A stretch of DNA of 64,000 nucleotides from Segatella copri. GTDB lineage: Bacteria > Bacteroidota > Bacteroidia > Bacteroidales > Bacteroidaceae. The stretch spans positions 34,740 through 98,739 of the forward strand of contig CAUFXJ010000010.1 of NCBI GenBank assembly GCA_959596915.1, written 5' to 3'. How positions within the stretch are numbered: the stretch's first letter is position 1; every line of letters begins with the position of its first letter. The position numbers were made by a program, and so were the translations under genes. Positions 1 to 64,000 of this stretch are shown here, one piece after another. The notes under the pieces are model-generated. The model made no database searches. It saw nothing but the letters and a program-made list of their open reading frames with translations, and was not told the DNA's origin.

Positions 1-111
1 GTACTTTTGTGCTCGGAATTGAGGTGATGGCACCGATGTTTCAGCAAAACAATATGAATTAAGTACAGAACTTTATACTTATAATATTCATTAATATAAA
101 ATTTAGCGAAT

Positions 112-813
112 ATGATCTATTCTAAAGAAGTAGACAACATGTGCGTTGTCGCTAAGGGTCCTAACCACGGACCAGCTCCAATTCCTGAAGAGGGAAAATG
201 GATTCAGGCAAAAGAGATCAAAGACATCTCTGGTTATACTCACGGTGTGGGTTGGTGTGCTCCTCAGCAGGGTGCTTGCAAGCTCTCTTTGAACATCAAG
301 GAAGGCGTTATTCAGGAGGCTCTTGTTGAGACTATCGGTTGTACTGGTATGACTCACTCAGCTGCTATGGCTTCTGAGATTCTCCCAGGCAAGACTATTC
401 TTGAGGCTTTGAACACTGACCTCGTATGCGATGCTATCAATACAGCTATGCGCGAGCTCTTCCTCCAGATTGTTTACGGTCGTAGCCAGAGCGCTTTCTC
501 TGAGGGCGGTCTCGTTATCGGTGCAGGTCTTGAGGACTTGGGTAAGGGTCTTCGTTCACAGACTGGTACTCTCTATGGTACTGTAGCTAAGGGTACACGT
601 TACCTCGAGTTGACAGAGGGTTACATCACAAAGCAGTTCCTCGATAAGGACAGCCAGGTTTGTGGTTATGAGTATGTTCACCTCGGCAAGATGATGGAAG
701 CTATCAAGAACGGTATGGACGCTAACGAGGCTGTCAAGAAGTTCACAGGTAGCTACGGTCGTACAACTGCTGAGCAGGGTGTTGTTAAAGCTATTGATCC
801 ACGTAAAGAATAA
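112..813 (+). CDS. NifU/IscU-like Fe-S cluster scaffold domain protein with C-terminal extension
   Basis: N-terminal ~125 aa aligns by eye to IscU/NifU N-domain (YSKEV..CAPQQGACKLSLNIKEGVIQEALVETIGCTGMTHSAAMASE.. vs GAPACGDVMKLQI..YGCGSAIASSS..). Conserved partner of the downstream GGGtGRT gene. Confidence 0.65.
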   Translation: MIYSKEVDNMCVVAKGPNHGPAPIPEEGKWIQAKEIKDISGYTHGVGWCAPQQGACKLSLNIKEGVIQEALVETIGCTGMTHSAAMASEILPGKTILEALNTDLVCDAINTAMRELFLQIVYGRSQSAFSEGGLVIGAGLEDLGKGLRSQTGTLYGTVAKGTRYLELTEGYITKQFLDKDSQVCGYEYVHLGKMMEAIKNGMDANEAVKKFTGSYGRTTAEQGVVKAIDPRKE

Positions 814-828
814 TAAGGAGATACAGAT

Positions 829-1842
829 ATGATTAGAAAAGTAAGTTACGAAAGTCAGGAACGTCGCGAGAAGCAGGTTCTTGCTGCTCTTAATGCTAAC
901 GGTATCAAGAGCTTGGAAGAGGCTAATCAAATCTGCGAGGACGCAGGTGTTGACCCTTATCAGATGTGTGAAGATACTCAGCGTATCTGCTTCGAGAACG
1001 CTAAGTGGGCGTATGTAGCTGGTGCTGCTATCGCTATCAAGAAAGGTGTTAAGACTGCTGCTGATGCAGCTGAGGCTATCGGTATCGGTTTGCAGGCTTT
1101 CTGCATCCCAGGTTCTGTAGCTGACGACCGTAAGGTTGGTCTTGGTCACGGTAACTTGGCTGCTCGTTTGCTCCGTGAGGAGACTCAGTGCTTCGCTTTC
1201 TTGGCTGGTCACGAGTCTTTCGCTGCTGCTGAGGGTGCTATCAAGATTGCTGAGATGGCAAACAAGGTTCGCAAGAACCCATTGCGCGTTATCTTGAACG
1301 GTCTTGGTAAGGATGCTGCTCAGATTATCAGCCGCATCAACGGTTTCACATACGTACAGACAAAGTTCGACTACTATACAGGTGAGTTGAAGGTTGTTAA
1401 CCGCATCGCTTACAGCGACGGTCCACGTGCTAAGGTTAACTGCTATGGCGCTGACGACGTTCGCGAGGGTGTTGCTATCAACTGGAGCGAGGATGTAGAC
1501 GTATCAATCACTGGTAACTCTACAAACCCTACACGTTTCCAGCACCCAGTAGCTGGTACATACAAGAAGGAGCGTATTGCTGCTGGTAAGCCATACTTCT
1601 CAGTAGCTTCTGGTGGTGGTACAGGCCGTACTTTGCACCCAGATAACATGGCTGCTGGTCCTGCTTCTTACGGTATGACTGATACAATGGGTCGTATGCA
1701 CTCAGACGCTCAGTTCGCAGGTTCTTCTTCAGTTCCTGCTCACGTAGAGATGATGGGCTTCCTCGGTATGGGTAACAACCCTATGGTAGGTGCTACTGTT
1801 GCTATCGCCGTAGCTATCGACCTCGCTATCAACAAGAAGTAA
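829..1842 (+). CDS. GGGtGRT protein (conserved Bacteroidetes protein of unknown function)
   Basis: Contains the literal signature motif SGGGTGRT near the C-terminus. 16 bp after the upstream gene, so a likely operon. Confidence 0.7.
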   Translation: MIRKVSYESQERREKQVLAALNANGIKSLEEANQICEDAGVDPYQMCEDTQRICFENAKWAYVAGAAIAIKKGVKTAADAAEAIGIGLQAFCIPGSVADDRKVGLGHGNLAARLLREETQCFAFLAGHESFAAAEGAIKIAEMANKVRKNPLRVILNGLGKDAAQIISRINGFTYVQTKFDYYTGELKVVNRIAYSDGPRAKVNCYGADDVREGVAINWSEDVDVSITGNSTNPTRFQHPVAGTYKKERIAAGKPYFSVASGGGTGRTLHPDNMAAGPASYGMTDTMGRMHSDAQFAGSSSVPAHVEMMGFLGMGNNPMVGATVAIAVAIDLAINKK

Positions 1843-1866
1843 TTTCTTTGAGATACAAAACATATA

Positions 1867-1904
1867 AAAGCCTTGAGAATCAACTGATTCTCAAGGCTTT
1901 TTTC
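1867..1904 (+). terminator. rho-independent terminator hairpin (aagccttgagaatc..gattctcaaggc + T6)
   Basis: Perfect 13-bp inverted repeat followed by TTTTTT, directly after the GGGtGRT stop codon. Confidence 0.75.
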
Positions 1905-1910
1905 TTTATT

Positions 1911-2010
1911 TATCCTACTGGAATAATCCAATATCCTACTGGAATAAAAAAATATCTCCGAAAGATATTTTTTTATCTTTCGGAGATATTCTTCTATCTT
2001 TCGGAGAAAA
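1911..2010. repeat. intergenic repeat cluster: 2x direct 'atcctactggaataa' and 3 copies/inversions of palindromic 'tatctttcggagatat'
   Basis: Read directly in the sequence. The same 'tatctttcggagatatt' core recurs as tandem 21-bp repeats at 54566-54625. Confidence 0.8.
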
Positions 2011-2036
2011 TAATTTATCCTACAGTATTTCTATTC

Positions 2037-3536
2037 TTATCTAACCAGTTTTCTAATTTTCCTAAAACTAAACGATGTACTCATGAGTACAATGATTACG
2101 CCAATCAGCCAGTAAAGCCAATCACGATAACTGATCATGAAAACCAGGAACAACATCAAGAGCAGAATCAGAAGCTGAAAGATACAGAATCTGAAACCAA
2201 GAGCGGATAACCGATAACCATAAACGGCTCTGCTGAAAGCCAATACTGCTAAGGTCTCTATGGCATAAGCAACGGCAATACCCCCTCCTACTCCTCTCAA
2301 TCCATCTAACTGATAGCCAGCTATTTCACAGATTATCAGCAAGATAACACAAAAACTTTCCTGAATGAGAAATAGCCTGGAATCGCCTCTTGACAACGGG
2401 AGATATTCTATCGGAAGATAAACGGCCTTGAACAACATGGCAACAGCAGCAAGCTGAGTCATCTGAAGCATCCCCATAAACTGGGCATTGTATAATATCG
2501 GAATAATGAGAGGCAGACCTAAAATGATAGCTGCAACGATAGGCCCCAGCAACAGGACATTCATTTCAAGCTGGCGGTTCACACAGAGATTGCGCTCTTT
2601 AACAGACTCCTCGTTTTTTCTGGAACCCGAAATGCCGGAGAGACGGGGATAAAAATCCTGATCCATGACCGAGAACACCATTCCCGCATAAACAAAGACA
2701 ATCGTTATACCGGCATTGAAAAGTCCAACAACTTCCAGATTGCCTTGTTGGTTCAAAAAGGCACGAATCAGAAATTCGCATCCGCTATTCATCAACCCCG
2801 AAAGTACAAATGCCCCGCCAAGTCGCAAAAGTGGGAAACCTGCAACTAGCGTCATTTTTCGCATATTTACGCCCCACCGTACAACTCGTCGGGAATATCG
2901 AAAATTCAGAGCCCATTGCATAAATGCCAAAATAAACAGAACGGGCAGAATACCTCTCTCACCAAATATCCAATAAACCGGAACCGAAACCAAAAGCAGA
3001 AGAATAGCCAGAAGACTTGCCTGCATCGCCAACGCACGCAACTGTCCGGTAGCTTTCAGAATGGCTGTTTCACCTCCAGCCAGAATCGTGAAGAAAATGG
3101 TTGGTGCCAGGAGAATGAAATGTAGCGTATGATTGCCCCAGGAAAAAGTAAACCCATTGAGTAACGGACCCAGAAGTACACAGACGATGGCTCCGAAAAA
3201 TGCAGCAAGCAGACTATAGGTGCGGACAAGAAGAACCGCCCCGGCGATATCAGCCTTTTCGGACTGCGATTCATCTGCAGCATGTTCCTTTTCAGAAATA
3301 AATTTAACACCACTTGTAGGAATGCCGAAATTACACGCAGAACTGAGAACAGAAATCGTTGAGCTGAAAAGAGACAGCAGTCCCATTCCAGAAGGTCCGA
3401 GGAAGAACGCCGTAAATTTATTGCGCAAAACTCCTACAAGAATTCCCAATCCTTGCACACTGCCAAACAATCCTGTATATTTCAGAATATGCGAATAACT
3501 GTTTTCCTTTTTATCACCCATAATCAAAAGAAACAA
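2037..3536 (-). CDS. oligosaccharide/polysaccharide flippase (Wzx/MOP superfamily) membrane protein
   Basis: ~14 predicted TM helices with polysaccharide-biosynthesis-protein-like topology and length. The true start may be the internal MGDKKEN. Confidence 0.6.
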   Translation of the reverse strand: MFLLIMGDKKENSYSHILKYTGLFGSVQGLGILVGVLRNKFTAFFLGPSGMGLLSLFSSTISVLSSACNFGIPTSGVKFISEKEHAADESQSEKADIAGAVLLVRTYSLLAAFFGAIVCVLLGPLLNGFTFSWGNHTLHFILLAPTIFFTILAGGETAILKATGQLRALAMQASLLAILLLLVSVPVYWIFGERGILPVLFILAFMQWALNFRYSRRVVRWGVNMRKMTLVAGFPLLRLGGAFVLSGLMNSGCEFLIRAFLNQQGNLEVVGLFNAGITIVFVYAGMVFSVMDQDFYPRLSGISGSRKNEESVKERNLCVNRQLEMNVLLLGPIVAAIILGLPLIIPILYNAQFMGMLQMTQLAAVAMLFKAVYLPIEYLPLSRGDSRLFLIQESFCVILLIICEIAGYQLDGLRGVGGGIAVAYAIETLAVLAFSRAVYGYRLSALGFRFCIFQLLILLLMLFLVFMISYRDWLYWLIGVIIVLMSTSFSFRKIRKLVR

Positions 3537-3611
3537 AAAAAAGGTTGGATTTCCCGAAAGAGAAATTCAACCTTTATACTTTAAAATCTCAAAAGAAGAT
3601 TCTGTCGAAGA

Positions 3612-4142
3612 TTAAGCCTCAGCTGGAGCCTCCTCTGCAGGAGCTTCCTCAGCAGCCTTAGCCTCTGCCTCAGCAGCAGCTGCAGCAGCCTTCTTATCAG
3701 CTACCTTCTTAGCGATTGCTTCGTTCATCTTCTTTTCAGCCTCGAGCTCCTTAGCAGCAGCTTCCTTCTTTGCCTTAGCATCGCCCTCGCGAACAGCAGA
3801 AATCTTAGCTTCCTTGCTATTCTTCCAAGCGTCGAAACGCTTCTGAGCCTCAGCATCGTCGAATGCGCCCTTCTTAACGCCACCCTTGAGGTGCTTCATC
3901 AAGTAAACGCCCTCGCCCTTGAGGATGTTGCGAACTGTGTCTGTTGGCTGTGCACCTGTCTCTACCCAGTAGAGTGCGCGCTCGAAATTCAAATCTACAG
4001 TAGCTGGATTGGTATTAGGGTTGAAAGTACCAATCTTCTCAGTAAATTTACCATCACGTGGTGCTCTAACGTCAGCGATTACGATGCTGTAGAAAGCATA
4101 GCTTTTACGACCGCCGCGCTGCAATCTGATTTTTGTTGCCAT
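3612..4142 (-). CDS. rpsP: 30S ribosomal protein S16 with long Ala/Glu/Lys-rich C-terminal extension
   Basis: N-terminus [33 protein letters not shown] is the canonical S16 signature. The C-terminal A/K/E tail is typical of Bacteroidetes S16. Confidence 0.9.
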
Positions 4143-4281
4143 TTTTAAATCTTAATTTTAATTTAATTTATAATGAGGTTTGAATTTTATGCTGCCATCT
4201 CGTGACAGCGGGTGCAAAATTACTACTTTTATTTGAATTGAGCAAACTTTTATCGATATTCAAATGCTTTTTTAGCATTTT

Positions 4282-4749
4282 TTATCTGATTCGGTCTGCT
4301 GCTCTCAAGAGTTTGATGTCATCGTTCACACCTTTCATTGCCATCCATTCGAATATGATTGCTACCAAAGGAAGGCAAGCGGCAAACTGAAACTTCATCG
4401 TTCCTTCTGCTTCAGGAACAGGAATCAAGCCCATGAACATCACGATATAATCTACATACCATAAACCTGCAAAAAGCATGGCAAGTGAACAGAGTGATTT
4501 CTGAAGCTTCAGATTCTTGTACAAAAAGATGTTTACCAATGCTATGATGGCTGAAACGGCGAGCAGAAGGAACAGAGGAACACAAGTAGTTGAAATCTGC
4601 ATTCCTGCCTCCCCTACCACTCCGAGGTTATAAACCATAGTGTCTCCTCCCATCGTCTTAGCTGCGATACTGGCGATAGGAAGGAAAAGACAGATAGCAA
4701 TGGCGATGACAGCAAAGAGCAGAAATAATGTCTGTTTACGCTGTATCAT
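4282..4749 (-). CDS. small integral membrane protein, function unknown
   Basis: 4 hydrophobic helices. The ORF as listed overlaps the upstream gene, so the internal start MIQRKQTLFLLFAV is used. Confidence 0.45.
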   Translation of the reverse strand: MIQRKQTLFLLFAVIAIAICLFLPIASIAAKTMGGDTMVYNLGVVGEAGMQISTTCVPLFLLLAVSAIIALVNIFLYKNLKLQKSLCSLAMLFAGLWYVDYIVMFMGLIPVPEAEGTMKFQFAACLPLVAIIFEWMAMKGVNDDIKLLRAADRIR

Positions 4750-4763
4750 ATAGCTCTGGAATA

Positions 4764-5114
4764 TTAAATTTCGCTCTCGTGAACCATTGGTGCAGATGTC
4801 TTGGTAGGATCGCGCCAATAAATATTATTCTCAATAAACTCTTCTGTAGCGAGCAAAGTTGGCTTTGGCAACTTCTCGTAGTAGCGAGAGATTTCAATCT
4901 GTTCGCGGTTCTCAAAAACTTCCTCCAAAGAATCGTTATAAGAAGCAAACTCCTGAAGTTTCTTGCTCAACTCCTGCTTGATTTCGATAGAAATCTGATT
5001 AGCGCGCTTTGCAATGATAGCTACGCTCTCGTAGATATTATGGGTATCATCGCAGAGATCCATAATGTTGCGAGTTACTGTGTTTACTGGTGCCTTTGAT
5101 TTTTTGAAATCCAT
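4764..5114 (-). CDS. putative RNA polymerase omega-like subunit (Rpb6/RpoZ-like, Bacteroidetes type)
   Basis: ~115 aa acidic protein, with the RAxQI-like motif (AIIAKRANQISIE) characteristic of RpoZ. Synteny with bamD, as in Bacteroides. Confidence 0.45.
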   Translation of the reverse strand: MDFKKSKAPVNTVTRNIMDLCDDTHNIYESVAIIAKRANQISIEIKQELSKKLQEFASYNDSLEEVFENREQIEISRYYEKLPKPTLLATEEFIENNIYWRDPTKTSAPMVHESEI

Positions 5115-5170
5115 AATTATAGTACTATTATTATTATATTGTTTTTACCTTATTATATATATGCTTTTTT

Positions 5171-6058
5171 TTAATTGGCATTATTGCCAAGCTGGTCGAG
5201 AGCTGACTCCGGATGCTCTTTCTCGTACTGCTTGCACTTCTCAATATACTTCTCGGCAAGTGCACGGTCCTTTGAATCAGGATATTCGTTGATAAAGCCA
5301 TAACACTCATCCTCAGCATCCTGATAGCGCTCCAGCTGCTTTTTCTCGACACTCATCTTTGCCAGTTCGTATTTACCTTTCATGATGAGCGATGCAAACT
5401 CCTCGCGTCGGTTGCTGTAAGGATAATCCTTAAGCGCATTCTGTGCAGTTACGATACAAGCCTCATAATTATTGCCTCCGCTGGTACAGTTGCCGAAATA
5501 GGTGCCCATATCAAAATAGAGCTTGGCACTCTTATACTCCTTCTCAACCAAGAGGTCCTGAAGAGCAAAAAGGCGGTTTGTAGCCTGCTGCTTGAGTCGG
5601 GCATCCGGATAAAGATCCAGAAACTCCTGGAAGGCTGCGATGGCTGTAATCGTGGTACTCTGGTCAAGACGAGGCTCTGGAGCATTCTGATACAGACTCT
5701 CTCCCACAAAGTACTTTGCATTTTCAGCAAACTTACCTTTAGGATAAGAAGAGTAATACTTCTTGAAATACTCTGCAGCAGTCTCATAATCCTTCATACC
5801 ATACTCGGCCATAGCCAGCATGTACAAACATTCCTCACCCTCGGTAGAACCTTTCTTCATCGTTACCAGTTCCTGCAGAAGAGGAATGGCACGGGAATAC
5901 TTGCCCTGGGCATAGCTCTGCTTGGCGTACTCATACTTATAAGTATAATCGCCTGATTTCAATACCTGGTTATATTCGTGGGCACAACTCGACAAGAGCA
6001 ATGCAACACACGATGCAATAAGAGTCAATTTTTTCATAATTCTCATTTTGAACTGCAA
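5171..6058 (-). CDS. bamD: outer membrane protein assembly factor BamD-like TPR lipoprotein
   Basis: Signal peptide plus lipobox (LIASCVALLLSSC), TPR-like repeats, ~290 aa. Lies adjacent to the rpoZ-like gene. Confidence 0.6.
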   Translation of the reverse strand: MQFKMRIMKKLTLIASCVALLLSSCAHEYNQVLKSGDYTYKYEYAKQSYAQGKYSRAIPLLQELVTMKKGSTEGEECLYMLAMAEYGMKDYETAAEYFKKYYSSYPKGKFAENAKYFVGESLYQNAPEPRLDQSTTITAIAAFQEFLDLYPDARLKQQATNRLFALQDLLVEKEYKSAKLYFDMGTYFGNCTSGGNNYEACIVTAQNALKDYPYSNRREEFASLIMKGKYELAKMSVEKKQLERYQDAEDECYGFINEYPDSKDRALAEKYIEKCKQYEKEHPESALDQLGNNAN

Positions 6059-6195
6059 AGTTACTCATAATTTACTTATTATCAAAAGAAAAGATACATT
6101 TTTTCGTAAAAAATTAATCTTTATAACGATTAATGGCGTTTTTTTTGTAATTTTGCACCTTGAAACAGAACTTTTGAGAAGAAATCAGGAAGAAA

Positions 6196-8241
6196 ATGGA
6201 TTTTAAGATTACATCAAAATATAAGCCGACTGGCGACCAGCCGCAAGCCATCAGGCAACTCACAGAGGGGGTGCTTGAAGGAGACCCTGCACAGGTGTTG
6301 TTGGGTGTAACCGGCTCGGGTAAAACCTTTACGGTGGCAAACGTGATTGCCAACGTGGGGAAGCCTACGCTCATCTTGAGCCACAACAAGACTCTTGCTG
6401 CCCAACTGTATCAGGAGATGAAGGGTTTCTTCCCTGAGAACGCTGTAGAATATTATGTTTCATACTACGACTATTATCAGCCGGAAGCTTATCTGCCAAC
6501 GACTGATACATATATAGAAAAAGACCTCGCCATCAATGATGAAATAGACAAGTTGCGACTCGGTGCTGTTTCTGCCCTTCTCTCGGGCAGAAAGGATGTC
6601 ATCGTTGTCTCATCCGTATCGTGCATCTATGGTATGGGCGGACCTGTGGCGATGCAGGAGAACATCATCAAGATTCATCGCGGGCAGCGACTCGACAGAA
6701 ATGAATTTCTGAGAAAACTCGTTGATGCACTTTACGTTAGAAATGACATAGAACTGCAACGTGGCAACTTTAGAGTGAAAGGCGAAACGGTTGACATCTT
6801 TATGGCTTACAGCGATCATGTTTTGCGCGTAACATGGTGGGACGATGAGATTGACAGTATCGAAGAAGTGGATTCGCTCACTTATCACCGCCTTGCCTCG
6901 TTCGAAGATTACGAGATTTATCCAGCCAACCTTTTCGTAACAACAAAAGAACAGCAGGAAAGTGCCATTCGCAGAATTCAGGACGACCTGGTTAAACAGG
7001 TAGAATTCTTCAAGAGTATTGGAGATGGAATCAAGGCACAGCGCATCAAGGAACGTGTAGAATATGATATGGAAATGATCAAGGAATTGGGCCACTGTTC
7101 GGGCATCGAGAACTATTCCCGTTATTTCGATGGCAGACATGAAGGCGAACGCCCGTATTGCCTGCTCGATTTCTTCCCTAAAGATTTCCTGCTTGTGGTT
7201 GACGAGAGCCATGTGAGCATCCCGCAGATTGGAGCCATGTATGGAGGCGACCGGGCACGAAAGAAGAACCTGGTAGAATATGGTTTCCGTTTGCCTGCAG
7301 CCTTCGATAACCGTCCGCTGAAATTCGAGGAATTTCACGATCTCATTCCGCAGGCCATCTACGTAAGTGCAACTCCGGCAGACTATGAATTGAGAGAAGC
7401 CGAAGGCGTGGTTGTAGAACAGTTGATTCGTCCTACAGGACTCCTGGACCCGGAAATAGAAGTCCGTCCAAGTGAGAATCAGATAGATGATCTTCTGGAT
7501 GAAATATTAACAAGAACACACCGCAACGAGCGAGTTCTGATTACGACTCTTACAAAGCGTATGGCAGAAGAACTCACCGAGTTCCTGCTCAACCACAACG
7601 TAAAGGCTGCCTATATCCACAGTGATGTGGCAACCTTAGACCGAGTAAAGATCATGAACGATCTACGTGCTGGTGTATACGATGTACTGGTGGGTGTCAA
7701 CCTGTTACGAGAAGGACTCGACTTGCCGGAAGTTTCGCTTGTAGCTATTCTCGATGCAGACAAGGAAGGCTTCCTTCGCAGTCACCGTTCTCTGACCCAG
7801 ACGGCAGGCCGTGCAGCCCGAAACGTGAACGGAAAGGTAATCATGTATGCAGACAACATCACAGACAGCATGCAGAAAACGATAGATGAAACTGCCCGCC
7901 GCCGAAGCATCCAGTTGAAATACAATGCAGACCATGGCATTACACCAAAACAGATTGTGAAAGCAATAACCTCAGCTCTGCCTACTAGCAAGGAAGAAGG
8001 AGCAAAGATTGTTCCGATGGGAGCCGAGGGTTCCAAGCCTCGCGTTTACGTGGAACCGGAAAGTGCAGCCTTCGTTGCCGATCCTATCGTGCGCAGTATG
8101 AGCAAGGAAGAACTGGAGAAGAGCATTGCCAATACTACAGCATTGATGAAGCAAGCAGCCAAAGACCTCGACTTCATGCAAGCTGCCCAATATCGCGATG
8201 AAATCATCCGATTGCAGAAGGAATTGGAAGAAAAGGGATAA
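6196..8241 (+). CDS. uvrB: excinuclease ABC subunit B
   Basis: Walker A GVTGSGKTFT, helicase motifs, the beta-hairpin region, and a C-terminal UvrB/UvrC interaction motif (AAQYRDEIIRLQKEL). Confidence 0.95.
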   Translation: MDFKITSKYKPTGDQPQAIRQLTEGVLEGDPAQVLLGVTGSGKTFTVANVIANVGKPTLILSHNKTLAAQLYQEMKGFFPENAVEYYVSYYDYYQPEAYLPTTDTYIEKDLAINDEIDKLRLGAVSALLSGRKDVIVVSSVSCIYGMGGPVAMQENIIKIHRGQRLDRNEFLRKLVDALYVRNDIELQRGNFRVKGETVDIFMAYSDHVLRVTWWDDEIDSIEEVDSLTYHRLASFEDYEIYPANLFVTTKEQQESAIRRIQDDLVKQVEFFKSIGDGIKAQRIKERVEYDMEMIKELGHCSGIENYSRYFDGRHEGERPYCLLDFFPKDFLLVVDESHVSIPQIGAMYGGDRARKKNLVEYGFRLPAAFDNRPLKFEEFHDLIPQAIYVSATPADYELREAEGVVVEQLIRPTGLLDPEIEVRPSENQIDDLLDEILTRTHRNERVLITTLTKRMAEELTEFLLNHNVKAAYIHSDVATLDRVKIMNDLRAGVYDVLVGVNLLREGLDLPEVSLVAILDADKEGFLRSHRSLTQTAGRAARNVNGKVIMYADNITDSMQKTIDETARRRSIQLKYNADHGITPKQIVKAITSALPTSKEEGAKIVPMGAEGSKPRVYVEPESAAFVADPIVRSMSKEELEKSIANTTALMKQAAKDLDFMQAAQYRDEIIRLQKELEEKG

Positions 8242-8261
8242 ATTCAAAAGAAATAACCATC

Positions 8262-8308
8262 AAAAAGAGGGTGTATCATAAATTAATGATTCACCCTCTT
8301 TTTATTTA
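8262..8308 (+). terminator. terminator hairpin of the 'aaaaagagggtgtRtcata..tgaYtcaccctcttttt' family
   Basis: Long inverted repeat plus T-run after the uvrB stop. Near-identical copies occur at 49932-49978 and 58366-58405. Confidence 0.75.
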
Positions 8309-8342
8309 CCCAGCAGTTATTCATCTGTCTGTCAGTTATCTG

Positions 8343-8930
8343 CTATTCAAACGACAGCTTTTTCAGACGAGAACGTAACTGCTCAGCCTCGCTCTTTCTG
8401 ATAGAAAGTTTGATGCTGCAAGTATTATCGAAAGTCTGATCCAGGATACGCGGATTCATATCTTTGACTATCCTCATCACATCATTCATCATCGGATAAG
8501 TAAAATCATAGGTTACTATTTCCTCTATCTGTTGCGTAACCTCCTCACAATGAGCCAAAGCATCAATGGCAGCTTCACGATAAGCAACAATGAGTCCGCT
8601 GGTTCCCAATTTCACTCCTCCGAAATATCGGATGACGACAATTAAAATATCCGTCAATTCTGATTTCGTGATTTGGCCGAGGATTGGTTTTCCTGCTGTA
8701 GAAGAAGGTTCGCCATCATCATTGGCACGGAACTCTGTCCGTTCAGGACCTAGCATATATGCATAACAACAATGTCGGGCATCGTAATATTTCTTACGGT
8801 ACCCGGCAACAATTTCCTTCACCTCGTCAACAGTTGTAACATGGTGAGCAAAGGCGAGAAACTTACTCCTTTTCTCGGTGTAATATCCCTCGCCTATCGT
8901 ATCTGATATAGTCTTAAATTCGTCTATCAT
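8343..8930 (-). CDS. yigZ: YigZ/IMPACT family protein (UPF0029)
   Basis: Conserved IMPACT N-domain residues (..RKSKFLAFAHHV..DARHCCYAY..) and ~195 aa length. Confidence 0.7.
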   Translation of the reverse strand: MIDEFKTISDTIGEGYYTEKRSKFLAFAHHVTTVDEVKEIVAGYRKKYYDARHCCYAYMLGPERTEFRANDDGEPSSTAGKPILGQITKSELTDILIVVIRYFGGVKLGTSGLIVAYREAAIDALAHCEEVTQQIEEIVTYDFTYPMMNDVMRIVKDMNPRILDQTFDNTCSIKLSIRKSEAEQLRSRLKKLSFE

Positions 8931-10264
8931 TAATCCAACTTGTGAATAATCAAACCGCTACGCAACTTAGGTTCAAACCATGTTGCCTTAGGTGGCATAA
9001 TCTTACCACTGTCAGCGATATCCATAATCTGCTGCATAGTAACCGGATGCAAAGCAAGTGCCATCTTCATCTCGCCGCTATCCACACGACGTTTCAACTC
9101 ACCGAGACCGCGAAGACCACCCACAAAATCGATGCGCTTATCAGAACGTAAATCCTTGATACCCAGAATTTCATCAAGAATCAGACGAGATGAAATATCA
9201 ACATCGAGCACGCCGATTGGATCAGCATCATCATAGGTTCCCGGCTTAGCAAACAAACCGTACCATTTACCGTCCAAATAGAGGAGGAAAGAATGGAGAG
9301 CAGCTGGTTTCAGAATATCCAAGCCAAACTGACTGATAGCATCATCAATAGCCATCTTTTCATAGCAAGGAATGCCCTCTTCATCACCAGATACATTCAC
9401 ATTGATTGCATCAATATCTATCACCTCGAAGTTCTTTGTCAAAGCATCGAGGAACTGATCAGAAGTCAGACCATTCAAATCCTTCACAACTCGATTATAA
9501 TCGAGAATAGTAAGCTGACTTGCCTGGAAACAAACAGCCATAAAGTAGTTATATTCCTCCTTACCTGTATGATTAGGATTCTGCTTAGCTTTTTCTGCAC
9601 CTACCAGAGCTGCTGCTGCAGAACGGTGATGGCCGTCAGCAATATAAAGGCTAGGCATCTTGGCAAATTCCGCTGTAATTGTGGCAATATCCTGATCATC
9701 GCTTACAACCCAGAACTGATGACGGAAACCATCAATTGGAGCAATGAAATCATATTCCGGTGTTGTTGCTGCATAACGCATCAGAAGTTCGTTAAGCACC
9801 TCATTATCAGGATAAGCGAAGAATACGGGTTCGATATTGGCATTGCATACACGAACATGTTTCATACGGTCTTCTTCCTTATCGCGGCGTGTCAGCTCAT
9901 GTTTCTTGATGACACCCGTCATATAGTCGTTTACATACGCACCTACCACAAGACCATACTGAGTCTTGCCGTTCATCGTCTGTGCATAGATATAATACTG
10001 TTCCTTATCATCCTGTTTTAACCAGCCATTCTCCTGGAACTTTCTGAAGTTCTCGGCAGCGCTTTCATAAACGCGAGGATCGTACTCAGAAGTTCCTGGT
10101 TCGAAATTGATTTCAGGTTTAATAATATGATAAAGGCTCTTCTCGTTATCGCCTGCCTCGGCACGTGCTTCCTCAGAATTGAGAACATCGTAAGGACGAG
10201 ACTCAACTTGCTCGACGAGATTTTTAGGAGGTCTTACTCCCTTAAAAGGTTTTACTATTGCCAT
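8930..10264 (-). CDS. DUF1015 domain-containing protein
   Basis: Characteristic LYIADGHHR motif and ~440 aa length. Confidence 0.65.
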   Translation of the reverse strand: MAIVKPFKGVRPPKNLVEQVESRPYDVLNSEEARAEAGDNEKSLYHIIKPEINFEPGTSEYDPRVYESAAENFRKFQENGWLKQDDKEQYYIYAQTMNGKTQYGLVVGAYVNDYMTGVIKKHELTRRDKEEDRMKHVRVCNANIEPVFFAYPDNEVLNELLMRYAATTPEYDFIAPIDGFRHQFWVVSDDQDIATITAEFAKMPSLYIADGHHRSAAAALVGAEKAKQNPNHTGKEEYNYFMAVCFQASQLTILDYNRVVKDLNGLTSDQFLDALTKNFEVIDIDAINVNVSGDEEGIPCYEKMAIDDAISQFGLDILKPAALHSFLLYLDGKWYGLFAKPGTYDDADPIGVLDVDISSRLILDEILGIKDLRSDKRIDFVGGLRGLGELKRRVDSGEMKMALALHPVTMQQIMDIADSGKIMPPKATWFEPKLRSGLIIHKLD

Positions 10265-10368
10265 AATATTTTGTTCAAATTGACTAGTTTAATAAAAACA
10301 TGAAAAGCCCATCAAGAGTGCTTCTGTGAAAAAGCACCCTTCATGAGCTATATGTATGGGAAGAATAA

Positions 10369-11286
10369 TTACTTATTTACCTGGAACTTAGTGCATCCAT
10401 CCTTAAAGAACGCATTGATCTGCTTAGCTGCAGCAATACCGGCATTGATATTTGCTTCTGCAGTCTGTGCACCCATCTTCTTAGGAGTTGAGAAGTAGCG
10501 ACCCTCGAACTTGGCAAAGTCTGCATCAGCATCAGGCTTGATATCAGTGATGAACTTCAAGTCCTCACGCTCAGCGAGAAGTTTCAGGAGCTCAGGCTCA
10601 TTGATAACCTCCTTACGCGCTGTATTGATGAGGATGCCACCCTTAGGCAACTGGTTTACAGTCTTGTAGTCGATGCTCTTGATAGTCTCTGGAGTAGCAG
10701 GGATATGAAGAGAAACGATGTCGCAAGTCTGGAACAACTCATCCTGTGACTTTACAGCATGAACACCGGCAGCCTCGATAACATCAGCTGGGCAGAATGC
10801 ATCGTAAGCAGCTACTTCCATGCCGAATCCCTTGGCGATGCGAGCCACATTTCGACCTACATTACCGAAAGCAAGAATACCCAGTTTCTTACCCTTCAAC
10901 TCGCTGCCAGCCTTGCCGTTGTAGAAATTACGTACAGTAAAGACCAACAAGCCGAATACCAATTCAGCTACTGCATTAGAGTTCTGACCAGGAGTATTCT
11001 CAGCCACTACATTATGAGCAGTAGCAGCAGCAAGGTCGATGTTATCATAACCTGCACCAGCACGAACGATAATCTTCAGGTTCTTTGCTGCATCGAGCAC
11101 CTCGGCATCAGCCTTGTCAGAGCGGATAATCATCGCGTCCACATCCTTCACTGCATCGAGAAGCTGAGCTTTCTCTGTATATTTTTCGAGCAGCACCAAT
11201 TCGTTGCCTGCTCCCTCTATTTCTTTCTTAATGCCTTCCACAGCAGCCGCTGCGAATGGCTTTTCTGTTGCAACTAATACTTTCAT
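10369..11286 (-). CDS. serA: D-3-phosphoglycerate dehydrogenase / D-isomer-specific 2-hydroxyacid dehydrogenase
   Basis: NAD-binding GxGxxG (GILAFGNVGRNVA) and a catalytic-domain pattern. Lies immediately downstream of serC. Confidence 0.8.
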   Translation of the reverse strand: MKVLVATEKPFAAAAVEGIKKEIEGAGNELVLLEKYTEKAQLLDAVKDVDAMIIRSDKADAEVLDAAKNLKIIVRAGAGYDNIDLAAATAHNVVAENTPGQNSNAVAELVFGLLVFTVRNFYNGKAGSELKGKKLGILAFGNVGRNVARIAKGFGMEVAAYDAFCPADVIEAAGVHAVKSQDELFQTCDIVSLHIPATPETIKSIDYKTVNQLPKGGILINTARKEVINEPELLKLLAEREDLKFITDIKPDADADFAKFEGRYFSTPKKMGAQTAEANINAGIAAAKQINAFFKDGCTKFQVNK

Positions 11287-11299
11287 ACAAATTCAAAAA

Positions 11300-12370
11300 T
11301 TAATGTTGTGCTTCAAAATCCTGCATGGCCTTGACGAGTGCCTGAACACCCTCCATGGTCTGTGCATTGTAGCAGCTGGCACGGAAACCACCCACTGAGC
11401 GGTGACCCTTGATACCTACCATGCCACGCTCTGTAGCGAAGTCGAGGAATGGCTTCTCAAGTTCCTTGTACTCATCGTTCATCACGAAGCAGATGTTCAT
11501 CAAAGAACGGGATGCTTCTTCAACAGTACCCTTGAAGAGTTTGTTGCGGTCGATTTCTGCATAAAGAACTTCTGCACGTTCGTGAGCTCGCTTGTCAGCA
11601 GCCTCAACACCACCATTAGCCTTCAACCAGCGGAGATTCTCCATCAAGGTATAGATAGGAACAACAGGAGGAGTATTGAACATACTGCCCTTCTCAACGT
11701 GAGTACGATAATCGAGCATTGTAGGAAGCTCGCGAGGAGCCTTGCCGAGCATATCATCCTTTACGATGATAACGGTAACACCTGCCATAGAAAGATTCTT
11801 CTGAGCACCTGCATAGATGGCAGTATACTTAGAAACATCTACTGGACGGCTCATGATATCTGAAGACATATCAGAAATCAATGGTACGTTTACGTCTGGA
11901 TCTACACGGAGTTCAGTACCATATATAGTATTGTTGCTTGTCAAATGCAAGTAATCACAATCGGCTGGTACAGTGTTAGGAACCTGTGGATAGAAAGTGA
12001 AATTGGCGTCGGACGATGATGCGATCTCCACGACCTCACCAAAATGCTTTGCCTCTTTCATTGCCTTCTTAGCCCAAGTGCCAGAATTAATGTAGGCAGC
12101 CTTCTTGATGAGGAAGTTTGCTGGAATCTGCATAAACTGCAATGACGCACCACCACCAAGGAAGATTACGGAATAACCCTCAGGAATGTCAAGAAGCTCC
12201 TTGAATAAGGAGACTGCCTCATCAACTACTGGCTGGAAATCCTTAGCACGGTGGCTGATTTCCATCAATGAAAGACCTGAACCATTAAAATCCAAAATCT
12301 GCTTTGCTGTGTTCTCAATCACTTCGCGTGGAAGCATTGATGGACCTGCGTTAAAATTGTACTTCTTCAT
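11300..12370 (-). CDS. serC: phosphoserine aminotransferase
   Basis: N-terminus [14 protein letters not shown], class-V aminotransferase motifs, ~356 aa. Confidence 0.9.
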
Positions 12371-12656
12371 CTTTGTATAATTATTTAAGTTTTATACGAT
12401 ATAATCCTGTTAGCAGGAAAAATTAGTGCACAATACACCCATATAGGATACATAGTAAACCTTTGGATTGTATTTACGACTGCGAAATTACACTTTTTAT
12501 TTGAAACTACCAAACTTTTCTGCACATTTTTAGCGTTTTGCGCAGATTTCTTTCATTTTGTTAGTCATTTTAGTATAATAACTGCATATTTATGTCTATT
12601 TTTACATTTATTATACATTAGCAAGCAACAGAGAAAAGATAGCAGCAGTTTGTCAA

Positions 12657-13976
12657 CTACCTTACCTCTTCCACTATCGTTTTGACACCTTTTATCTTTT
12701 CGCCCTTTACATTATTCAGTACGCTGCGCAACTTCGTTCGGGAAATGGCAGCATAAGCATAACGGTCATTAACATCAATCTTACCGATTTCAGCCGACTG
12801 CAGCCCACCCTTCTTGCAAAGGAAGCCTAAGATGTCACCCTTGCTGATTTTATCCTTTTTGCCTTTACCTATATATATAGTAGCCATCTTAGGTTTGGCT
12901 GGCGCAGGAAGCTGATCAGCAGCAGGCATCTCATAATTCTCAATCTCTGCATCCACATATTCCGGAATATGCTCTTCAGGACCTAACAGGAAGAAAGCCT
13001 TTCCCTGGGCTTCCCATCTTGCTGTACGTCCTACACGATGAATATAACCATCTTCGCTCTCCGGCATGTGATAATGGATGATATTATCTATATCTGGAAT
13101 ATCAAGTCCGCGCGAAGCCAGATCCGTACTCACCAGGATATTGGCACTTCCGTTGCTAAAACGGTAGAGAGAAGCCTCGCGTTCCTTCTGTTCCAATCCA
13201 CCATGGAAGAAAGAGGTTGAAAATCCCTGCTCCACCAGATATTTATTGGTGCGCTCCACACTGTCGCGATAATTGAGGAATACAATGGTACTCTGATCGC
13301 CTAAACTGCGTAGCAAAAGTGACAGACTCTCCAGCTTATCCTTTACCGGACTATCCACCTTATATATATGTACACGGTCAGGAACCTGATCTTCATCCAC
13401 ACGGTAATCTATCTTTTCTACCCTACCCATGTGTACGAAATGAGGAATCTCCTCCGCCTCGGTAGCAGAAAGCAGGAAATGTCGACGCAAGCCAGGCAAA
13501 GACTTGATCAGTCGGCTCATTTCGTCCTGGAAGCCCATCTCCAGACACTTGTCAAACTCATCAATAATCAGGTATTTGATGTGATATGGAGAAAGATTTC
13601 CCTTATCCAGATGATCATTGAGACGACCCGGAGTTCCAAATACAATCTGAGGACGAACCTGTTTCATCACGCGATGCTCATCCATCGTAGCACGACCACC
13701 ATAGCAAGCCATCGCACGCAAACCGCTGCCCATATTCTTCAATACGTTAGCCGACTGCAAAGCGAGTTCTCTACCAGGAGTTACCACCACCGCCTGTGCC
13801 TCGTCATCAGTAGCATCTATAAGTTGTGTAAGAGGCAAAAGATAAGCCAGTGTCTTGCCACTACCTGTTGGCGAAAGTATCACCACATCCTTGTTCCCGT
13901 GCAAGATTGCCTGCATGGAATCCTGCTGCATATCATTGAGCTCAATGCCCAGTTTATCTAAAATTCTGTCTATCAT
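12657..13976 (-). CDS. DEAD-box ATP-dependent RNA helicase with C-terminal DbpA-like RNA-binding domain
   Basis: Motifs Q, I (SPTGSGKT), II (IDEFD; DEFD variant of the DEAD motif), III (SAT), VI (HRVGRTAR), and a C-terminal RRM-like extension. Confidence 0.85.
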   Translation of the reverse strand: MIDRILDKLGIELNDMQQDSMQAILHGNKDVVILSPTGSGKTLAYLLPLTQLIDATDDEAQAVVVTPGRELALQSANVLKNMGSGLRAMACYGGRATMDEHRVMKQVRPQIVFGTPGRLNDHLDKGNLSPYHIKYLIIDEFDKCLEMGFQDEMSRLIKSLPGLRRHFLLSATEAEEIPHFVHMGRVEKIDYRVDEDQVPDRVHIYKVDSPVKDKLESLSLLLRSLGDQSTIVFLNYRDSVERTNKYLVEQGFSTSFFHGGLEQKEREASLYRFSNGSANILVSTDLASRGLDIPDIDNIIHYHMPESEDGYIHRVGRTARWEAQGKAFFLLGPEEHIPEYVDAEIENYEMPAADQLPAPAKPKMATIYIGKGKKDKISKGDILGFLCKKGGLQSAEIGKIDVNDRYAYAAISRTKLRSVLNNVKGEKIKGVKTIVEEVR

Positions 13977-14073
13977 AAATTTCTAATAATCAATTTCTAA
14001 AGAGAAGTATTCTTTTATTAAAGAGAAGTTTTCTTTTCAAGAGAAGTTTTCATAAATTCCTCATCATGAGGCA

Positions 14074-15300
14074 TTATTTCTTTTTCTGATTGAGTAGTTT
14101 GTCTATCTCATCAAACTCCTTACCCATGTTCAGGTTCAGATAGATGGTATATAGCGGCAAAGCCCACTGGTCCTGCATATCAGGCGCCATCGTTCTGTAC
14201 TTCTGCAGATAAGGCATTGCACTCTTGTAAAGTCCGTCTATCACCTGATGCGTTTTGCGGGATTGCAGTGAATTCTTATCCATTTCAACCGCCTGATTAA
14301 AATAAGCCAAACCTATATTATAATAAGCACCGGATAACGAATCGTTCACGGCAAGTGCCTTTTTGCTCACTTCGATGCATTGCTTGAAATCACCCATATT
14401 CAAGAGAATGGTTCCCTTGGTAAAGAGATAGATATCATTGTCGGGAGCTATCGCCAGCGCCTTATCTGCTACGGCGAGTGCAGAATCGAGTTGGTTTTCC
14501 TGCGAATAATACTCTACCAGACGCGGGAAGAAGAACGGGAATTTCGGATCCCGCTCAAAACCTTCCTTCAAGGTCAAGAGATAGCGCGCAGTATCCTTCT
14601 CCAGTTTGTAAGTCTCAGCCAGATACTGTAACATATAGTTATAATGAGCCGTATCTTTCAGCGCCTCATAAGAATGATGAAGCGTAGCTTTGGTATCTTT
14701 CATCTTATATCCGGCATATACAGCCCAATAAGCTGCCGAAGAAAGATATTTGTCTTTCTGGGCATACTTATAAGATTGGAACATCAGGGCTGTACTGCAC
14801 TCTATGTACTGGTCAAAGAACTGATAAGCCTCCTTGTATTTCTGCTTCCTGATAAACCAGGTTCCTCCGTTATAGAGGTTCGGCCGTATCCTGTTCAAAT
14901 ATTCAGAATGAGACTTGCGGAAATCAAACTCACATTTTCCTTTCTTGTTAGGAATCATCTCAACGGAATCAAGTCCTTGGGCTATAACGAAGAGCTGTCG
15001 AGTTGCATTGAAGAGTTGGGCTGTATCATACGCCTGTTTGAGGTAGAGTTTCTCATTACCCTGTTCATACTGCTTCTTCACAGCATCGAAGAGAATATTC
15101 CAAATTTTCTTGTTATTCCGGTTGGCAGAATCCGTCAGGAGTTTGCGCATACTGGATTCGGCCTTCGCCAAATCCTTGCCAGCCTTTACCAGATCTTTGG
15201 CTGCAGAAATCTCCTTCTTCTGTGCCTGCAGCCCTAATGGCGCCAACAGAAGAAAAGCTATCTGTAAAACCCATAAGTTTCTGAATATCTGTATTTTCAT
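14074..15300 (-). CDS. secreted TPR-repeat protein
   Basis: Signal peptide, then multiple TPR-like A/Y/L periodicities. Confidence 0.5.
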   Translation of the reverse strand: MKIQIFRNLWVLQIAFLLLAPLGLQAQKKEISAAKDLVKAGKDLAKAESSMRKLLTDSANRNNKKIWNILFDAVKKQYEQGNEKLYLKQAYDTAQLFNATRQLFVIAQGLDSVEMIPNKKGKCEFDFRKSHSEYLNRIRPNLYNGGTWFIRKQKYKEAYQFFDQYIECSTALMFQSYKYAQKDKYLSSAAYWAVYAGYKMKDTKATLHHSYEALKDTAHYNYMLQYLAETYKLEKDTARYLLTLKEGFERDPKFPFFFPRLVEYYSQENQLDSALAVADKALAIAPDNDIYLFTKGTILLNMGDFKQCIEVSKKALAVNDSLSGAYYNIGLAYFNQAVEMDKNSLQSRKTHQVIDGLYKSAMPYLQKYRTMAPDMQDQWALPLYTIYLNLNMGKEFDEIDKLLNQKKK

Positions 15301-15323
15301 ATTAATCTTCTAAATTAAAGCTT

Positions 15324-16433
15324 TCATTTGTTTCCATACTCATAATAATACCAGTAGGTATTTCCATAAGTATCCCGAAGAGCATTCTGCTTTTCTGTCT
15401 CATTAGCATATTTGTGATCCATCTGCTGGAAATCCTCAAAGTCTGTATCCATCACATTATCGTGATAAACGATACTTGGATTACTGCGGCGATGCGTATA
15501 AAGAACCAACGCTTCCTTATAATGAACAGGCAGTTTGCCCGAAGTTACTTTGTAATGTTTCTGCACCTCTGCTACGAACTTGTCTAGTTGCTTGTCCAAC
15601 AAGAGTGCACAAAGCTGATAGTCAACAGGCAGACGATACTTGAGATGATGTTTAACCATCCATGCTGAAGGTTTCTGCATCCATTTTGGCGCCTTCCACA
15701 TCATAGCCTTCACGGTTACGCTATCCGGCATCATCGCCTTACTTCCACCTACCAGCGGATAAGTAAAGAGACGGCTGCCCAGCTCGCCTGTTTCGTTGAG
15801 ACAGGCTATACGGAGCATCGTCAGCGAAGAATCTGTTTTCAGAGATTTTTCACCTACTTCCAAAGCTTTTTCATACTGTTTTTCTTTCATCAGATGTTCC
15901 ATGCGCATACGTTCATGAAACAGCCGATCATTGCTAGCAACAAAGTTGACAAGCAATATTATCACCAGCATCTGGAGCAGATTCACCCACATATAGCGGG
16001 AGAACCAGCCGTTACTGTGAGGCTCTGTTTCTATCGGCTCCAACTGGCGGGCTATCCATATTAATCCGCCCCAGAGAATCAGACAGAGTGGCAGGATAAT
16101 CCACCACGCCCCCAGCGAATGATAACGGTCGATATCAACGGGGATATCGGTAATCATCGTCAGGATGAGGAACGAAGGGAAATAAGTAAGCCCGTGGAAA
16201 CGGCGTTTCACACGGGTTACCGCGTACACTCCCACTTGCAGCAGATAGAGTACGAGCGTGATAAGCAGTGGAGCCAGCGTGTAACTGTAGTTGGTCAAAC
16301 CGCCTGAGAAAACATGCTGAGCCACTGCCAGTACGTCTGCCTGGTAAAATGCCAGGTAGACGTAGGTAAATGTGATAAAGATGATAGCACAGGCGATTTG
16401 CATCTTCGCCGTACTACTCCTTTTATTTTTCAT
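15324..16433 (-). CDS. integral membrane protein, unknown function
   Basis: N-terminal half has ~7 TM helices and the C-terminal half is soluble. No recognisable motif. Confidence 0.4.
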   Translation of the reverse strand: MKNKRSSTAKMQIACAIIFITFTYVYLAFYQADVLAVAQHVFSGGLTNYSYTLAPLLITLVLYLLQVGVYAVTRVKRRFHGLTYFPSFLILTMITDIPVDIDRYHSLGAWWIILPLCLILWGGLIWIARQLEPIETEPHSNGWFSRYMWVNLLQMLVIILLVNFVASNDRLFHERMRMEHLMKEKQYEKALEVGEKSLKTDSSLTMLRIACLNETGELGSRLFTYPLVGGSKAMMPDSVTVKAMMWKAPKWMQKPSAWMVKHHLKYRLPVDYQLCALLLDKQLDKFVAEVQKHYKVTSGKLPVHYKEALVLYTHRRSNPSIVYHDNVMDTDFEDFQQMDHKYANETEKQNALRDTYGNTYWYYYEYGNK

Positions 16434-16444
16434 AAATCAATCTA

Positions 16445-18544
16445 TTAATTTTTCTTCAGCACCAAAGCTGTACGAGCTGGCAGATAAAGTTTCAGCCACT
16501 CCTTACGGTCTTTCACATAAAGTGGATCGTAATTAGTCAGATGCGTCATCGTGTCATCATTCAAGCCATTACCGCCGAAATCCTTGCTGTCAGAATCAAG
16601 CACTACGCTGTAGGAACCGGTAGGAACCAGGAAGCCATAGTCGGTGAAAGAGCGGGTTGGCGAGAAGTTAAACACGAAGAGCAGATCGCCACGCATAAAG
16701 GCGAGAACCTGATCGCCATCATTATGCCAGATTTCTACAACTGGTGTCTTGTTAAAATTCTTTTCGCTTGTAATCGTCTTGAGCATTTCTCGGTCGAAAT
16801 CTCCAAGATAGTGGTAGCAGAGTTCATGATTATCTACCAGATTCCACTGTCTGCGGGCATATTTATGGCTCCAGCCATTACCCTCGCGAGGGAAATCGAT
16901 CCACTCTGGGTGACCGAACTCATTACCCATGAAGTTGAGATAACCGCCATTGATTGTAGAGGCGGTAACCAGACGGATCATCTTATGCAGAGCAATACCA
17001 CGATGAGCCATTTCGTTTTCATCGCCCTTCTTGAAATGCCAGTACATATCGGCATCAATCAGACGGAAGATGATGGTTTTATCGCCCACCAATGCCTGGT
17101 CATGACTCTCACAGTAAGAGATGGTTTTCTCATCCGAACGGCGGTTCTTTACCTCCCAGAAGATGCTGGATGGTTTCCAGTCTTCATCCTTCAGTTCCTT
17201 GATGGTCTTGATCCAATAATCTGGAATATTCATCGCCATGCGATAATCGAAACCATAACCGCCATCCTCAAACTTGGCAGCCAGGCCCGGCATTCCGCTC
17301 ACCTCTTCGGCAATTGTAATGGCATGCTTGTTAACCTCGTGAATCAGACAGTTGGCAAGGGTAAGATAGCAGATGGCATTATCATCCTCATGACCATTGA
17401 AATAATCTCCGTAGTTGCAGAATGCCTCACCCAGACCATGACTATAATAGAGCATGGATGTTACACCATCAAAACGGAATCCGTCGAAATGGAACTCATT
17501 GAGCCAGTACTTGCAGTTGCTCAACAGGAAGTGGATGACTTCATCCTTTCCATAGTCGAAGCAGAGACTGTCCCAAGCCGGATGCTCATGACGGTCGCCA
17601 GGATAGAAATACTGGTTAGGATCTCCAGCGAGATTACCCAGTCCTTCCACCTCGTTCTTTACGGCATGAGAGTGAACGATGTCCATGATGACGGCAATAC
17701 CATTCTGGTGAGCTGTATCAATGAGATCCTTCAACTCTTCAGGAGTTCCGAAGCGGCTACTTGCAGCAAAGAAACTACTTACATGATAGCCGAAGGAGCC
17801 ATAATACGGATGCTCCTGGATAGCCATAATCTGAATGCAGTTGTAACCATCCTTGATGATACGTGGCAACACATTCTCCTTAAATTCTGTATAAGTGCCA
17901 ACCTTCTCAGCATCCTGTGCCATACCGATATGACATTCATAGATGAGCAGAGGTGCCACATTTGGTCTGAAGGTTTTCTTCTTCCATTTATATGGTTCCG
18001 GATTCCAAACCTGAGCAGAGAAAATCTTAGTCTGGTCGTCCTGTACTACGCGCTGTGCCCATGCAGGAATACGCTCGCCTTCACCACCTTCCCAATGAAC
18101 TTTCATCTTGAAGAGATCGCCATGTTTCATCGCTTTCTCCGGAAGTTTGAGTTCCCAGTTGCCGGTATTCTTTATTCTTTTGGCACGATACTTTTCGGTT
18201 TCCTGCCAGTTGTTGAAGTCACCTATCAGATAGATGTCTGTAGCATTAGGTGCCCACTCACGGAACACCCATCCACGGGCAGTCTTATGCAGTCCGAAAT
18301 ACTCGTATCCATTGGCAAAATCGCTCAATGTCTGTTTGCCGTTATTAGTCAGCTGACCGAGTTTCCAAAGTGCATGGTCGTGTCGGCCCTTGATGGCATC
18401 CTCATAGTCTGCCAGATATGGGTCGTTCTTCACGAGTCCGATATGCTTTACCACAGCCTTCGCTGCCTTTTTTGCAACTGGTTTCTTTGCAGTTGCCTTT
18501 TTAGTTGCAGCCTTCTGGGCTGTAGTTTTCTTTTCTGTTGCCAT
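16445..18544 (-). CDS. glgB: 1,4-alpha-glucan branching enzyme (GH13_8, eukaryote-like type) with N-terminal Lys/Ala-rich histone-H1-like tail
   Basis: GH13 conserved regions: GFRFDGVTSM (region II), AEEVSGMPG (region III), YCESHDQALVGDK (region IV, typical of the SBE/GBE1 type). The first ~35 aa are AKK repeats. Confidence 0.85.
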   Translation of the reverse strand: MATEKKTTAQKAATKKATAKKPVAKKAAKAVVKHIGLVKNDPYLADYEDAIKGRHDHALWKLGQLTNNGKQTLSDFANGYEYFGLHKTARGWVFREWAPNATDIYLIGDFNNWQETEKYRAKRIKNTGNWELKLPEKAMKHGDLFKMKVHWEGGEGERIPAWAQRVVQDDQTKIFSAQVWNPEPYKWKKKTFRPNVAPLLIYECHIGMAQDAEKVGTYTEFKENVLPRIIKDGYNCIQIMAIQEHPYYGSFGYHVSSFFAASSRFGTPEELKDLIDTAHQNGIAVIMDIVHSHAVKNEVEGLGNLAGDPNQYFYPGDRHEHPAWDSLCFDYGKDEVIHFLLSNCKYWLNEFHFDGFRFDGVTSMLYYSHGLGEAFCNYGDYFNGHEDDNAICYLTLANCLIHEVNKHAITIAEEVSGMPGLAAKFEDGGYGFDYRMAMNIPDYWIKTIKELKDEDWKPSSIFWEVKNRRSDEKTISYCESHDQALVGDKTIIFRLIDADMYWHFKKGDENEMAHRGIALHKMIRLVTASTINGGYLNFMGNEFGHPEWIDFPREGNGWSHKYARRQWNLVDNHELCYHYLGDFDREMLKTITSEKNFNKTPVVEIWHNDGDQVLAFMRGDLLFVFNFSPTRSFTDYGFLVPTGSYSVVLDSDSKDFGGNGLNDDTMTHLTNYDPLYVKDRKEWLKLYLPARTALVLKKN

Positions 18545-18612
18545 ATATCATGATTTTAGATGGTTACTCTATATTTTTATTCTTTAATTATATCTTGAAG
18601 AATTTTTCTTCT

Positions 18613-19056
18613 TTAATTTTTAATCTTGAAGATAGCCTTGTGGATATCACCGTTACCGATGCATGGCTGATGACCGTCTTGTGGCCAGAAAATGGCAAAC
18701 TGACCTGGCTTGCAGGTAACGAGCGTCTGCGCTTTCACACCAGGATACTTGGTTACATCCTTAGCCTCGTTATATTCCACTTCAGGAAGATCAGCAAGAG
18801 GAGTATAGCCATAAGTCTCATCGTTGTCTAGAGGAATCTGAATATCAATCATCTTGCGATGTGTTTCAAGCACAGCATCTTCCTCGCTCTTTCCATGAGC
18901 TGTCGTTATGTTAACAAAGAGGTTACCCTCCTTGAGAAAATGCTTACCTTCCTCCAATTTAGAGAGGTCATTATCTTTGATAAACTTCACTACATCAGCG
19001 AAGAGCGGATTGAGAGAAACGTATTTCTCCAGATTGTCTAAAGTATCTACTACCAT
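18613..19056 (-). CDS. YhcH/YjgK/YiaL family protein (DUF386)
   Basis: ~147 aa, with the family-typical N-terminus (..LDNLEKY..) and a C-terminal cupin-like region. Confidence 0.6.
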   Translation of the reverse strand: MVVDTLDNLEKYVSLNPLFADVVKFIKDNDLSKLEEGKHFLKEGNLFVNITTAHGKSEEDAVLETHRKMIDIQIPLDNDETYGYTPLADLPEVEYNEAKDVTKYPGVKAQTLVTCKPGQFAIFWPQDGHQPCIGNGDIHKAIFKIKN

Positions 19057-19099
19057 AATTCTAGTTTAAGCTTTGAGATTTGAACATTTACTTTTAACT

Positions 19100-19160
19100 T
19101 TGAGATTTGAAAACAGAACATTGAACATTCAACATTCAATATTCAACATTATAATATGTT
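19100..19160. repeat. tandem 'aacattcaa'-type 9-bp repeats (x4-5) preceded by 2x 'tttgagatttgaa'
   Basis: Read directly in the promoter region of the YhcH-family gene. Confidence 0.8.
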
Positions 19161-19243
19161 CTTTTTTCTCATTATTTAAAATATAAAGGTTCTCTATCTC
19201 GTTATTTATAATTTCTTTGTATTTTTCTAATTTTCTGAAGAGA

Positions 19244-20398
19244 TTAGTCTTCAAATCGTTTGCCGTTTTCGTAGGCTCCCTTGGCTGTAACCTGTCCGTT
19301 GCGGTCTTTTTCTACAAATCTTCCGTCACGCACATCGTTACGATAGGTTCCTTCGAAACGCTTACCGTTTTTATCTTCTTCTATGCAAGGTCCCTGGCGC
19401 TTACCTTTGTGATAGGCACCCTTGAATCTTCTGCCATCAGCATAATGAATCACGACATTACCATCAACTAGACCGTTCTTGAACTCACCTTCAAACACGT
19501 CGCCGTTCTTCTTGGTCAATTTGCCCCTGCCGTTCTGCAGATCATCCATCCAGTCGCCTACATAGATATCGCCATTCTTCCAGATGAAGGTACCCTGACC
19601 GGTACGCAGGCCATCCTTAAACTGTCCGTTATACTTGGCGCCCTTTGCAGAGCGGAAGATGCCTATACCCGTGCGTTCACCCTGCACATAATCGCCTTCA
19701 TAAATGTCGCCATTATGAAATTTATAGATACCCTTTCCGTCCTGGATATCATCCTTCCAGTCGCCGATATACACATCGCCATCAGCATATTTGAAAGTAC
19801 CTTTTCCTGAGCGCTGGTTGTCTAGCCACTGACCGTCATAAGTAGTTCCGTCTCCCCAGTTGAAGAAGCCGTTTCCATTCTTCATATCGTTCATCCACTG
19901 GCCTTTATACTGTGCGCCATTGGCATAAGTATAAACGCCGCGTCCCTGACGCTTGTCCTTATACCAGTCGCCGTCATATTTATCACCATTATAATAGAAC
20001 ATGACGCCATGACCATGCTGGTAATCGCGAAACCAGAGGCCTACATATTTGTTGTTGTTCTGGAAATAGTAGGTGCCTTTACCATGCTGTTGGTCCTGCA
20101 TCCACTGTCCCTCATACTTTTCGCCATCACTGAAGGTATAAACGCCATAACCTTCGCGCTTACCTTTCATATAAGAGCCTTCGTAGGTATCCCCATTCTT
20201 ATAGATGGTAGTACCTTTTCCCTGCGGCTTTCCGCTCACCATTTCGCCTTTAAACTGACCTCCGTCACGGGTGATGCAAGAGCCAAGCGAAATCTTCTGG
20301 GCTGTGGCATCAACCGATGCCATAGCCAAAGCCAAGGCAAGGAAAAAACACTTGCTCCGACAGGACAATTTGGTATGTTGTTTCTTATTGTATTTCAT
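19244..20398 (-). CDS. secreted MORN-repeat protein
   Basis: Signal peptide, then ~14 tandem YxGxWxxGxxxGxG MORN-like units. Confidence 0.8.
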   Translation of the reverse strand: MKYNKKQHTKLSCRSKCFFLALALAMASVDATAQKISLGSCITRDGGQFKGEMVSGKPQGKGTTIYKNGDTYEGSYMKGKREGYGVYTFSDGEKYEGQWMQDQQHGKGTYYFQNNNKYVGLWFRDYQHGHGVMFYYNGDKYDGDWYKDKRQGRGVYTYANGAQYKGQWMNDMKNGNGFFNWGDGTTYDGQWLDNQRSGKGTFKYADGDVYIGDWKDDIQDGKGIYKFHNGDIYEGDYVQGERTGIGIFRSAKGAKYNGQFKDGLRTGQGTFIWKNGDIYVGDWMDDLQNGRGKLTKKNGDVFEGEFKNGLVDGNVVIHYADGRRFKGAYHKGKRQGPCIEEDKNGKRFEGTYRNDVRDGRFVEKDRNGQVTAKGAYENGKRFED

Positions 20399-20595
20399 AT
20401 TCTACAGTTATAGTCTGACTTATCAATCTCCAAAATTACGGTTTTTTCCTCAAATAGCCAAATAGATTAAACAAATTTAAGGTAAAATCATGAAAATAGA
20501 TTTTTATCTGAAAAAATCTGCAGCTTGATACAATAAACAAACACAATTTTCGTTTTTACGAAAATCGAGAATAAAATCACTAAAACAGTAAAATT

Positions 20596-21303
20596 ATGAT
20601 TTTAAATTGCGCCATCATAGATGAAGATCCGGAAGCTTTGCAACTCCTGGAACAGTATATAGAGAAAACTCCGACCCTGCATTTGATCGGAGCCTACAAA
20701 AGTGCGATAGATGCTGTAGACGGCATCCATCACAACCATCTCGACATACTTTTTCTCGCCATCCACATGCAGCAGATCAGCGGTCTGGAATTTGCAAAGG
20801 TTGTACCCAAGAACGTGAAGATTGTCTTCACCACCGCATTCAAGGAGTATGCCATCGAAGCCTACAAAGTGAATGCATTCGACTATCTGCTCAAGCCCAT
20901 CACCTACGATGACTTTATGGGATCATGCCAGAAAGTCTTCGAAAGCTACATGCAGGACGATAACTACAACCCTATCAAGCGCGACGGTTTTCTGGTGGTA
21001 AAACGAGATTACAAATGCGTAAGAATCCCGATAGATGATATTCTGTTTGTTGACTGCGACAAAGACTACATCCGTTTCCATCTTGAGGGCAGGCCTAACA
21101 TCAGAACCCTGGGCAACCTCAAACAGTTGGAAGAAAGGCTGTCAAGAGAGAAATTCAAGCGTGTACACCGTTCGTTCCTTGCCAACATGACAAAGTTTGA
21201 TACGGTAGACCAGCAGCATATTACCTATGGCGACCAGAGCATTCCGATATCAGAAACCTACTTTGAATTTATCAAGAAATATCTGGAAGACCATTCTCTA
21301 TGA
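20596..21303 (+). CDS. LytTR-family two-component response regulator (orphan)
   Basis: N-terminal REC domain and C-terminal LytTR DNA-binding domain. No histidine kinase gene is adjacent. Confidence 0.8.
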   Translation: MILNCAIIDEDPEALQLLEQYIEKTPTLHLIGAYKSAIDAVDGIHHNHLDILFLAIHMQQISGLEFAKVVPKNVKIVFTTAFKEYAIEAYKVNAFDYLLKPITYDDFMGSCQKVFESYMQDDNYNPIKRDGFLVVKRDYKCVRIPIDDILFVDCDKDYIRFHLEGRPNIRTLGNLKQLEERLSREKFKRVHRSFLANMTKFDTVDQQHITYGDQSIPISETYFEFIKKYLEDHSL

Positions 21304-21334
21304 TGGTCTTCCAGATAGTTTTATCCTACCTTTC

Positions 21335-22750
21335 TTATAATATCTGCAAGGGTGATGATACCAGGATAGAAGCTCCATGCGCCAACAGAAAATCGTGATC
21401 TCTGAATCCCCACAGCACTGAGATACAAGGCATTCCGCTGTTCTTCGCCGTCATCACATCCACATCGCTGTCGCCGATATAAACCGCCCTGTCTCTATTC
21501 GCATGCAGTTGGCGCAAGGCTTCGTTTACGGTATCAGGAGCCGGTTTTTTCTTGATATTCTCCCGCTCTCCTATCGCCACATCTACCAGGTCGCCGAAGA
21601 AATGGCGGCAGATTTCCTGGGTAGCTGCATAAAATTTGTTGCTTACCACCGCAATGTTCTTTCCCCTATTCTTCAGTTCCTCCAGCATCTCCATCACGTC
21701 CGGATAAGGTTTCGTATTATCCATATTGTGCACCATATAATGCTGGCGGAAATCCTGCAGGGTTTTCTCAAACTTCTCGTTCTCCAATCCTCCCGGCACG
21801 GCACGCTCCATAAGTTTCTTCACCCCGTTTCCTACAAACATGCGTACCTCCTCCAGCGTACGTTCAGGCATCCCGTTCAGCTTCAGCGCATAATTGCAGC
21901 TTGCAGCCAGGTCGTGGAGAGAAGAAATCAGGGTTCCGTCAAGATCGAAGATATAGGTATCGAAATTGAACTGGGCATGAACCGGCACCCTCTTGATGCG
22001 GAACTCACCGCCGTGTAACACATAAACATCCTGATGGTATACGCGGATTTCACCCTGAGGAGTTCCCTGTCCACCAGCCTGTTCATTACCCGAAATGCCA
22101 AAGATTCTGTTATCCCCAAATTCCCATCTCTTCAGTTTCTGGGTCTGTGCATCAATCACCACATATTTATATTCTATCGGCTCATCGATAGCCTGCACAT
22201 TCACAGATATTTCCCAGTCCTTGCCATGATTGTTCTGCATCTTCAGAAAATGAGCCGGATTCCATTTGCCCAGCGTAGGATGATTTCCCAACAGAGCTAC
22301 AGCCTCACCCTCATAGAGTTTCGGGGCATGAATCTTGAAGATGATAGTACGGTCGAAGAGAGGCAGACGCGCTGGCTTGACATCAGTAAACTTTACCTGC
22401 TGCAATACGAAGGCATTTTTTTCCACGTAAGGATTATCCTCCTCCAGCCAATAGTCCTGAAAATAGAAATTCTTACTCTCATCAAAAACATATTGGCGGG
22501 CAGAAGCGAGCGATTCCCTACGCAGCACCTTTCCCTCAGCATCTTTCACGCAGTAGCAGTAAGCCACAGCTACGAAAGGATGATGGCGGTTCTGCCTTGA
22601 CGCCATTTCCACCTCCCAGTGATACCCGTCCCGGGTGGTCATCGGCAAGTCCATCGTATCTTGATAGCCGTCAGCGGCGGCAAAAGTTAATTCTACATGC
22701 AGGGCATGACCCCACTTGGCAGCATACGCTATCGAAAACTTCATTTTCAT
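21335..22750 (-). CDS. tandem CBM20-like starch-binding domains fused to a HAD-superfamily phosphatase domain
   Basis: Two ~100-aa modules with CBM20 hallmarks (..LLGNHPTLGKWNP..KYVVID). The C-terminal HAD motif I is FDLDGTL, motif III is K-x(n)-KP, and motif IV is GDSDVD. The start was chosen at MKMKFSIAY. Confidence 0.6.
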   Translation of the reverse strand: MKMKFSIAYAAKWGHALHVELTFAAADGYQDTMDLPMTTRDGYHWEVEMASRQNRHHPFVAVAYCYCVKDAEGKVLRRESLASARQYVFDESKNFYFQDYWLEEDNPYVEKNAFVLQQVKFTDVKPARLPLFDRTIIFKIHAPKLYEGEAVALLGNHPTLGKWNPAHFLKMQNNHGKDWEISVNVQAIDEPIEYKYVVIDAQTQKLKRWEFGDNRIFGISGNEQAGGQGTPQGEIRVYHQDVYVLHGGEFRIKRVPVHAQFNFDTYIFDLDGTLISSLHDLAASCNYALKLNGMPERTLEEVRMFVGNGVKKLMERAVPGGLENEKFEKTLQDFRQHYMVHNMDNTKPYPDVMEMLEELKNRGKNIAVVSNKFYAATQEICRHFFGDLVDVAIGERENIKKKPAPDTVNEALRQLHANRDRAVYIGDSDVDVMTAKNSGMPCISVLWGFRDHDFLLAHGASILVSSPLQIL

Positions 22751-22941
22751 AATCCTTTTATAATAATGTGCCCGAAAGCACCGATACACATGTTGATTCT
22801 CAATGTCAAGTGCAAAGGTAACAAAAAAGCAGACACAACGGATAAAGAAAGATGACAATTAACCTATTTTAAATTCCTATACTTTGCTATTTCCCATTTT
22901 TACTGTACTTTTGCACCCGAAAAATAACAAACAAGAAGAAT

Positions 22942-23994
22942 ATGAAAAAGAAAAAATCATTTTCTAAGCTCTATCTGTATGGTGCTATAGGCTGCATCGC
23001 AGTCATCGCCATCGTGGGCTACATCTATTGTTTCTCTTCCTTCTCGAAGAGCAGCAACACCGAGTATGTTTACATCGACAACGATGATAACATCGACTCT
23101 GTATACAACAAGCTCCGCCCATTTGCCAAGAGCATTCCGTTCCAGGCATTCAAGACCCTGACCCTCCATTCCGGCTATGCCGATCATATCCGCACCGGCA
23201 GATACGCCATTGCTCCGGGCGATGGTGCCCTCAAGACATGGCGCCACATGAAGAACGGTTTGCAGGAACCGGTTAGCCTAACCATCCCTTCGGTCCGCAC
23301 GCTCGACAAACTCTCTGATGAGATTGGCAAGAAGATGATGTTTGGCAGCAACGACCTCTACCATGCCCTGCGCGACGAGAGCGTCTGTCAGAAATACGGT
23401 TACGATACTGCCACCATCGCCTGCATGTTCGTACCTAACACCTACGATCTCTACTGGAACATCTCGGTAGATAAATTTCTGGAGCGCATGAAGAAAGAAA
23501 GCGACAAGTTCTGGAACTTTGAGCGTACCGAAAAGGCAAAGGCTATGAAGCTGACACCGGTTGAGATTATCACCCTTGCCAGCATCGTGGACGAAGAAAC
23601 AGCCAACAACGGCGAGAAACCGATGATAGCCGGCATGTATTATAACCGTCTGAAGCTTCGCAATGCCGAATATCCAGAGGGAATGCCATTGCAGGCCGAT
23701 CCTACCATTAAATATGCGTGGCAGCGATTCGACCTCAAGCGCATCTACAACAACCTCCTGTCTATCAAGAGCCCGTATAATACCTACAAGAACCCAGGTT
23801 TGCCACCGGGGCCTATCCGTATTCCGAGCGTAGCAGGTATTGATGCCGTCCTCAACCATGTGCATCACGATTACCTCTACATGTGTGCCAAGGAGGATTT
23901 CAGCGGCACTCATAATTTTGCCCGCACTTACGATGAGCACCTGCAGAATGCAGCCAAATATTCTAAGGCACTCAACGAAAGAGGTATCAAGTAA
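22942..23994 (+). CDS. mltG: endolytic murein transglycosylase MltG (YceG-like)
   Basis: N-terminal TM anchor, YceG-family motifs (LASIVDEETA) and ~350 aa. Confidence 0.8.
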   Translation: MKKKKSFSKLYLYGAIGCIAVIAIVGYIYCFSSFSKSSNTEYVYIDNDDNIDSVYNKLRPFAKSIPFQAFKTLTLHSGYADHIRTGRYAIAPGDGALKTWRHMKNGLQEPVSLTIPSVRTLDKLSDEIGKKMMFGSNDLYHALRDESVCQKYGYDTATIACMFVPNTYDLYWNISVDKFLERMKKESDKFWNFERTEKAKAMKLTPVEIITLASIVDEETANNGEKPMIAGMYYNRLKLRNAEYPEGMPLQADPTIKYAWQRFDLKRIYNNLLSIKSPYNTYKNPGLPPGPIRIPSVAGIDAVLNHVHHDYLYMCAKEDFSGTHNFARTYDEHLQNAAKYSKALNERGIK

Positions 23995-24102
23995 GATAAG
24001 GAAACAAGAAAGGTAAAAATGAGTCAGAAAACTTGCAAAGCGTTAGAGATTTTACAAGTTTTCTGACTTTTTATTTGGTAGTCTAACAAAATAGTTGTAA
24101 AT

Positions 24103-24417
24103 TTGCAGCCGAAAACTTACCAATTTAAAATAAGGAATAAATACATGAACAGAACGATTATTACAGTAGTGGGCAAGGATACCGTTGGTATCATCGCCAA
24201 GGTATGTACCTATTTGGCAGAGAATAGTATCAACATCTTGGATATCTCTCAGACCATCGTACAGGAGTATTTCAACATGATGATGATCGTAGACATGGGC
24301 AAGATGCAGAAAACTTTCGAGGAAGTAGCCGATGAACTCACCAATGTTGGTAAGGCTATGGGCGTGCAGATCAAATGCCAGCGCGAGGAAATTTTCAATA
24401 TGATGCACAGAATTTAA
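24103..24417 (+). CDS. ACT domain-containing protein (UPF0237)
   Basis: ~90 aa ACT fold (IITVVGKDTVGIIAKV). Conserved partner of the UPF0210 gene. Confidence 0.75.
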   Translation: MQPKTYQFKIRNKYMNRTIITVVGKDTVGIIAKVCTYLAENSINILDISQTIVQEYFNMMMIVDMGKMQKTFEEVADELTNVGKAMGVQIKCQREEIFNMMHRI

Positions 24418-24429
24418 AAAGCAAACAAT

Positions 24430-25794
24430 ATGATCAATATATCTGAGGTTATCGAAACCAATAAGATGATAGAGCAGGAGAATTTCGATGTGCGTACCAT
24501 CACCATGGGTATCAACCTTTTGGATTGCGCATCTACCGATCTCGATGAGCTCTGTCAGAACATTCATAATAAGATTACACGTCTGGCAAAGAACCTTGTG
24601 AAGACCGGCGAAGAAATCTCCAAGGAGTTTGGTGTGCCTATCGTCAACAAGCGTATCTCCATCACTCCTATCTCGCTGGTAGGCGGTTCTGCCTGCAAGA
24701 CTACCGACGATTACGTGAAGATTGCAAAGACCCTCGACCAGTGTGCCAAGGAGCTCGGTGTCAACTTCCTGGGCGGCTATTCTGCCATCGTAAGCAAGGG
24801 TATGAGCAAGAGCGATGAGCTCCTTATCCGTTCTATCCCTCAGGCGATGGCACAGACCGATTTCGTCTGCAGCTCAGTCAATGTGGGTTCTACCAAGACA
24901 GGTATCAACATGGATGCAGTCCGCCTGATGGGCGAAATCGTTAAGGATACAGCCGAGGCAACCAAGGACAGAGGTTCTCTAGGTTGCGCTAAGCTCGTTG
25001 TTCTCTGCAATGCGCCAGACGACAATCCGTTCATGGCTGGTGCCTTCCATGGTGTTTCAGAGGCCGATGCGGTAGTGAGTGTCGGTGTCAGCGGTCCTGG
25101 CGTTGTAAAGTATGCATTGGAGAAGGTAAAGGGCGAAAGCTTCGAGGTTCTTTGCGAAACCATCAAGCGCACCGCCTTCAAGATTACCCGTGTAGGTCAG
25201 TTGGTAGCCAAGGAGGCTTCACGCCGTCTGAACGTACCTTTCGGCATCATCGACCTTTCATTGGCTCCTACCCCAGCTATCGGTGATAGTGTAGCCGATA
25301 TTCTCGAGCTCATCGGTCTTGAGCATGCCGGTGCTCCTGGTACCACAGCAGCTCTTGCACTCCTGAACGATCAGGTTAAGAAGGGCGGTATCATGGCTTC
25401 TTCTTATGTAGGTGGTTTGAGCGGTGCCTTCATCCCTGTCAGCGAAGACCAGGGTATGATCAACGCTGTAGAGGCTGGTGCGCTGACCATCGAGAAGCTT
25501 GAGGCGATGACTTGTGTCTGCTCAGTAGGTTTGGATATGATTGCCATCCCTGGCGATACTCCAGCCACCACCATTTCCGGTGTCATTGCCGACGAGGCTG
25601 CCATCGGTATGGTTAACCAGAAGACTACTGCCGTACGTATCATCCCAGTTGTGGGCATGAAGGTAGGCGACAATGTAGATTTTGGCGGTTTGCTCGGTCA
25701 TGCTCCAATCATGCCTGTAAACCCATTCAGTTGCGAGGCATTCGTAAACCGTGCCGGTCGTATTCCGGCTCCAATCCACAGTTTCAAGAATTAA
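24430..25794 (+). CDS. UPF0210 / PFL-like (DUF711) family protein
   Basis: Family-typical length (~454 aa) and conserved N-terminus (..[13 protein letters not shown]..). Confidence 0.75.
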
Positions 25795-25816
25795 ACTTTT
25801 TTGATTCAAAATACCA

Positions 25817-25857
25817 ATCCCCCATCCTGCTTTCTCAAGCGGGCTGGGGGATTTTTT
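25817..25857 (+). terminator. terminator hairpin (aatcccccatcctgc..gcgggctgggggatt + T6)
   Basis: Imperfect inverted repeat plus T-run after the UPF0210 stop. Shares the arm 'cccccatcctgc' with the hairpin at 50288-50327. Confidence 0.65.
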
Positions 25858-26081
25858 CATTGTATAATCACTTATCTATCTTCTAAAGCTTCATCATGGC
25901 AAAACATAGGTGGATAGATACTCAGAAAAATCAACTACAGATATTTAAATCCAATCCTTAAATAAGACGGAAGCTCCCCCAAAAGTCAAAAGAATCGGGA
26001 AAAAGAAAAATAAAGGGTGAGACTTCTCCCACCCTTTATCTGATATTATAAAAAAGTTTGTCTAAAGTAAATTACAAACGT

Positions 26082-27569
26082 TTAAAGTTTTTTCATCTCT
26101 TCTTTCCATGCAGAATAAGCCTCGAGATAAGCAGAACGGTTAGCCTCATCAGGATCTATGACTGCAAGTTTCTTCAATGAAGCAAAAGCCTCATTATGAT
26201 CCTTATAGATACCGGCACCAATACCAGCACCCTTAGCAGCACCTGCACTACCATCTGTCTCATAAAGTTCGATAGTAGCACCACTCACACCCGCCAAGGT
26301 ATCTCGGAACAACGGACTGAGGAACATATTAGCCTTACCTGCATGAATATTCTTAATATCCATACCCATCTGCTGCATGATTTCCATTCCATAGCAGAAA
26401 CTGAAGACGATACCCTCTTGTGCTGCACGAACAATATGAGCACGATTATGCTTATTAAAGCTGATGCCACGAATAGAACAACCAACTTCCTTATTCTCTA
26501 ATACACGCTCAGCTCCATTACCAAATGGGATAATCTTAACACCATCACTACCTATTGGCACAGAAGCTGCAAGATCATTCATATCCGCATAGCTTACATC
26601 TGGAGTGATATTTCGATGAACCCACGCATTCAAGATACCAGTTCCATTGATACACAACAATACACCAAGACGGTCAAGGTCTGTAGTATAATTAGCATGA
26701 GCAAAAGTATTGACACGGCTCTTTGGATCATAGTTAACATCACCCAATACGCCATATACAACTCCTGATGTACCTGCAGTACTTGCAATTTCACCCGGAT
26801 TGAACACATTCAGACTCACAGCATTATTTGGCTGGTCACCCGCACGATAAGATATTGGTGTACCTTCTTTCAGACCAAGTTCTTCAGCTGCCGCTTTACT
26901 TACTACACTCTGTACAGAGAAAGTAGGAACAATATCAGCCAGAATGCTTTCATCGAAGCCAAAGTAATCAAGCAGGAATTTAGCAGGCTTTTTCTGGTTG
27001 AAGTCCCACATCATACCTTCAGAAAGACCACTGATAGTAGTCTTAACTTCACCTGAAAGTTTCATTGCCAGATAATCACCAGGAAGCATAATCTTATCAA
27101 TCTTATCAAACAGTTCCGGTTCATTATCCTTTACCCAAGCAAGTTTAGATGCAGTAAAGTTTCCAGGAGAATTGAGCAGATTACGCAAGCAGAAGTCCTC
27201 ACCTAAATCATGAAAAGCCTTCTCGCCATAAGGTACGGCACGAGAGTCGCACCAGATGATACTAGGACGCAAAACTTGCTGATTCTTATCAACACAAACC
27301 AAGCCATGCATCTGGTACGAGATACCAATAGCAAGGATATCTTCACCCTTGGCACCAGATTCTGCCATGATTTTCTTAAGCGCCAACTTAGCATTATCCC
27401 ACCACATCTGAGGATCCTGCTCTGCCCAACCGGTCTTTACAGCCATAATGGGTGCTTCATGATCCGGATAGAATGCAGAAGCTACGATTTCTCCATTGTC
27501 AACATCAGTAAGCGAAGCCTTTACAGAACTTGAGCCTACGTCAAAACCTAATAAATATCTACTAGCCAT
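26082..27569 (-). CDS. FGGY-family carbohydrate kinase (xylulokinase-like)
   Basis: N-terminal LGFDVGSSSVKA motif, FGGY N- and C-domains, ~495 aa. Confidence 0.75.
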   Translation of the reverse strand: MASRYLLGFDVGSSSVKASLTDVDNGEIVASAFYPDHEAPIMAVKTGWAEQDPQMWWDNAKLALKKIMAESGAKGEDILAIGISYQMHGLVCVDKNQQVLRPSIIWCDSRAVPYGEKAFHDLGEDFCLRNLLNSPGNFTASKLAWVKDNEPELFDKIDKIMLPGDYLAMKLSGEVKTTISGLSEGMMWDFNQKKPAKFLLDYFGFDESILADIVPTFSVQSVVSKAAAEELGLKEGTPISYRAGDQPNNAVSLNVFNPGEIASTAGTSGVVYGVLGDVNYDPKSRVNTFAHANYTTDLDRLGVLLCINGTGILNAWVHRNITPDVSYADMNDLAASVPIGSDGVKIIPFGNGAERVLENKEVGCSIRGISFNKHNRAHIVRAAQEGIVFSFCYGMEIMQQMGMDIKNIHAGKANMFLSPLFRDTLAGVSGATIELYETDGSAGAAKGAGIGAGIYKDHNEAFASLKKLAVIDPDEANRSAYLEAYSAWKEEMKKL

Positions 27570-27673
27570 AGTTTATTCGTTTATATGTTTATTGTTTAAC
27601 TTTTATCAGTTTTTATAAAGTCTACATATATTATACGAACATACTACAACATTCCCCTCATAAAAAAAATAAT

Positions 27674-28069
27674 TTAGAACATATTCTCATCAAAAAGACT
27701 TTGAGGAGCACTATCATCAGCCTTACTCTCTTCTTCATTACTATTTTCTAATACAGAAGAAGAAAAATTGAGCATCAGTTGCTGTACGGCCTTTGAATCA
27801 AAATTAACATGATATACACCATACCCCTTACCTTTTTCTATAAGCGATTGTGGGTCTTTAGCGCATCTGGTGAGATATTGTGTAACATAGCTATGAACAT
27901 CCTTGTAATTCAGAGGTGTAAAAATCGAATTACAGGAATTATATACATGACGAGCTATTTTTTCTACTTTCAACCCTTTTGCACCCGCAGCCAAAAGAAC
28001 ATTGAATATCTCCTGATCAAGTTTCATATAATAATCATAACATTCGTCCTCTTTCAAGAGAGAAGACAC
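27674..28069 (-). CDS. hypothetical protein
   Basis: ORF only, with no recognisable motif. Tightly linked to the downstream histone-like gene. Confidence 0.35.
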   Translation of the reverse strand: MSSLLKEDECYDYYMKLDQEIFNVLLAAGAKGLKVEKIARHVYNSCNSIFTPLNYKDVHSYVTQYLTRCAKDPQSLIEKGKGYGVYHVNFDSKAVQQLMLNFSSSVLENSNEEESKADDSAPQSLFDENMF

Positions 28070-28133
28070 AAAAAGAAAAAACCGCGGTTACTCACTTACA
28101 AGCAACCGCGGCTCTTTGAAAAATAAACCTTAT

Positions 28134-28430
28134 TTAAGCGAGAGCAACCTTGTTGTCCTCATCCTTAATCTTACCCTCTTTGAAGAGCCAACCGATACCA
28201 AGGATTACATCCTCTGTACTGATCTTAGCAGCCTTAGCAATTTCTGCTACTGTGAGAGCCTTTTCTGAAGCTGCCAATGCCTGATATACATCACCAGCTC
28301 TAAAACCTGCGTTCTCTGCGTTCAAGTAAAGAACGTCCTTCTTTGCTGCAGGAGCCTTCTTTGCTACTGGAGCCTTCTTTGCTGCTGGCTTCTTTGCAGC
28401 AGTCTTAGTTGTCGCTTTCTTTTCTACCAT
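28134..28430 (-). CDS. small histone-H1-like / winged-helix DNA-binding protein (Lys/Ala-rich N-tail)
   Basis: N-terminal AAKKPAAKKAPVAKK repeats plus a C-terminal ~60-aa wHTH-like globular domain. A convincing terminator hairpin (ccgcggtt..aaccgcgg + T6 on minus) sits at 28084-28120. Confidence 0.6.
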   Translation of the reverse strand: MVEKKATTKTAAKKPAAKKAPVAKKAPAAKKDVLYLNAENAGFRAGDVYQALAASEKALTVAEIAKAAKISTEDVILGIGWLFKEGKIKDEDNKVALA

Positions 28431-28699
28431 GTTTTAAGAATTTTATGATTCTATTGAGCCTCATTTCGTCAGCTCAACCTTAATATCTGCTGCAAATTTA
28501 TAACTTTTATTTCGAAATAGTGTTAGAAAAATAGAAAAAACTACTACTTATAAACAAAAGTGCTGCATTTCTTGATTTACGTCAAGAAGCGCAGCACTTT
28601 ATTTACTAAAAATCAATTACTTATTATAAATCATTGAATTTTTCTCAAGGCATTTTACGCATACTCTTTTATGGAGTGAATACCTTCGTTTCTCTATTT

Positions 28700-30460
28700 T
28701 TATTCAGCCTTCAAATCAAGTTTGATTTCCAATTCATCCAACTGCTTAGGGTCAAGTTCAGAAGGAGCATCGAGCATAACATCTCGACCTGAGTTGTTCT
28801 TTGGGAAGGCAATACAATCGCGAATACTGTCGAGACCAGCCATAATGCTGACGAAACGGTCCAAACCGAAAGCAAGACCTGCGTGAGGTGGTGCACCATA
28901 CTTGAAAGCATTCATCAAGAAACCGAACTGGGCCTCAGCACGTTCTGGAGTAAAGCCGAGAACCTCGAACATCTTCTCCTGCAACTGAGTATCATGGATA
29001 CGGAGAGAACCTCCACCTACTTCGATACCATTGCAAACAAAGTCGTATGCCTTGGCACGAACCTGCTCAGGATGCTCATCGAGCAATGGGATATCATCAG
29101 GATTTGGCATAGTGAATGGATGGTGCGTAGCCATCAGGCGCTGCTCCTCATCGCTCCACTCAAAGAGAGGGAAGTCAATAATCCAAAGACACTTGAATAC
29201 GTTCTTATCACGAAGACCAAGACGGTCACCCATTTCCAAACGCAAAGAGCAAAGTTGAATGCGTGTCTTGTTAGCATTATCACCGCTCAAAATCAAAACA
29301 AGGTCACCATCCTTGGCTCCCATTACGGTCTTGATTTCAGCAAGTTCCTCTGGAGAGTAGAACTTATCTATGCTACTCTTCACGGTACCATCTGCATTGT
29401 ACTTAATATAAACCAAGCCCTTGGCTCCAACCTGAGGACGCTTAACAAAATCGGTCAATTCGTTCAACTGCTTACGGCTATAATCAGCACAACCTGGAAC
29501 ACAGATACCGCCAATATACTTAGCCTCATCGAATACAGAGAAATTACCCTTACCTGTGAAAGCATCTTTCAACTCAACAAATTCCATACCGAAGCGCAAG
29601 TCTGGCTTATCGCTACCGAAACGGCGCATAGCATCGTGCCAGGTCATCTGCTCCAACTTAGGAAGTTCTACACCACGAATCTCCTTAAACAAATGGCGAG
29701 CCATTTCCTCGAAAAGGTTGATGACATCATCCTGATCAACAAAACTCATTTCACAGTCAACCTGTGTAAACTCTGGCTGACGGTCAGCACGAAGATCCTC
29801 ATCACGGAAGCACTTGGCAATCTGGAAATAGCGGTCGAAGCCAGCAACCATCAAAAGCTGCTTTAAAGTCTGAGGACTCTGTGGAAGAGCGTAGAACTGA
29901 CCTGGATTCATACGGGAAGGAACAACAAAGTCGCGGGCTCCCTCTGGTGTACTACCAATAAGAATTGGAGTTTCAACCTCCATGAAGTTCTGTGCATCGA
30001 GGAAGTTACGAATCAAGATGCACATACGATGACGCAACTCCAGATTTTTGCGCACTACAGGACGACGCAAATCAAGATAACGATACTTCATACGGATATC
30101 ATCACCACCATCAGTATTATCTTCGATAGTGAAAGGAGGGGTCTGACTCTGAGAGAGGACATTGAGTTCCTTCACCAGGATTTCGATGTCACCAGTATCC
30201 ATTTTAGGATTCTTGCTCTGTCGTTCACTTACTACACCCTTTATTTGAATGCAGAATTCACGACCTAGCTTGTTAGCTGCATCACACAAGTCTTTGTTAT
30301 CAGCCTCATTGAAGACCAACTGTGTGATACCATAACGGTCGCGCAAATCGACGAATGTCATACCACCCATCTTTCTTGAGCGCTGTACCCAACCGGCAAG
30401 TGTCACTTCCTTGCCGGCATCAGAGAGACGTAACTCTCCACACGTATTACTTCTGTACAT
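28700..30460 (-). CDS. aspS: aspartate--tRNA ligase
   Basis: OB-fold N-domain, class-II aaRS motifs 1-3 (..[16 protein letters not shown].., [16 protein letters not shown]), ~586 aa. Confidence 0.95.
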
Positions 30461-30631
30461 ACCTTATTATATTATATTATTATTTTCCAAAGTGCAAAAG
30501 TACAACAAATAACGGAAAGGACAAAATAAAATCGCGAAAATATTATTAAAAATATCTTCGCGACCCTATTAATGTGACCAAAAGTCACATAAATACATAT
30601 TAAATAGTTTTATCTCTACTTTTTTAGAGAT

Positions 30632-31081
30632 TTATTTCTTCATCCGTCTGAATGCCTGCCGATGGAACCGTTCCTCTGCCTTGATGACACTGAACACCTT
30701 ATTAGGTGGCAAGATGGTCATAAATCTAGAATGATACTCTTGCTGCAACTGTTTCAGCTGAATATCCAACTCATCCTGTCTTCTGATAGCTTCGGCACAT
30801 GCCTCATTATCATTCGGATTCACATGACGGAATCGGCGCATTTCATCGAATATCATACGCATTTTCTTACCCATCTGTCTATATACCGGGAAGAATTTAG
30901 CAGCTTCTCTCGGCGTAAGACAGGCATTAGTCGTAATAAACTGTTCTAGTTCAGCCTGAAACCTTTTAGGATCAAATCCATCATGATGTTTTCTACCCTG
31001 AGGCTGTGAAGCAAGTGAAACCAGGCTAATCATCAGCATAGCTAAAAGCGCAAGAAACCTATGTTGCATTATCTTTCTCAT
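30632..31081 (-). CDS. secreted periplasmic helical protein (Spy/CpxP-like?) of the ECF module
   Basis: Signal peptide, basic/helical composition, operonic with the anti-sigma and ECF sigma genes. The functional call is weak. Confidence 0.35.
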   Translation of the reverse strand: MRKIMQHRFLALLAMLMISLVSLASQPQGRKHHDGFDPKRFQAELEQFITTNACLTPREAAKFFPVYRQMGKKMRMIFDEMRRFRHVNPNDNEACAEAIRRQDELDIQLKQLQQEYHSRFMTILPPNKVFSVIKAEERFHRQAFRRMKK

Positions 31082-31132
31082 ACCTTATCTTTTTTAAAAT
31101 CTTTATCTGTAGACAAAAAGAAATACCAACCA

Positions 31133-31531
31133 TTAATTTTCTGCAATCAGCGATGCATAGATAGTTTCATTATCCATCATCGTATAATCGGCCATCTCAT
31201 TAAAAGTAGCATCCTCATTATTATTCACAGCAGCTTTCTGAACCATATGGTCCACATGTGCCATAGCAGGCTTACTGCTTCCCGTATATTTCAGCGCCAA
31301 TACCGAACCACCTCCCATCACAGCCAAAACAGCAACAGCCGCCGCAATCTTTCGAATCGGCATACGCTGCCATAAGCTAGGCTGCATGTGAATGATGCGG
31401 GGTTCCTGCTCCGGCAAATTTGCCATCACCCTATCCGTCAGCTGGTCGAAATAACCAGCCGGCACCTGGAAATGGTTTTTCTTACCAAAACGGCTATTCA
31501 ATATATTGTCTTTTTTTAACATATTCCTCAT
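31133..31531 (-). CDS. putative anti-sigma factor (single-TM)
   Basis: ~130 aa, one TM helix (IAAAVAVLAVMGGG), immediately downstream of the ECF sigma gene. Confidence 0.5.
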   Translation of the reverse strand: MRNMLKKDNILNSRFGKKNHFQVPAGYFDQLTDRVMANLPEQEPRIIHMQPSLWQRMPIRKIAAAVAVLAVMGGGSVLALKYTGSSKPAMAHVDHMVQKAAVNNNEDATFNEMADYTMMDNETIYASLIAEN

Positions 31532-31579
31532 TCCTTTCTTTTATACTTTATTAAATAGACGAAAACTAACCGAAAAGGT

Positions 31580-32122
31580 TTAATCCTTACGATTGAAAAA
31601 ATCGGTTATTTTTTTCACTGCAAGATGATAGGAAGCTTTCAAAGCTCCTTCACTTGTTGACAGCACCTTGCTCATCTCTGAATATTTCATATTATCATAA
31701 TATTTTAGAGTGAAAACTGTGCGCTGAACATCGGGCAGTTGGGCTACAGCCTCTTGCAGTTCTGCCTGAATCTGGTCACCATCAAAATAGTCATCGGCAA
31801 GAAGACGTGAAGCCAAGCCCGGCTCGTCTTCGGTACTGACATTAACCATTTGTTTCTTGCGTCTCAAGAAATCAAGCGCTTCGTTAATTGCTATACGGTA
31901 AAGCCATGTTGAGAGCGAAGACTTTCCCTGAAACGAATCCAGATTGGTCCAAGCCTTAACAAAGGCATTCTGCAACACATCATCAGCATCATCATGATCT
32001 AAAACAATATGGCGAACCTTCCAATACAACGGCTCGCTATACTGACTTACCAGTACAGCAAAGCCTTCGCGTTGGGTCTTAGAATCCCTAATCATCGCCA
32101 AGAGTTCTTTATCGTTTATCAT
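31580..32122 (-). CDS. RNA polymerase ECF-type sigma-70 factor
   Basis: Sigma region 2 (..YRIAINEALDFLRRKK..) and region 4 HTH, ~180 aa. Confidence 0.85.
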   Translation of the reverse strand: MINDKELLAMIRDSKTQREGFAVLVSQYSEPLYWKVRHIVLDHDDADDVLQNAFVKAWTNLDSFQGKSSLSTWLYRIAINEALDFLRRKKQMVNVSTEDEPGLASRLLADDYFDGDQIQAELQEAVAQLPDVQRTVFTLKYYDNMKYSEMSKVLSTSEGALKASYHLAVKKITDFFNRKD

Positions 32123-32142
32123 TGCTTTTACAAATGTGTTGT

Positions 32143-33696
32143 TTATAGATATTTTCTCAACATATCGAATATTACCGCATCAAATCCATACACATCAGAA
32201 TATTCAGCTATTCTGCCTCCTGCTAACGGATAGAGTGTATAATAGGTTATGAAGAGAGGAACTTGAGGATTAACCTTTACGTTATTCACAACAAGTTTTT
32301 TATTGGCTAGCGAATCTGCTGTCATCGAATAGTATATCTTTTCCTTCAGTTTCTCGTTTTTGTCAGCCAATAGGAAGACAGCGAAATCGTACGGTTTTTC
32401 TATTCTGATACATCCATGCGATACTCCTCTATCCTCTTGTCCAAACACGCCCTTACTGTTAGTATCATGCAGGAAGACCGAGAAATTATTATCAAAACGG
32501 AAGATGATTCTTCCCAGAGCATTCCCCTTTCCGCCCCGCTGGGCGATGCCATAAGCACCAGAAATAAGCATAGATCGAGTTACTCTGTTTAAGTCAACCT
32601 CCTTACCTGTTGCCACTTCCCTTACATAGTAGTTACGCGCGCGAAAGTAGCCATGATTGCCCACCCGGTGTATCATATCATGGAGAACGATACTACGGGG
32701 AACAAACCATTGAGGATTCAACTCCATACGTTTGATATGACTGTTCAATATCGGGGTTTTGGTTTTACTGGCTCCACATCCTATGCGCATCGAGAGCGTA
32801 TCCTGATGATCAATAGCCATCAGATGGAACGATGGTATATTGACAACCACATATTTTTCGTGTTGCCAGGGATTATCATACTGTCTCCAGCGGCAACGTT
32901 CCATGTTGCAGAGAATTTTGATTTTCATCGCCTTGCCCAGTCCTCCAGCCTTCAATTTCTCCAGCAGTTGATAATAGAAAGGATTCTTAGGCTGTACTTC
33001 TTTCAGGAAGGAAGCCACCGAGTCGCATCTAACCATTTGCATAGCCTTCTGATAGAACGCATCATCTGCATGAGCCATTTTTACATCAAACAGACCTCTG
33101 AACCTAACGGGTCTCTTGACACTATCATAAGGATTGGGAGCAAGAGTATCTAAACGATTGAAAACAAAACTAGGATTCATAAATCCAAAATTCTGCCCCA
33201 TCGTATATCTGAAGTAAGCTTTGGTCAAGCGATACTCCAGTCGGGCTATCACTTGATTTATCTGATTATCAGCTGAATCTAGATTTAAATCTCGTAACCT
33301 ATCAATATCTCGGGCAATAGCATCCACATAGAACCGACGTTTATCAAATCCCATATCCGCTACGGAACGCAGGCAAGTCACCAGGGAGTCAGCCTGACTA
33401 TTTACCCCATGACGTGTAATCCAAAGCAGATTACCTTCATTCTGATAATAGCGACGGGTATGCAAATCAGCAGCATGTCGGTCTTTATCATTTCGCATGA
33501 TGCTGTCTATCAGATTCCTTACCGCCCTCGAATTGATAGCATAGGCAGAAGAACGTAAGTCCTGATAATCATCTAACGATAATTGGAAATTGCTGTTTGG
33601 CACCCTGTCGTGGCAAGAACAGAACATCAAACAGCAAGAAATGATAAGTAACGAAAAATGAAAGACTTTCACTTTCTGATTAAAGTTAAACGGCAT
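32143..33696 (-). CDS. L,D-transpeptidase family protein (YkuD catalytic domain)
   Basis: C-terminal catalytic motif HDT..SHGCIRI, an N-terminal signal/lipobox and ~517 aa. Confidence 0.75.
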   Translation of the reverse strand: MPFNFNQKVKVFHFSLLIISCCLMFCSCHDRVPNSNFQLSLDDYQDLRSSAYAINSRAVRNLIDSIMRNDKDRHAADLHTRRYYQNEGNLLWITRHGVNSQADSLVTCLRSVADMGFDKRRFYVDAIARDIDRLRDLNLDSADNQINQVIARLEYRLTKAYFRYTMGQNFGFMNPSFVFNRLDTLAPNPYDSVKRPVRFRGLFDVKMAHADDAFYQKAMQMVRCDSVASFLKEVQPKNPFYYQLLEKLKAGGLGKAMKIKILCNMERCRWRQYDNPWQHEKYVVVNIPSFHLMAIDHQDTLSMRIGCGASKTKTPILNSHIKRMELNPQWFVPRSIVLHDMIHRVGNHGYFRARNYYVREVATGKEVDLNRVTRSMLISGAYGIAQRGGKGNALGRIIFRFDNNFSVFLHDTNSKGVFGQEDRGVSHGCIRIEKPYDFAVFLLADKNEKLKEKIYYSMTADSLANKKLVVNNVKVNPQVPLFITYYTLYPLAGGRIAEYSDVYGFDAVIFDMLRKYL

Positions 33697-33717
33697 TCTA
33701 AGGCCTCTATAGTACTA

Positions 33718-34035
33718 TTAATGCTTTACGCAAATTTTGCGCGTAAAGGTATTCCCCACCTTTACAATATAGATACCATCAGCCAATGGCAAGTTTACGC
33801 GCTTGTCATTACCTTCTATGCGGAAGGTCTTGATAGTAACACCTGCCACATTATATATTCTCACCACTTGCCCGCTAGCGCCTGTGATATGCATCACGCC
33901 CCCAGCATAGTTCAAGTTGATATCTGCCACATCAAGGTCTGCCCATTCTATGTTTCCCTCGTTGGCCATAGCATCCGAAGGAACAGAAAGTGCTAACATT
34001 GCAATTGTCAATATTGAAAGTAAAGTCCGTTTCAT
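33718..34035 (-). CDS. small secreted protein consisting of signal peptide + T9SS-type C-terminal sorting domain-like region
   Basis: Signal peptide, then an ~80-aa beta-rich C-terminus ending ..DGIYIVKVGNTFTRKICVKH, resembling T9SS CTDs. Confidence 0.4.
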   Translation of the reverse strand: MKRTLLSILTIAMLALSVPSDAMANEGNIEWADLDVADINLNYAGGVMHITGASGQVVRIYNVAGVTIKTFRIEGNDKRVNLPLADGIYIVKVGNTFTRKICVKH

Positions 34036-34198
34036 ATATTTTCAAGTTTCGTTAAACCAATAGTTCTTTCTGCAAAGATATATAAAAAAAAGGAAACTTA
34101 CCGTCTTCCCGACGATAAGTTTCCCAAAAATTAGCTTTTTTAACCTTTCAGAGGAAAAAAGAAGCCAATTCACATTATTTTCTAAAACAACCAACACT

Positions 34199-35242
34199 TT
34201 ACATGATGCCATCAGCGCGAAGTTTCTGCTGCCATTTCCAAGCAGAAGCCAACACATCTTCAAGCTTAGCCTCAGCCTTCCAGCCGAGTACCTTGTTCGC
34301 CTTGGTGCAATCACCCCAAATTTTCTCAATATCGCCCTCTCTTCGTGGACCATACTTCCAATTCAGTTTCACACCTGTAGCTTTTTCAAAAGTCTCAACA
34401 ATTTCGAGTGTTGAGTTTCCATTACCTGTACCGATATTGAAATATTCGATAGGCTCAGTCTCCTTATCAAGAACACGTGCCATAGCAGCTACATGTGCCT
34501 TAGCCAAGTCTACAACATAAATATAGTCGCGGATACAGGTTCCATCAGGAGTATCATAATCATTACCAAAGATAGTGAGTTCCTTGCGGATACCCATAGC
34601 TGTCTGAGTAACGTATGGAATCAGATTGTTTGGCACACCATTTGGCAACTCACCAATCTCAGCAGAAGGATGTGCACCTATAGGATTGAAATATCTCAAT
34701 ACAATGCTCTTGATGGCTGCACCACTATGGATATAATCAGCTATGATCTGCTCATTAATCTCCTTAGTATTGCCATAAGGTGAAGTAGCCTTCTGATGAG
34801 GAGCCTCTTCTGTTACAGGCAAATTCTCAGGCTTCGGCTGACCATAAACGGTACAAGAAGAAGAGAAGATGATACCCTTTACCTGATACTTTGGCATAAG
34901 TTCCAGGAGATTGATGAGCGATACGATATTGTTGCGATAATACAACAATGGTTTCTGTACGCTCTCGCCTACTGCCTTGCTTGCAGCAAAGTGAATGATA
35001 CCCTTAATATCAGGATATTTCTGGAATACTGCCTCGGTAGCAGCCTTGTCGCGCAAGTCAACCTGTTCAAAAGCAGGGCGGATACCAGTAATCTTTTCGA
35101 TACCATCGAGTACTTCAATCTTTGAGTTTGAGAGATTATCTACGATAACAACATTGTAGCCTGCCTGCTGCAACTCTACTGTAGTATGGCTACCTATGAA
35201 GCCTGTACCACCTGTAACAAGAATAGTTTGTTTCATAATCAA
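34199..35242 (-). CDS. galE: UDP-glucose 4-epimerase
   Basis: N-terminal TGGTGFIGSH Rossmann motif, catalytic YxxxK, ~340 aa. Confidence 0.9.
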   Translation of the reverse strand: MIMKQTILVTGGTGFIGSHTTVELQQAGYNVVIVDNLSNSKIEVLDGIEKITGIRPAFEQVDLRDKAATEAVFQKYPDIKGIIHFAASKAVGESVQKPLLYYRNNIVSLINLLELMPKYQVKGIIFSSSCTVYGQPKPENLPVTEEAPHQKATSPYGNTKEINEQIIADYIHSGAAIKSIVLRYFNPIGAHPSAEIGELPNGVPNNLIPYVTQTAMGIRKELTIFGNDYDTPDGTCIRDYIYVVDLAKAHVAAMARVLDKETEPIEYFNIGTGNGNSTLEIVETFEKATGVKLNWKYGPRREGDIEKIWGDCTKANKVLGWKAEAKLEDVLASAWKWQQKLRADGIM

Positions 35243-35401
35243 ATATAGTTAGTTTGAAGAATTATTATATTTCTTCTGCAAAAGTACTGCAAAAATCTGA
35301 AAAAGCAGAAAGATTTTTCAAAAAAAATACTTTTTTCCTTTGTTTTATCTATTATTTATACTATCTTTGCAAAAGATAAATAGTAAAAAGGCTCTAAGAA
35401 A

Positions 35402-37402
35402 ATGGAAAAAAACATGAAACATTATAATATAGAACAAGACATGAGATATTTGCAGTTGCTCTCTCAGTCGTTCCCTACTATAGCAGAGGCGAGCACCGAG
35501 ATTATCAACCTGCAAGCCATCCTCAACCTGCCAAAGGGTACCGAGCATTTTCTTGCCGACATCCATGGTGAGTATGAGGCCTTCCTGCATGTACTGAAAA
35601 ATGCATCAGGAAATATCAAGCGTAAGGTGAACGAACTCTTTGGCAATACCCTTCGCGAACAGGAGAAGCGAGAACTCTGCTCTCTTATTTACTATCCTGA
35701 GCAGAAACTGGAACTCGTCAAGCAGAACGAACCCGACATCAACGACTGGTATCACATCACCCTGCACCAGTTGGTGGCTGTATGCCGTGATGTTTCCAGC
35801 AAATATACCCGAAGCAAGGTGCGCAAATCGCTGCCATGCGATTTCTCGTATATTATCCAGGAGCTTTTGCACGAGCATACTGAAGATCATGACAAGACAG
35901 CCTATGTCAATGTTATTGTTGATACGATTATCAGCACAGGCAGAGCCGATGATTTCATCATCGCTATAGCCAACGTCATCCAGCGCCTGGCTATCGACCA
36001 GCTCCATATTCTGGGCGATATCTACGATAGAGGTCCAGGAGCCCACATCATCTTGGACAAGATGCGCCGCTACCACAGTTGGGACATCCAGTGGGGTAAT
36101 CACGATGTACTATGGATGGGAGCAGCTGCCGGCAATGATGCCTGCATCTGTAATGTGATACGTCTCTCCCTGCGATACGCCAACCTCTCGACATTGGAAG
36201 AAGGCTATGGCATCAACCTCGTACCACTCGCTACTTTTGCGATGGAAACCTACAAGGAGGATGATTGCAAAGAATTTCTGCCTAAGCTCAGCGGAGGTGC
36301 AGCAGCAATGGATGAAAAGACTCAGCGGCTCACCTCTCAGATGCACAAGGCTATAGCTGTCATCCAGTTTAAATTAGAGAGCCAGCTTTTCAAGAAGCAT
36401 CCGGAATGGAAGATGAAAGACCGTTGTCTTTTTGACCATATCGATTACAGGAAAGGCAAGGTAGAGATTGACGGAAAAGAGTATGACATGACCTCATGCC
36501 ACTTCCCTACCATCGATCCGGACAATCCAGACAAGCTATCTGAAGAAGAGAAAATTCTGATTCAGAAACTGCATCATTCGTTTATGGTCTGCGAGAAGCT
36601 GCACAAGCATATCAACGTTATGCTGCAGCATGGTTGCATGTATGCTATCTTCAACAACAACCTGCTTTTCCATGCTTCCTGTCCGCTCAACGAAGATGGT
36701 TCATTAAAAGAGGTAGAAATATATCCTGGCAAGAAATTCAGCGGCAGAGCCCTGATGCATCATACGGGCATGCAGATACGCACAGCTTTCCAATCAGATT
36801 CTGATCCGAATGAAAAGGAATATGCCATCGATTATTTCATCTACCTATGGTGCGGTCCTGACAGTCCGCTCTTCGACAAGAGTAAGATGGCCACCTTCGA
36901 GCGCTATTTCATTACTGATAAGGAGACTCATAAAGAAGAGAAGGGATACTACTTCCTGTTGCGCGATAACGAACAGGTTATCGACCATATTATGGATGAG
37001 TTTGGGGTAACCGGTCCTAACCGCCATATCATCAATGGGCACGTGCCCGTTCGCACAACCAAGGGCGAGAACCCTATCAAGGCAAACGGCAAGCTGATGG
37101 TTATCGATGGAGGTTTCTCTAAAGCCTACCACAACGAGACTGGCATTGCCGGCTACACCTTAGTATATCACTCCCGCGGATTTCAGCTGGTCCAGCACGA
37201 GCCATTTACGAGTATGGAAGATGCCATCAAGCAAGGTACCGACATCAAGAGTACCACACAGATTGTAGAAATGTCGAACCGCCGAATGCTGGTAGCCGAC
37301 ACAGATATAGGTTGCGAACTCCGTAAGCAGATAGAAGACCTGAAGGAGCTTCTCTATGCTTACCGACATGGTTTCATCAAGGAATCAGAAAGGAAGAAGT
37401 AA
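35402..37402 (+). CDS. fbp: fructose-1,6-bisphosphatase class 3
   Basis: ~666 aa with metallophosphoesterase motifs (DIHGEYEAF, GDIYDRG, GNHD), typical of class-III FBPase. Confidence 0.85.
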   Translation: MEKNMKHYNIEQDMRYLQLLSQSFPTIAEASTEIINLQAILNLPKGTEHFLADIHGEYEAFLHVLKNASGNIKRKVNELFGNTLREQEKRELCSLIYYPEQKLELVKQNEPDINDWYHITLHQLVAVCRDVSSKYTRSKVRKSLPCDFSYIIQELLHEHTEDHDKTAYVNVIVDTIISTGRADDFIIAIANVIQRLAIDQLHILGDIYDRGPGAHIILDKMRRYHSWDIQWGNHDVLWMGAAAGNDACICNVIRLSLRYANLSTLEEGYGINLVPLATFAMETYKEDDCKEFLPKLSGGAAAMDEKTQRLTSQMHKAIAVIQFKLESQLFKKHPEWKMKDRCLFDHIDYRKGKVEIDGKEYDMTSCHFPTIDPDNPDKLSEEEKILIQKLHHSFMVCEKLHKHINVMLQHGCMYAIFNNNLLFHASCPLNEDGSLKEVEIYPGKKFSGRALMHHTGMQIRTAFQSDSDPNEKEYAIDYFIYLWCGPDSPLFDKSKMATFERYFITDKETHKEEKGYYFLLRDNEQVIDHIMDEFGVTGPNRHIINGHVPVRTTKGENPIKANGKLMVIDGGFSKAYHNETGIAGYTLVYHSRGFQLVQHEPFTSMEDAIKQGTDIKSTTQIVEMSNRRMLVADTDIGCELRKQIEDLKELLYAYRHGFIKESERKK

Positions 37403-37459
37403 GAAACCGAGCATACTACAAAAAAGCCCCCGGTGCTACATGCATCGAGGGCTTTTTTT

Positions 37460-37918
37460 TCAGAATTTTCTGAACCGCAATCTCAGGGTTTTACTCTTCA
37501 GTTGCATCTTACCTCCGGTCATTACCTCCTTGGCAAAATGCTCATTCAGATGATTGATGCCACAGCTACGCAAAGAATCATTCATTTCTGTTAAAAGCAC
37601 ATCGCCTCCATAATCTTCATGCCATTTATTACGATAAACAGATGTAATCAGCAAACTGTCGGAGGTTTGCTCAAAACGCAGATAAAATCCTCTACCAGCC
37701 TCGAAGCGATCATAATCAGCAACCTGAATCAACTTATACTGGCAGCCCCAGAACACGCGCTTATCTGCAAAGTTACAAGTACCCCCTGTAGCTAAAGTAT
37801 CTACCTGCTCCAGATGCCAGAAACCATCCAAATCACCATTCTGACTTGTTTCTACCTCACATGAGCTTAGAGTGAGCATCATAACAGCAAGGGAAAGCAC
37901 CCCTATTATCTTTTTCAT
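37460..37918 (-). CDS. lipocalin-like lipoprotein
   Basis: Lipobox LSSC, ~150 aa, beta-rich. Confidence 0.45.
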   Translation of the reverse strand: MKKIIGVLSLAVMMLTLSSCEVETSQNGDLDGFWHLEQVDTLATGGTCNFADKRVFWGCQYKLIQVADYDRFEAGRGFYLRFEQTSDSLLITSVYRNKWHEDYGGDVLLTEMNDSLRSCGINHLNEHFAKEVMTGGKMQLKSKTLRLRFRKF

Positions 37919-37938
37919 ATTTTCTATCTTATCGATTA

Positions 37939-39519
37939 TTATTTTCTTTTCGTCAGCAAACCTCTTTTGCTGATGGTTATCTGCATACCGGCATTATGTC
38001 CCAGCATCTTTTCGCTACCGAAATCCATCGCATAGCCTGCCTTCAATTGCCATTGATGCGGGAAATCGTAATGACCCTCTACCAGAAAACTTACATTATG
38101 ATGCTTTTTTGTAAACGGGTTGCTATATGTACCCCAACCTTTCTGATAGGTGCCTAATATACGATAGCCCAACCGCTGTGTAGGCTGACCATCAAAACCC
38201 AGATGATAGGCTATGAAACGGTTGTTTCTGATATCAATATATCCGTCGTTATTATAAATAGGCGAACGGTAGAGTGGATTTCCTATCACCTGGCCCCAAT
38301 GCTGCCATCCAGGATAGATGCTGTGGTTATAATAATCATCAGTACCCGCTATATGGTCTGCGATACCCGATGTACGGTCATGATTGTACGGACCACTCTG
38401 ATATTTGGTATAGAGATACTCCAGCACCACATTTTTCAGCCAGCGTGAATACTTCAGATTCAGTTCGAAGCCCAGCATGATATCTTTCAGCGAATACATG
38501 AAGAAACGGCGTTTTACTTTCTTATTCCAGTCTGCGCCCTCACCATATCCATTATAGTCGAGGAGAAACATCTGGCTGTGATCTTCGAAATAATGATCGG
38601 CATAGATGGCAGCTTTCCAACTGTCAGTGTCATAATTGATACGCATCAGCCAACTGCCCAACTGGTTGCCGGCAACATTGGCATAAGCCCCTTCACCTGC
38701 ATCAGAGCCCGTTGCCGACAGCGCATGCCAGAAGCCTTTCAGATTTTTCTCGGTAGGAATCTGTACCATACTGTCACCTATTGGACGATATGCATTGCCA
38801 CCAAACTGAGCAACCATTTCCAAGCCCATTTCTATGCTGAGCGGACAGAAAGCATTCTCGTTTCCGATACGCAAGAAACCAGCCTTGCTGTGATAGAGCA
38901 TGTGGTCACAATATTTAGTCTGCCGTTTCGTAAAATCATGCTGCCAGCCATCATCCGTAGTCATACCATAAGCCAGATGACCTTTCAGTTGCAGCCAGCC
39001 TCTACCAAACGGAAGCGTCCAATATTCAGGAAGCGCCAGACGAACCTGAGGTATCGGACGGGCATTGATACCCAGACACTGGCTACCACTGGAGAGCGAC
39101 TGGTTTTTCAGCTCCATCGGATATTCCTTGGCACCTGCAGTCAGCACACCATAAAGCCAGCGGGCCTCCACATAAGCCTGCTGCACCACTACATGGCTGG
39201 TATAGTTTACCGGTACTGCCACATCTACTCCATATCCTACAGCCCAGCGGCGAGCAGAATCTGCAGAAAGCGGACGAACCAGACTACCTCTGAGATAGCC
39301 GTTATTCTTCTCTAAAGAACTTAATCCATGTTTGTTTGCGTTAAGCCACAATGGGGTTTTACCTTTCGAAAACGACCCTTGCATCTCAACACCATATTGT
39401 ATATCTTCCCGAAGATCTATCTTCTCCGTGCCATCCCCCTCTTGCCACATATACTGTGCCATAGATGGGGCTCCCAGACTGCAAAGGGCAAAACATACAC
39501 CTACCTTTATCTTATTCAT
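37939..39519 (-). CDS. outer-membrane beta-barrel protein, possibly capsule assembly Wzi family
   Basis: Signal peptide, aromatic-rich beta-strand periodicity, ~526 aa. The Wzi call rests on recollection of family composition and length only. Confidence 0.4.
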   Translation of the reverse strand: MNKIKVGVCFALCSLGAPSMAQYMWQEGDGTEKIDLREDIQYGVEMQGSFSKGKTPLWLNANKHGLSSLEKNNGYLRGSLVRPLSADSARRWAVGYGVDVAVPVNYTSHVVVQQAYVEARWLYGVLTAGAKEYPMELKNQSLSSGSQCLGINARPIPQVRLALPEYWTLPFGRGWLQLKGHLAYGMTTDDGWQHDFTKRQTKYCDHMLYHSKAGFLRIGNENAFCPLSIEMGLEMVAQFGGNAYRPIGDSMVQIPTEKNLKGFWHALSATGSDAGEGAYANVAGNQLGSWLMRINYDTDSWKAAIYADHYFEDHSQMFLLDYNGYGEGADWNKKVKRRFFMYSLKDIMLGFELNLKYSRWLKNVVLEYLYTKYQSGPYNHDRTSGIADHIAGTDDYYNHSIYPGWQHWGQVIGNPLYRSPIYNNDGYIDIRNNRFIAYHLGFDGQPTQRLGYRILGTYQKGWGTYSNPFTKKHHNVSFLVEGHYDFPHQWQLKAGYAMDFGSEKMLGHNAGMQITISKRGLLTKRK

Positions 39520-39655
39520 AATTAAATCTATACTTTCAAGATAAAAACGTAATTATCTCTATTATATTGTATATATTCAGAAAAATAAAAAAAAGAGCAA
39601 CACTTGCCTCTCATTTTTTGAGAACAAGCATTGCTCTTTTGATTGAATTATCGTT

Positions 39656-40930
39656 TTATCCGAAGTTATCGTACATGATGCTCTCAGGATCAACTCCGAG
39701 AGAATCCAGATAATCTGTTACGGTCTTGATCAGCATTGGAGGTCCGCAGAGATAGTACTCGCAATCCTCTGGTGCCTCATGATCCTTCAAGTAGGTATCA
39801 CGGATGCAGTTAACAGCAAATCCCTCGTAGTACTTCACGCCCTGAGCATCTGCCACTGGGTCCTTGCGGTCCAATGAAAGATGGAAGTGGAAGTTAGGGA
39901 ATTCCTTCTCAAGCTCCCAGAAGTCTTCCAGGAAGAATGCCTCACCCAACGCACGAGCACCATAGAAGAAATGTAACTCACGGTCGGTAGTGTGCAAAGT
40001 CTTGGTCATGTGCATGATCTGAGCACGCAATGGAGCCATACCGGCACCACCACCAATCCAGATCATCTCCTTGCCAGAAGTGAAGTTAGGATGGAAGTCG
40101 CCGTAAGGACCACTCATCATTACCTTGTCGCCTGGCTTCAATGAGAAGATGTAAGAAGAAGCAATACCTGTTGGTACGTTCTGGAAACCTACCTGTGGAC
40201 GTGGCAAGAATGGAGTTGTGGCGATACGTACGGTCAGAGTGATGATGTCACCCTCGTCAGGATAGTTCGCCATAGAGTAAGCACGAACGGTAGGCTCTGG
40301 ATTGTGAGCCTTGAGAGAGAAGATGTTGAACTTCTTCCATGCTCCGATGTACTCCTCGCCAATGAGATCCTTGTCGAAATCCTTGTCGTAATCGATGCAG
40401 TCGTATGCAGGAATCTTGATCTGAGCGTAAGAACCCGGAACGAAGTCCATGTGCTCGCCTGGAGGCAATGCCACCTTGAACTCCTTGATGAATGATGAAA
40501 CGTTCTTGTTGGAGATAACCTCGCACTCCCACTCTTTCACGCCCATCACGCTCTCAGGCACCTTGATCTTCAGGTCGCCCTTCACCTTGCACTGGCATCC
40601 CAGACGCCAGTGGTCCTTAATCTGCTTGCGGGTGAAGTGAGGCTTCTCAGAATCGAGAATCTCGCCGCCGCCTTCGAGCACCTGAACCTTACACTGGCCG
40701 CAGCTTGCCTTACCGCCACAGGCAGAAGGCAGGAAGATGCCGTTCTCATTCAGCGTAGTCATCAAACTGCTGCCCTGAGGCACGTTGATGGTCTTGTCGC
40801 CATTGATTTCGATATTTACATTTCCGCTAGGGCTCAGATACTTCTTAGCCACGAGCAGGATGATAACCAGCAGGAGAATCACCACGAGGAAAACTCCGAT
40901 ACTAGCCAATATAAATGATGTATTACCCAT
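39656..40930 (-). CDS. nqrF: Na+-translocating NADH-quinone reductase subunit F
   Basis: N-terminal TM, 2Fe-2S ferredoxin cysteines (C..C..C..C) and FAD/NAD-binding domains. Confidence 0.9.
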   Translation of the reverse strand: MGNTSFILASIGVFLVVILLLVIILLVAKKYLSPSGNVNIEINGDKTINVPQGSSLMTTLNENGIFLPSACGGKASCGQCKVQVLEGGGEILDSEKPHFTRKQIKDHWRLGCQCKVKGDLKIKVPESVMGVKEWECEVISNKNVSSFIKEFKVALPPGEHMDFVPGSYAQIKIPAYDCIDYDKDFDKDLIGEEYIGAWKKFNIFSLKAHNPEPTVRAYSMANYPDEGDIITLTVRIATTPFLPRPQVGFQNVPTGIASSYIFSLKPGDKVMMSGPYGDFHPNFTSGKEMIWIGGGAGMAPLRAQIMHMTKTLHTTDRELHFFYGARALGEAFFLEDFWELEKEFPNFHFHLSLDRKDPVADAQGVKYYEGFAVNCIRDTYLKDHEAPEDCEYYLCGPPMLIKTVTDYLDSLGVDPESIMYDNFG

Positions 40931-40948
40931 ATCTATAGTCCTCCTATT

Positions 40949-41572
40949 TTAGATTTTCAAGCCTGAGAAGCAAAGCATAGCCATTGCCATGAGGCCTACT
41001 GTGATAAATGTGATGCCGAGTCCCTGCAATGGCTTTGGCACGTCGCAATACTGCATCTTCTCGCGGATGGCTCCCATCAGGACGATGGCGAGAGTCCAAC
41101 CCAGACCGGAACCTACTGCATAAACGATGCTATCCCATACAGAGGTGATAGCCTGAGTATTGGCAGGATCCATCAGGATGCGCTGCTGCATGAAGAGCGA
41201 TGCACCCATGATGGCACAGTTTACGGCAATCAATGGCAGGAAGATACCCAGCGCTGCATAGAGCGATGGTGAGAACTTCTCTACAATCATCTCTACCAGC
41301 TGCACGATACCGGCGATGACGGCGATGAAGAGGATGAAGCTCAGGTATGTGAGGTCAACACCCAGGATTCCATCGGCGCTGAGCACCTTGGTCTGCAACA
41401 GGTAATCTACAGGCACGGTGATGAGCAACACGAAGGTTACTGCCAAGCCCAGGCCCAAAGAGGTCTTCACGTTCTTGGATACTGCCAAGTATGAACACAT
41501 ACCCAGGAAGTAGGCGAAGATCATGTTATCGACGAAAATCGAACGGAAAAACAAACTTATTGCGTGCTCCAT
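40949..41572 (-). CDS. nqrE: Na+-translocating NADH-quinone reductase subunit E
   Basis: ~200 aa, 6-TM NqrDE/RnfAE family. Position in the operon. Confidence 0.85.
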   Translation of the reverse strand: MEHAISLFFRSIFVDNMIFAYFLGMCSYLAVSKNVKTSLGLGLAVTFVLLITVPVDYLLQTKVLSADGILGVDLTYLSFILFIAVIAGIVQLVEMIVEKFSPSLYAALGIFLPLIAVNCAIMGASLFMQQRILMDPANTQAITSVWDSIVYAVGSGLGWTLAIVLMGAIREKMQYCDVPKPLQGLGITFITVGLMAMAMLCFSGLKI

Positions 41573-41573
41573 C

Positions 41574-42200
41574 TTACTTCTCCTCCTTATAAATATAGGC
41601 ACGATGTACCCAGATTACACATCCAACGAGAATCAATGCCATGGCTGGCATGGTCATCATACCGTTGTTAACATATCCAAAGTTGTAAGCTCCCTCCGGT
41701 ATCAGCTGGAAACCGAGCAATGAGCCGCGGCCCAGGAACTCACGAACAGCACCCATAATCACGAGGATGAGGGCGTAACCCAAACCATTACCTACACCAT
41801 CGAGGAATGATGGCCAAGGCTTGTTCATCATGGCGAACGCCTCCAAACGACCCATCAGGATACAGTTGGTGATGATAAGACCCACGTACACTGAGAGCTG
41901 CACGCTCACGTCGTAGGCAAAAGCCTTCAGCACCTGGCTCACGATGGTAACCAGGGCAGCAACTACCACCAGCTGAACGATGATACGGATGCGCTGAGGG
42001 ATGGTGTTGCGGATGATGGAAATAATCACGTTAGAGAATGCCGTGATGATAGTAACGGCAAGTCCCATCACAATGGCTGGCTTCAGCTGGGAAGTAACAG
42101 CCAGGGCACTACAGATACCAAGCACCTGGACGAGGATAGGGTTGTCACCGTTCAGTGGCTTGATGAATGCCTCCTTATTTTGTTTACTAAATAATGCCAT
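41574..42200 (-). CDS. nqrD: Na+-translocating NADH-quinone reductase subunit D
   Basis: ~208 aa NqrDE/RnfAE family membrane protein. Confidence 0.85.
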   Translation of the reverse strand: MALFSKQNKEAFIKPLNGDNPILVQVLGICSALAVTSQLKPAIVMGLAVTIITAFSNVIISIIRNTIPQRIRIIVQLVVVAALVTIVSQVLKAFAYDVSVQLSVYVGLIITNCILMGRLEAFAMMNKPWPSFLDGVGNGLGYALILVIMGAVREFLGRGSLLGFQLIPEGAYNFGYVNNGMMTMPAMALILVGCVIWVHRAYIYKEEK

Positions 42201-42212
42201 AATTTCGCTTAA

Positions 42213-42815
42213 TTATTTAATGAATTTAGCAAGACCTTCCTTGAGCATGGCATCCACACCGTTGGATGTCAATGTAGCACCGGTAACGGCATCCACATTG
42301 TTAGGGTCGCTGGCAGGAGCGTCTTTCTCTACGCCCAGAGCGATGCCCTCTACTCCATCCTTGTGAATCTTCTTGCCCTGGAACTTCTGCTGCCACTTCA
42401 GGTTGTCCTTGATTTCAGCACCCAGTCCGGCTGTCTCGCCTTCGTGGTTGAAATATACGCCATAGATGGTGTTGTTGTCGGCATCCACGGCGATGAAGCC
42501 TGAAATGCCGCCCCAGAGACCCATACCCTTTACAGAGTAAACGGTCTTCTTCTGACCATCAATCTCGCACTCGTAATACTTCATGCCGTCCTTCTCCTTC
42601 TCGTCCTTCACCACCTCTTTATATTTGGCAGCCGCAGTAGCGTTGTCAAGGTCGCGCAGGTTCAGAGAGTTTAGAATCTGCTTCTGAGTATCAAGAGCCA
42701 CGTTGGCATCCTGTTTTGTCTTCAGCGAAGAAGACACGAACGCGAGCAGGAATGCCACGATTACCACGATGATAACCGAATAGATAATAGTATAGCTATT
42801 TGAATTTGTCTTCAT
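42213..42815 (-). CDS. nqrC: Na+-translocating NADH-quinone reductase subunit C
   Basis: Single N-terminal TM plus an FMN-binding domain (..SGATLTS..). Confidence 0.85.
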   Translation of the reverse strand: MKTNSNSYTIIYSVIIVVIVAFLLAFVSSSLKTKQDANVALDTQKQILNSLNLRDLDNATAAAKYKEVVKDEKEKDGMKYYECEIDGQKKTVYSVKGMGLWGGISGFIAVDADNNTIYGVYFNHEGETAGLGAEIKDNLKWQQKFQGKKIHKDGVEGIALGVEKDAPASDPNNVDAVTGATLTSNGVDAMLKEGLAKFIK

Positions 42816-42833
42816 ATCTACATTCCTCCTACA

Positions 42834-43991
42834 TTATTTAATAGCACGTTTAGCACGGCGAGAGATGTTGCTCTGAACTACACAGTAGTCGATAAGTGGA
42901 GCAAACATGTTGCCGAAGAAGATAGCGAGCATCATACCCTCTGGATAACCTGGGTTCATCACACGTACGATAACGGCGATGGCTCCGATGATGAATCCGT
43001 AGAAGTACTTACCCTTCTCAGTACGGGCTGAGGTTACAGGGTCGGTAGCCATGAATACGGCACCGAAGCAGAAACCACCGAGAACGATGTGCTCATACCA
43101 GGCGATAGGTGTCATGCCGAGAGCCTGGAAGATAAGCGCCATCACGATGCCGCCTGCGAATACGCTGCCCATGGTCTTCCAGGATGCGATGCCTGTCCAG
43201 AGAAGGATGATGGCACCGATGGCGATGGCGATGACTGAAGTCTCACCGATACAGCCAGGAATGAAACCGATGATAGAATCGCAGAGACTAGCTGAAGGCA
43301 TGCTGCCCTGAGCCAGCTGACCGAGAGGAGTAGCAGCTGTGAAGCCATCAGGCAGGGTGTTACCCAGGCCGAAGATAGCATCCTTAGCCACCCAGACCTT
43401 ATCACCACTCATAGCCAATGGATATGAGAAGAAGAGGAACATACGGGCACCCACAGCCACATTGAAGATGTTCATACCTGTACCACCAAAGATCTCCTTG
43501 CAGAAGATAACTGCGAAGGCGCACGCCAGGGCGAGCATCCACAGCGGTGTAGAGATAGGAATGATCAATGGGATGATGATACCGCTGACGAGGTAACCCT
43601 CCTGGATTTCCTCGTGCTTCCACTGAGCCCAGGCAAACTCGATGCCGAGACCCACGATGTAGCTAACCAGCAACTTAGGGAGGACAGCCAGGAATCCGAA
43701 GCCGAAGACCTCGATGAAGCTGGCAGCATCCAGTGTACCTGCAGCCTTGAAATTCTGGTATCCCACATTATACATACCGAAGAGCAAAGCAGGAATCAGG
43801 GCGATTACCACAAAGCTCATGATGCGCTTCGAGTCGATTGAATCGTGGATGCTGGCTCCGCTCTTCGCTGTCGTATTAGGCACGTACAGGAAGCTCTCAA
43901 AACCGTCAAACACGCTCTCGAAGGCATGCAGCTTACCTCCCTTCTGGAAGTTAGGCTTTATCTTATTGAGATAATTTCTTAATGCACTCAT
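42834..43991 (-). CDS. nqrB: Na+-translocating NADH-quinone reductase subunit B
   Basis: ~385 aa polytopic NqrB/RnfD family. Confidence 0.85.
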   Translation of the reverse strand: MSALRNYLNKIKPNFQKGGKLHAFESVFDGFESFLYVPNTTAKSGASIHDSIDSKRIMSFVVIALIPALLFGMYNVGYQNFKAAGTLDAASFIEVFGFGFLAVLPKLLVSYIVGLGIEFAWAQWKHEEIQEGYLVSGIIIPLIIPISTPLWMLALACAFAVIFCKEIFGGTGMNIFNVAVGARMFLFFSYPLAMSGDKVWVAKDAIFGLGNTLPDGFTAATPLGQLAQGSMPSASLCDSIIGFIPGCIGETSVIAIAIGAIILLWTGIASWKTMGSVFAGGIVMALIFQALGMTPIAWYEHIVLGGFCFGAVFMATDPVTSARTEKGKYFYGFIIGAIAVIVRVMNPGYPEGMMLAIFFGNMFAPLIDYCVVQSNISRRAKRAIK

Positions 43992-44017
43992 TATTTAAAT
44001 AATTAATAGTACTAAAA

Positions 44018-45373
44018 CTAAGCGTTCTCCTTGCGCAGGGTATTCAAGCCCTCGCGTACAATCTTCTGCAATTCGAGCTTAGATGAATCCACGAACTCAG
44101 CCACAGCAAAATCTTCAGGACTTACCTCGTAGATACCGAGCTGCTCCTGCTTGTCGATATCGCCGGCGATGATTGCCTTGATGAGATACTCACCATAGAT
44201 GTCCATCGGGAGCACCTTGTCATACTCGCCGCTCATGATCATGTGGCGCTCGCCACCCTTCACGCGGGCATCGAGATTATACTCCTTCTTCTTGCCGAAG
44301 AGCCAGGAGAGATATGAACGCGATGTAGAGAACTGATCGGTACGTGGAAGAATCCAACCCAGCATCTCGTCGTTGTCATCACCCTCTGGGATGGCTGTAA
44401 TCTCTGATGTATGACCACCTACGAAATCGGCTGTAGTTGTCTTTACACCGGTAAGAGGATTACCATTGATAAGTCGCACATGGTCAGTAGCTTTCAGCTG
44501 ATTGGCTACAAAACTGCTTAAAGGTGTACCTACCAATACTTCAGCATAGCCAGGAGTCTTGATTTCACTACCAGCCACAGCTACTGTCTTGTGCAAATCA
44601 ACCTTACCTGTCAGGAAGAGTCTTCCGAAGAAGATAACCGATGCTGGATCTACTGTCCAAACCACCTCGCCCTTGTTTACAGGGTCGATGTTGTTCACCT
44701 GTACGCCTACATTACCTGCCGGACAAGGACCGTCGAATACATTGAGTTCTACGTTCTTAGCCTCGCCGAGCGCATTGCTGTGCTGGTCAACGCCAACACC
44801 AAGATAAGTTTTCGCAATCTTGCTCAAGGCTGTCAAACCCGTCTGGAAAGCCTCTTCGTTGCCTTCGAGTTCTACCTCAAAGTCGGCTGCGAGCGGCATG
44901 TCGCGGAGGGCAGAAACGAAAATTGCCTTAGGCTTGGTGTCGGGAGTTGTGGACACAGCATAAGGCAACTGGTTGATGTATCCGAAGAGACCAGCCTCAA
45001 GCAGCGCCTGCTTGACAGCCTCACCGTCTAACGCATCAACGTTTTTCTTACCAAAATCCATAGAGGTCTGTACTGCGTCGGCCTTCACCTTCACGCAGAG
45101 CACCTTTCGGCGCTCACCTCTCTCAATGGCGGTTACTTCTCCGCTCACTGGCGAGGCAAACTTCACCTCCGGGCAAGCCTTGTTCACAAACAAGGCATCT
45201 CCGGCATTGACATGATCGCCCTCGCGTACCACTACCTTAGGAGTCACACCCACGAAAGCCGCAGGAACCAGCGCATACTCGCCAGCCTGAGCCACCTGGA
45301 GCGTTACATCCTTGGAAGCCTTACCCGTAAGGTTAATGTCCAAGCCTTTACGTAACTTAATTACATTTGCCAT
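44018..45373 (-). CDS. nqrA: Na+-translocating NADH-quinone reductase subunit A
   Basis: ~451 aa soluble NqrA. First gene of the operon. Confidence 0.85.
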   Translation of the reverse strand: MANVIKLRKGLDINLTGKASKDVTLQVAQAGEYALVPAAFVGVTPKVVVREGDHVNAGDALFVNKACPEVKFASPVSGEVTAIERGERRKVLCVKVKADAVQTSMDFGKKNVDALDGEAVKQALLEAGLFGYINQLPYAVSTTPDTKPKAIFVSALRDMPLAADFEVELEGNEEAFQTGLTALSKIAKTYLGVGVDQHSNALGEAKNVELNVFDGPCPAGNVGVQVNNIDPVNKGEVVWTVDPASVIFFGRLFLTGKVDLHKTVAVAGSEIKTPGYAEVLVGTPLSSFVANQLKATDHVRLINGNPLTGVKTTTADFVGGHTSEITAIPEGDDNDEMLGWILPRTDQFSTSRSYLSWLFGKKKEYNLDARVKGGERHMIMSGEYDKVLPMDIYGEYLIKAIIAGDIDKQEQLGIYEVSPEDFAVAEFVDSSKLELQKIVREGLNTLRKENA

Positions 45374-45705
45374 AACTACATTAAAAAATATTATATATAA
45401 ACTTACTAATCACTTCAAGATATATGCGTCAGCGCCCTCATCAAGACGCTATCCTGGCTATCTGCCATAAAACATATATTTTATCTACTTCTATGCTGAA
45501 ACTTCTAAACGTGCTGCAAAAATAGTGAAAAAAAGTGATATAAAAAAGAAAAATTGTGTGAATTATTCGATTTTATGCCGATTTTTCAGTAATTTTGTCG
45601 CAAAATTCAAATTAGTAACATTTTTGTAAACTAGAGAAAGCAACTCTGAAACATTTAAAACATATCATCAATAGCATTATATGGACGCTGGCTGCTGTCT
45701 ATTTC

Positions 45706-48700
45706 TTGCTTGTCGTACTGTTGCACGTGCCACCAGTACAGGCCTTCATCGGCTCTGAAGTAGCCGGTGCACTGGCTCAGAAATTCGGCACTCAGGTAAG
45801 TATCGGAAAGGTGAACCTGGGCTTCTTCAACCGCATTATCATAGATGACGTGATGATGCTCGACCAGAAAGGCGACAGCATGATCTGTGCTTCGCGCGTA
45901 TCGGCAAAGCTCGATTTCCTGCCTTTGAAGGATGGCAAGATTTCGGTTTCATCTGCCCAGCTATTCGGGCTCAACGCCAACATCTACAAGCAGGATGCCA
46001 AGAGCCCGATGAACATCCAGTTCGTGCTCGATTCGCTGGCTTCGAAAGATACCACCCGCCATACTCCGCTCGACCTGCACATCGGAAGCCTGATTATCCG
46101 TCATGGTGCCGTTGCCTACAACCAGCGCGATATTGCGCCTAAGCCGGGCGTCTTTTCGCCGCAGCATCTGGGCATCACCGACCTCTCTGCCCACATTATT
46201 CTGGGCCATCTCACCGACAAGGATATCCATCTGGCTGTCAAGAAGATAGCGCTGAAAGATGAATCAGGACTTCAACTCAGGAATCTGAGATTCAAACTCG
46301 ATGCCGACCAGCAGCAAGCCCAGCTCAGAGACTTCAGCATCGAGCTTCCTCATTCGCAATTGCAGTTTGATGACCTGCGCGCTACCTACCGCATCGAGAA
46401 CAAGCATATCGTAAAGCCTACACTCCAGTTTCAGGGCGGCATCAAGCCATCCGTCATCACGCTTGCCGATATTGCCTGCTTCGTGCCTGAACTCCGCAAG
46501 TTCAAGGATGCCCTGCAGCTTCATCTCCAGTTTTCGGGCACCAGTACATCTGCCCGCATCCATAACCTCGAATTCAAGACTCAGAGCGGCAGTCTGCTGC
46601 TCAGGGCTAACGGCCGTGTGAGCGATTGGGACCGCCTTCTGCGCTGGAAGGCAAACATCTCAGCCCTCAAGATATCAGGCGATGGCATCGGAGAGGTTTC
46701 CAGAAATCTGGGCAAACGCATCAGCATTCCGAAAGAAGTGCTGCGCCTGGGCGACATATATTATATAGGTGAAGTATATGGTGCAGGCAAGAACGTAGGC
46801 ACCCGCGGCCAGCTGAAGACCGGCGTGGGCGAAGTAGCCATCAAGGCCGAAAAGGCTGGCTCCGAGCTCAAGGCTAGCATCAACACCCAGGGCATCAACC
46901 TGGGCCGAATCCTCGACAACGGGCAGTTCGGCATCCTGGCAGCATCGCTTTCGGCTCACGGCAACAAGCAGCATTTCTATGCCAAGGGCAGCATTCCGCG
47001 CTTCGATTTCAACAAGTACAGCTACCGCAACATTCAGATAGACGGCAGCTATAACCGGGGATTGCTCGAAGGACTCGCATCCATCGCCGACCCTAACGCC
47101 AACATCCAGGTAGAAGGCTCCTACTCCATCCCGCGCAAGCAGTATGCCGCAACAGCCCATGTACAGCATCTGCTGCCAACCATCCTGGGACTGAAGGTAG
47201 CCGACAAGACCTACAGTCTCAATGACATCACCGTAAGCGCCAAGAACCAGGGCAAGGACAGCTATTTCGACCTCGAAGCCCCGTTCGCCAGCATCCATGT
47301 TGACGGAGAGTACGATTACGCTACCCTCACCAAGAGCTTCACCAACCTGGTAGCCAGCAAACTGCCTACCCTTCCGGGCATCGGCAAGGTAGACAGGAGT
47401 GCGAAGAACCATTTCACCTTCCAGGCAGAAATCACCTCTACCGAGATTCTGCAGCGCATGCTGGGCATTCCGCTGAAGATAGAGCAGCCCGTCTTTGCCG
47501 ATGGATTCATGAACGATGCCGAGAAAACCGTCAACATCTATGCCAGCGTGCCTGACTTCAGCTATGGCGCAAAAGACTATCATGGCGTCAAAGTGCGACT
47601 GCATACCATCAACGATTCGCTCAAGGTAGATGCGCAGATCAGACAGGGCAAATGGGGAGATAACGGACCGGGCATCCACGTAAAGGCAGCCGCTGCCGAC
47701 AACCAGCTCTTCGCCAAGCTCTTCTACAACAACCATTCGGCTAAGCTCCCTATCCAGGGCATCATCGATACGAGGGCGCAGTTCTTCAAGAACGAAAATC
47801 AGGTTTCTACCGCCCACGTAACCATACACCCGTCTGAAATCAGAATCGACGGCACGCCGTGGGAGGTTCATCCTGCCGACATCATCTACAGCAAGAACCG
47901 CCTGCTGGTAGACCATTTCGCCGTGAGCCACGACCAGCAGCACGTCATCGTTTCCGGTCTTGCTACACCCGAGAAGGCCGATTCTATCGTAGCCGACCTG
48001 AAGGATGTGGATGTGGCATACGTGCTGAACCTCGTCAATTTCCATTCGGTAGATTTCACCGGCAAGGCTTCGGGCAAGGCTATCATCAAGAGCCTCTTCA
48101 ACGACCCTGATGCCTACGCCCAGCTAGACGTGAAGGAGTTTACCTTCGAAAACGGTCCGCTCGGTGTGCTCCATGCTGGTGTCAACTTCAACAAGGAGCT
48201 CGAACAGATTGATATTCATGCAGTTGCCGATGATGGTCCGGAGCATCAGACGCTCATCAACGGATACGTCTCGCCTAAGCGCAACTATATCGACCTGGGT
48301 ATCGATGCCCAGGGCACCAGCATGAAATTCCTCGAGAATTTCTGCGGCAGTTTCATGAACCAGGTAGAAGCCTGGGGCGATGGCCATCTCAATGTGGTGG
48401 GCGATTTGAAGAACATCAATCTCGTGGGCGACCTTACCGCTCACGGCAAGGTGCACCTCAAGCAGCTCAACACCGATTATACCTTCGATGCGCTCCATGC
48501 CCACGCTATCCCAGATGATATCCTCATAGAGAATGATACCATCTTCGACCGCAACCGCAACATAGCCATCCTGAGCGGAGGCATCCACCACAAGCACCTC
48601 ACCAGGCTGAGCTACGACCTCGATATCAAGGCGCACAACTTCCTGGGCTTCGATACCCGCGAGTTTGGCGACAACACCTTCTATGGCACCATCTATGCCA

Positions 48701-49926
48701 CGGGCGAGGTAGGCATCCACGGCAAGAGCGGCGAAACCATCATTGATATCAACGCCGAACCCGAACCGGGCAGCATCTTTGTATATAATGTGGCAAGTCC
48801 GGACGCCATCAGCGACAAGAGCTTTATCCACTGGCACGAGATTGTGCCGGATATCATGGACAGCCTGAACGGGGCTCCAACCACGAAACAGAGAGAGGAT
48901 GACATCGATTTCGAATCGGATATGCGCATCAACTTCCTCGTAAACACCAACCAGAACCTCACGCTCAAGCTGATCATGGACGAGCAGTCGGGCGATTACA
49001 TCACCCTGAACGGAGATGGCGTAATTCGCGCCAACTACTTCAACAAGGGCTCGTTCGACATGTTTGGCAACTATGTGGTAGACCACGGCACCTACAAGCT
49101 CACCATCCAGAATCTCATCAAGAAGGAGTTCGAGTTTATGCCGGGCGGCACCATCGCCTTCGGTGGCAACCCATACAACGCCCCTCTCAACCTGCGGGCT
49201 AAATATACCGTAAACGGAGTGCCGCTGAGCGACCTGCGCATCGGCCGTTCGTTCTCGGGCAACAACATCCGCGTAGACTGCCTGATGGACATCACCGGCA
49301 CGCCTCAATCGCCAAAGGTAGATTTCTCTATGGACCTGCCTACGGTTAACAGCGATGCGAAGCAGATGATCTACTCTATCATCAATTCGCAGGAAGAGAT
49401 GAACCAGCAGGTGCTCTATCTCTTGGGCATCGGCCGGTTCTACGCCCAGACCAACAATAACCAGGTGAGCGAGGATGGCGAACAGCAGAGTCAGACTTCG
49501 CTGGCGATGCAGAGCCTGCTGAGCGGCACCATCTCGCAGCAGCTGAACACCGTACTTTCCAACGTGGTGAAGAGCAACAACTGGAATTTCGGTGCCAACA
49601 TATCTACGGGCGATGAAGGTTTCAACAATGCCGAATATGAGGGCATTCTGAGTGGCAAGCTGCTCAACAACCGGTTACTCTTCAATGGCCAGTTCGGTTA
49701 TCGCGACAATCCGAATGCCACGCAGAGTTTCATCGGTGATTTTGACCTCCGCTACCTCATCTTCCCTAACGGCAACCTTGCCATACGCATGTACAATCAG
49801 ACCAACGACCGCTATTTTACGCGCAACAGTCTGAACACGCAGGGTCTCGGTCTCATCATGAAGAAAGACTTCAACGGCCTCCGCGATTTCTTCGGCATCA
49901 AAAAGAAGAAGAAGAAAAAGAAATAA
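45706..49926 (+). CDS. tamB: translocation and assembly module protein TamB (DUF490/AsmA-like giant beta-rich protein)
   Basis: 1406 aa. The N-terminal hydrophobic anchor begins upstream of the called TTG. Repetitive beta-rich body and a C-terminal DUF490-like segment. Confidence 0.75.
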   Translation: MLVVLLHVPPVQAFIGSEVAGALAQKFGTQVSIGKVNLGFFNRIIIDDVMMLDQKGDSMICASRVSAKLDFLPLKDGKISVSSAQLFGLNANIYKQDAKSPMNIQFVLDSLASKDTTRHTPLDLHIGSLIIRHGAVAYNQRDIAPKPGVFSPQHLGITDLSAHIILGHLTDKDIHLAVKKIALKDESGLQLRNLRFKLDADQQQAQLRDFSIELPHSQLQFDDLRATYRIENKHIVKPTLQFQGGIKPSVITLADIACFVPELRKFKDALQLHLQFSGTSTSARIHNLEFKTQSGSLLLRANGRVSDWDRLLRWKANISALKISGDGIGEVSRNLGKRISIPKEVLRLGDIYYIGEVYGAGKNVGTRGQLKTGVGEVAIKAEKAGSELKASINTQGINLGRILDNGQFGILAASLSAHGNKQHFYAKGSIPRFDFNKYSYRNIQIDGSYNRGLLEGLASIADPNANIQVEGSYSIPRKQYAATAHVQHLLPTILGLKVADKTYSLNDITVSAKNQGKDSYFDLEAPFASIHVDGEYDYATLTKSFTNLVASKLPTLPGIGKVDRSAKNHFTFQAEITSTEILQRMLGIPLKIEQPVFADGFMNDAEKTVNIYASVPDFSYGAKDYHGVKVRLHTINDSLKVDAQIRQGKWGDNGPGIHVKAAAADNQLFAKLFYNNHSAKLPIQGIIDTRAQFFKNENQVSTAHVTIHPSEIRIDGTPWEVHPADIIYSKNRLLVDHFAVSHDQQHVIVSGLATPEKADSIVADLKDVDVAYVLNLVNFHSVDFTGKASGKAIIKSLFNDPDAYAQLDVKEFTFENGPLGVLHAGVNFNKELEQIDIHAVADDGPEHQTLINGYVSPKRNYIDLGIDAQGTSMKFLENFCGSFMNQVEAWGDGHLNVVGDLKNINLVGDLTAHGKVHLKQLNTDYTFDALHAHAIPDDILIENDTIFDRNRNIAILSGGIHHKHLTRLSYDLDIKAHNFLGFDTREFGDNTFYGTIYATGEVGIHGKSGETIIDINAEPEPGSIFVYNVASPDAISDKSFIHWHEIVPDIMDSLNGAPTTKQREDDIDFESDMRINFLVNTNQNLTLKLIMDEQSGDYITLNGDGVIRANYFNKGSFDMFGNYVVDHGTYKLTIQNLIKKEFEFMPGGTIAFGGNPYNAPLNLRAKYTVNGVPLSDLRIGRSFSGNNIRVDCLMDITGTPQSPKVDFSMDLPTVNSDAKQMIYSIINSQEEMNQQVLYLLGIGRFYAQTNNNQVSEDGEQQSQTSLAMQSLLSGTISQQLNTVLSNVVKSNNWNFGANISTGDEGFNNAEYEGILSGKLLNNRLLFNGQFGYRDNPNATQSFIGDFDLRYLIFPNGNLAIRMYNQTNDRYFTRNSLNTQGLGLIMKKDFNGLRDFFGIKKKKKKKK

Positions 49927-49931
49927 AAGCC

Positions 49932-49978
49932 AAAAAGAGGGTGTGTCATAACCAGATGACTCACCCTCTTTTTATTTT
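49932..49978 (+). terminator. terminator hairpin of the 'aaaaagagggtgtgtcata..tgactcaccctcttttt' family
   Basis: Long inverted repeat plus T-run 6 bp after the tamB stop. Confidence 0.8.
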
Positions 49979-50182
49979 CAGATAGCAGTCGCCTAATATG
50001 AGTCCAGTTAAGATTGTGTACGAACTCGTACGCTTTTCCAAAATCAGGAAACAGAATATAGAAATTCCGATAATGTTAGAGATTGTTGAATGTTGAGTGG
50101 TCTATATGCCACGATGAAAAGGTGGCGTATAGACCCTTGATTATATGGTGATATTCGTAATCTACATCTCCGCTTTCTGTTT

Positions 50183-50269
50183 TTTATGAATTGCTCAGAT
50201 TCTTAATGATATCTAAAGGCAGCTGGGTAGCCTTGGCAACCTGTTCGGCTGAAAGTCCCATTGCCAGCA
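50183..50269 (-). pseudogene. 29-codon remnant of an Rpn-family gene 3' end
   Basis: Translates to NMLAMGLSAEQVAKATQLPLDIIKNLSNS*. This parallels the intact neighbour's C-terminus NMLADGVDINQIMKYSGLTQEQIEKLK*. Confidence 0.55.
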
Positions 50270-50287
50270 TATTCTTAGCTATTAAGC

Positions 50288-50327
50288 AAATTCCCCCATC
50301 CTGCTTTTGATGGCAGGATGGGGGAAT
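50288..50327. terminator. perfect 16-bp stem / 8-nt loop hairpin (aattcccccatcctgc-ttttgatg-gcaggatgggggaatt)
   Basis: Read directly. Lies between the Rpn gene stop and the Rpn remnant. Confidence 0.7.
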
Positions 50328-50355
50328 TCTTATCTGTTACCTCTAAGATAATATC

Positions 50356-51264
50356 TTATTTCAATTTTTCTATCTGTTCCTGGGTAAGACCGGAATACTT
50401 CATAATCTGATTGATGTCAACGCCATCAGCAAGCATGTTCCTGGCAATATCAAGGCTTCGCTGGTTCATACCTTCAGCTCTACCCTTTTCCAAGCCTTCC
50501 TTCATTCCCTTTTCCATACCTTCAGCTATACCTTCACGCTTAGCAGTGTCTACGGAATTCTTGATGTCGCGATATGCCATCTTGCTGGTCTCGTACTCCC
50601 TCATTTCCTGAGGAGTAAACTTGGCTATCTCGGCTTCCTCGAAGAGGCGGTCGAAGACTTTGTCGCACAGCTCCTTCGGACGCTGGGTAAGCTTATAGAG
50701 GTTCTTCAGAGCATAGAGCCACTTCTCGTAGAGCGTATCCAGTTCTTCCAGGGGTTTGTTGAACTTGGAAATCTCTACATAGATATATTCGAGCTTGTCG
50801 TAAAATACTTTGTGGGTAGCTGTGTCGCACAACTGCACATGATGGCGGATTTTCTCCTTGTCGAAGGCGTCCTCGTTCATGCTGAAGTTGAGCAGGGCTA
50901 CGGTATAGACATGATTGAGCTTGAAATCCCAGTCATTCCCCTTAGGTGCCTGCTCACGGATAGGAAAGGTTGAGTAGAAAAGGGCGCGATCCTTGAAATA
51001 CGTCTGGTAGGCATTCTGCATTTCTACGATGAACTTCTCGCCGTTTTCGCCCTCGCAATATACATCAAAGATGGCTCTTCGGTCGGTATATACATCTCCC
51101 ACGTGCTCCGGGTTCAGATACGATACGTCCTTCACAACCTGTTTGCCATTAAACAAGCTGTTGAGGAAGCAAATGAGCAAATCCTTGTTCATTGCTGTTC
51201 CAAAAATTCGCTTGAAACCGAAGTCGGTCAGCAAGCTGATGTATCTTTCTTCTACCTGTTTCAT
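50356..51264 (-). CDS. Rpn-family recombination-promoting nuclease / putative transposase (PD-(D/E)XK, YhgA-like)
   Basis: N-terminus MKQVEERYISLLTDFGFKRIFG, typical of the Rpn/Transposase_31 family. The C-terminal degenerate EGM/EKG repeats are also typical. Confidence 0.75.
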   Translation of the reverse strand: MKQVEERYISLLTDFGFKRIFGTAMNKDLLICFLNSLFNGKQVVKDVSYLNPEHVGDVYTDRRAIFDVYCEGENGEKFIVEMQNAYQTYFKDRALFYSTFPIREQAPKGNDWDFKLNHVYTVALLNFSMNEDAFDKEKIRHHVQLCDTATHKVFYDKLEYIYVEISKFNKPLEELDTLYEKWLYALKNLYKLTQRPKELCDKVFDRLFEEAEIAKFTPQEMREYETSKMAYRDIKNSVDTAKREGIAEGMEKGMKEGLEKGRAEGMNQRSLDIARNMLADGVDINQIMKYSGLTQEQIEKLK

Positions 51265-51354
51265 ACGCTTTATGTTTTTATTTTCTTTTGCAAAGATACG
51301 CTGAATATTTGTAACTTCCAAATTTTTAGGGCTGTTTTTTTCATTGAGGAGTGG

Positions 51355-51595
51355 AAAGTCTTTTTACTTATCCCTTCACCTCCCTTCACCACCCTTCACC
51401 CTTAACTATCTGACCCACAAAATATTAAACAAAAAGGTGAAGGGTGAAGGGTTGAAAACTCTTTTATATATATACGCGTGAAGGGTAAGGGTAAAAACCG
51501 AAAAAAAGACCCTAGGGTCAAAAATCGCAAAATCCATAAAATAAAGAATATAATATAGAGTTTAAAATATACCCTTCACCCTTCACCTCGTCATT
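51355..51595. repeat. iteron-like array: >=9 copies of CCCTTCACC/GGTGAAGGG in both orientations plus 12-bp palindrome gaccctagggtc
   Basis: Read directly. Copies at 51364-51392 (x3, +), 51435-51452 (x2, inverted), 51477-51490 and 51574-51589 (x2, +). Confidence 0.8.
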
Positions 51596-51713
51596 TTTCA
51601 ACTTTTTCTTCCGACAGGCAATACAAAACCAAACATCATCTTCAAAATACCCCCAAAAAGGGGCGCAAAAATGCTGCGTTAAAAACTTTAACCTAGGTTA
51701 TTCTTTGTAAAAA

Positions 51714-51733
51714 GCGAGCTCTATAGAGCTCTC
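51714..51733. promoter_or_regulatory. perfect 16-bp palindrome gagctctatagagctc upstream of small HTH-like gene
   Basis: Read directly, ~60 bp upstream of the start at 51792. Confidence 0.45.
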
Positions 51734-51791
51734 CGCCTAAGTAAAACATTTTGTTTACCTTCGCAACATATTAACAACAAAGAATAAAACA

Positions 51792-52226
51792 ATGAAAGAT
51801 TTGCAGAAATTTATGACAGAACTTGAAGATGAAGTCAGATTTAAGCTGGCTATCGCAAAGACATGTGGCGTATCACCAACTATGATTCGCAAAGAAACTG
51901 GAGGAAAGTCCAATATCGATAAGAGGATTGATAACATGACGCTCATACCAGAGTACATATTCGCTATGGATAGAGCCATCAAAACCATTCTCATGAAAAA
52001 AGATGATGATGATGCCTTCGAAGGTAAAACCTGGGTTCATGAAGAAAATGTCCATCATAAAACAAGATTCCAGTATTATTGCGATGAAGTGGGCATATGG
52101 GAACAGAACAAAGGTTCGGTATACTGGAGCGAACATAACAGAGCATGGAGCTACTGGAGAGAAACCCTTTCCTACAAGAAAATAACTAAAAAACTTGGAA
52201 AATTATTAAAAGATTCAAACTCATAA
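51792..52226 (+). CDS. hypothetical small protein with possible HTH (..LAIAKTCGVSPTMIRK..)
   Basis: ORF immediately upstream (13 bp) of the primase-like gene. A weak HTH-like segment. Confidence 0.4.
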   Translation: MKDLQKFMTELEDEVRFKLAIAKTCGVSPTMIRKETGGKSNIDKRIDNMTLIPEYIFAMDRAIKTILMKKDDDDAFEGKTWVHEENVHHKTRFQYYCDEVGIWEQNKGSVYWSEHNRAWSYWRETLSYKKITKKLGKLLKDSNS

Positions 52227-52239
52227 AATCCAAAAAGAA

Positions 52240-54555
52240 ATGAAAAAGATTAAACCCACAAACGAGACCGGAAATAACCCGGAAACAGAAGAGGAGAAAG
52301 AGGCCTTGCCCTCATTTTTCACTAACCTGTTTTCCTCTGCCAGCAACCCGCTCCCTAACAGAGCGGTGCTGGAGTACAACATCATGCATTCGGCACCGGT
52401 AAAAGCCAATACCGAAGGCTACAGGGCGATGATGAAGGTGGACAAGAGAACGGCTGAGGACATCAAGCACCGGCTGCCCTGCATCACTCCCAGCGTGCAG
52501 CTCAAAGGTAATGCCAAGAAGCTGACCGACTTCAGGAAGGAAACCTTCTGGCTGATGCTCGATTATGATGACGTGCCTCCCGAAGACATCGCAGATCTTA
52601 AGAAAAAAGCCCTGAAACAGCGCTTCACCATGGTCTTCTACATCACCGTCTCGGGCAAGGGATTCCGCATCCTGCTCAGATATATGCGGCCTGAAGGATG
52701 CAATCTCACTGCCACCGAACTCCACCTGCTCGCCATCAGAAAAGCCATGAGCATGTACGATAAACTGCTGGGTATCAGCAGCGACAAACAATGCCAGGAT
52801 ATGGTGAGAAGCTGCGGACTGGCTTACGACCCCGAGGCTTACTTCAACTGGAATGCCGAAGTTCTCCCCATCACCCGGGAGGAGGTGGAGAACTTCGAAA
52901 AAGCTACAAAGCAACAGGAGGAACAGAAAAGGAAAAGGCAGACGGAGGCTGAAAAAACCAGAAAGAAAAGCCCGCGCAAACAGGAAGACGAGGCGCCAGC
53001 CAAAACGCTCACCACCGAAGAGATTCTGCAGTATGTAGACAAACTGGCGGAGAGCTGGGAAGAGCGGTTTGAGGAGCATCATCACAACAGCTACGTAGTG
53101 AGATACGCCACATTCTGCCTCTGTTTCGGAGCCGAAAAGGAGGAGGCTGTGAAACACATGGCAGATAAGTTTGGCGGCGAATATGCCGATACCGAGCGGG
53201 TGGCACGGGAGATTTACAAGCATACCGAGCGGCTGGGAACCTGGAAGATAAGACAGCAGGGAGATGAGGAGCAGAAACGCTATACCAGCATGAGAGCACT
53301 GCTGGGATGGCTGGGAGCCCGATATGAAATGCACCACAACACGCTGAGCAACCAGTATGAAGTGCGCGCCATCAACACCGGAGAGAAACTCTATCTCGAC
53401 TGGACCGAAGTGGATACCCGGGTGAGCAATTCCCTGTTCGTGAAGATGGAACTGGATAACATCTGCACCACCCAGAAAAAGCTGGATACAGTAATCAGAA
53501 GTAACTTCAGTCCCGAATTCAACCCCATGGAGGAATATCTGAAGAGTCTGCCGAAATGGGACCGAAAGACTGACCATATCGCAGAATTGGCCCATCGGGT
53601 AACCGTGATGCAGACCGGCGGTTACCGCCATACGGAGGAGGATTTTGCCTATGCCTTCAGGAAATGGCTGGTCAACATGGTGGTTTGCTGGGTTCGCCCC
53701 GATGTCACCAACCAGTCTATCATGGTTTTCGTAGGCAAGGGCGGCATCTTCAAGACCACGTTTTTCGACCATCTTCTGCCGGCCCATCTGCGCAAGTATT
53801 TCGCCAACGATTCTACGGGCGACTACAAGAACAAGGATTTCCTGCAGATGTGTGCCAGCAAGGCGATAGTGTGTCTCGATGAGTTCAGCTGTCTGCGCGG
53901 CAAGAACCTGGATTCCTTCAAGAGCAACATCACAAAGCGCAACATCAGCATGCGAATCCCTTATGCCGAGTGGGACTGCATTCTGCAGAACAATGCGGGG
54001 TTCTGTGCCACGAGCAATGAGATTCATATCATCGATGATGACGAGAACCGCCGTTTCCTCATCTGGCGCATCGAGAAGATCAAGAGTCCCATCGACTTCC
54101 CCTTCAATTACGAGGGCATCTACTCCCAGGCTGTGTCACTGGCTCAGGAGGTGATAGAGAAGCGCCGGAGGGGTGAGCACTGCGACTGGGTTTACTGGTT
54201 TACGAAGGAGGAGAACGAGGAGATTCAGCGCCACAATCTTTATTTCCGTGTAAACAACTACATAGCCGAGCGCATCAACAAGTTCTACCGTGTTCCTGAT
54301 GCCGATACGCCGCCCGAGTTCTGCAAGTTTGTTACGGCGAGTGATGTGATGGAGCGCATCTGCACGAACCCCGCCTTCCGCCAGTCGATGTCGAACAAGG
54401 ATATATCGATGTTCATGGAGGCGCTGGGGTTCAAGAAGATTCACCGCAAGACGGGCAACGGCTGGAAGGTGATAGAAATGCGTCCGGACGAGATAGAGAA
54501 CAACCAGAAGATGGATGGCAGCGAGAATATTCCGCCCGAAGATCTCCCATTTTAG
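52240..54555 (+). CDS. primase/NTPase-like protein of mobile elements (VirE/DUF3987-P4 primase C-terminal P-loop type)
   Basis: 771 aa. A central Lys/Glu/Arg-rich linker, a C-terminal P-loop-like VFVGKGGIFKTTFFD and a downstream DExx-like LDEFS. Architecture typical of Bacteroidales mobile-element primases. The antisense 571-aa ORF was rejected. Confidence 0.5.
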   Translation: MKKIKPTNETGNNPETEEEKEALPSFFTNLFSSASNPLPNRAVLEYNIMHSAPVKANTEGYRAMMKVDKRTAEDIKHRLPCITPSVQLKGNAKKLTDFRKETFWLMLDYDDVPPEDIADLKKKALKQRFTMVFYITVSGKGFRILLRYMRPEGCNLTATELHLLAIRKAMSMYDKLLGISSDKQCQDMVRSCGLAYDPEAYFNWNAEVLPITREEVENFEKATKQQEEQKRKRQTEAEKTRKKSPRKQEDEAPAKTLTTEEILQYVDKLAESWEERFEEHHHNSYVVRYATFCLCFGAEKEEAVKHMADKFGGEYADTERVAREIYKHTERLGTWKIRQQGDEEQKRYTSMRALLGWLGARYEMHHNTLSNQYEVRAINTGEKLYLDWTEVDTRVSNSLFVKMELDNICTTQKKLDTVIRSNFSPEFNPMEEYLKSLPKWDRKTDHIAELAHRVTVMQTGGYRHTEEDFAYAFRKWLVNMVVCWVRPDVTNQSIMVFVGKGGIFKTTFFDHLLPAHLRKYFANDSTGDYKNKDFLQMCASKAIVCLDEFSCLRGKNLDSFKSNITKRNISMRIPYAEWDCILQNNAGFCATSNEIHIIDDDENRRFLIWRIEKIKSPIDFPFNYEGIYSQAVSLAQEVIEKRRRGEHCDWVYWFTKEENEEIQRHNLYFRVNNYIAERINKFYRVPDADTPPEFCKFVTASDVMERICTNPAFRQSMSNKDISMFMEALGFKKIHRKTGNGWKVIEMRPDEIENNQKMDGSENIPPEDLPF

Positions 54556-54565
54556 GAAATTCTGC

Positions 54566-54625
54566 TTCGGAGATATTTCCGTATCTTTCGGAGATATTTC
54601 CGTATCTTTCGGAGGGATTTTATTA
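54566..54625. repeat. tandem 21-bp repeats (cggagatatttccgtatcttt x ~2.7)
   Basis: Read directly. The core tatctttcggagatatt is shared with the repeat at 1951-2010. Confidence 0.8.
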
Positions 54626-54699
54626 TGATTCGGAGAGATTTTATACTACCAGGCAGAAGAAAGAAGCAACTGACAAAAACAGACTAAAAAGAACAAATT

Positions 54700-54912
54700 A
54701 TGATAGAAGACAGAAGTTACGGGAAGGCAGAGCTCGCCATGCTCTACTTTCCCACCGCTACCCCCAGGGTAGCGCTCAACCGGCTGGTGAGATGGATCAA
54801 CCGGTGCCCCGAGCTCAAGCAGAGCCTCTGTTCGGGCTACGCCGGCAAGTTTTCCCACTTCTACACCCGGCAACAAGTAGCAGAAATCATCGAATTTCTG
54901 GATGAACCATAA
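54700..54912 (+). CDS. DUF4248 domain-containing protein
   Basis: 70 aa with the family-typical ..LAMLYFP..RVALNRLVRWINRCPEL.. Commonly adjacent to primase genes in Bacteroidales elements. Confidence 0.6.
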   Translation: MIEDRSYGKAELAMLYFPTATPRVALNRLVRWINRCPELKQSLCSGYAGKFSHFYTRQQVAEIIEFLDEP

Positions 54913-54998
54913 AAAAAACACCCTGGAAGGGAATGCATACAACACACTATGCATATCCCTTTCAGGGTGAGTTTATTATAGGAAAAAATACCCGTTTT

Positions 54999-56600
54999 TT
55001 AAACGCTTTTGCCCTTAGACTTCCAGTCGTCAATCGTCCCCGTCTTAGACGAGAAATTGCAGCCTATCAGGTAAATCGTTCTGTTGTCTGTAGCATACTC
55101 ACGGGCATATCCTTTTTCCTCGATTTGTTTCAAGGCTTCAGTCGCTGACCCATCACGTTTAAATTCGAAGATATATACAAACATTGGGGTCTCAATAATG
55201 CAATCAACCCGTCCTTCACTTTGCTCCTTTTCTATTAGAACGGTAAAACTGCTTATCATGCGAATCACCAGATAGAAGGTATATTGAAAGTATCGCTCTT
55301 TTTCCCGTTCGTCATCTTTGCGTCGCTGACTATATGGTATACTGGCGAAGAAGGAAGTGAGTAATTTCTCCAATTTGTCACAATCTCCCATCTTCATCGT
55401 ATTAACAACTTCTACGACCCAAGCGTCAGGCGATTCCTTGGGCTTCAGATAGTTGGCAGCCACCATGGTTACGAAGCCAGCTTTTACTTCATCGTTTGGA
55501 AAATCCAAGAGATAAGAATCGGTATCCATGTTCCAATCCTTAATGGTGAGATAACCACTCTGGTAAATCATTGGCAATGGAGCCTCTGTATCCGCCTTGT
55601 AATCTATAAAACTGCTGGTAGGATAAAATTTCCCTGTCAGTTCATTGAGGTTTTCGTCGAAGTGAGCTAATAAGCGGACCAGATAAGTAGGCGAACCTGT
55701 ACGGAACCAGAAATCACTCAGGATTTTCTTACTCAGTGAGTTCAAGATACTGAAAGGATTGTAGATGTCGAGCATGCTTGGGCTGAAATGGTAACCGTCA
55801 TATTTGCGCTTGAGCCGATATTTCATCTCATCCTCAGACACTTTATATCTTGCAGCCATTGCCTTGATTTGCTCATCAAAGACAGAATACAGTTCCTCTT
55901 CCGTGATGCCGCAAAGAGCCTCGTAGCGGTCGTCCATGCTGATGTCATCTGGTTGGTTGAAACCACTGAATACGCTTACTTGCGAGAACTTGGTAACACC
56001 AGTCAACAGCACGAATTTCAAATCTTTGTCAGCAGCCTTGAAGACACTGTAGAAACCTTTCATAATCTCGCGATGTCGGTCTTCCAGCAAACGTTCGTTG
56101 CCTTCAGAATCGAAGGTCTTTAACCCTGTGTCTAAAACATCCAGTAAAGGTTTGTCATATTCATCAATCAGGACAACGGCGCCAAGTCCTGTCTTTTCAT
56201 GGGCAGCTTTCAAAACAGCCATAAATCTGTCTCCCAAGGTGTTGGCCAATGGGTTTCTGCCATAATTCAGTTCTTGGGTTTCAACAAAAGTCTGCAAGGT
56301 TTTTTCCAATTCGCCTGCCTGTGTGAAATTCTTGCCGTTGAAATCTATATGAAAAACCGGATATTGCTTCCATTCTTTTTCTAACTGTTCGATGGCAAGT
56401 CCTTTAAACAGTTCTTTCTTTCCTTGGAAGTAGCATTCCAGGGTAGAAATCAACAACGACTTTCCGAATCGTCTTGGACGACTCAGAAAATATATATTCC
56501 CATTGTGTACTAAATCATAAATCAAGTCTGTCTTGTCAAGATAGACATAACCATCATCTCTGATTTTTCCAAAGTCTTGTATACCTATAGGATATTTCAT
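54999..56600 (-). CDS. AAA-ATPase-like (DUF1703) + PD-(D/E)XK nuclease-like domain protein
   Basis: N-terminal motif ..FGKIRDDGYVYLDKTDLIYDLV..LSRPRRFGKSLLISTLE.. (the Bacteroidales 'AAA-ATPase-like' family), with a C-terminal PDDEXK_9-like region. ~533 aa. Confidence 0.7.
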   Translation of the reverse strand: MKYPIGIQDFGKIRDDGYVYLDKTDLIYDLVHNGNIYFLSRPRRFGKSLLISTLECYFQGKKELFKGLAIEQLEKEWKQYPVFHIDFNGKNFTQAGELEKTLQTFVETQELNYGRNPLANTLGDRFMAVLKAAHEKTGLGAVVLIDEYDKPLLDVLDTGLKTFDSEGNERLLEDRHREIMKGFYSVFKAADKDLKFVLLTGVTKFSQVSVFSGFNQPDDISMDDRYEALCGITEEELYSVFDEQIKAMAARYKVSEDEMKYRLKRKYDGYHFSPSMLDIYNPFSILNSLSKKILSDFWFRTGSPTYLVRLLAHFDENLNELTGKFYPTSSFIDYKADTEAPLPMIYQSGYLTIKDWNMDTDSYLLDFPNDEVKAGFVTMVAANYLKPKESPDAWVVEVVNTMKMGDCDKLEKLLTSFFASIPYSQRRKDDEREKERYFQYTFYLVIRMISSFTVLIEKEQSEGRVDCIIETPMFVYIFEFKRDGSATEALKQIEEKGYAREYATDNRTIYLIGCNFSSKTGTIDDWKSKGKSV

Positions 56601-56929
56601 ATTGTTGCTTTTTATTGAATTTTTGGCAAAGTTACGAAAAAAGTTGGTATCTGCAAAATAATGCGGAATAAAATGTCTTTATTTTCAGATAAAAGCAATT
56701 CTTATGCTATATATCCCTGCGCTCCGCTCTACATCGTTGAAAGTTCAGTAACATAAAAAAATACCACTTTTTTCAACCTTTTTTTCCCGAATCCCTGCAA
56801 ATCGCACAAATCGCATAGTTGGGGGTTCGGGAATGTTGTATCTTTGTATCGTCAATCAGAGAGGTTGATGCAGCAACGGTTTCGGCGGAGACACTGACTG
56901 CTTTTTACTAAAACTAAATTTTTAAAAGT

Positions 56930-57502
56930 ATGATTCTCATCAAATTAGCGAAGAACAAGAACAAGACAATCAAGGAAGCGTATGGCAAGTATTATGCGCG
57001 ACCAGTAGTAACAGAAACCATCGGTATCGATGAACTCGCCGAACACATGGCGAGCCACAACACCCCGTTCTCGAAGGGTGCCATCAAGGGCCTTCTCTCC
57101 GATATGGTGAGCTGTGTGAAGGAGCTCGTGCTCCAGAATAAGGCAGTGAAGATAGACAACCTCGCCATCTTCTCCATCGGCATCATCAACAAGATGGGAG
57201 CCGCCAGCATCAAGGAGTGGAGCCTCGCCAAGTTTGTAGAAGGCTACCGCCTCAGAGCCCGTGCTACCGGCAAGCTCAGCAACACCCAGCTCTCTCTCGA
57301 TGCCAACGCCAAGAACGCCATGGATCTCCTCAACTCTAGCGAGAGCGCTGCAGGCGATACCACCACTGGCGATACCACACAGGGCGGCGGAACCACTGAG
57401 GGCGGCGGAACCACTGGGGGCGGCGGAACATCACAAGGCGGCGGTACATCACAAGGCGGCAGCACCGACGGAACAGGCGACAACGGAGACGGCCTGGAGT
57501 AG
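56930..57502 (+). CDS. HU-family (Bac_DNA_binding-like) DNA-binding protein with Gly/Thr-rich repetitive C-terminal tail
   Basis: N-terminal HU-like fold (..KLAKNKNKTIKEAYGKYYARPV..). The C-terminal 50 aa is TTGGG repeats encoded by ~4 tandem 18-21-bp units at ~57383-57466. Confidence 0.6.
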   Translation: MILIKLAKNKNKTIKEAYGKYYARPVVTETIGIDELAEHMASHNTPFSKGAIKGLLSDMVSCVKELVLQNKAVKIDNLAIFSIGIINKMGAASIKEWSLAKFVEGYRLRARATGKLSNTQLSLDANAKNAMDLLNSSESAAGDTTTGDTTQGGGTTEGGGTTGGGGTSQGGGTSQGGSTDGTGDNGDGLE

Positions 57503-57788
57503 TGATCCATCTCTCAAATATGCGAAACGACAGAAGAAGGAAGGAGTGAACTGACCGGCGACAGGGATATTCCGAAGGCACAAAGCGGCTGGTTTTCATC
57601 CTGACGATTACGGATAAACAGCAAATCATAATGACCCAAGAACCTGCCTTTTACGGGTATCCGGGCTGGCAGTTTCTCCCCCGCCCTTCTTCTTCCAGAA
57701 ACGCTTACTGAAACTAAATTTCAACCACTAAAACAAGCATGTGACTATCATTATCCACTTAGTATTAATCATTAAAAAACAAAGCAAA

Positions 57789-57878
57789 ATGAAAAAAGTA
57801 AATTGGAAAACCATCATCAATTTCCTCATCACGGTATTAACAGCTGTAGCCAGCTCATTCTGTGTACAGAACTGCTAA
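57789..57878 (+). CDS. 29-aa single-TM peptide (MKKVNWKTIINFLITVLTAVASSFCVQNC), holin-like?
   Basis: Unlisted short ORF with ATG start and a hydrophobic helix. Ends 16 bp before the amidase ATG. Confidence 0.35.
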   Translation: MKKVNWKTIINFLITVLTAVASSFCVQNC

Positions 57879-57894
57879 AAGAAGGGAGGTTGCC

Positions 57895-58332
57895 ATGACA
57901 CAGAAACATCGTAGCATTTCACTCATCGTGATCCACTGTTCAGCCACGAGAGTGACTCAGGATTTCACATTCGAGCAGTTGGAGGCCTGCCATCTTGCCC
58001 GCGGTTTCAAGAGTATCGGCTATCATTATTACATCACGAAGGATGGTGTGGTATATCCGGGTCGTCCGGAATCGGAGGTAGGAGCCCATGCCCGTCATTA
58101 CAATGCCCACAGCATCGGCATCTGTTATGAGGGAGGTCTCGACAAGAACGGCAAGCCTGCCGATACGCGTACTCCAGCCCAGAATCAAGCTCTGTATTCG
58201 CTTCTGGAGAGCCTCAGCCTCTCCTATCCAGATGCAGAGATACTGGGCCATCGCGATTTGCCGAACGTTCACAAAGACTGTCCGTCGTTTGATGTCAAGC
58301 GATGGCTGAAGTTGGTAGATTTCCACATCTAG
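57895..58332 (+). CDS. N-acetylmuramoyl-L-alanine amidase (Amidase_2/PGRP, T7-lysozyme-like)
   Basis: Zinc-binding residues of the Amidase_2 fold (..IHCSAT..H..GYHY..CPSFD). Start chosen at MTQKH. Confidence 0.8.
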   Translation: MTQKHRSISLIVIHCSATRVTQDFTFEQLEACHLARGFKSIGYHYYITKDGVVYPGRPESEVGAHARHYNAHSIGICYEGGLDKNGKPADTRTPAQNQALYSLLESLSLSYPDAEILGHRDLPNVHKDCPSFDVKRWLKLVDFHI

Positions 58333-58365
58333 CCGAAGCCAGAGAATATAGATGTCTATACTTAG

Positions 58366-58405
58366 AAAATTACTAAAAAAGGGTGTGTCATGCAGTTATG
58401 ACACA
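58366..58405 (+). terminator. terminator hairpin (aaaaaagggtgtgtcatgcagttatgacacacccttttt)
   Basis: Inverted repeat plus T-run after the amidase stop. Related to the hairpins at 8262 and 49932. Confidence 0.75.
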
Positions 58406-58487
58406 CCCTTTTTCTGTTTTAAGAACATAAACGCAGGCTCGTAAGTCAGCTAGGCGTATTAGAAAGAAACTCATCAACAAAAGATTT

Positions 58488-58742
58488 TCATATCCCATAT
58501 TTTTCTTCCAGATACTCATCACGCAGTTCTTTATCACTTTTATCTGAAGCGAACATGCCGCCCATTTCTTCCCAACTGAACATTTTTGACTCAGCAGGAG
58601 CTTTCATATCTTCCTTTTCAGATATATCAACAACAATTTTTTGCAGGATTTTATTTACCCAATCCTCAATATTAAGTTTATCTTTTCTTGCAAAGATTGC
58701 CGCTTTGTCATATACATTTGGTCTTAATGTAATTGTTGCCAT
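58488..58742 (-). CDS. hypothetical small acidic protein
   Basis: ORF only. An N-terminal beta-strand-like segment followed by helices, possibly RHH-like. Weak. Confidence 0.35.
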   Translation of the reverse strand: MATITLRPNVYDKAAIFARKDKLNIEDWVNKILQKIVVDISEKEDMKAPAESKMFSWEEMGGMFASDKSDKELRDEYLEEKYGI

Positions 58743-58852
58743 AATAATCTTTTTCTATTTATCAATTGCAAAACTACATTTTTTTATTGAAAGTGCCAAA
58801 TGAATTTGAAAAAAAATGCATTATTTTACTCTTTTTCCTCATATAACGGAAT

Positions 58853-58910
58853 TTTTCCCGAATCCCTGCTTATCGTACAAATCTCTCAAATATACGCAAC
58901 GACAGAAGAA
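58853..58910. repeat. 'ghost' copy of HU-locus flanks: 5' flank (cf. 56781-56812) fused directly to 3' flank (cf. 57512-57538)
   Basis: tttttcccgaatccctgcTTatcgTacaaatc|tctcaaatatAcgCaacgacagaagaa matches the sequences immediately upstream and downstream of the HU CDS with ~5 mismatches. Confidence 0.7.
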
Positions 58911-59292
58911 AATTGGATTGCATTGTATTTATTTTTTAAGTTGATTCAAGCCCCACAGGTAGTATTCCTGCGGGGCTTTTTCTTTTTCATCGGCGTTATA
59001 TGAACTATTTATCAGAAAAATCATATACGAAAATGGAAAAAATAGCATCAATTTGTAAGAATGTGAAAAAAAAAGTGCAGAATTAACATTTAAAAGAGGT
59101 TATTTTTCGAAAAATATGTTATCTTTGCAGAAGATAAGCTGCACTCGGCAATTTGAAAGCAAGCTTTCATTGCGCTCATTTGCATTATCTTTGCAAACTA
59201 TATATAGCAAGAACTTGCAGAAACATGCACAATAAAAAGCAAGAGCTTGCAGAAAAAAAATAGAATATAGAATACAAGAAAAAATAAACTTT

Positions 59293-62200
59293 ATGCAAAA
59301 AAATCAATTTACCCCTAGCGCTTGCCGCTGGATTTTGCTAGGTTGTTGCCTCACCCCTCCATCACTTGCCTCGATACAGGCACAGAATGTGAATGGGAAC
59401 GCAGCAGCCCAAACAGAAATTACTGTCAAGCAAGGAGTGATAGAGGGAAAAGTTTTCGATAGCGGTGACCATGAACCCATGATTGGTGTAACCGTAGCTA
59501 TCGAAGGTACAACCAACGCCGTAACGACAGACATCGACGGACACTTCGAACTGCCTGTCAGGAAAGAGTGCAACATCGTACTCTCCTTCATCGGCTATAA
59601 AAAGACAATAATCCGATTTACAGGCAGTAACCATGGCGACTTTGCCCGCATCATGATGAAATCTGAAGCCCAGAGTATCAAGGATGTGGTGGTTACAGGT
59701 GTGTACCGACGCAAGAAGGAAAGCTTTACAGGTTCTTCGGCTACCTTCAAGGGCGATGAACTCAAGAGCGTAGGTGCACAGAACGTGCTCCAAAGTCTGA
59801 AGACCCTGGACCCATCTTTCAAGATTATGGACAACGCACTCTCAGGATCTAACCCTAACAAGATGCCTGACGTGGAAATCCGTGGCAAGTCGAGCGTGGC
59901 GGGACTGAAGGAGGAATACGGTTCCGACCCTAACCAGCCGCTCTTTATTCTGGATGGCTTCGAAACAACCCTGGAAACCGTGATGAACCTCAACATGAAC
60001 CGCGTAGCATCGGTTACGCTGCTCAAGGATGCCGCATCTACAGCCATCTATGGTTCAAAAGCTGCCAACGGTGTGGTTGTTATCGAGACCAAAGCACCGG
60101 TAAAGGGTAAGCTGCAGATTTCATATAAGGGCGACTACAGTCTGGATTTCGCTGACCTTTCAGACTACAATCTGATGAACTCCCGCGAAAAGTTGGAGTT
60201 CGAAAAACTGGCAGGCGTATACAAGGACAATACCAATGATCCGTTCAACCAGATCAAGTTGGATAATCTCTACAATTCCCGTCTGCGCGATATCGAGCAG
60301 GGCGTAGATACCTACTGGCTCAGTGTGCCTCTGCGCACCGGATTCACCCATAAGCACAACGTATATGCCGAAGGTGGAGAAGGCAACGTGAGATACGGAC
60401 TGGGACTTAACTTCGGACAGGTGAACGGCGTGATGAAGGGCTCAGACCGCCAGACTCTGGGCGGAAACCTCGACCTGATTTACCGCACCGGCAAATTCCA
60501 GTTCAGTAACAAACTCTCCATCGACTATCTGGAGACCAACAACCCGACCGTTAGTTTCTCGGAATATGCCTATGCCAACCCATATTACAGAAAGTATGGG
60601 GCCGACGGCAAAATCAACAAGTATCTTTACTATCCGGAAGAGGGGCTGAATGACAACCCTGTATCAAACCCACTCTGGAATGCGCATCTCAACAACTACG
60701 ACAAGGGACAGCGTTTCGGCTTTACCAACAACTTCATCGCCGAATGGTTTGCTACAGATGATCTCCGTGTGCGTGGCAAGTTCGGTATCACCAAGTATGA
60801 TGATACCCAGGACAAGCGCCTCTCGCCAGAGCATACCGATTTCGATGACCAGGAAGCAACCCAGAAGGGACTGTTCAAGCACAGCCTGCAGAAATATCTC
60901 TACTACGAAGGCGACCTTTCTGCCACCTACGGCAAGCTGATAGCAGAGAAGCATCAGATAAACGCCGTATTGGGTTTCAACTTCAGCAATACCACCAGCA
61001 AGACCAATGGCTACTCAGCCACCGGTTTTACCGACGACCAGTTTGATGCCCCATCCTTTGCCAACAACTACCCTACAGGCGGCAAACCAAGCTACAGCGA
61101 AAACATCAAGCATGCCTCCAGTTTCTATCTGAACGGTGGCTATGCCTACGACAACCGCTATCTGCTGGACTTCAACCTGCGCAACGATGGTGCCTCAATG
61201 TTTGGCACCGACAACCGGTTCCGTACCACCTGGTCAGTAGGTCTGGGTTGGAATATCCACAACGAAGAATGGATGCAGGAGAACGGCATCTTCCAGATGC
61301 TCAAGCTGCGTGCCTCAGTGGGTAATCCGGGCAACCAGAACTTCTCTGCCTATCAGGCTTATACCACCTATATGTTCAACAGTCTGATGACCAACGTATT
61401 CGGTACCGGTGTCATCATCAACAGCTTGGGCAACAACGATCTGGCATGGCAGGAGACCATCAACTACAACGTGGGAGCCGATATCACCACGCTGGGCAAC
61501 CGACTGAATCTGACGCTTGATTACTACATCAAGAACACCGACCCATTGCTCGCCATCATCACCACCCCAGGTTCTATGGGTGTAACGAGCGAGGCTCTGA
61601 ATGCCGGTAAGCAGAAGACCAACGGATGGGAAGCCACCATCAAGTTCTCTCCTATTTATATGCCTCATGAGCGCATCAACTGGAATATCTCGCTGAGTGC
61701 CACCCACTCCAAGTCGAAATATGCCAACATAGGCAATGCCTTCAGCGCACTGAACGAGAGCGGAAAGACTGGACTTCACAACACCACCCGCTATTACGAC
61801 GGCGGTAGTCCTACCGCCATCTGGGCAGTACGCTCTGCGGGCATCGATCCTGCCACAGGTAAGGAGCTGTTCATCAAGCGCGACGGCACCTATTCGTTTA
61901 CCTATGATGCCAGCGACGAGGTAGTATGCGGCGATACCGAGCCGGATGTAGAAGGCTTGCTGGGAACCACCTTCTATTACAAGGGATTCTCATTCAGCTG
62001 TTTCTTCCGCTACCAGTATGGCGGCCAGCTCTTCAACAGTTCGCTCTTCGACAAGGTAGAGAACATCGGAACAGCCGACATCTACAACAACCAGGACCGC
62101 CGTGCCCTCTACGACCGCTGGAGCATCAACAACCGCAATGCCCAGTTCAAGGGCATCTCGATGGTACAGAAGACCGACAAGTCATCCCGCTTCGTAATGG

Positions 62201-62400
62201 ATGAGAATACACTTACGTGCGAGTCAATCAATCTGGGTTACGAATTTCCGCTCAACATCGCCAAGAAGTTTGGCATGCAAGCTCTTTCCGTTCAGGCCAA
62301 CATGAACGACATCTTCCGTTGGTCAACTGTAAAGGCTGAGCGAGGCATCGACTATCCGTTTGCCCGTACCGTGTCATTCTCAATAGGTGCAACATTCTAA
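59293..62400 (+). CDS. susC: SusC/RagA-family TonB-dependent outer membrane transporter
   Basis: Signal peptide, N-terminal carboxypeptidase-regulatory-like domain, a TonB box region, a 22-strand barrel-sized body and a C-terminal aromatic residue. Overlaps the susD start. Confidence 0.9.
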   Translation: MQKNQFTPSACRWILLGCCLTPPSLASIQAQNVNGNAAAQTEITVKQGVIEGKVFDSGDHEPMIGVTVAIEGTTNAVTTDIDGHFELPVRKECNIVLSFIGYKKTIIRFTGSNHGDFARIMMKSEAQSIKDVVVTGVYRRKKESFTGSSATFKGDELKSVGAQNVLQSLKTLDPSFKIMDNALSGSNPNKMPDVEIRGKSSVAGLKEEYGSDPNQPLFILDGFETTLETVMNLNMNRVASVTLLKDAASTAIYGSKAANGVVVIETKAPVKGKLQISYKGDYSLDFADLSDYNLMNSREKLEFEKLAGVYKDNTNDPFNQIKLDNLYNSRLRDIEQGVDTYWLSVPLRTGFTHKHNVYAEGGEGNVRYGLGLNFGQVNGVMKGSDRQTLGGNLDLIYRTGKFQFSNKLSIDYLETNNPTVSFSEYAYANPYYRKYGADGKINKYLYYPEEGLNDNPVSNPLWNAHLNNYDKGQRFGFTNNFIAEWFATDDLRVRGKFGITKYDDTQDKRLSPEHTDFDDQEATQKGLFKHSLQKYLYYEGDLSATYGKLIAEKHQINAVLGFNFSNTTSKTNGYSATGFTDDQFDAPSFANNYPTGGKPSYSENIKHASSFYLNGGYAYDNRYLLDFNLRNDGASMFGTDNRFRTTWSVGLGWNIHNEEWMQENGIFQMLKLRASVGNPGNQNFSAYQAYTTYMFNSLMTNVFGTGVIINSLGNNDLAWQETINYNVGADITTLGNRLNLTLDYYIKNTDPLLAIITTPGSMGVTSEALNAGKQKTNGWEATIKFSPIYMPHERINWNISLSATHSKSKYANIGNAFSALNESGKTGLHNTTRYYDGGSPTAIWAVRSAGIDPATGKELFIKRDGTYSFTYDASDEVVCGDTEPDVEGLLGTTFYYKGFSFSCFFRYQYGGQLFNSSLFDKVENIGTADIYNNQDRRALYDRWSINNRNAQFKGISMVQKTDKSSRFVMDENTLTCESINLGYEFPLNIAKKFGMQALSVQANMNDIFRWSTVKAERGIDYPFARTVSFSIGATF

Positions 62401-63859
62401 AAAGCAAGAAATGAAAAAGATATTATATACAATGATTTTAGCCTGCAGCACGATGATGGTATCGTGCGACAGCTGGTTGGAAGTGAAACCATACGACAAG
62501 ATATCGGAGGGCGAGCTTCAGAAATCAGAAGAAGGCTACCAGAAAATGCTCAATGGTATCTATATCGACCTCAACAGCGATGCACTCTACGGCCAGTCGC
62601 TGTCGGTAGAGATGATTGAGGTGATGGGTGGTGCATACGCCATCGGTACCGACAACAGCGTATGGGGCAACTACAAAGACCTCTCCAACTACCAGTATGG
62701 CACAGAATACTGGCGCAACCGCCTGGACCAGACCTGGAACAAGGCTTATGCGCTGATTCTGAACTGCAACAAGATTCTGGAAAGTATCGACCAGAACCAA
62801 GATCTCTTTATAGGCGGCAACTATTATGCCGTAAAGGGAGAAGCACTGGCACTGAGAGCGATGCTGCACTTCGACATGCTGCGCCTCTTCGGTCCGGTTT
62901 ATGCCAAGGACAGCGATAAGAAGGCGATACCTTATTATAATAAGCAGACCAACAGTCCGGAGCCTATCCTCACAGCTAAAGAGGTGGCAGAAAAGGTGGT
63001 TGCCGACCTGGAGGAAGCCCGCATCCTGCTTGCCAACGACCCGGTGAAAACAGAAGGAACCCTGATGAGCGGTTCGCAGGACGGTACCAGCAACTTCATG
63101 CGCTACCGTGCTCTCCGGCTCAACTACTATGCCGTAGAGGCCCTTCTGGCTCGTGTGAATCTCTATATGGGCAATAAGACCGAAGCGTTCAAGTATGCCA
63201 CCGATGTCATCAAGACTGCCGACCAGGGCATCTTCCCATTCGTAGACAAGAGTCTGGTTATAGGTTCGCCAGCCGACCCTGACCGCATCTTCTCTTCAGA
63301 GGTTCTGTTTGCACTGACCAACACCAGCCGCAGCAAGATTCACAAGAATTTCTACGATCCGTCACGATTGCCAAACTATGTGTTCCGCATGGACGATAAC
63401 CTGATGAGCAACATCGTATATGGCGGTGCAGCGACAACCGGCGGCTATCAGGACGACTACCGTTACCGTGCCAACTGGATAGCAACAGGCAGCAACCGTT
63501 ATTTCTACAAGTATAGCGATATGGTGGCTAACGGAAGCATCCAGAACACGATGATTCCGATGATACGTCTGGGTGAGATGTTCCTCATTGCAGCCGAGAG
63601 CCAGAGCGACGATCTGGCAAAGGGAGTACAGTATGTCAACGCCCTGCGCAGAAACCGTGGTGTGGCAAACCTTCAGACCCTGACTCCTGATTTGCTGAAG
63701 TATGAGTACATCCGCGAGTTGTATGGCGAAGGCCAGCTGTTCTATCTCTACAAGCGATTGAACAGCGACATCATCACCTCTTCTAACGCGAACAAGAATC
63801 CAAAGGCAAGCGACCTCATCTTCGTGGTTCCACTGCCTGACTCTGAGACAGAGAACTAG
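62387..63859 (+). CDS. susD: RagB/SusD-family nutrient-binding outer membrane lipoprotein
   Basis: Lipobox (MMVSCDSW), TPR-like N-terminal helices, ~490 aa. Immediately downstream of SusC. Confidence 0.85.
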   Translation: MQHSKKQEMKKILYTMILACSTMMVSCDSWLEVKPYDKISEGELQKSEEGYQKMLNGIYIDLNSDALYGQSLSVEMIEVMGGAYAIGTDNSVWGNYKDLSNYQYGTEYWRNRLDQTWNKAYALILNCNKILESIDQNQDLFIGGNYYAVKGEALALRAMLHFDMLRLFGPVYAKDSDKKAIPYYNKQTNSPEPILTAKEVAEKVVADLEEARILLANDPVKTEGTLMSGSQDGTSNFMRYRALRLNYYAVEALLARVNLYMGNKTEAFKYATDVIKTADQGIFPFVDKSLVIGSPADPDRIFSSEVLFALTNTSRSKIHKNFYDPSRLPNYVFRMDDNLMSNIVYGGAATTGGYQDDYRYRANWIATGSNRYFYKYSDMVANGSIQNTMIPMIRLGEMFLIAAESQSDDLAKGVQYVNALRRNRGVANLQTLTPDLLKYEYIRELYGEGQLFYLYKRLNSDIITSSNANKNPKASDLIFVVPLPDSETEN

Positions 63860-63900
63860 TTAAGAGTTTATAGTTAAGACTAATTATATACGATTTTTAT

Positions 63901-64000
63901 ATGAAATATCAGATAAAGACTCTATTGATTGGAGCGATGGCAGCCCTATCTCTAGGCTCATGTAGCGAACAGGAACCGGATGTTTTTCAGAACATTAACG
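63901..64000 (+). CDS. lipoprotein, 5' partial (window end); possible PUL-associated surface protein
   Basis: ATG at 63901, MKYQIKTLLIGAMAALSLGSCSEQ.. lipobox. Truncated by the window end. Confidence 0.4.
   Translation, partial: MKYQIKTLLIGAMAALSLGSCSEQEPDVFQNIN

Follow-up and report, generated by a model that had tools for sequence, protein, structure and literature searches.

An intergenic region of Segatella copri, located between an Rpn nuclease gene and the pair of a 144-aa ORF and a primase-helicase gene, carries a compact array of short repeats, which raises the question of what such an array is for. The region lies in the 64-kb stretch of DNA that was analysed (the window, to which positions refer unless a locus is named), and its features are collected in Table 1. 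Counted in both orientations (GGTGAAGGG/CCCTTCACC), the repeated unit has nine exact copies in the window. Seven of these fall within 51372-51587, together with two degenerate units, cGTGAAGGG at 51477 and GGTAAGGGT at 51483. When up to one mismatch is allowed, 30 matches to GGTGAAGGG are found in the window versus 10.8 ± 3.1 in shuffled sequences, and none of 100 shuffles reaches 30. The array of at least nine units reported in a preliminary description of this DNA is thus real and, as was also stated there, no plausible CDS covers it. The units in minus orientation are found at 51372, 51382 and 51392 with a 10-bp phase (block A) and, overlapping with a 7-bp period, at 51572 and 51579 (block D), and the plus-orientation units of the array are at 51436 and 51443 (block B). 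Blocks B and D are the arms of a perfect inverted repeat of 18 nt (51435-51452 and 51571-51588), spaced 118 nt apart. The 118-bp interior between them is 72% A+T, versus 65% in the remaining intergenic region, and contains both the 12-bp palindrome and the AT-rich run (TATATATATA, 51465-51474) that had been described. No DnaA box (at most one mismatch) is present in 51265-51791, and the window-wide count is that expected by chance. Plasmid theta-type iteron origins of the Rep_3/RepA class are built of 17-22-bp direct repeats plus DnaA boxes beside a rep gene. Assignment of the array to this class was rejected based on its 7-10-bp units in both orientations, the lack of a DnaA box and the lack of a plasmid match.

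Table 1 Coordinates of the array, its neighbours and the surrounding module in the window
Feature	Positions	Strand	Basis or remark
Rpn/PDDEXK_2 gene (ATG 51264) and its promoter (-7 box TATCTTTG, 51298-51291; -33 TTTG, ~51322-51319)	50356..51322	-	Neighbour, outside the element
Block A: three CCCTTCACC units at 10-bp phase plus overlapping degenerate CCCTTAAC	51372..51406	-	Unit search
A-B spacer, 75% A+T, conserved, ..CTGAC.CACAAAAT.TTAAA.AAAAA	51407..51435	.	Column identity ≥85-90% across 107 distinct array sequences
Block B: two overlapping GGTGAAGGG units, 7-nt period; left inverted-repeat arm (51435-51452)	51436..51451	+	
AT-rich border TTGAAAACTCTTTTATATATATACGCG, conserved; candidate unwinding segment	51452..51479	.	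≥90% conserved
Block C: degenerate cGTGAAGGG / GGTAAGGGT, not conserved	51477..51493	+	
12-bp palindrome GACCCTAGGGTC, within the variable central part of the interior	51508..51519	.	
AT-rich border preceding block D, AAATAAAGAATATAATATAGAGTTTAAAATAT	51536..51570	.	≥90% conserved
Block D: two overlapping CCCTTCACC units plus TCGTCA; right inverted-repeat arm	51571..51594	-	
5′ region of the 144-aa/primase operon, conserved, with hairpin GAGCTC-TATA-GAGCTC (51716-51731)	51661..51791	+	
144-aa ORF, first gene of the pair	51792..52226	+	Position matches the small repressor gene in pRN1 orf56/orf904
771-aa PrimPol (BT4734_N) and SF3 (VapE/D5-like) helicase with predicted C-terminal winged helix; candidate initiator	52240..54555	+	Pfam, PHROG and PADLOC domains
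Four 21-bp tandem units, each a small palindrome TTCGGAGATATTTCCGTATCT, right after the primase stop; second cis segment	54556..54645	+	
DUF4248 gene, 70 aa	54700..54912	+	Syntenic in all lineages
HU-HIG upstream segment TTTCCCGAATCC..CAAATCGCACAAATCGCATAG..TGTATCTTTG; third cis segment	56754..56884	+	Reused in orphan cassettes
HU-HIG gene (56930-57502) and Amidase_2 gene (57862-58332)	56930..58332	+	Conserved right part of the module

The array is one part of a module that is chromosomal and multi-copy and comprises, in order, the array, a 144-aa ORF, the primase gene, 21-bp palindromic repeats, a DUF4248 gene, a promoter, an HU-HIG gene and an amidase gene; the locus is chromosomal and syntenic in all strains compared. 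The position and orientation of the array upstream of the 144-aa/primase pair are fixed in two paralogous locus types with different left neighbours, an AAA-ATPase_like/PDDEXK_9 gene standing in place of the Rpn/PDDEXK_2 gene in type 2. In the window, approximately 650-870 bp separate the array from the helicase gene start downstream of it; elsewhere the distance is 650-1190 bp. The 5′ region of the operon is common to all primase-linked loci, and the arms of its hairpin co-vary in other lineages; a consensus Bacteroides promoter was not found in 51661-51791. The 144-aa ORF has 60 homologues, all Segatella-like and every one beside a primase gene. Its product has no match in Pfam, NCBIfam, PHROG or the PDB, and a single-sequence model has a pLDDT of 54. 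Of the neighbours first assigned to the array, an Rpn nuclease gene and an HTH-primase pair, the nuclease and the primase are therefore retained and the HTH label of the small ORF is dropped. Equivalents of the 21-bp units are present in a diverged locus, L039, at its positions 5763-5815. The set of primase-helicase, DUF4248, HU-HIG and amidase genes is conserved across the Prevotella-like lineages sampled, and in two of these it adjoins capsule-synthesis genes; no function for the set was found in the literature searched. The module also carries further repeat arrays (GAAGTTAAGG, CACAGATTT and the 21-bp units), and the region may simply be repeat-prone.

The 771-aa primase-helicase matches VapE/DUF5906 and BT4734_N in Pfam. 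An AF2 model of this protein, prepared from a 26-sequence alignment (pLDDT 81.8), shows a C-terminal β-H-H-H-β-β arrangement at residues 696-746, which corresponds to the predicted winged helix (residues 696-748, nt 54325-54483). The best PDB match of the model in Foldseek is SaPI1 Rep (7PDS, E 1.5e-14, ~445/453 residues aligned), followed by NrS-1, ASFV PrimPol and poxvirus D5/E5; the sequence identity to SaPI1 Rep is approximately 14%. Membership in a known defence system was considered and rejected, as PADLOC yields domain-level PrimPol matches only.

To place the array among known initiator sites, it was compared with three systems. The SaPI ori contains 6-12 penta- or hexamer iterons and an AT-rich centre, has at least two iterons per side in opposite directions, and is bound by the C-terminal winged helix of Rep (PMC9371898). 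The S. copri array shares with this site its short repeated units (5-7-nt core), its AT-rich centre and its at least two opposed units per side (PMC9371898), here 51436/51443 in plus versus 51572/51579 in minus orientation. As in SaPIs, the gene adjacent to the array encodes an SF3 helicase with a C-terminal winged-helix domain, by prediction in this case, and the unit sequence is specific to the initiator lineage. Unlike the SaPI ori, which lies immediately downstream of rep, the S. copri array is upstream of the gene, with the 144-aa ORF in between, and it is the 21-bp palindromic units that follow the stop codon. SaPIs are also excisable and carry integrase and packaging genes, whereas the S. 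copri module has neither and is stably chromosomal.

In pRN1 ORF904 and P4 alpha, a primase, an SF3 helicase and a C-terminal winged helix form a three-part organisation (PMC2777425). The pRN1 orf56/orf904 pair is organised identically to the S. copri pair in its prim/pol domain, SF3 helicase and C-terminal winged helix (here predicted), and likewise has a small co-oriented upstream ORF (PMC2777425, PMC4234260). The pRN1 origin is a stem-loop of approximately 100 bp with GTG/CAC motifs, in which an inverted repeat gives a 21-nt stem and a 58-nt loop and in which stem symmetry is required (PMC4234260). The S. copri array is similar in that an 18-nt stem of GTG-containing units surrounds 118 nt. 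In contrast to the array, the origin of pRN1 follows the gene and has no tandem units, and pRN1 is an autonomous archaeal (Sulfolobus) plasmid; replication operons similar to that of pRN1 are present in some bacteriophages. To our knowledge, no specific binding site has ever been demonstrated for ORF904. Phage P4 alpha likewise joins a primase and an SF3 helicase to a C-terminal winged-helix origin-binding domain, the last of which is predicted in S. copri, and the P4 crr, a second, distant set of ori iterons, is a precedent for extra copies of such a site. The P4 type I iteron TGTTCACC (equivalent to GGTGAACA) shares GGTGAA with the S. copri unit. Unlike the S. copri PrimPol, the P4 primase is of the DnaG type, and P4 is an excisable satellite phage or plasmid.

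The sequence of the array unit follows the lineage of the primase. Beside primases with 38-58% identity, analogous arrays built of other units persist. In L240 (58% identity), the arrangement is CCGTCACC .. GGTGACGTGACGGTGA .. ~135 nt of AT-rich sequence .. TCGTCACCGTCACC, with GGTGACG as the unit, and the AAAACT..ACGCGT of the left AT-rich border is retained even in this lineage. In L039 (46% identity), CTGAAGGA units stand opposite CCTTCAG units, and L242 (42% identity) has at least six TTGGAGCCAC in both orientations. Two further loci, L243 and L245, are without the small ORF, yet arrays of other units are present. Both S. copri types, 1 and 2, use GGTGAAGGG.

Based on the layout, the conservation described below, the linkage to the 144-aa/primase pair, the predicted SaPI Rep-like fold and the lineage-specific units of diverged primases, the array is tentatively proposed, with a little less than even confidence, to be the cognate site on DNA for the PrimPol-SF3 helicase-winged-helix protein encoded next to it, a site of the origin type used by pRN1 ORF904, SaPI Rep and P4 alpha. 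We infer binding, melting and replication at the array as follows. The C-terminal winged helix would read the short unit with its core GTGAAGG, and the oppositely oriented B and D units that flank the 118-bp AT-rich stretch would position two helicase assemblies face to face. The three helically phased units of block A would add cooperative binding, the AT-rich borders would melt and the PrimPol domain would prime. The initial suggestion of a plasmid- or ICE-like origin is thus supported in part, by the origin-like layout, the SaPI Rep-like model of the adjacent protein, the linkage and the lineage-specific units, but no plasmid or ICE context is seen.

The heptad itself also occurs elsewhere. 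Virophage-like contigs have an identical (GGTGAAG)n layout beside D5-like helicase genes, and (GGTGAAG)n inverted arrays are also found between housekeeping genes in high-GC bacteria, and the motif is therefore not diagnostic by itself. A common origin of the S. copri and virophage helicases was rejected as the cause of the shared heptad, as BLASTP similarity is not significant. Given this result and the arrays between high-GC housekeeping genes, the shared heptad is not counted as evidence; that a DNA-reading mode common to the winged helices of these helicases accounts for the layout beside D5-like genes is an improbable reading.

Conservation of the array is uneven. Blocks A, B and D and the AT-rich borders are at least 90% conserved in more than 100 loci of the S. 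copri complex, and among 107 distinct array sequences conservation peaks at the units and AT-rich borders and is lowest in the middle of the interior. Block B is invariant in loci that were retrieved via the protein, that is, without selection for the array. In other loci, block A has one to three copies at 9-10-bp spacing, and block D has two or three units across loci (three in L024). Block C is restricted to arrays of the window and L129 types and is replaced elsewhere by GCGGCAAGG.., and the 12-bp palindrome is present in a subset of arrays and missing from type 2; hybrids occur, such as L226. Block D is the sharp right edge of the conserved element, with identity falling to 40-50% immediately past D+8, and homology breaks at this block in L028 and L030. 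Between paralogous array types, homology starts in block A, at window position 51382.

That blocks A, B and D act as alternative hairpins (A:B or B:D) in a structured RNA or in single-stranded DNA, whether as a leader or attenuator, an sRNA or a DNA stem-loop, is quite improbable. The array region folds better than shuffles (z of -4.9 and -4.3), the arms of L240 change jointly, with both sides altered in 3 of 17 RNAalifold pairs, and the pRN1 origin is likewise a stem-loop. However, the RNAalifold covariation term is 0.31 kcal/mol, or approximately zero, and a single lineage, whose units all changed in concert, supplies every compensated pair. The arms also differ in unit number, and where the inverted repeat extends into the interior, changes between types are uncompensated. 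An upstream promoter and a conserved U-tract after block D were not found, and Rfam gave no match for 50000-53000 at permissive thresholds or for four orphan loci at gathering thresholds. The structured non-coding RNA with covariation that the preliminary description had allowed for is thus not seen. Since unit counts are unequal between arms and between loci, unit-wise recognition by a protein fits better than a strict hairpin.

A perfect 18-nt inverted repeat around 118 bp in an intergenic region of the Bacteroidales could also bound an invertible promoter (inverton). At the assembly level this possibility is contradicted, and we give it almost no credence: relative to block A and the flanking genes, the interior faces the same way in 105/105 metagenome loci and in approximately 20 genome/ENA loci (0 inversions in ~125 loci), no recombinase gene is adjacent, and the interior holds no consensus promoter. 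A few contig ends fall close to the array, but they do not match the repeat boundaries as inversion would predict and were given no weight. An oriT or a set of arm-type integrase sites from an integrated mobile element, both raised at the outset, is very unlikely. Direct and inverted repeats do mark a homology boundary between loci, but no integrase, relaxase or transfer gene is present among the genes annotated at 44.0-63.9 kb, no integrase, relaxase or mobilisation gene is in the module of any lineage sampled, and a collection of 72,556 plasmids has no match to the array. Excision and packaging genes are likewise absent, and there is no sign of an episome. The single match labelled as phage, MT835724.1, is an unannotated, unverified record with housekeeping genes, and a phage origin was rejected as unsupported.

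Within the S. copri complex the array is a repeat found dispersed, with at least 17 right-flank genomic contexts. The primase gene is absent beside the array in 56 of 89 scorable gut-metagenome loci (approximately 60% orphans). The expectation that clusters in related genomes would be linked to primase genes is accordingly borne out in part: the array travels with the 144-aa/primase pair, and it also exists apart from it, as the widespread repeat unlinked to primases that had been named as the counter-case. The genes behind orphan arrays are unrelated to the module: lipoprotein, fimbrial-type, AraC/rhamnose, BAX-inhibitor-like and TonB-receptor genes, each preceded by the array at a distance of 450-600 nt. 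The array occurs alone, as in the window, or with the 21-bp repeats and the promoter tail, and orphan cassettes consist of a leader, 21-nt tandem repeats (four to seven units) and a promoter-bearing tail. These parts are collinear, in the same order, with the three separated non-coding segments of the full module. Judged by this collinearity, the primase-less copies are gene-less derivatives or remnants of the module and not an independent element. The idea that the cassette spacer is a remnant of the primase 3′ end was rejected, as alignment scores are no better than those of shuffles. Conversely, L029 has an intact primase gene (~90% nucleotide identity to that of the window) and a MITE in place of the array region, which makes it the sole "empty" site seen. 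We know of no orphan arrays in SaPIs.

Dispersal of this kind may suggest a selfish or neutral mosaic intergenic repeat of the BrickBuilt MITE, REP or BIME kind, spread by recombination or transposition, with short repeats generated by slippage and a linkage to the primase that is historical. This explanation is rather unlikely. In its favour, the array is multi-copy, strictly intergenic and modular with partial versions in its many contexts, its right boundary is sharp and its left boundary variable, its interior is mosaic, the hybrid forms suggesting gene conversion, other MITEs populate array loci, and the same heptad arrays are ordinary extragenic palindromes in high-GC bacteria. The orphan cassette also mirrors the structure of BrickBuilt, a MITE of Porphyromonas gingivalis with a leader, 23-nt repeats and a tail that bears promoters in 19 copies (PMC4596501). 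Each belongs to the Bacteroidales, is confined to intergenic DNA, exists in multiple copies and is built in modules, with ~21-23-nt tandem repeats and partial versions (PMC4596501). The two are unrelated in sequence, however, and the non-coding parts of a gene-bearing primase module recur in the same order in the S. copri cassette, as expected of derivatives. No terminal inverted repeats or target-site duplication were found at the element ends in the loci compared, conservation of the units and borders is far above that of the middle, and other-unit arrays persist beside diverged primases. With REP and BIME elements, the array shares short inverted units in intergenic DNA; unlike in these, its arms are 118 bp apart and it has conserved AT-rich borders, an extra phased block and no RAYT-like gene. 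Most arrays have no Rpn gene nearby, and RAYT-like mobilisation by Rpn was rejected, as arrays would be expected on both sides of the gene and none is on the other side.

Alternatively, the array may be an operator or architectural site at which a module-encoded or global DNA-binding protein (the 144-aa ORF product, DUF4248, HU-HIG or another) loops or wraps AT-rich DNA and controls the divergent promoters and the genes downstream of orphans, with no role in replication. We consider this, too, rather unlikely. The array is always upstream of, and co-oriented with, a gene, and promoter-bearing segments come next; in the window it abuts the Rpn promoter. A co-evolving repressor would likewise give lineage-specific units, and the adjoining 21-bp units are small palindromes typical of dimeric operators. 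In contrast, the nearest start codon is 200-600 nt away and no consensus promoter overlaps the array, L243 and L245 keep arrays without the small ORF, none of the small proteins has a demonstrated DNA-binding fold, and a collinear promoter-carrying cassette suffices to explain the fixed orientation toward downstream genes.

The proposal of an initiator site of the origin type is weakened by several of the observations above: the orphan majority, L029, the lack of an integrase or episome, the upstream position of the array, its modest AT excess, the non-diagnostic motif and the repeat-prone region. With its orphans, with L029 and with no integrase or plasmid, the array is not a site exclusive to an initiator on a discrete replicon or excisable element, nor is it directly downstream of, or within, the initiator gene. 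A broader idea, which we regard as improbable, is that in Prevotellaceae/Bacteroidales the PrimPol-helicase modules serve as replication units that reside in the chromosome without an integrase, and that their initiators work in trans as well, on orphan origins, the gene-less derivatives before surface-protein, transporter and regulator genes. Firing of these origins would locally over-replicate or remodel such loci and produce heterogeneity in gene dosage or expression; put differently, the module would, together with its MITE-like derivatives, constitute a self-replicating mobile element of a new kind.

Segatella copri is among the most abundant human gut bacteria, and the repeat sequence was not found in a relevant context in the literature searched. 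If the array is the site of the initiator, an initiator/origin pair would be resident in the chromosome without an integrase, and the array with its operon would offer a simple handle for replicating S. copri vectors. In that case one may also ask whether the initiator drives local replication or regulation at the orphans before surface and transport genes. As a mosaic repeat and nothing more, the array would still be a previously undescribed repeat family that marks rearrangement boundaries and carries promoters in S. copri.

The window contains nine exact copies of the GGTGAAGGG unit, seven of them within 51372-51587, and when up to one mismatch is allowed, 30 matches are found against 10.8 expected, a number not attained in any shuffle. 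The seven exact copies and further degenerate units are arranged in four blocks (A to D) in a 527-bp intergenic region and, together with the palindrome GACCCTAGGGTC and the TA run, bear out the sequence elements of the preliminary description. Together, blocks B and D make up an inverted repeat whose 18-nt arms match perfectly and stand 118 nt apart. The array is real, conserved and above chance.

Coordinates of the array, its flanks and the module segments in the window, and of heptad arrays on other contigs
Feature	Position	Orientation	Content
Rpn/PDDEXK_2 gene	ATG at 51264	minus	left of array
Rpn promoter -7 box	51298-51291		TATCTTTG
Block A	51372, 51382, 51392	minus	three CCCTTCACC units, 10-bp phase
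Block B	51436, 51443	plus	two GGTGAAGGG units, overlapping
TA run	51465-51474		
Block C	51477-51491	plus	degenerate cGTGAAGGGTAAGGG
Palindrome	51508-51519		GACCCTAGGGTC
Block D	51572, 51579	minus	two CCCTTCACC units, overlapping
144-aa ORF, then 771-aa BT4734_N (PrimPol) + VapE/D5-type helicase			right of array
Hairpin in 5' region of 144-aa gene	51716-51731		GAGCTC-TATA-GAGCTC
Module non-coding segment 1	51382-51593		array
Module non-coding segment 2	54556-54645		four 21-bp tandem units right after primase stop
Module non-coding segment 3	56754-56884		HU-HIG upstream region
Virophage/PLV-like arrays	L048 1890-2120, 4584-4730; L049 2012-2357, 4821-5051; L050 9476-9725; L058 3718-3870; L137; L150; L173		(GGTGAAG)n
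High-GC heptad arrays	L125/L156 about 1680-1850; L164 900-1070; L170 3380-3535; L195; L062; L095; L103		degenerate GTGAAGG

The flanks had been described as an Rpn nuclease on the left and a primase on the right, and both assignments stand, but the HTH label given to the 144-aa ORF is without support. The Rpn promoter is of the textbook Bacteroides type, with a -33 TTTG 20 nt upstream of the -7 box. Just upstream of the Rpn ATG, a 66-bp insertion is present in nine of 11 same-species loci (L001-L006 and L008-L010; columns 155-220 of alignment A1) and missing in L007 and the window (equivalent, 51264-51300). It lies between direct repeats of CTGCAAAGAT, the minus-strand form of the Bacteroides -7 promoter box, and has the appearance of a small MITE-like element by which this box is carried or duplicated; a relative precedes a SusC-like gene in the window (about 59122-59200). 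The 5' region upstream of the 144-aa ORF holds a hairpin that stays paired in other lineages via changes in both arms (GAGTCC/GGACTC in L011-L015, GAGGGC/GCCCTC in L029), and this hairpin may represent either a palindromic operator or some conserved structure.

The locus belongs to the Segatella (Prevotella) copri complex. Near-invariance of the array across ten same-species assemblies carries little weight, since hardly anything differs between them over the entire region. At the loci of diverged 144-aa homologues (69-76% identity), where the upstream neighbor is an AAA-ATPase_like/PDDEXK_9 gene and not Rpn, block A (two units), B, D and the AT-rich borders are retained, and block C and the palindrome are not. 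When one genome per species was scanned at the protein level, 28 loci emerged, every one from the S. copri complex, and ~18 of them have sufficient upstream DNA; in these, array distance and orientation are fixed except in L029 and the 46%-identity paralogues, and the unit number varies (2-3 in A, 2-3 in D). Each genome has two paralogous types of locus, and strain G8 carries both. Among 107 distinct sequences, identity is ≥90% from ~110 nt left of B (A, the A-B spacer, B and 30 nt more) and again over the 35 nt before D, D itself and TCGTCA; the mid-interior is variable, with two alternative forms plus hybrids, and identity drops to 40-50% right after D+8. At L029, the primase is intact and the array region is replaced by a ~200-bp GC-rich palindromic MITE. 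This long-hairpin MITE occurs in several copies per locus (L030 2674-2874, 5964-6170, 6570-6760 and 7283-7466), and is also seen in L028 and in L029 at about 2640-2940, upstream of the 144aa/primase pair.

A layout of 18-nt inverted arms enclosing a short AT-rich segment, in intergenic DNA of Bacteroidales, is suggestive of an invertible promoter, and an inverton was therefore considered. A metagenome scan for the B..D architecture yielded at least 119 loci, and 105 of the matches listed are gut S. copri-like; in all 105, the orientation of the interior (the DNA between B and D) relative to block A is identical, as it is in the genome and ENA loci. No recombinase gene was found next to the array and no consensus promoter within its interior. 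The inverton was rejected on these observations and has next to no chance of being correct.

In an AlphaFold model of the 771-aa protein (26 homologues; mean pLDDT 81.8), a PrimPol domain and an SF3 helicase core are followed by a C-terminal beta-H-H-H-beta-beta element (residues 696-746) with a predicted winged-helix topology. In a Foldseek search of the PDB, the top match is the SaPI1 Rep helicase (7PDS; E 1.5e-14; about 445/453 residues aligned), followed by NrS-1, ASFV PrimPol and poxvirus D5/E5. SaPI Reps are self-loading helicases whose C-terminal winged helix reads 6-12 penta/hexamer iterons, placed in opposite directions around an AT-rich centre with at least two per side (PMC9371898). 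In pRN1, orf56/orf904 combine a small upstream ORF with a prim/pol, SF3 helicase and winged helix in one operon, the origin forms a stem-loop of roughly 100 bp that carries GTG/CAC motifs and needs its arm symmetry, and the domain order of P4 alpha is analogous (PMC2777425, PMC4234260). The S. copri pair resembles orf56/orf904 in domain order and small upstream ORF, and the model points to the 771-aa protein being an initiator-type helicase.

The full module reads array, 144-aa ORF, primase, 21-bp units, DUF4248, variable cargo, promoter, HU-HIG and amidase, a synteny retained in lineages down to 38% primase identity; at L243 and L245, capsule-type genes adjoin it. In cassettes lacking the 144-aa ORF and primase (orphans), the array is followed by 4-7 tandem 21-bp units (TTCGGAGATATT..), then a segment TTTCCCGAATCC..CAAATCGCACAAATCGCATAG and finally a -7 box TGTATCTTTG, collinear with the three separate non-coding segments of the window. 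By this sequence comparison, the orphans are derivatives of the primase module. Internally deleted modules, found behind both left-flank kinds, have common breakpoints (51769 joined to 52431-52563, then to 54532). Each 21-bp unit is a small palindrome (GAGATAT..TATCT), and the position of these units is kept across primase lineages (L039, 5763-5815). The HU-HIG upstream segment (TTTCCCGAATCC..CAAATCGCACAAATCGCATAG..TGTATCTTTG) recurs before unrelated genes at other S. copri loci, with its TTCCCGAATCC motif found again at window 58855, and its behavior is that of a promoter region that is shared or can be moved. The DUF4248-to-HU-HIG segment (window 54913-56929; about 9100-12400 in L001-L010) varies between strains of one species, holding AAA-ATPase_like/PDDEXK_9, ORF6N, DUF1016/YhcG or unknown ORFs, and looks like a variable cargo slot. 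On a 222-kb metagenome contig (L017, 1-6922), three primase-DUF4248 units in tandem precede a resolvase gene, and the GGTGAAGGG array is absent from this tandem. A primase 97% identical to that of S. copri on a contig binned as Lachnospiraceae (L032, CAVBFV010000336.1) is probably binning contamination.

More distant primase loci preserve the array layout with other units. At 58% primase identity (L240), CCGTCACC, 35 nt, GGTGACGTGACGGTGA and TAAAACTTT..ACGCGT are followed by about 135 nt of AT-rich DNA and TCGTCACCGTCACC; at 46% (L039), CTGAAGGA units stand opposite CCTTCAG units about 150 nt apart; at 42% (L242), at least six TTGGAGCCAC occur in both orientations; and L243 and L245, both without the small ORF, carry GGAAGTTAAGG arrays and three GTTCAGCC units. 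Copies on both arms all change in concert between lineages. RNAalifold reports three compensated pairs arising from this concerted change, with a covariation term of about zero, and an RNA structure is improbable. Since unit numbers are unequal between arms and all copies change together, unit-wise recognition by a co-evolving protein is the simpler reading; a DNA stem-loop component, by analogy with pRN1, may also contribute. Modules are surrounded by further short-unit inverted arrays: direct copies of CACAGATTT arrays lie on either side of the L039 module (2230-2425 and 6089-6320), and GGAAGTTAAGG arrays lie left of the GGTGAAGGG array in several orphan loci and in type 2, the locus type with the AAA-ATPase_like/PDDEXK_9 neighbor (250-450 nt left of B, e.g. 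L147, L130).

The proposed association with primase genes holds in part: among the matches listed, 33 of the 89 metagenome loci with sufficient right flank carry 144aa/primase (28 complete, five with internal deletions), but the other 56 are orphans. At least 17 contexts were seen for orphan arrays; among the matches listed, the D side always points to an unrelated gene 450-600 nt downstream. Such genes encode, for example, a variable 800-aa lipoprotein, a BAX-inhibitor-like protein, a TonB-dependent receptor or an AraC-type regulator accompanied by rhamnose genes, or they belong to a fimbrial-type operon. As several contexts occur within one sample, the number of copies in a genome would be about five or more. 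One of the two main rival readings, held at low confidence, is that the array binds an operator-type or architectural protein. One orphan array is carried by a 24.5-kb GenBank record labeled 'UNVERIFIED: Bacteriophage sp.' (L046, MT835724.1); its genes (PFOR subunits, lolD-like ABC ATPase, CvfB, MatE, TOTE/Schlafen-type) make it look like a Prevotella chromosome fragment, not phage.

The same heptad is found elsewhere. Low-GC virophage/PLV-like contigs (Sputnik-type capsid protein MCP, A32-like ATPase) carry arrays in the same layout: tandem 7-nt units stand in opposite orientation on either side of about 100 nt of AT-rich DNA, further copies are spaced 10-12 nt apart, and the arrays directly adjoin a D5/VapE-like helicase gene; in L049, this gene lies between two inverted array copies of about 350 bp. 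BLASTP detected no similarity between these helicases and the S. copri protein, and the parallel is unexplained, a lead and not evidence. On high-GC (0.60-0.72) environmental contigs, tandem (GGTGAAG)n inverted arrays between housekeeping genes (NDH-2/MFS, FtsK, YicC/Gmk/SpoT) have the look of REP-type extragenic palindromes that use the heptad as their unit; this heptad is therefore non-diagnostic by itself and in this respect counts against an origin. The other main rival, a BrickBuilt/REP-like mosaic repeat without a specific partner (PMC4596501), is about as doubtful as the operator reading.

Further points weigh against an origin: orphans make up most of the arrays listed, the L029 primase is intact with its array region replaced, the array sits upstream and not downstream of the initiator gene, several other repeat arrays lie within the module, and A+T in the interior is only modestly above that of the surroundings. 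This position, the abundance of orphan sites and a chromosomal residence without integrase also set the array apart from known iteron-origin/self-loading-helicase systems. The locus is stable in the chromosome, the array gave no plasmid match, and genes for an integrase, a relaxase or packaging were not found there, which likewise tells against an origin; an oriT or arm sites are very improbable. The reading we favor, tentatively and at somewhat less than even confidence, is that the array is a candidate origin-type cognate site of the PrimPol-SF3-winged-helix initiator in a chromosomal multi-copy module, and that gene-less derivatives of this module would have spread it across S. copri genomes.

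Follow-up and report, generated by a model that had tools for sequence, protein, structure and literature searches.

A non-coding segment that lies downstream of an intact HU-HIG/smalltalk/amidase operon in Segatella copri, here called the ghost, is probably the skeleton of a former additional copy of that operon. The segment was found in a 64,000-bp stretch of S. copri DNA (the window). A preliminary description of the window had reported that the two flanks of the HU gene recur downstream of it, fused to each other and with the HU segment missing, and had offered two explanations: either a second HU copy was deleted by recombination between short repeats, or the HU gene is a cassette inserted in a repeated element, the ghost being its empty site. 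The homology blocks, their order, their junctions, their distribution in the population and the presence of intact tandem duplicates of the module in a relative were all directly observed.

The ghost and the intact operon

The features of the locus are listed in Table 1. Pairwise alignment of both flanks with the intact copy confirmed that a ghost segment exists downstream of the HU gene. U′ is identical to U, the 32-bp element upstream of the HU-HIG gene, at 29 of 32 positions (90.6%), and the 18-mer TTTTTCCCGAATCCCTGC has two occurrences in the window, whereas 0.08 are expected from shuffled sequences. D′ shares 80% identity over 45 bp with D, which lies past the HU stop codon, and its 27-bp core (58884-58910 versus 57512-57538) is identical at 25 positions, with two mismatches (0.00 expected from shuffles). 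The two blocks overlap by a common ATC at 58881-58883. In the intact copy, U and D are separated by 699 bp (56813-57511) that carry the core promoter, the 5′UTR and the HU coding sequence, and all of this is absent in the ghost.

Table 1. Features of the intact operon, the cargo slot and the ghost (positions in the window)
Feature	Position	Strand	Description
U	56781..56812	+	Promoter-upstream element of intact HU, located ~27-58 bp 5′ of the -7 box; member of a multi-copy S. copri family, TTTCCCGAATCC-N11-ACAAATC
HU promoter and 5′UTR	56813..56929	+	Core promoter, with GCATAGTTGG in the -33 region and TATCTTTG as -7 box (56839-56846), followed by the 5′UTR; not in the ghost
HU	56930..57502	+	Coding sequence of the HU-HIG family DNA-binding protein, 190 aa with a Gly/Thr-rich tail; missing in the ghost
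D	57509..57553	+	Start of the HU 3′UTR; contains GAAGAAGGAAGG, the 5′ arm of a long hairpin closing at ~57690
Operon remainder	57554..58337	+	Intergenic hairpin, smalltalk/DUF6486 (57789-57878) and Amidase_2 (57895-58332); without counterpart in the ghost
T1	58376..58413	.	Perfect palindromic bidirectional terminator 3′ of the amidase gene; variant-2 strains have a further copy, T1′, after the ghost
DUF6364-like gene	58488..58742	-	84 aa, probably an antitoxin; located in the cargo slot that precedes the ghost
U′	58852..58883	+	Ghost copy of U; HU-class CCCTGC signature; without -33 and -7 elements
D′	58881..58925	+	Ghost copy of D, with identity decaying after the core; joined to U′ via ATC
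T2	58926..59023	+	Terminator region (hairpin 58948-58978 and U-run); third collinear block of the relic

The fusion of the two flanks and the 27-bp match given in the preliminary description are real, but the ghost starts one base earlier, D′ runs ~15 bp further at lower identity, and the homologous relic is larger than was reported, reaching ~59023. Homology with the intact copy begins abruptly at 58852; an extension upstream to the boundary of the slot was discarded, as 233 of 1000 shuffled sequences scored as well. On the downstream side, the relic continues into T2. This terminator region directly follows the amidase stop codon in strains G8, H-2632 and HDD04 (module 1), and the segment 58926-59023 matches the sequence after the amidase stop of HDD04 module 1 with 93.9% identity over 99 bp, while its region matches the post-amidase sequence of G8 with 95.9% identity over 222 bp. 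U′, D′ and the post-amidase terminator thus stand in operon order, all on the + strand and collinear with the intact copy. Because the relic continues into T2, the ghost can be described as an operon skeleton, composed of an upstream element, a post-HU stub and a post-amidase terminator.

The intact HU gene belongs to a recurrent module with the order primase/VapE, DUF4248, HU, smalltalk and amidase. Immediately 5′ of U lies an insertion hot spot, in which some strains carry integrase or IS200 genes. The varied cargo occupies this side of U (54985-56748) and does not fall between U and D. A PADLOC scan of the slot cargo and HU detected no known defence family, and only the primase protein matched PrimPol/VirE-type models. 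The DUF6364-like gene in the slot upstream of the ghost has a PIN partner in other strains, which is gone in the window; the lineage of the window lost it by a ~410-bp deletion between ACAAAAGA repeats. The intergenic region between HU and smalltalk folds in the window into a long closing stem, with a z score of only -1.26. A conserved structured RNA was considered here and rejected, since unrelated hairpins or tandem repeats replace this region across lineages, and we treat it as a variable 3′UTR hairpin.

Distribution of the ghost and of its blocks in other genomes

Six GTDB species-level genomes of the S. copri complex carry the ghost, as do 29 metagenome contigs, and the ATC junction is identical in all 35 further copies examined. 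The HU/amidase module had been described as having undergone recent duplication and decay; duplication and decay probably hold, but since the same junction is carried by six species-level genomes and 29 metagenome contigs, the ghost is old rather than recent. In a second variant (five genomes and two metagenome contigs), the same U′/D′ junction is followed by a 75-bp second copy of T1 (90-93% identity), so that this variant likewise consists of upstream element, post-HU stub and post-amidase terminator.

The arrangement in S. copri HDD04 is module 1, T2, AAA-ATPase, module 2, T1, PIN, DUF6364 and ghost; that is, two intact tandem modules are present and the ghost is the last unit of the array. 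Strain G8 also has two modules, at separate loci. Ghost-free alleles were observed in both terminator contexts: the order is amidase, T2 and SusC in G8, with T2 also right after the amidase stop in H-2632, and amidase, T1 and a YitT-like gene in N016-9, HF1825 and gSpreadC_ID_2961. No intermediate, partly decayed allele was detected in a metagenome scan anchored just outside U′, in which 18 of 18 hits were complete ghosts, and no partial ghost was present among six genome and 11 ENA copies, all 17 being complete, although their absence in a sample of this kind does not exclude them. Both flanks of the block 56691-59137 differ in one further genome, and we considered whether this whole block is a portable unit; an insertion slot upstream of U together with a downstream rearrangement explains the difference better.

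U had 94 matches in 185,579 species genomes, and a match to D was present at 28 loci. The two complete S. copri genomes G8 and HDD04 carry six and five copies of U, respectively, which stand in front of unrelated genes; arrays of a 21-bp repeat often precede members of the U family. The family pattern had 82 matches in Segatella/Prevotella, 76 of which run on as GCATA(G/A)...TATCTTTG; the only six that do not are ghosts. Forty-nine of the 76 continuous U-promoter copies are located in front of non-HU genes. In HU orthologues with 75-77% identity, from two other genomes, U is kept upstream of the promoter, so its association with HU is ancestral; the HU orthologues of other Prevotella lineages combine U with an unrelated 3′ flank. 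D, at its 28 loci, is found only beside class-A HU genes or in ghosts, and among these U and D matches only HU or nothing lies between the two blocks. The preliminary description had reasoned that flank motifs that occur frequently and independently would make their juxtaposition uninformative. U is indeed frequent and independent, but D is not, and the U′ of the ghost carries the CCCTGC variant that is specific to class-A HU, so that the juxtaposition remains informative. A chance encounter of two common regulatory motifs was rejected, because only U is common.

Origin of the ghost and its possible activity

We infer that a full copy of the operon once stood at the position of the ghost, and that the events occurred in the following order. 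A tandem duplication of the module (U, promoter, HU, D stub, hairpin, smalltalk, amidase and terminator) would have come first, with a small opposite-strand cargo, the PIN-DUF6364 toxin-antitoxin, presumably occupying the slot that precedes the extra copy. The genes of the extra copy would then have been lost through RecA-independent deletions between very short direct repeats, by replication slippage or by illegitimate recombination. The first of these may have removed the 699 bp between the two ATC, and with it the core promoter, the 5′UTR and HU. The second, of ~0.8 kb, would have extended from the purine run GAAGAA in D to a GAA-rich leader just past the amidase stop, taking out the hairpin, smalltalk and the amidase, and leaving U′, D′ and the terminator as the remainder. 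At the second junction the microhomology is GAAGAA versus CCGAA or GGAAAGAA; all junctions have short microhomology only, and the PIN deletion is a third of the same type.

The collinear blocks in the same orientation, the ATC microhomology, the third block formed by the post-amidase terminator, and the intact tandem duplicates of HDD04 argue for the deletion of a second copy, as the first of the two early explanations had it. The second ghost variant, the ghost-free alleles and the documented duplication and loss of HU-HIG genes speak for it as well. Against it stand the failure to find intermediate alleles among the copies scanned and the abrupt start of homology at 58852. All four deletion end-points are, moreover, non-coding, with non-coding DNA making up ~33% of the operon (538/1,639 bp, from gene coordinates); one would not quite expect this from random decay, unless selection acts against truncated genes. 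Furthermore, the two variants share the D′ end-point but differ in the terminator, which needs either a recurrent deletion at the purine-rich GAAGAA hot spot or one more illegitimate event, and both histories fit.

The non-coding end-points would fit an origin in which a full second copy never existed. A replication fork could have switched template at microhomologies (MMBIR/FoSTeS-like) during PIN-DUF6364 insertion, or during break repair downstream of the amidase gene, and copied snippets of ~30-75 bp (U, D and, in variant 2, T1) from the operon, which lies at a distance of 1-2 kb. Such a patchwork is compatible with the shortness and nearby source of the patches, with joins at microhomologies of 3-8 bp, with the abrupt start of homology and with the absence of partial-gene intermediates from the 35 further copies. 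However, in the HDD04 array, in which cargo on the - strand alternates with modules on the + strand, the ghost sits exactly where a module is expected, and the third block in the window, T2, natively flanks the SusC-side module downstream and is not a copied snippet. Template switching merely permits the strict collinearity and orientation that the deletion model requires, and to our knowledge serial switching of this kind is rarely documented in bacteria; we consider it unlikely. The view that the 699-bp promoter and HU segment is mobile and inserts between U and D, the ghost being an unoccupied target, has in its favour the clean joint of the flanks with a 3-bp repeat and the insertion hot spot just upstream of U. 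The supposed left end, however, falls inside a promoter region that is continuous in the 76 copies described above, D is tied to HU genes and ghosts, the varied cargo is located on the other side of U, and the orthologues with U and an unrelated 3′ flank do not fit. In addition, neither terminal repeats nor a dedicated recombinase are present in the module, and no repeat longer than 3 bp exists at the junction. The cassette proposal was consequently abandoned as extremely improbable.

It is very unlikely that U′-D′ has been kept for a function, either as a promoter-less operator or decoy for a putative U-family factor, which might act on the divergent DUF6364 promoter ~70-80 bp away, or as the body of a small RNA that ends at T2. 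The conservation of U upstream of the promoters of unrelated genes, the presence of the ghost with few changes in the six species-level genomes and many metagenomes, and a strong hairpin with a U-run 65 bp downstream are consistent with retention. TAnnTTTG is the -7 consensus of Bacteroidetes, and no such box follows U′ on the + strand before T2; a core promoter is likewise missing after U′. The RNA fold is not exceptional (z = -1.47). At gathering thresholds Rfam gave nothing in the whole window, and an E-value scan of 56600-59300 placed RF04312 (trpB-motif) over T2 with 28.9 bits, below the gathering score of 59 (E = 0.27), a match that was rejected as chance. A small RNA gene is very unlikely on these grounds, despite the terminator hairpin. 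The variability of the ghost (3/61 sites) is not below that of the flanking DNA (8/255 coding and 3/109 intergenic sites, all small counts), so that no extra conservation is apparent; moreover, some strains lack the whole segment, and variant 2 has a different terminator after D′. Gene callers annotate the scar as a 67-aa hypothetical protein; this ORF has no Pfam match, and no credible ORF was found in the ghost. With neither a -33/-7 promoter nor a credible ORF, and with only half of the 3′UTR hairpin left, the relic as it stands most likely does nothing, as judged from its sequence.

The occurrence of U upstream of unrelated promoters suggests a candidate protein-binding site. The U family might serve as operator for an as yet uncharacterised regulator in S. 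copri, with HU-HIG, a TonB-dependent receptor, an AraC-like regulator and a short unknown transcript under its joint control, and the U′ of the ghost might be kept as a decoy or as a remote operator for the DUF6364/PIN promoter. We regard this proposal as quite unlikely; if it were true, the relic would be co-opted and not inert. In any case, this multi-copy promoter-upstream element of S. copri, to which the ghost drew attention, may merit a study of its own.

Comparison with known systems

The ghost itself matters little. It is, however, a clear example of how tandem HU-amidase modules of Bacteroidales are made and then erased by short-repeat deletions that leave non-coding scars, it identifies a place in the genome of a major human gut species where duplications, insertions and deletions cluster, and it cautions that joined flanks with a missing insert should not be taken as evidence of a cassette system.

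Gene relics that arise by RecA-independent deletion between short direct repeats are known from classic studies of E. coli lacI and of plasmids. As in the ghost locus, such deletions are bounded by repeats of 3-9 bp, the flanks keep their original order and orientation, the product is non-functional, and several events may accumulate in one locus (here the first deletion, the second deletion and the loss of PIN). Unlike in those relics, the deletions in the ghost took the coding parts exactly, leaving the non-coding boundaries of the operon, and the ghost persists across several species-level lineages. Microhomology-mediated break-induced replication and other template-switch rearrangements join short segments templated from nearby DNA at microhomologies, and the ghost resembles them in both respects; in contrast to them, its blocks are strictly collinear at the position of a tandem module, and simple deletions explain it equally well. 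The empty sites of mobile cassettes (integron attI/attC, MITE or IS) are superficially similar, in that the flanks are joined and the insert is missing, but recombination-site repeats, a recombinase and alternative cargo are all missing from the ghost, and its junction falls within a promoter region that is uninterrupted at other sites. The ghost is an ordinary relic of genome decay and not a gene-cassette system.

According to Burroughs et al. 2017 (PMC5499826), HU-HIG genes in Bacteroidetes have undergone rampant lineage-specific expansion, with adjacent recent duplicates and with gene loss even between close relatives, and their linkage in operons is hardly conserved at all. The intact gene of the window is a member of this family with a glycine-rich tail. 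Unlike the genes of that survey, it sits in a recurrent module, and here it was the whole operon, not HU alone, that was duplicated and decayed.

The fused copy of the HU flanks

In this Segatella (Prevotella) copri locus, the sequences flanking the HU-HIG gene upstream (U) and downstream (D) recur, fused, beyond the HU-HIG/smalltalk/Amidase_2 operon (hereafter, the module), which bears out the preliminary description with small corrections. The upstream copy, U′ (58852-58883), is identical to U (56781-56812) at 29 of 32 positions. The downstream copy, D′ (58881-58925), shares 80% identity with D (57509-57553) over 45 bp, with 2 mismatches in its 27-bp core (58884-58910), and the two blocks share ATC at their overlap. 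In the intact copy, U and D are separated by 699 bp (56813-57511) containing the -33 region, the -7 box TATCTTTG (56839-56846; the Bacteroidetes consensus is TAnnTTTG), the 5′UTR and the HU-HIG gene. Both motifs occur at these two sites only in the 64-kb window (shuffle expectation 0.08 for U and 0.00 for D). A 67-aa ORF (58800-59003) annotated by metagenome gene callers over this "ghost" and the T2 terminator gave no match in a family search, and is almost certainly spurious.

Features of the HU-HIG locus and its ghost (window coordinates)
Feature	Position	Strand
Primase/helicase (BT4734-like_N + VapE)	52240-54555	
DUF4248	54700-54912	
AAA-ATPase/PDDEXK_9 gene	54999-56600	opposite
U and HU promoter	56781-56929	
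HU-HIG	56930-57502	
286-bp spacer, D at its start	57503-57788	
smalltalk/DUF6486	57789-57878	
Amidase_2	57895-58332	
T1, palindromic terminator	58376-58413	
DUF6364-like gene	58488-58742	opposite
Ghost (U′ + D′)	58852-58925	
T2, second terminator hairpin	58948-58978	
SusC-like gene	from 59293	

The order primase, DUF4248, HU, smalltalk, amidase was found again in other Prevotella lineages. HU-HIG proteins matching over their full length have 166 to 211 aa and an N-terminal domain that is 95-99% identical; the Gly/Thr-rich C-terminal tail (57340-57480) differs in repeat number among strains. The region upstream of SusC carries repeated promoter-like boxes, TATCTTTGCA; ∼77 bp of it (59119-59195) are tandemly duplicated in some strains (L004, L007 and L010), and ∼55 bp (59130-59184) are absent in L008.

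Distribution of the U and D elements

The pattern TTTCCCGAATCC-N11-ACAAATC, which covers U, U′ and the orthologous site at a 77%-identical HU locus, was scanned in one genome per species (185,579 species). There were 94 matches, 82 of them in the S. copri complex or Prevotella; the other 12 were scattered among unrelated phyla and are due to chance. Complete genomes contained 6 (strain G8) and 5 (strain HDD04) copies. Since 76 of the 82 copies run on as GCATA(G/A), ∼20 nt and TATCTTTG, U is a promoter-upstream element, and the point where ghost and intact copy diverge falls inside a conserved promoter region, not at the end of an element. The 6 copies without this continuation all belong to ghosts, in which TCTCAAATAT comes after U. 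The genes it serves are unrelated: HU-HIG accounts for 27 copies, which carry a CCCTGC variant specific to this class (class A), a short unknown unit preceding a Bax1-I gene for 22, a TonB-dependent receptor for 17 and an AraC-like regulator for 10. It also precedes the promoter of HU loci with 75-77% protein identity (L012, L111), and hence is ancestral to the HU promoter. U plus promoter (56781-56846; L020, L029, L037, L077 and others) is ∼75-90% identical among promoters of unrelated genes, and in some classes the similarity extends to the first 5′UTR hairpin; the family represents either the operator of a regulon or a promoter module that has been duplicated.

The window also has a 21-bp tandem repeat (TATCTTTCGGAGATA + 6 nt), of which four units lie in an array after the primase stop and before DUF4248 (54561-54638), and three are clustered near position 1953 (1953-2009). 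At other S. copri loci (e.g., L020, 1390-1505) arrays of ∼4-6 units lie immediately upstream of U, at the promoters of the TonB receptor, the AraC-like regulator and the unknown unit. In one S. copri MAG (L094, oriented ∼3000-3140) U/promoter is partly duplicated, with CTGCAAATCGCACAAATCGCATAGTTGGGGG recurring after a 30-bp insert, a further sign of slippage at this site.

Apart from ghosts, D was found only immediately after HU genes of class A. It opens the HU 3′UTR, where it supplies the 5′ arm of a long hairpin. The HU-to-smalltalk spacer (also in L012, L019, L110 and L111) always contains some strong hairpin or repeat, of unrelated sequence between lineages; examples include a long closing stem that contains a 100-nt insert, a plain 14-bp hairpin and tandem 30-bp repeats. 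An Rfam search matched no family, and a conserved RNA family was rejected because unrelated hairpins or repeats replace the spacer in other lineages. The spacer is a variable 3′UTR structure, which could serve for attenuation or processing between HU and the lysis-like genes.

Extent, age and surroundings of the relic

In G8, H-2632 and HDD04 (module 1) the amidase stop is immediately followed by the sequence of window 58915/58926-59023 and beyond, including T2. The window ghost therefore consists of U′, D′ and the normal post-amidase leader and terminator, with D's GAAGAA run joined, at a second junction, to the GAA-rich leader 3′ of the amidase stop. A second variant (5 genomes, 2 metagenome contigs) has the identical U′/D′ junction, followed instead by a second T1 copy of 75 bp (T1′; 90-93% identical). 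What each variant retains is the skeleton of an operon (upstream element, stub after HU, terminator after the amidase), and the relic is larger than was first described.

The event had been called recent. The same junction is, however, shared by six GTDB species-level genomes and 29 metagenome contigs (11 ENA, 18 JGI); ghost and intact flanks differ at 3-5 of 59 core positions, and the two intact modules of G8 differ by 28 mismatches and 19 gap positions over 1,514 aligned columns (96.9% identity). Among 11 distinct haplotypes there was no sign of special constraint on the ghost, although counts are small (variable sites: ghost 3/61, DUF6364 gene 8/255, spacer 3/109). Taken together, these data place the event as old relative to strain diversification.

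HDD04 carries module 1, T2, AAA-ATPase, module 2, T1, PIN, DUF6364, ghost and T1′, in this order; it is a tandem array with opposite-strand cargo before each unit and the ghost as last unit. The two intact modules of G8 lie at different loci, one being followed by T2 and SusC with no ghost, the other by T1, PIN, DUF6364, ghost, T1′ and a YitT-like gene. In N016-9, HF1825 and one MAG, module and T1 lead directly to the YitT-like gene, with neither the toxin-antitoxin pair nor the ghost, and contigs L113, L118 and L130 keep the ghost and have lost the entire second module, which would lie between AAA-ATPase and DUF6364. The DUF6364-like gene, an orphan in the window, elsewhere overlaps the start of a 153-aa PIN-domain gene (HDD04 contig L026, 839-1300), and the two are likely a toxin-antitoxin pair. 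In the window lineage PIN was removed by a ∼410-bp deletion between ACAAAAGA repeats (58473-58488); other contigs with the T2 variant still have it. Between DUF4248 and U (54985-56748) lies a variable insertion slot. In the window it is occupied by the AAA-ATPase/PDDEXK_9 gene; L001/L009 have two small ORFs there, one of them HTH-like, L004 has a Y1 transposase of IS200 type, and L002 has the end of an element that bears an integrase. In L076 the slot is empty. These differences in modules, cargo and PIN mark the locus as a hot spot for duplications, insertions and deletions between short repeats.

Origin of the ghost

Two readings had been offered, deletion of a second HU copy and insertion of HU as a cassette, with the ghost as the empty site. 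The microhomology junction, the collinear skeleton and the intact tandem modules of HDD04 support the former, and tandem duplication of the module followed by microhomology-mediated deletions is probably how the ghost arose. One deletion would have taken out promoter and HU, and another hairpin, smalltalk and amidase. This explanation has weaknesses: a metagenome scan anchored just outside U′ found no intermediate alleles, all four end-points are non-coding, and the T2 and T1′ variants require either that deletion recurred at a purine-rich hot spot or that a further illegitimate event took place. That the ghost is instead a template-switch patchwork, a full copy never having been present, appears unlikely. 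The cassette reading is contradicted by where U and D occur and is highly improbable; the defining features of cassette systems were looked for and not found, and membership of any such system was rejected.

The relic lacks the core promoter and a credible ORF, and keeps half of the 3′UTR hairpin; judged by its sequence, it is regarded as inert as it stands. A role as operator, decoy or small RNA that kept the relic in place would fit either origin, duplication with deletion or template switching, but we consider it improbable. Of greater interest than the ghost are the by-products of the analysis: the multi-copy U promoter-upstream element, its associated 21-bp repeat arrays and the plasticity of the locus. 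The ghost pattern agrees with classic deletion between short direct repeats, and also with the expansion and loss dynamics documented for HU-HIG genes in Bacteroidetes (PMC5499826).
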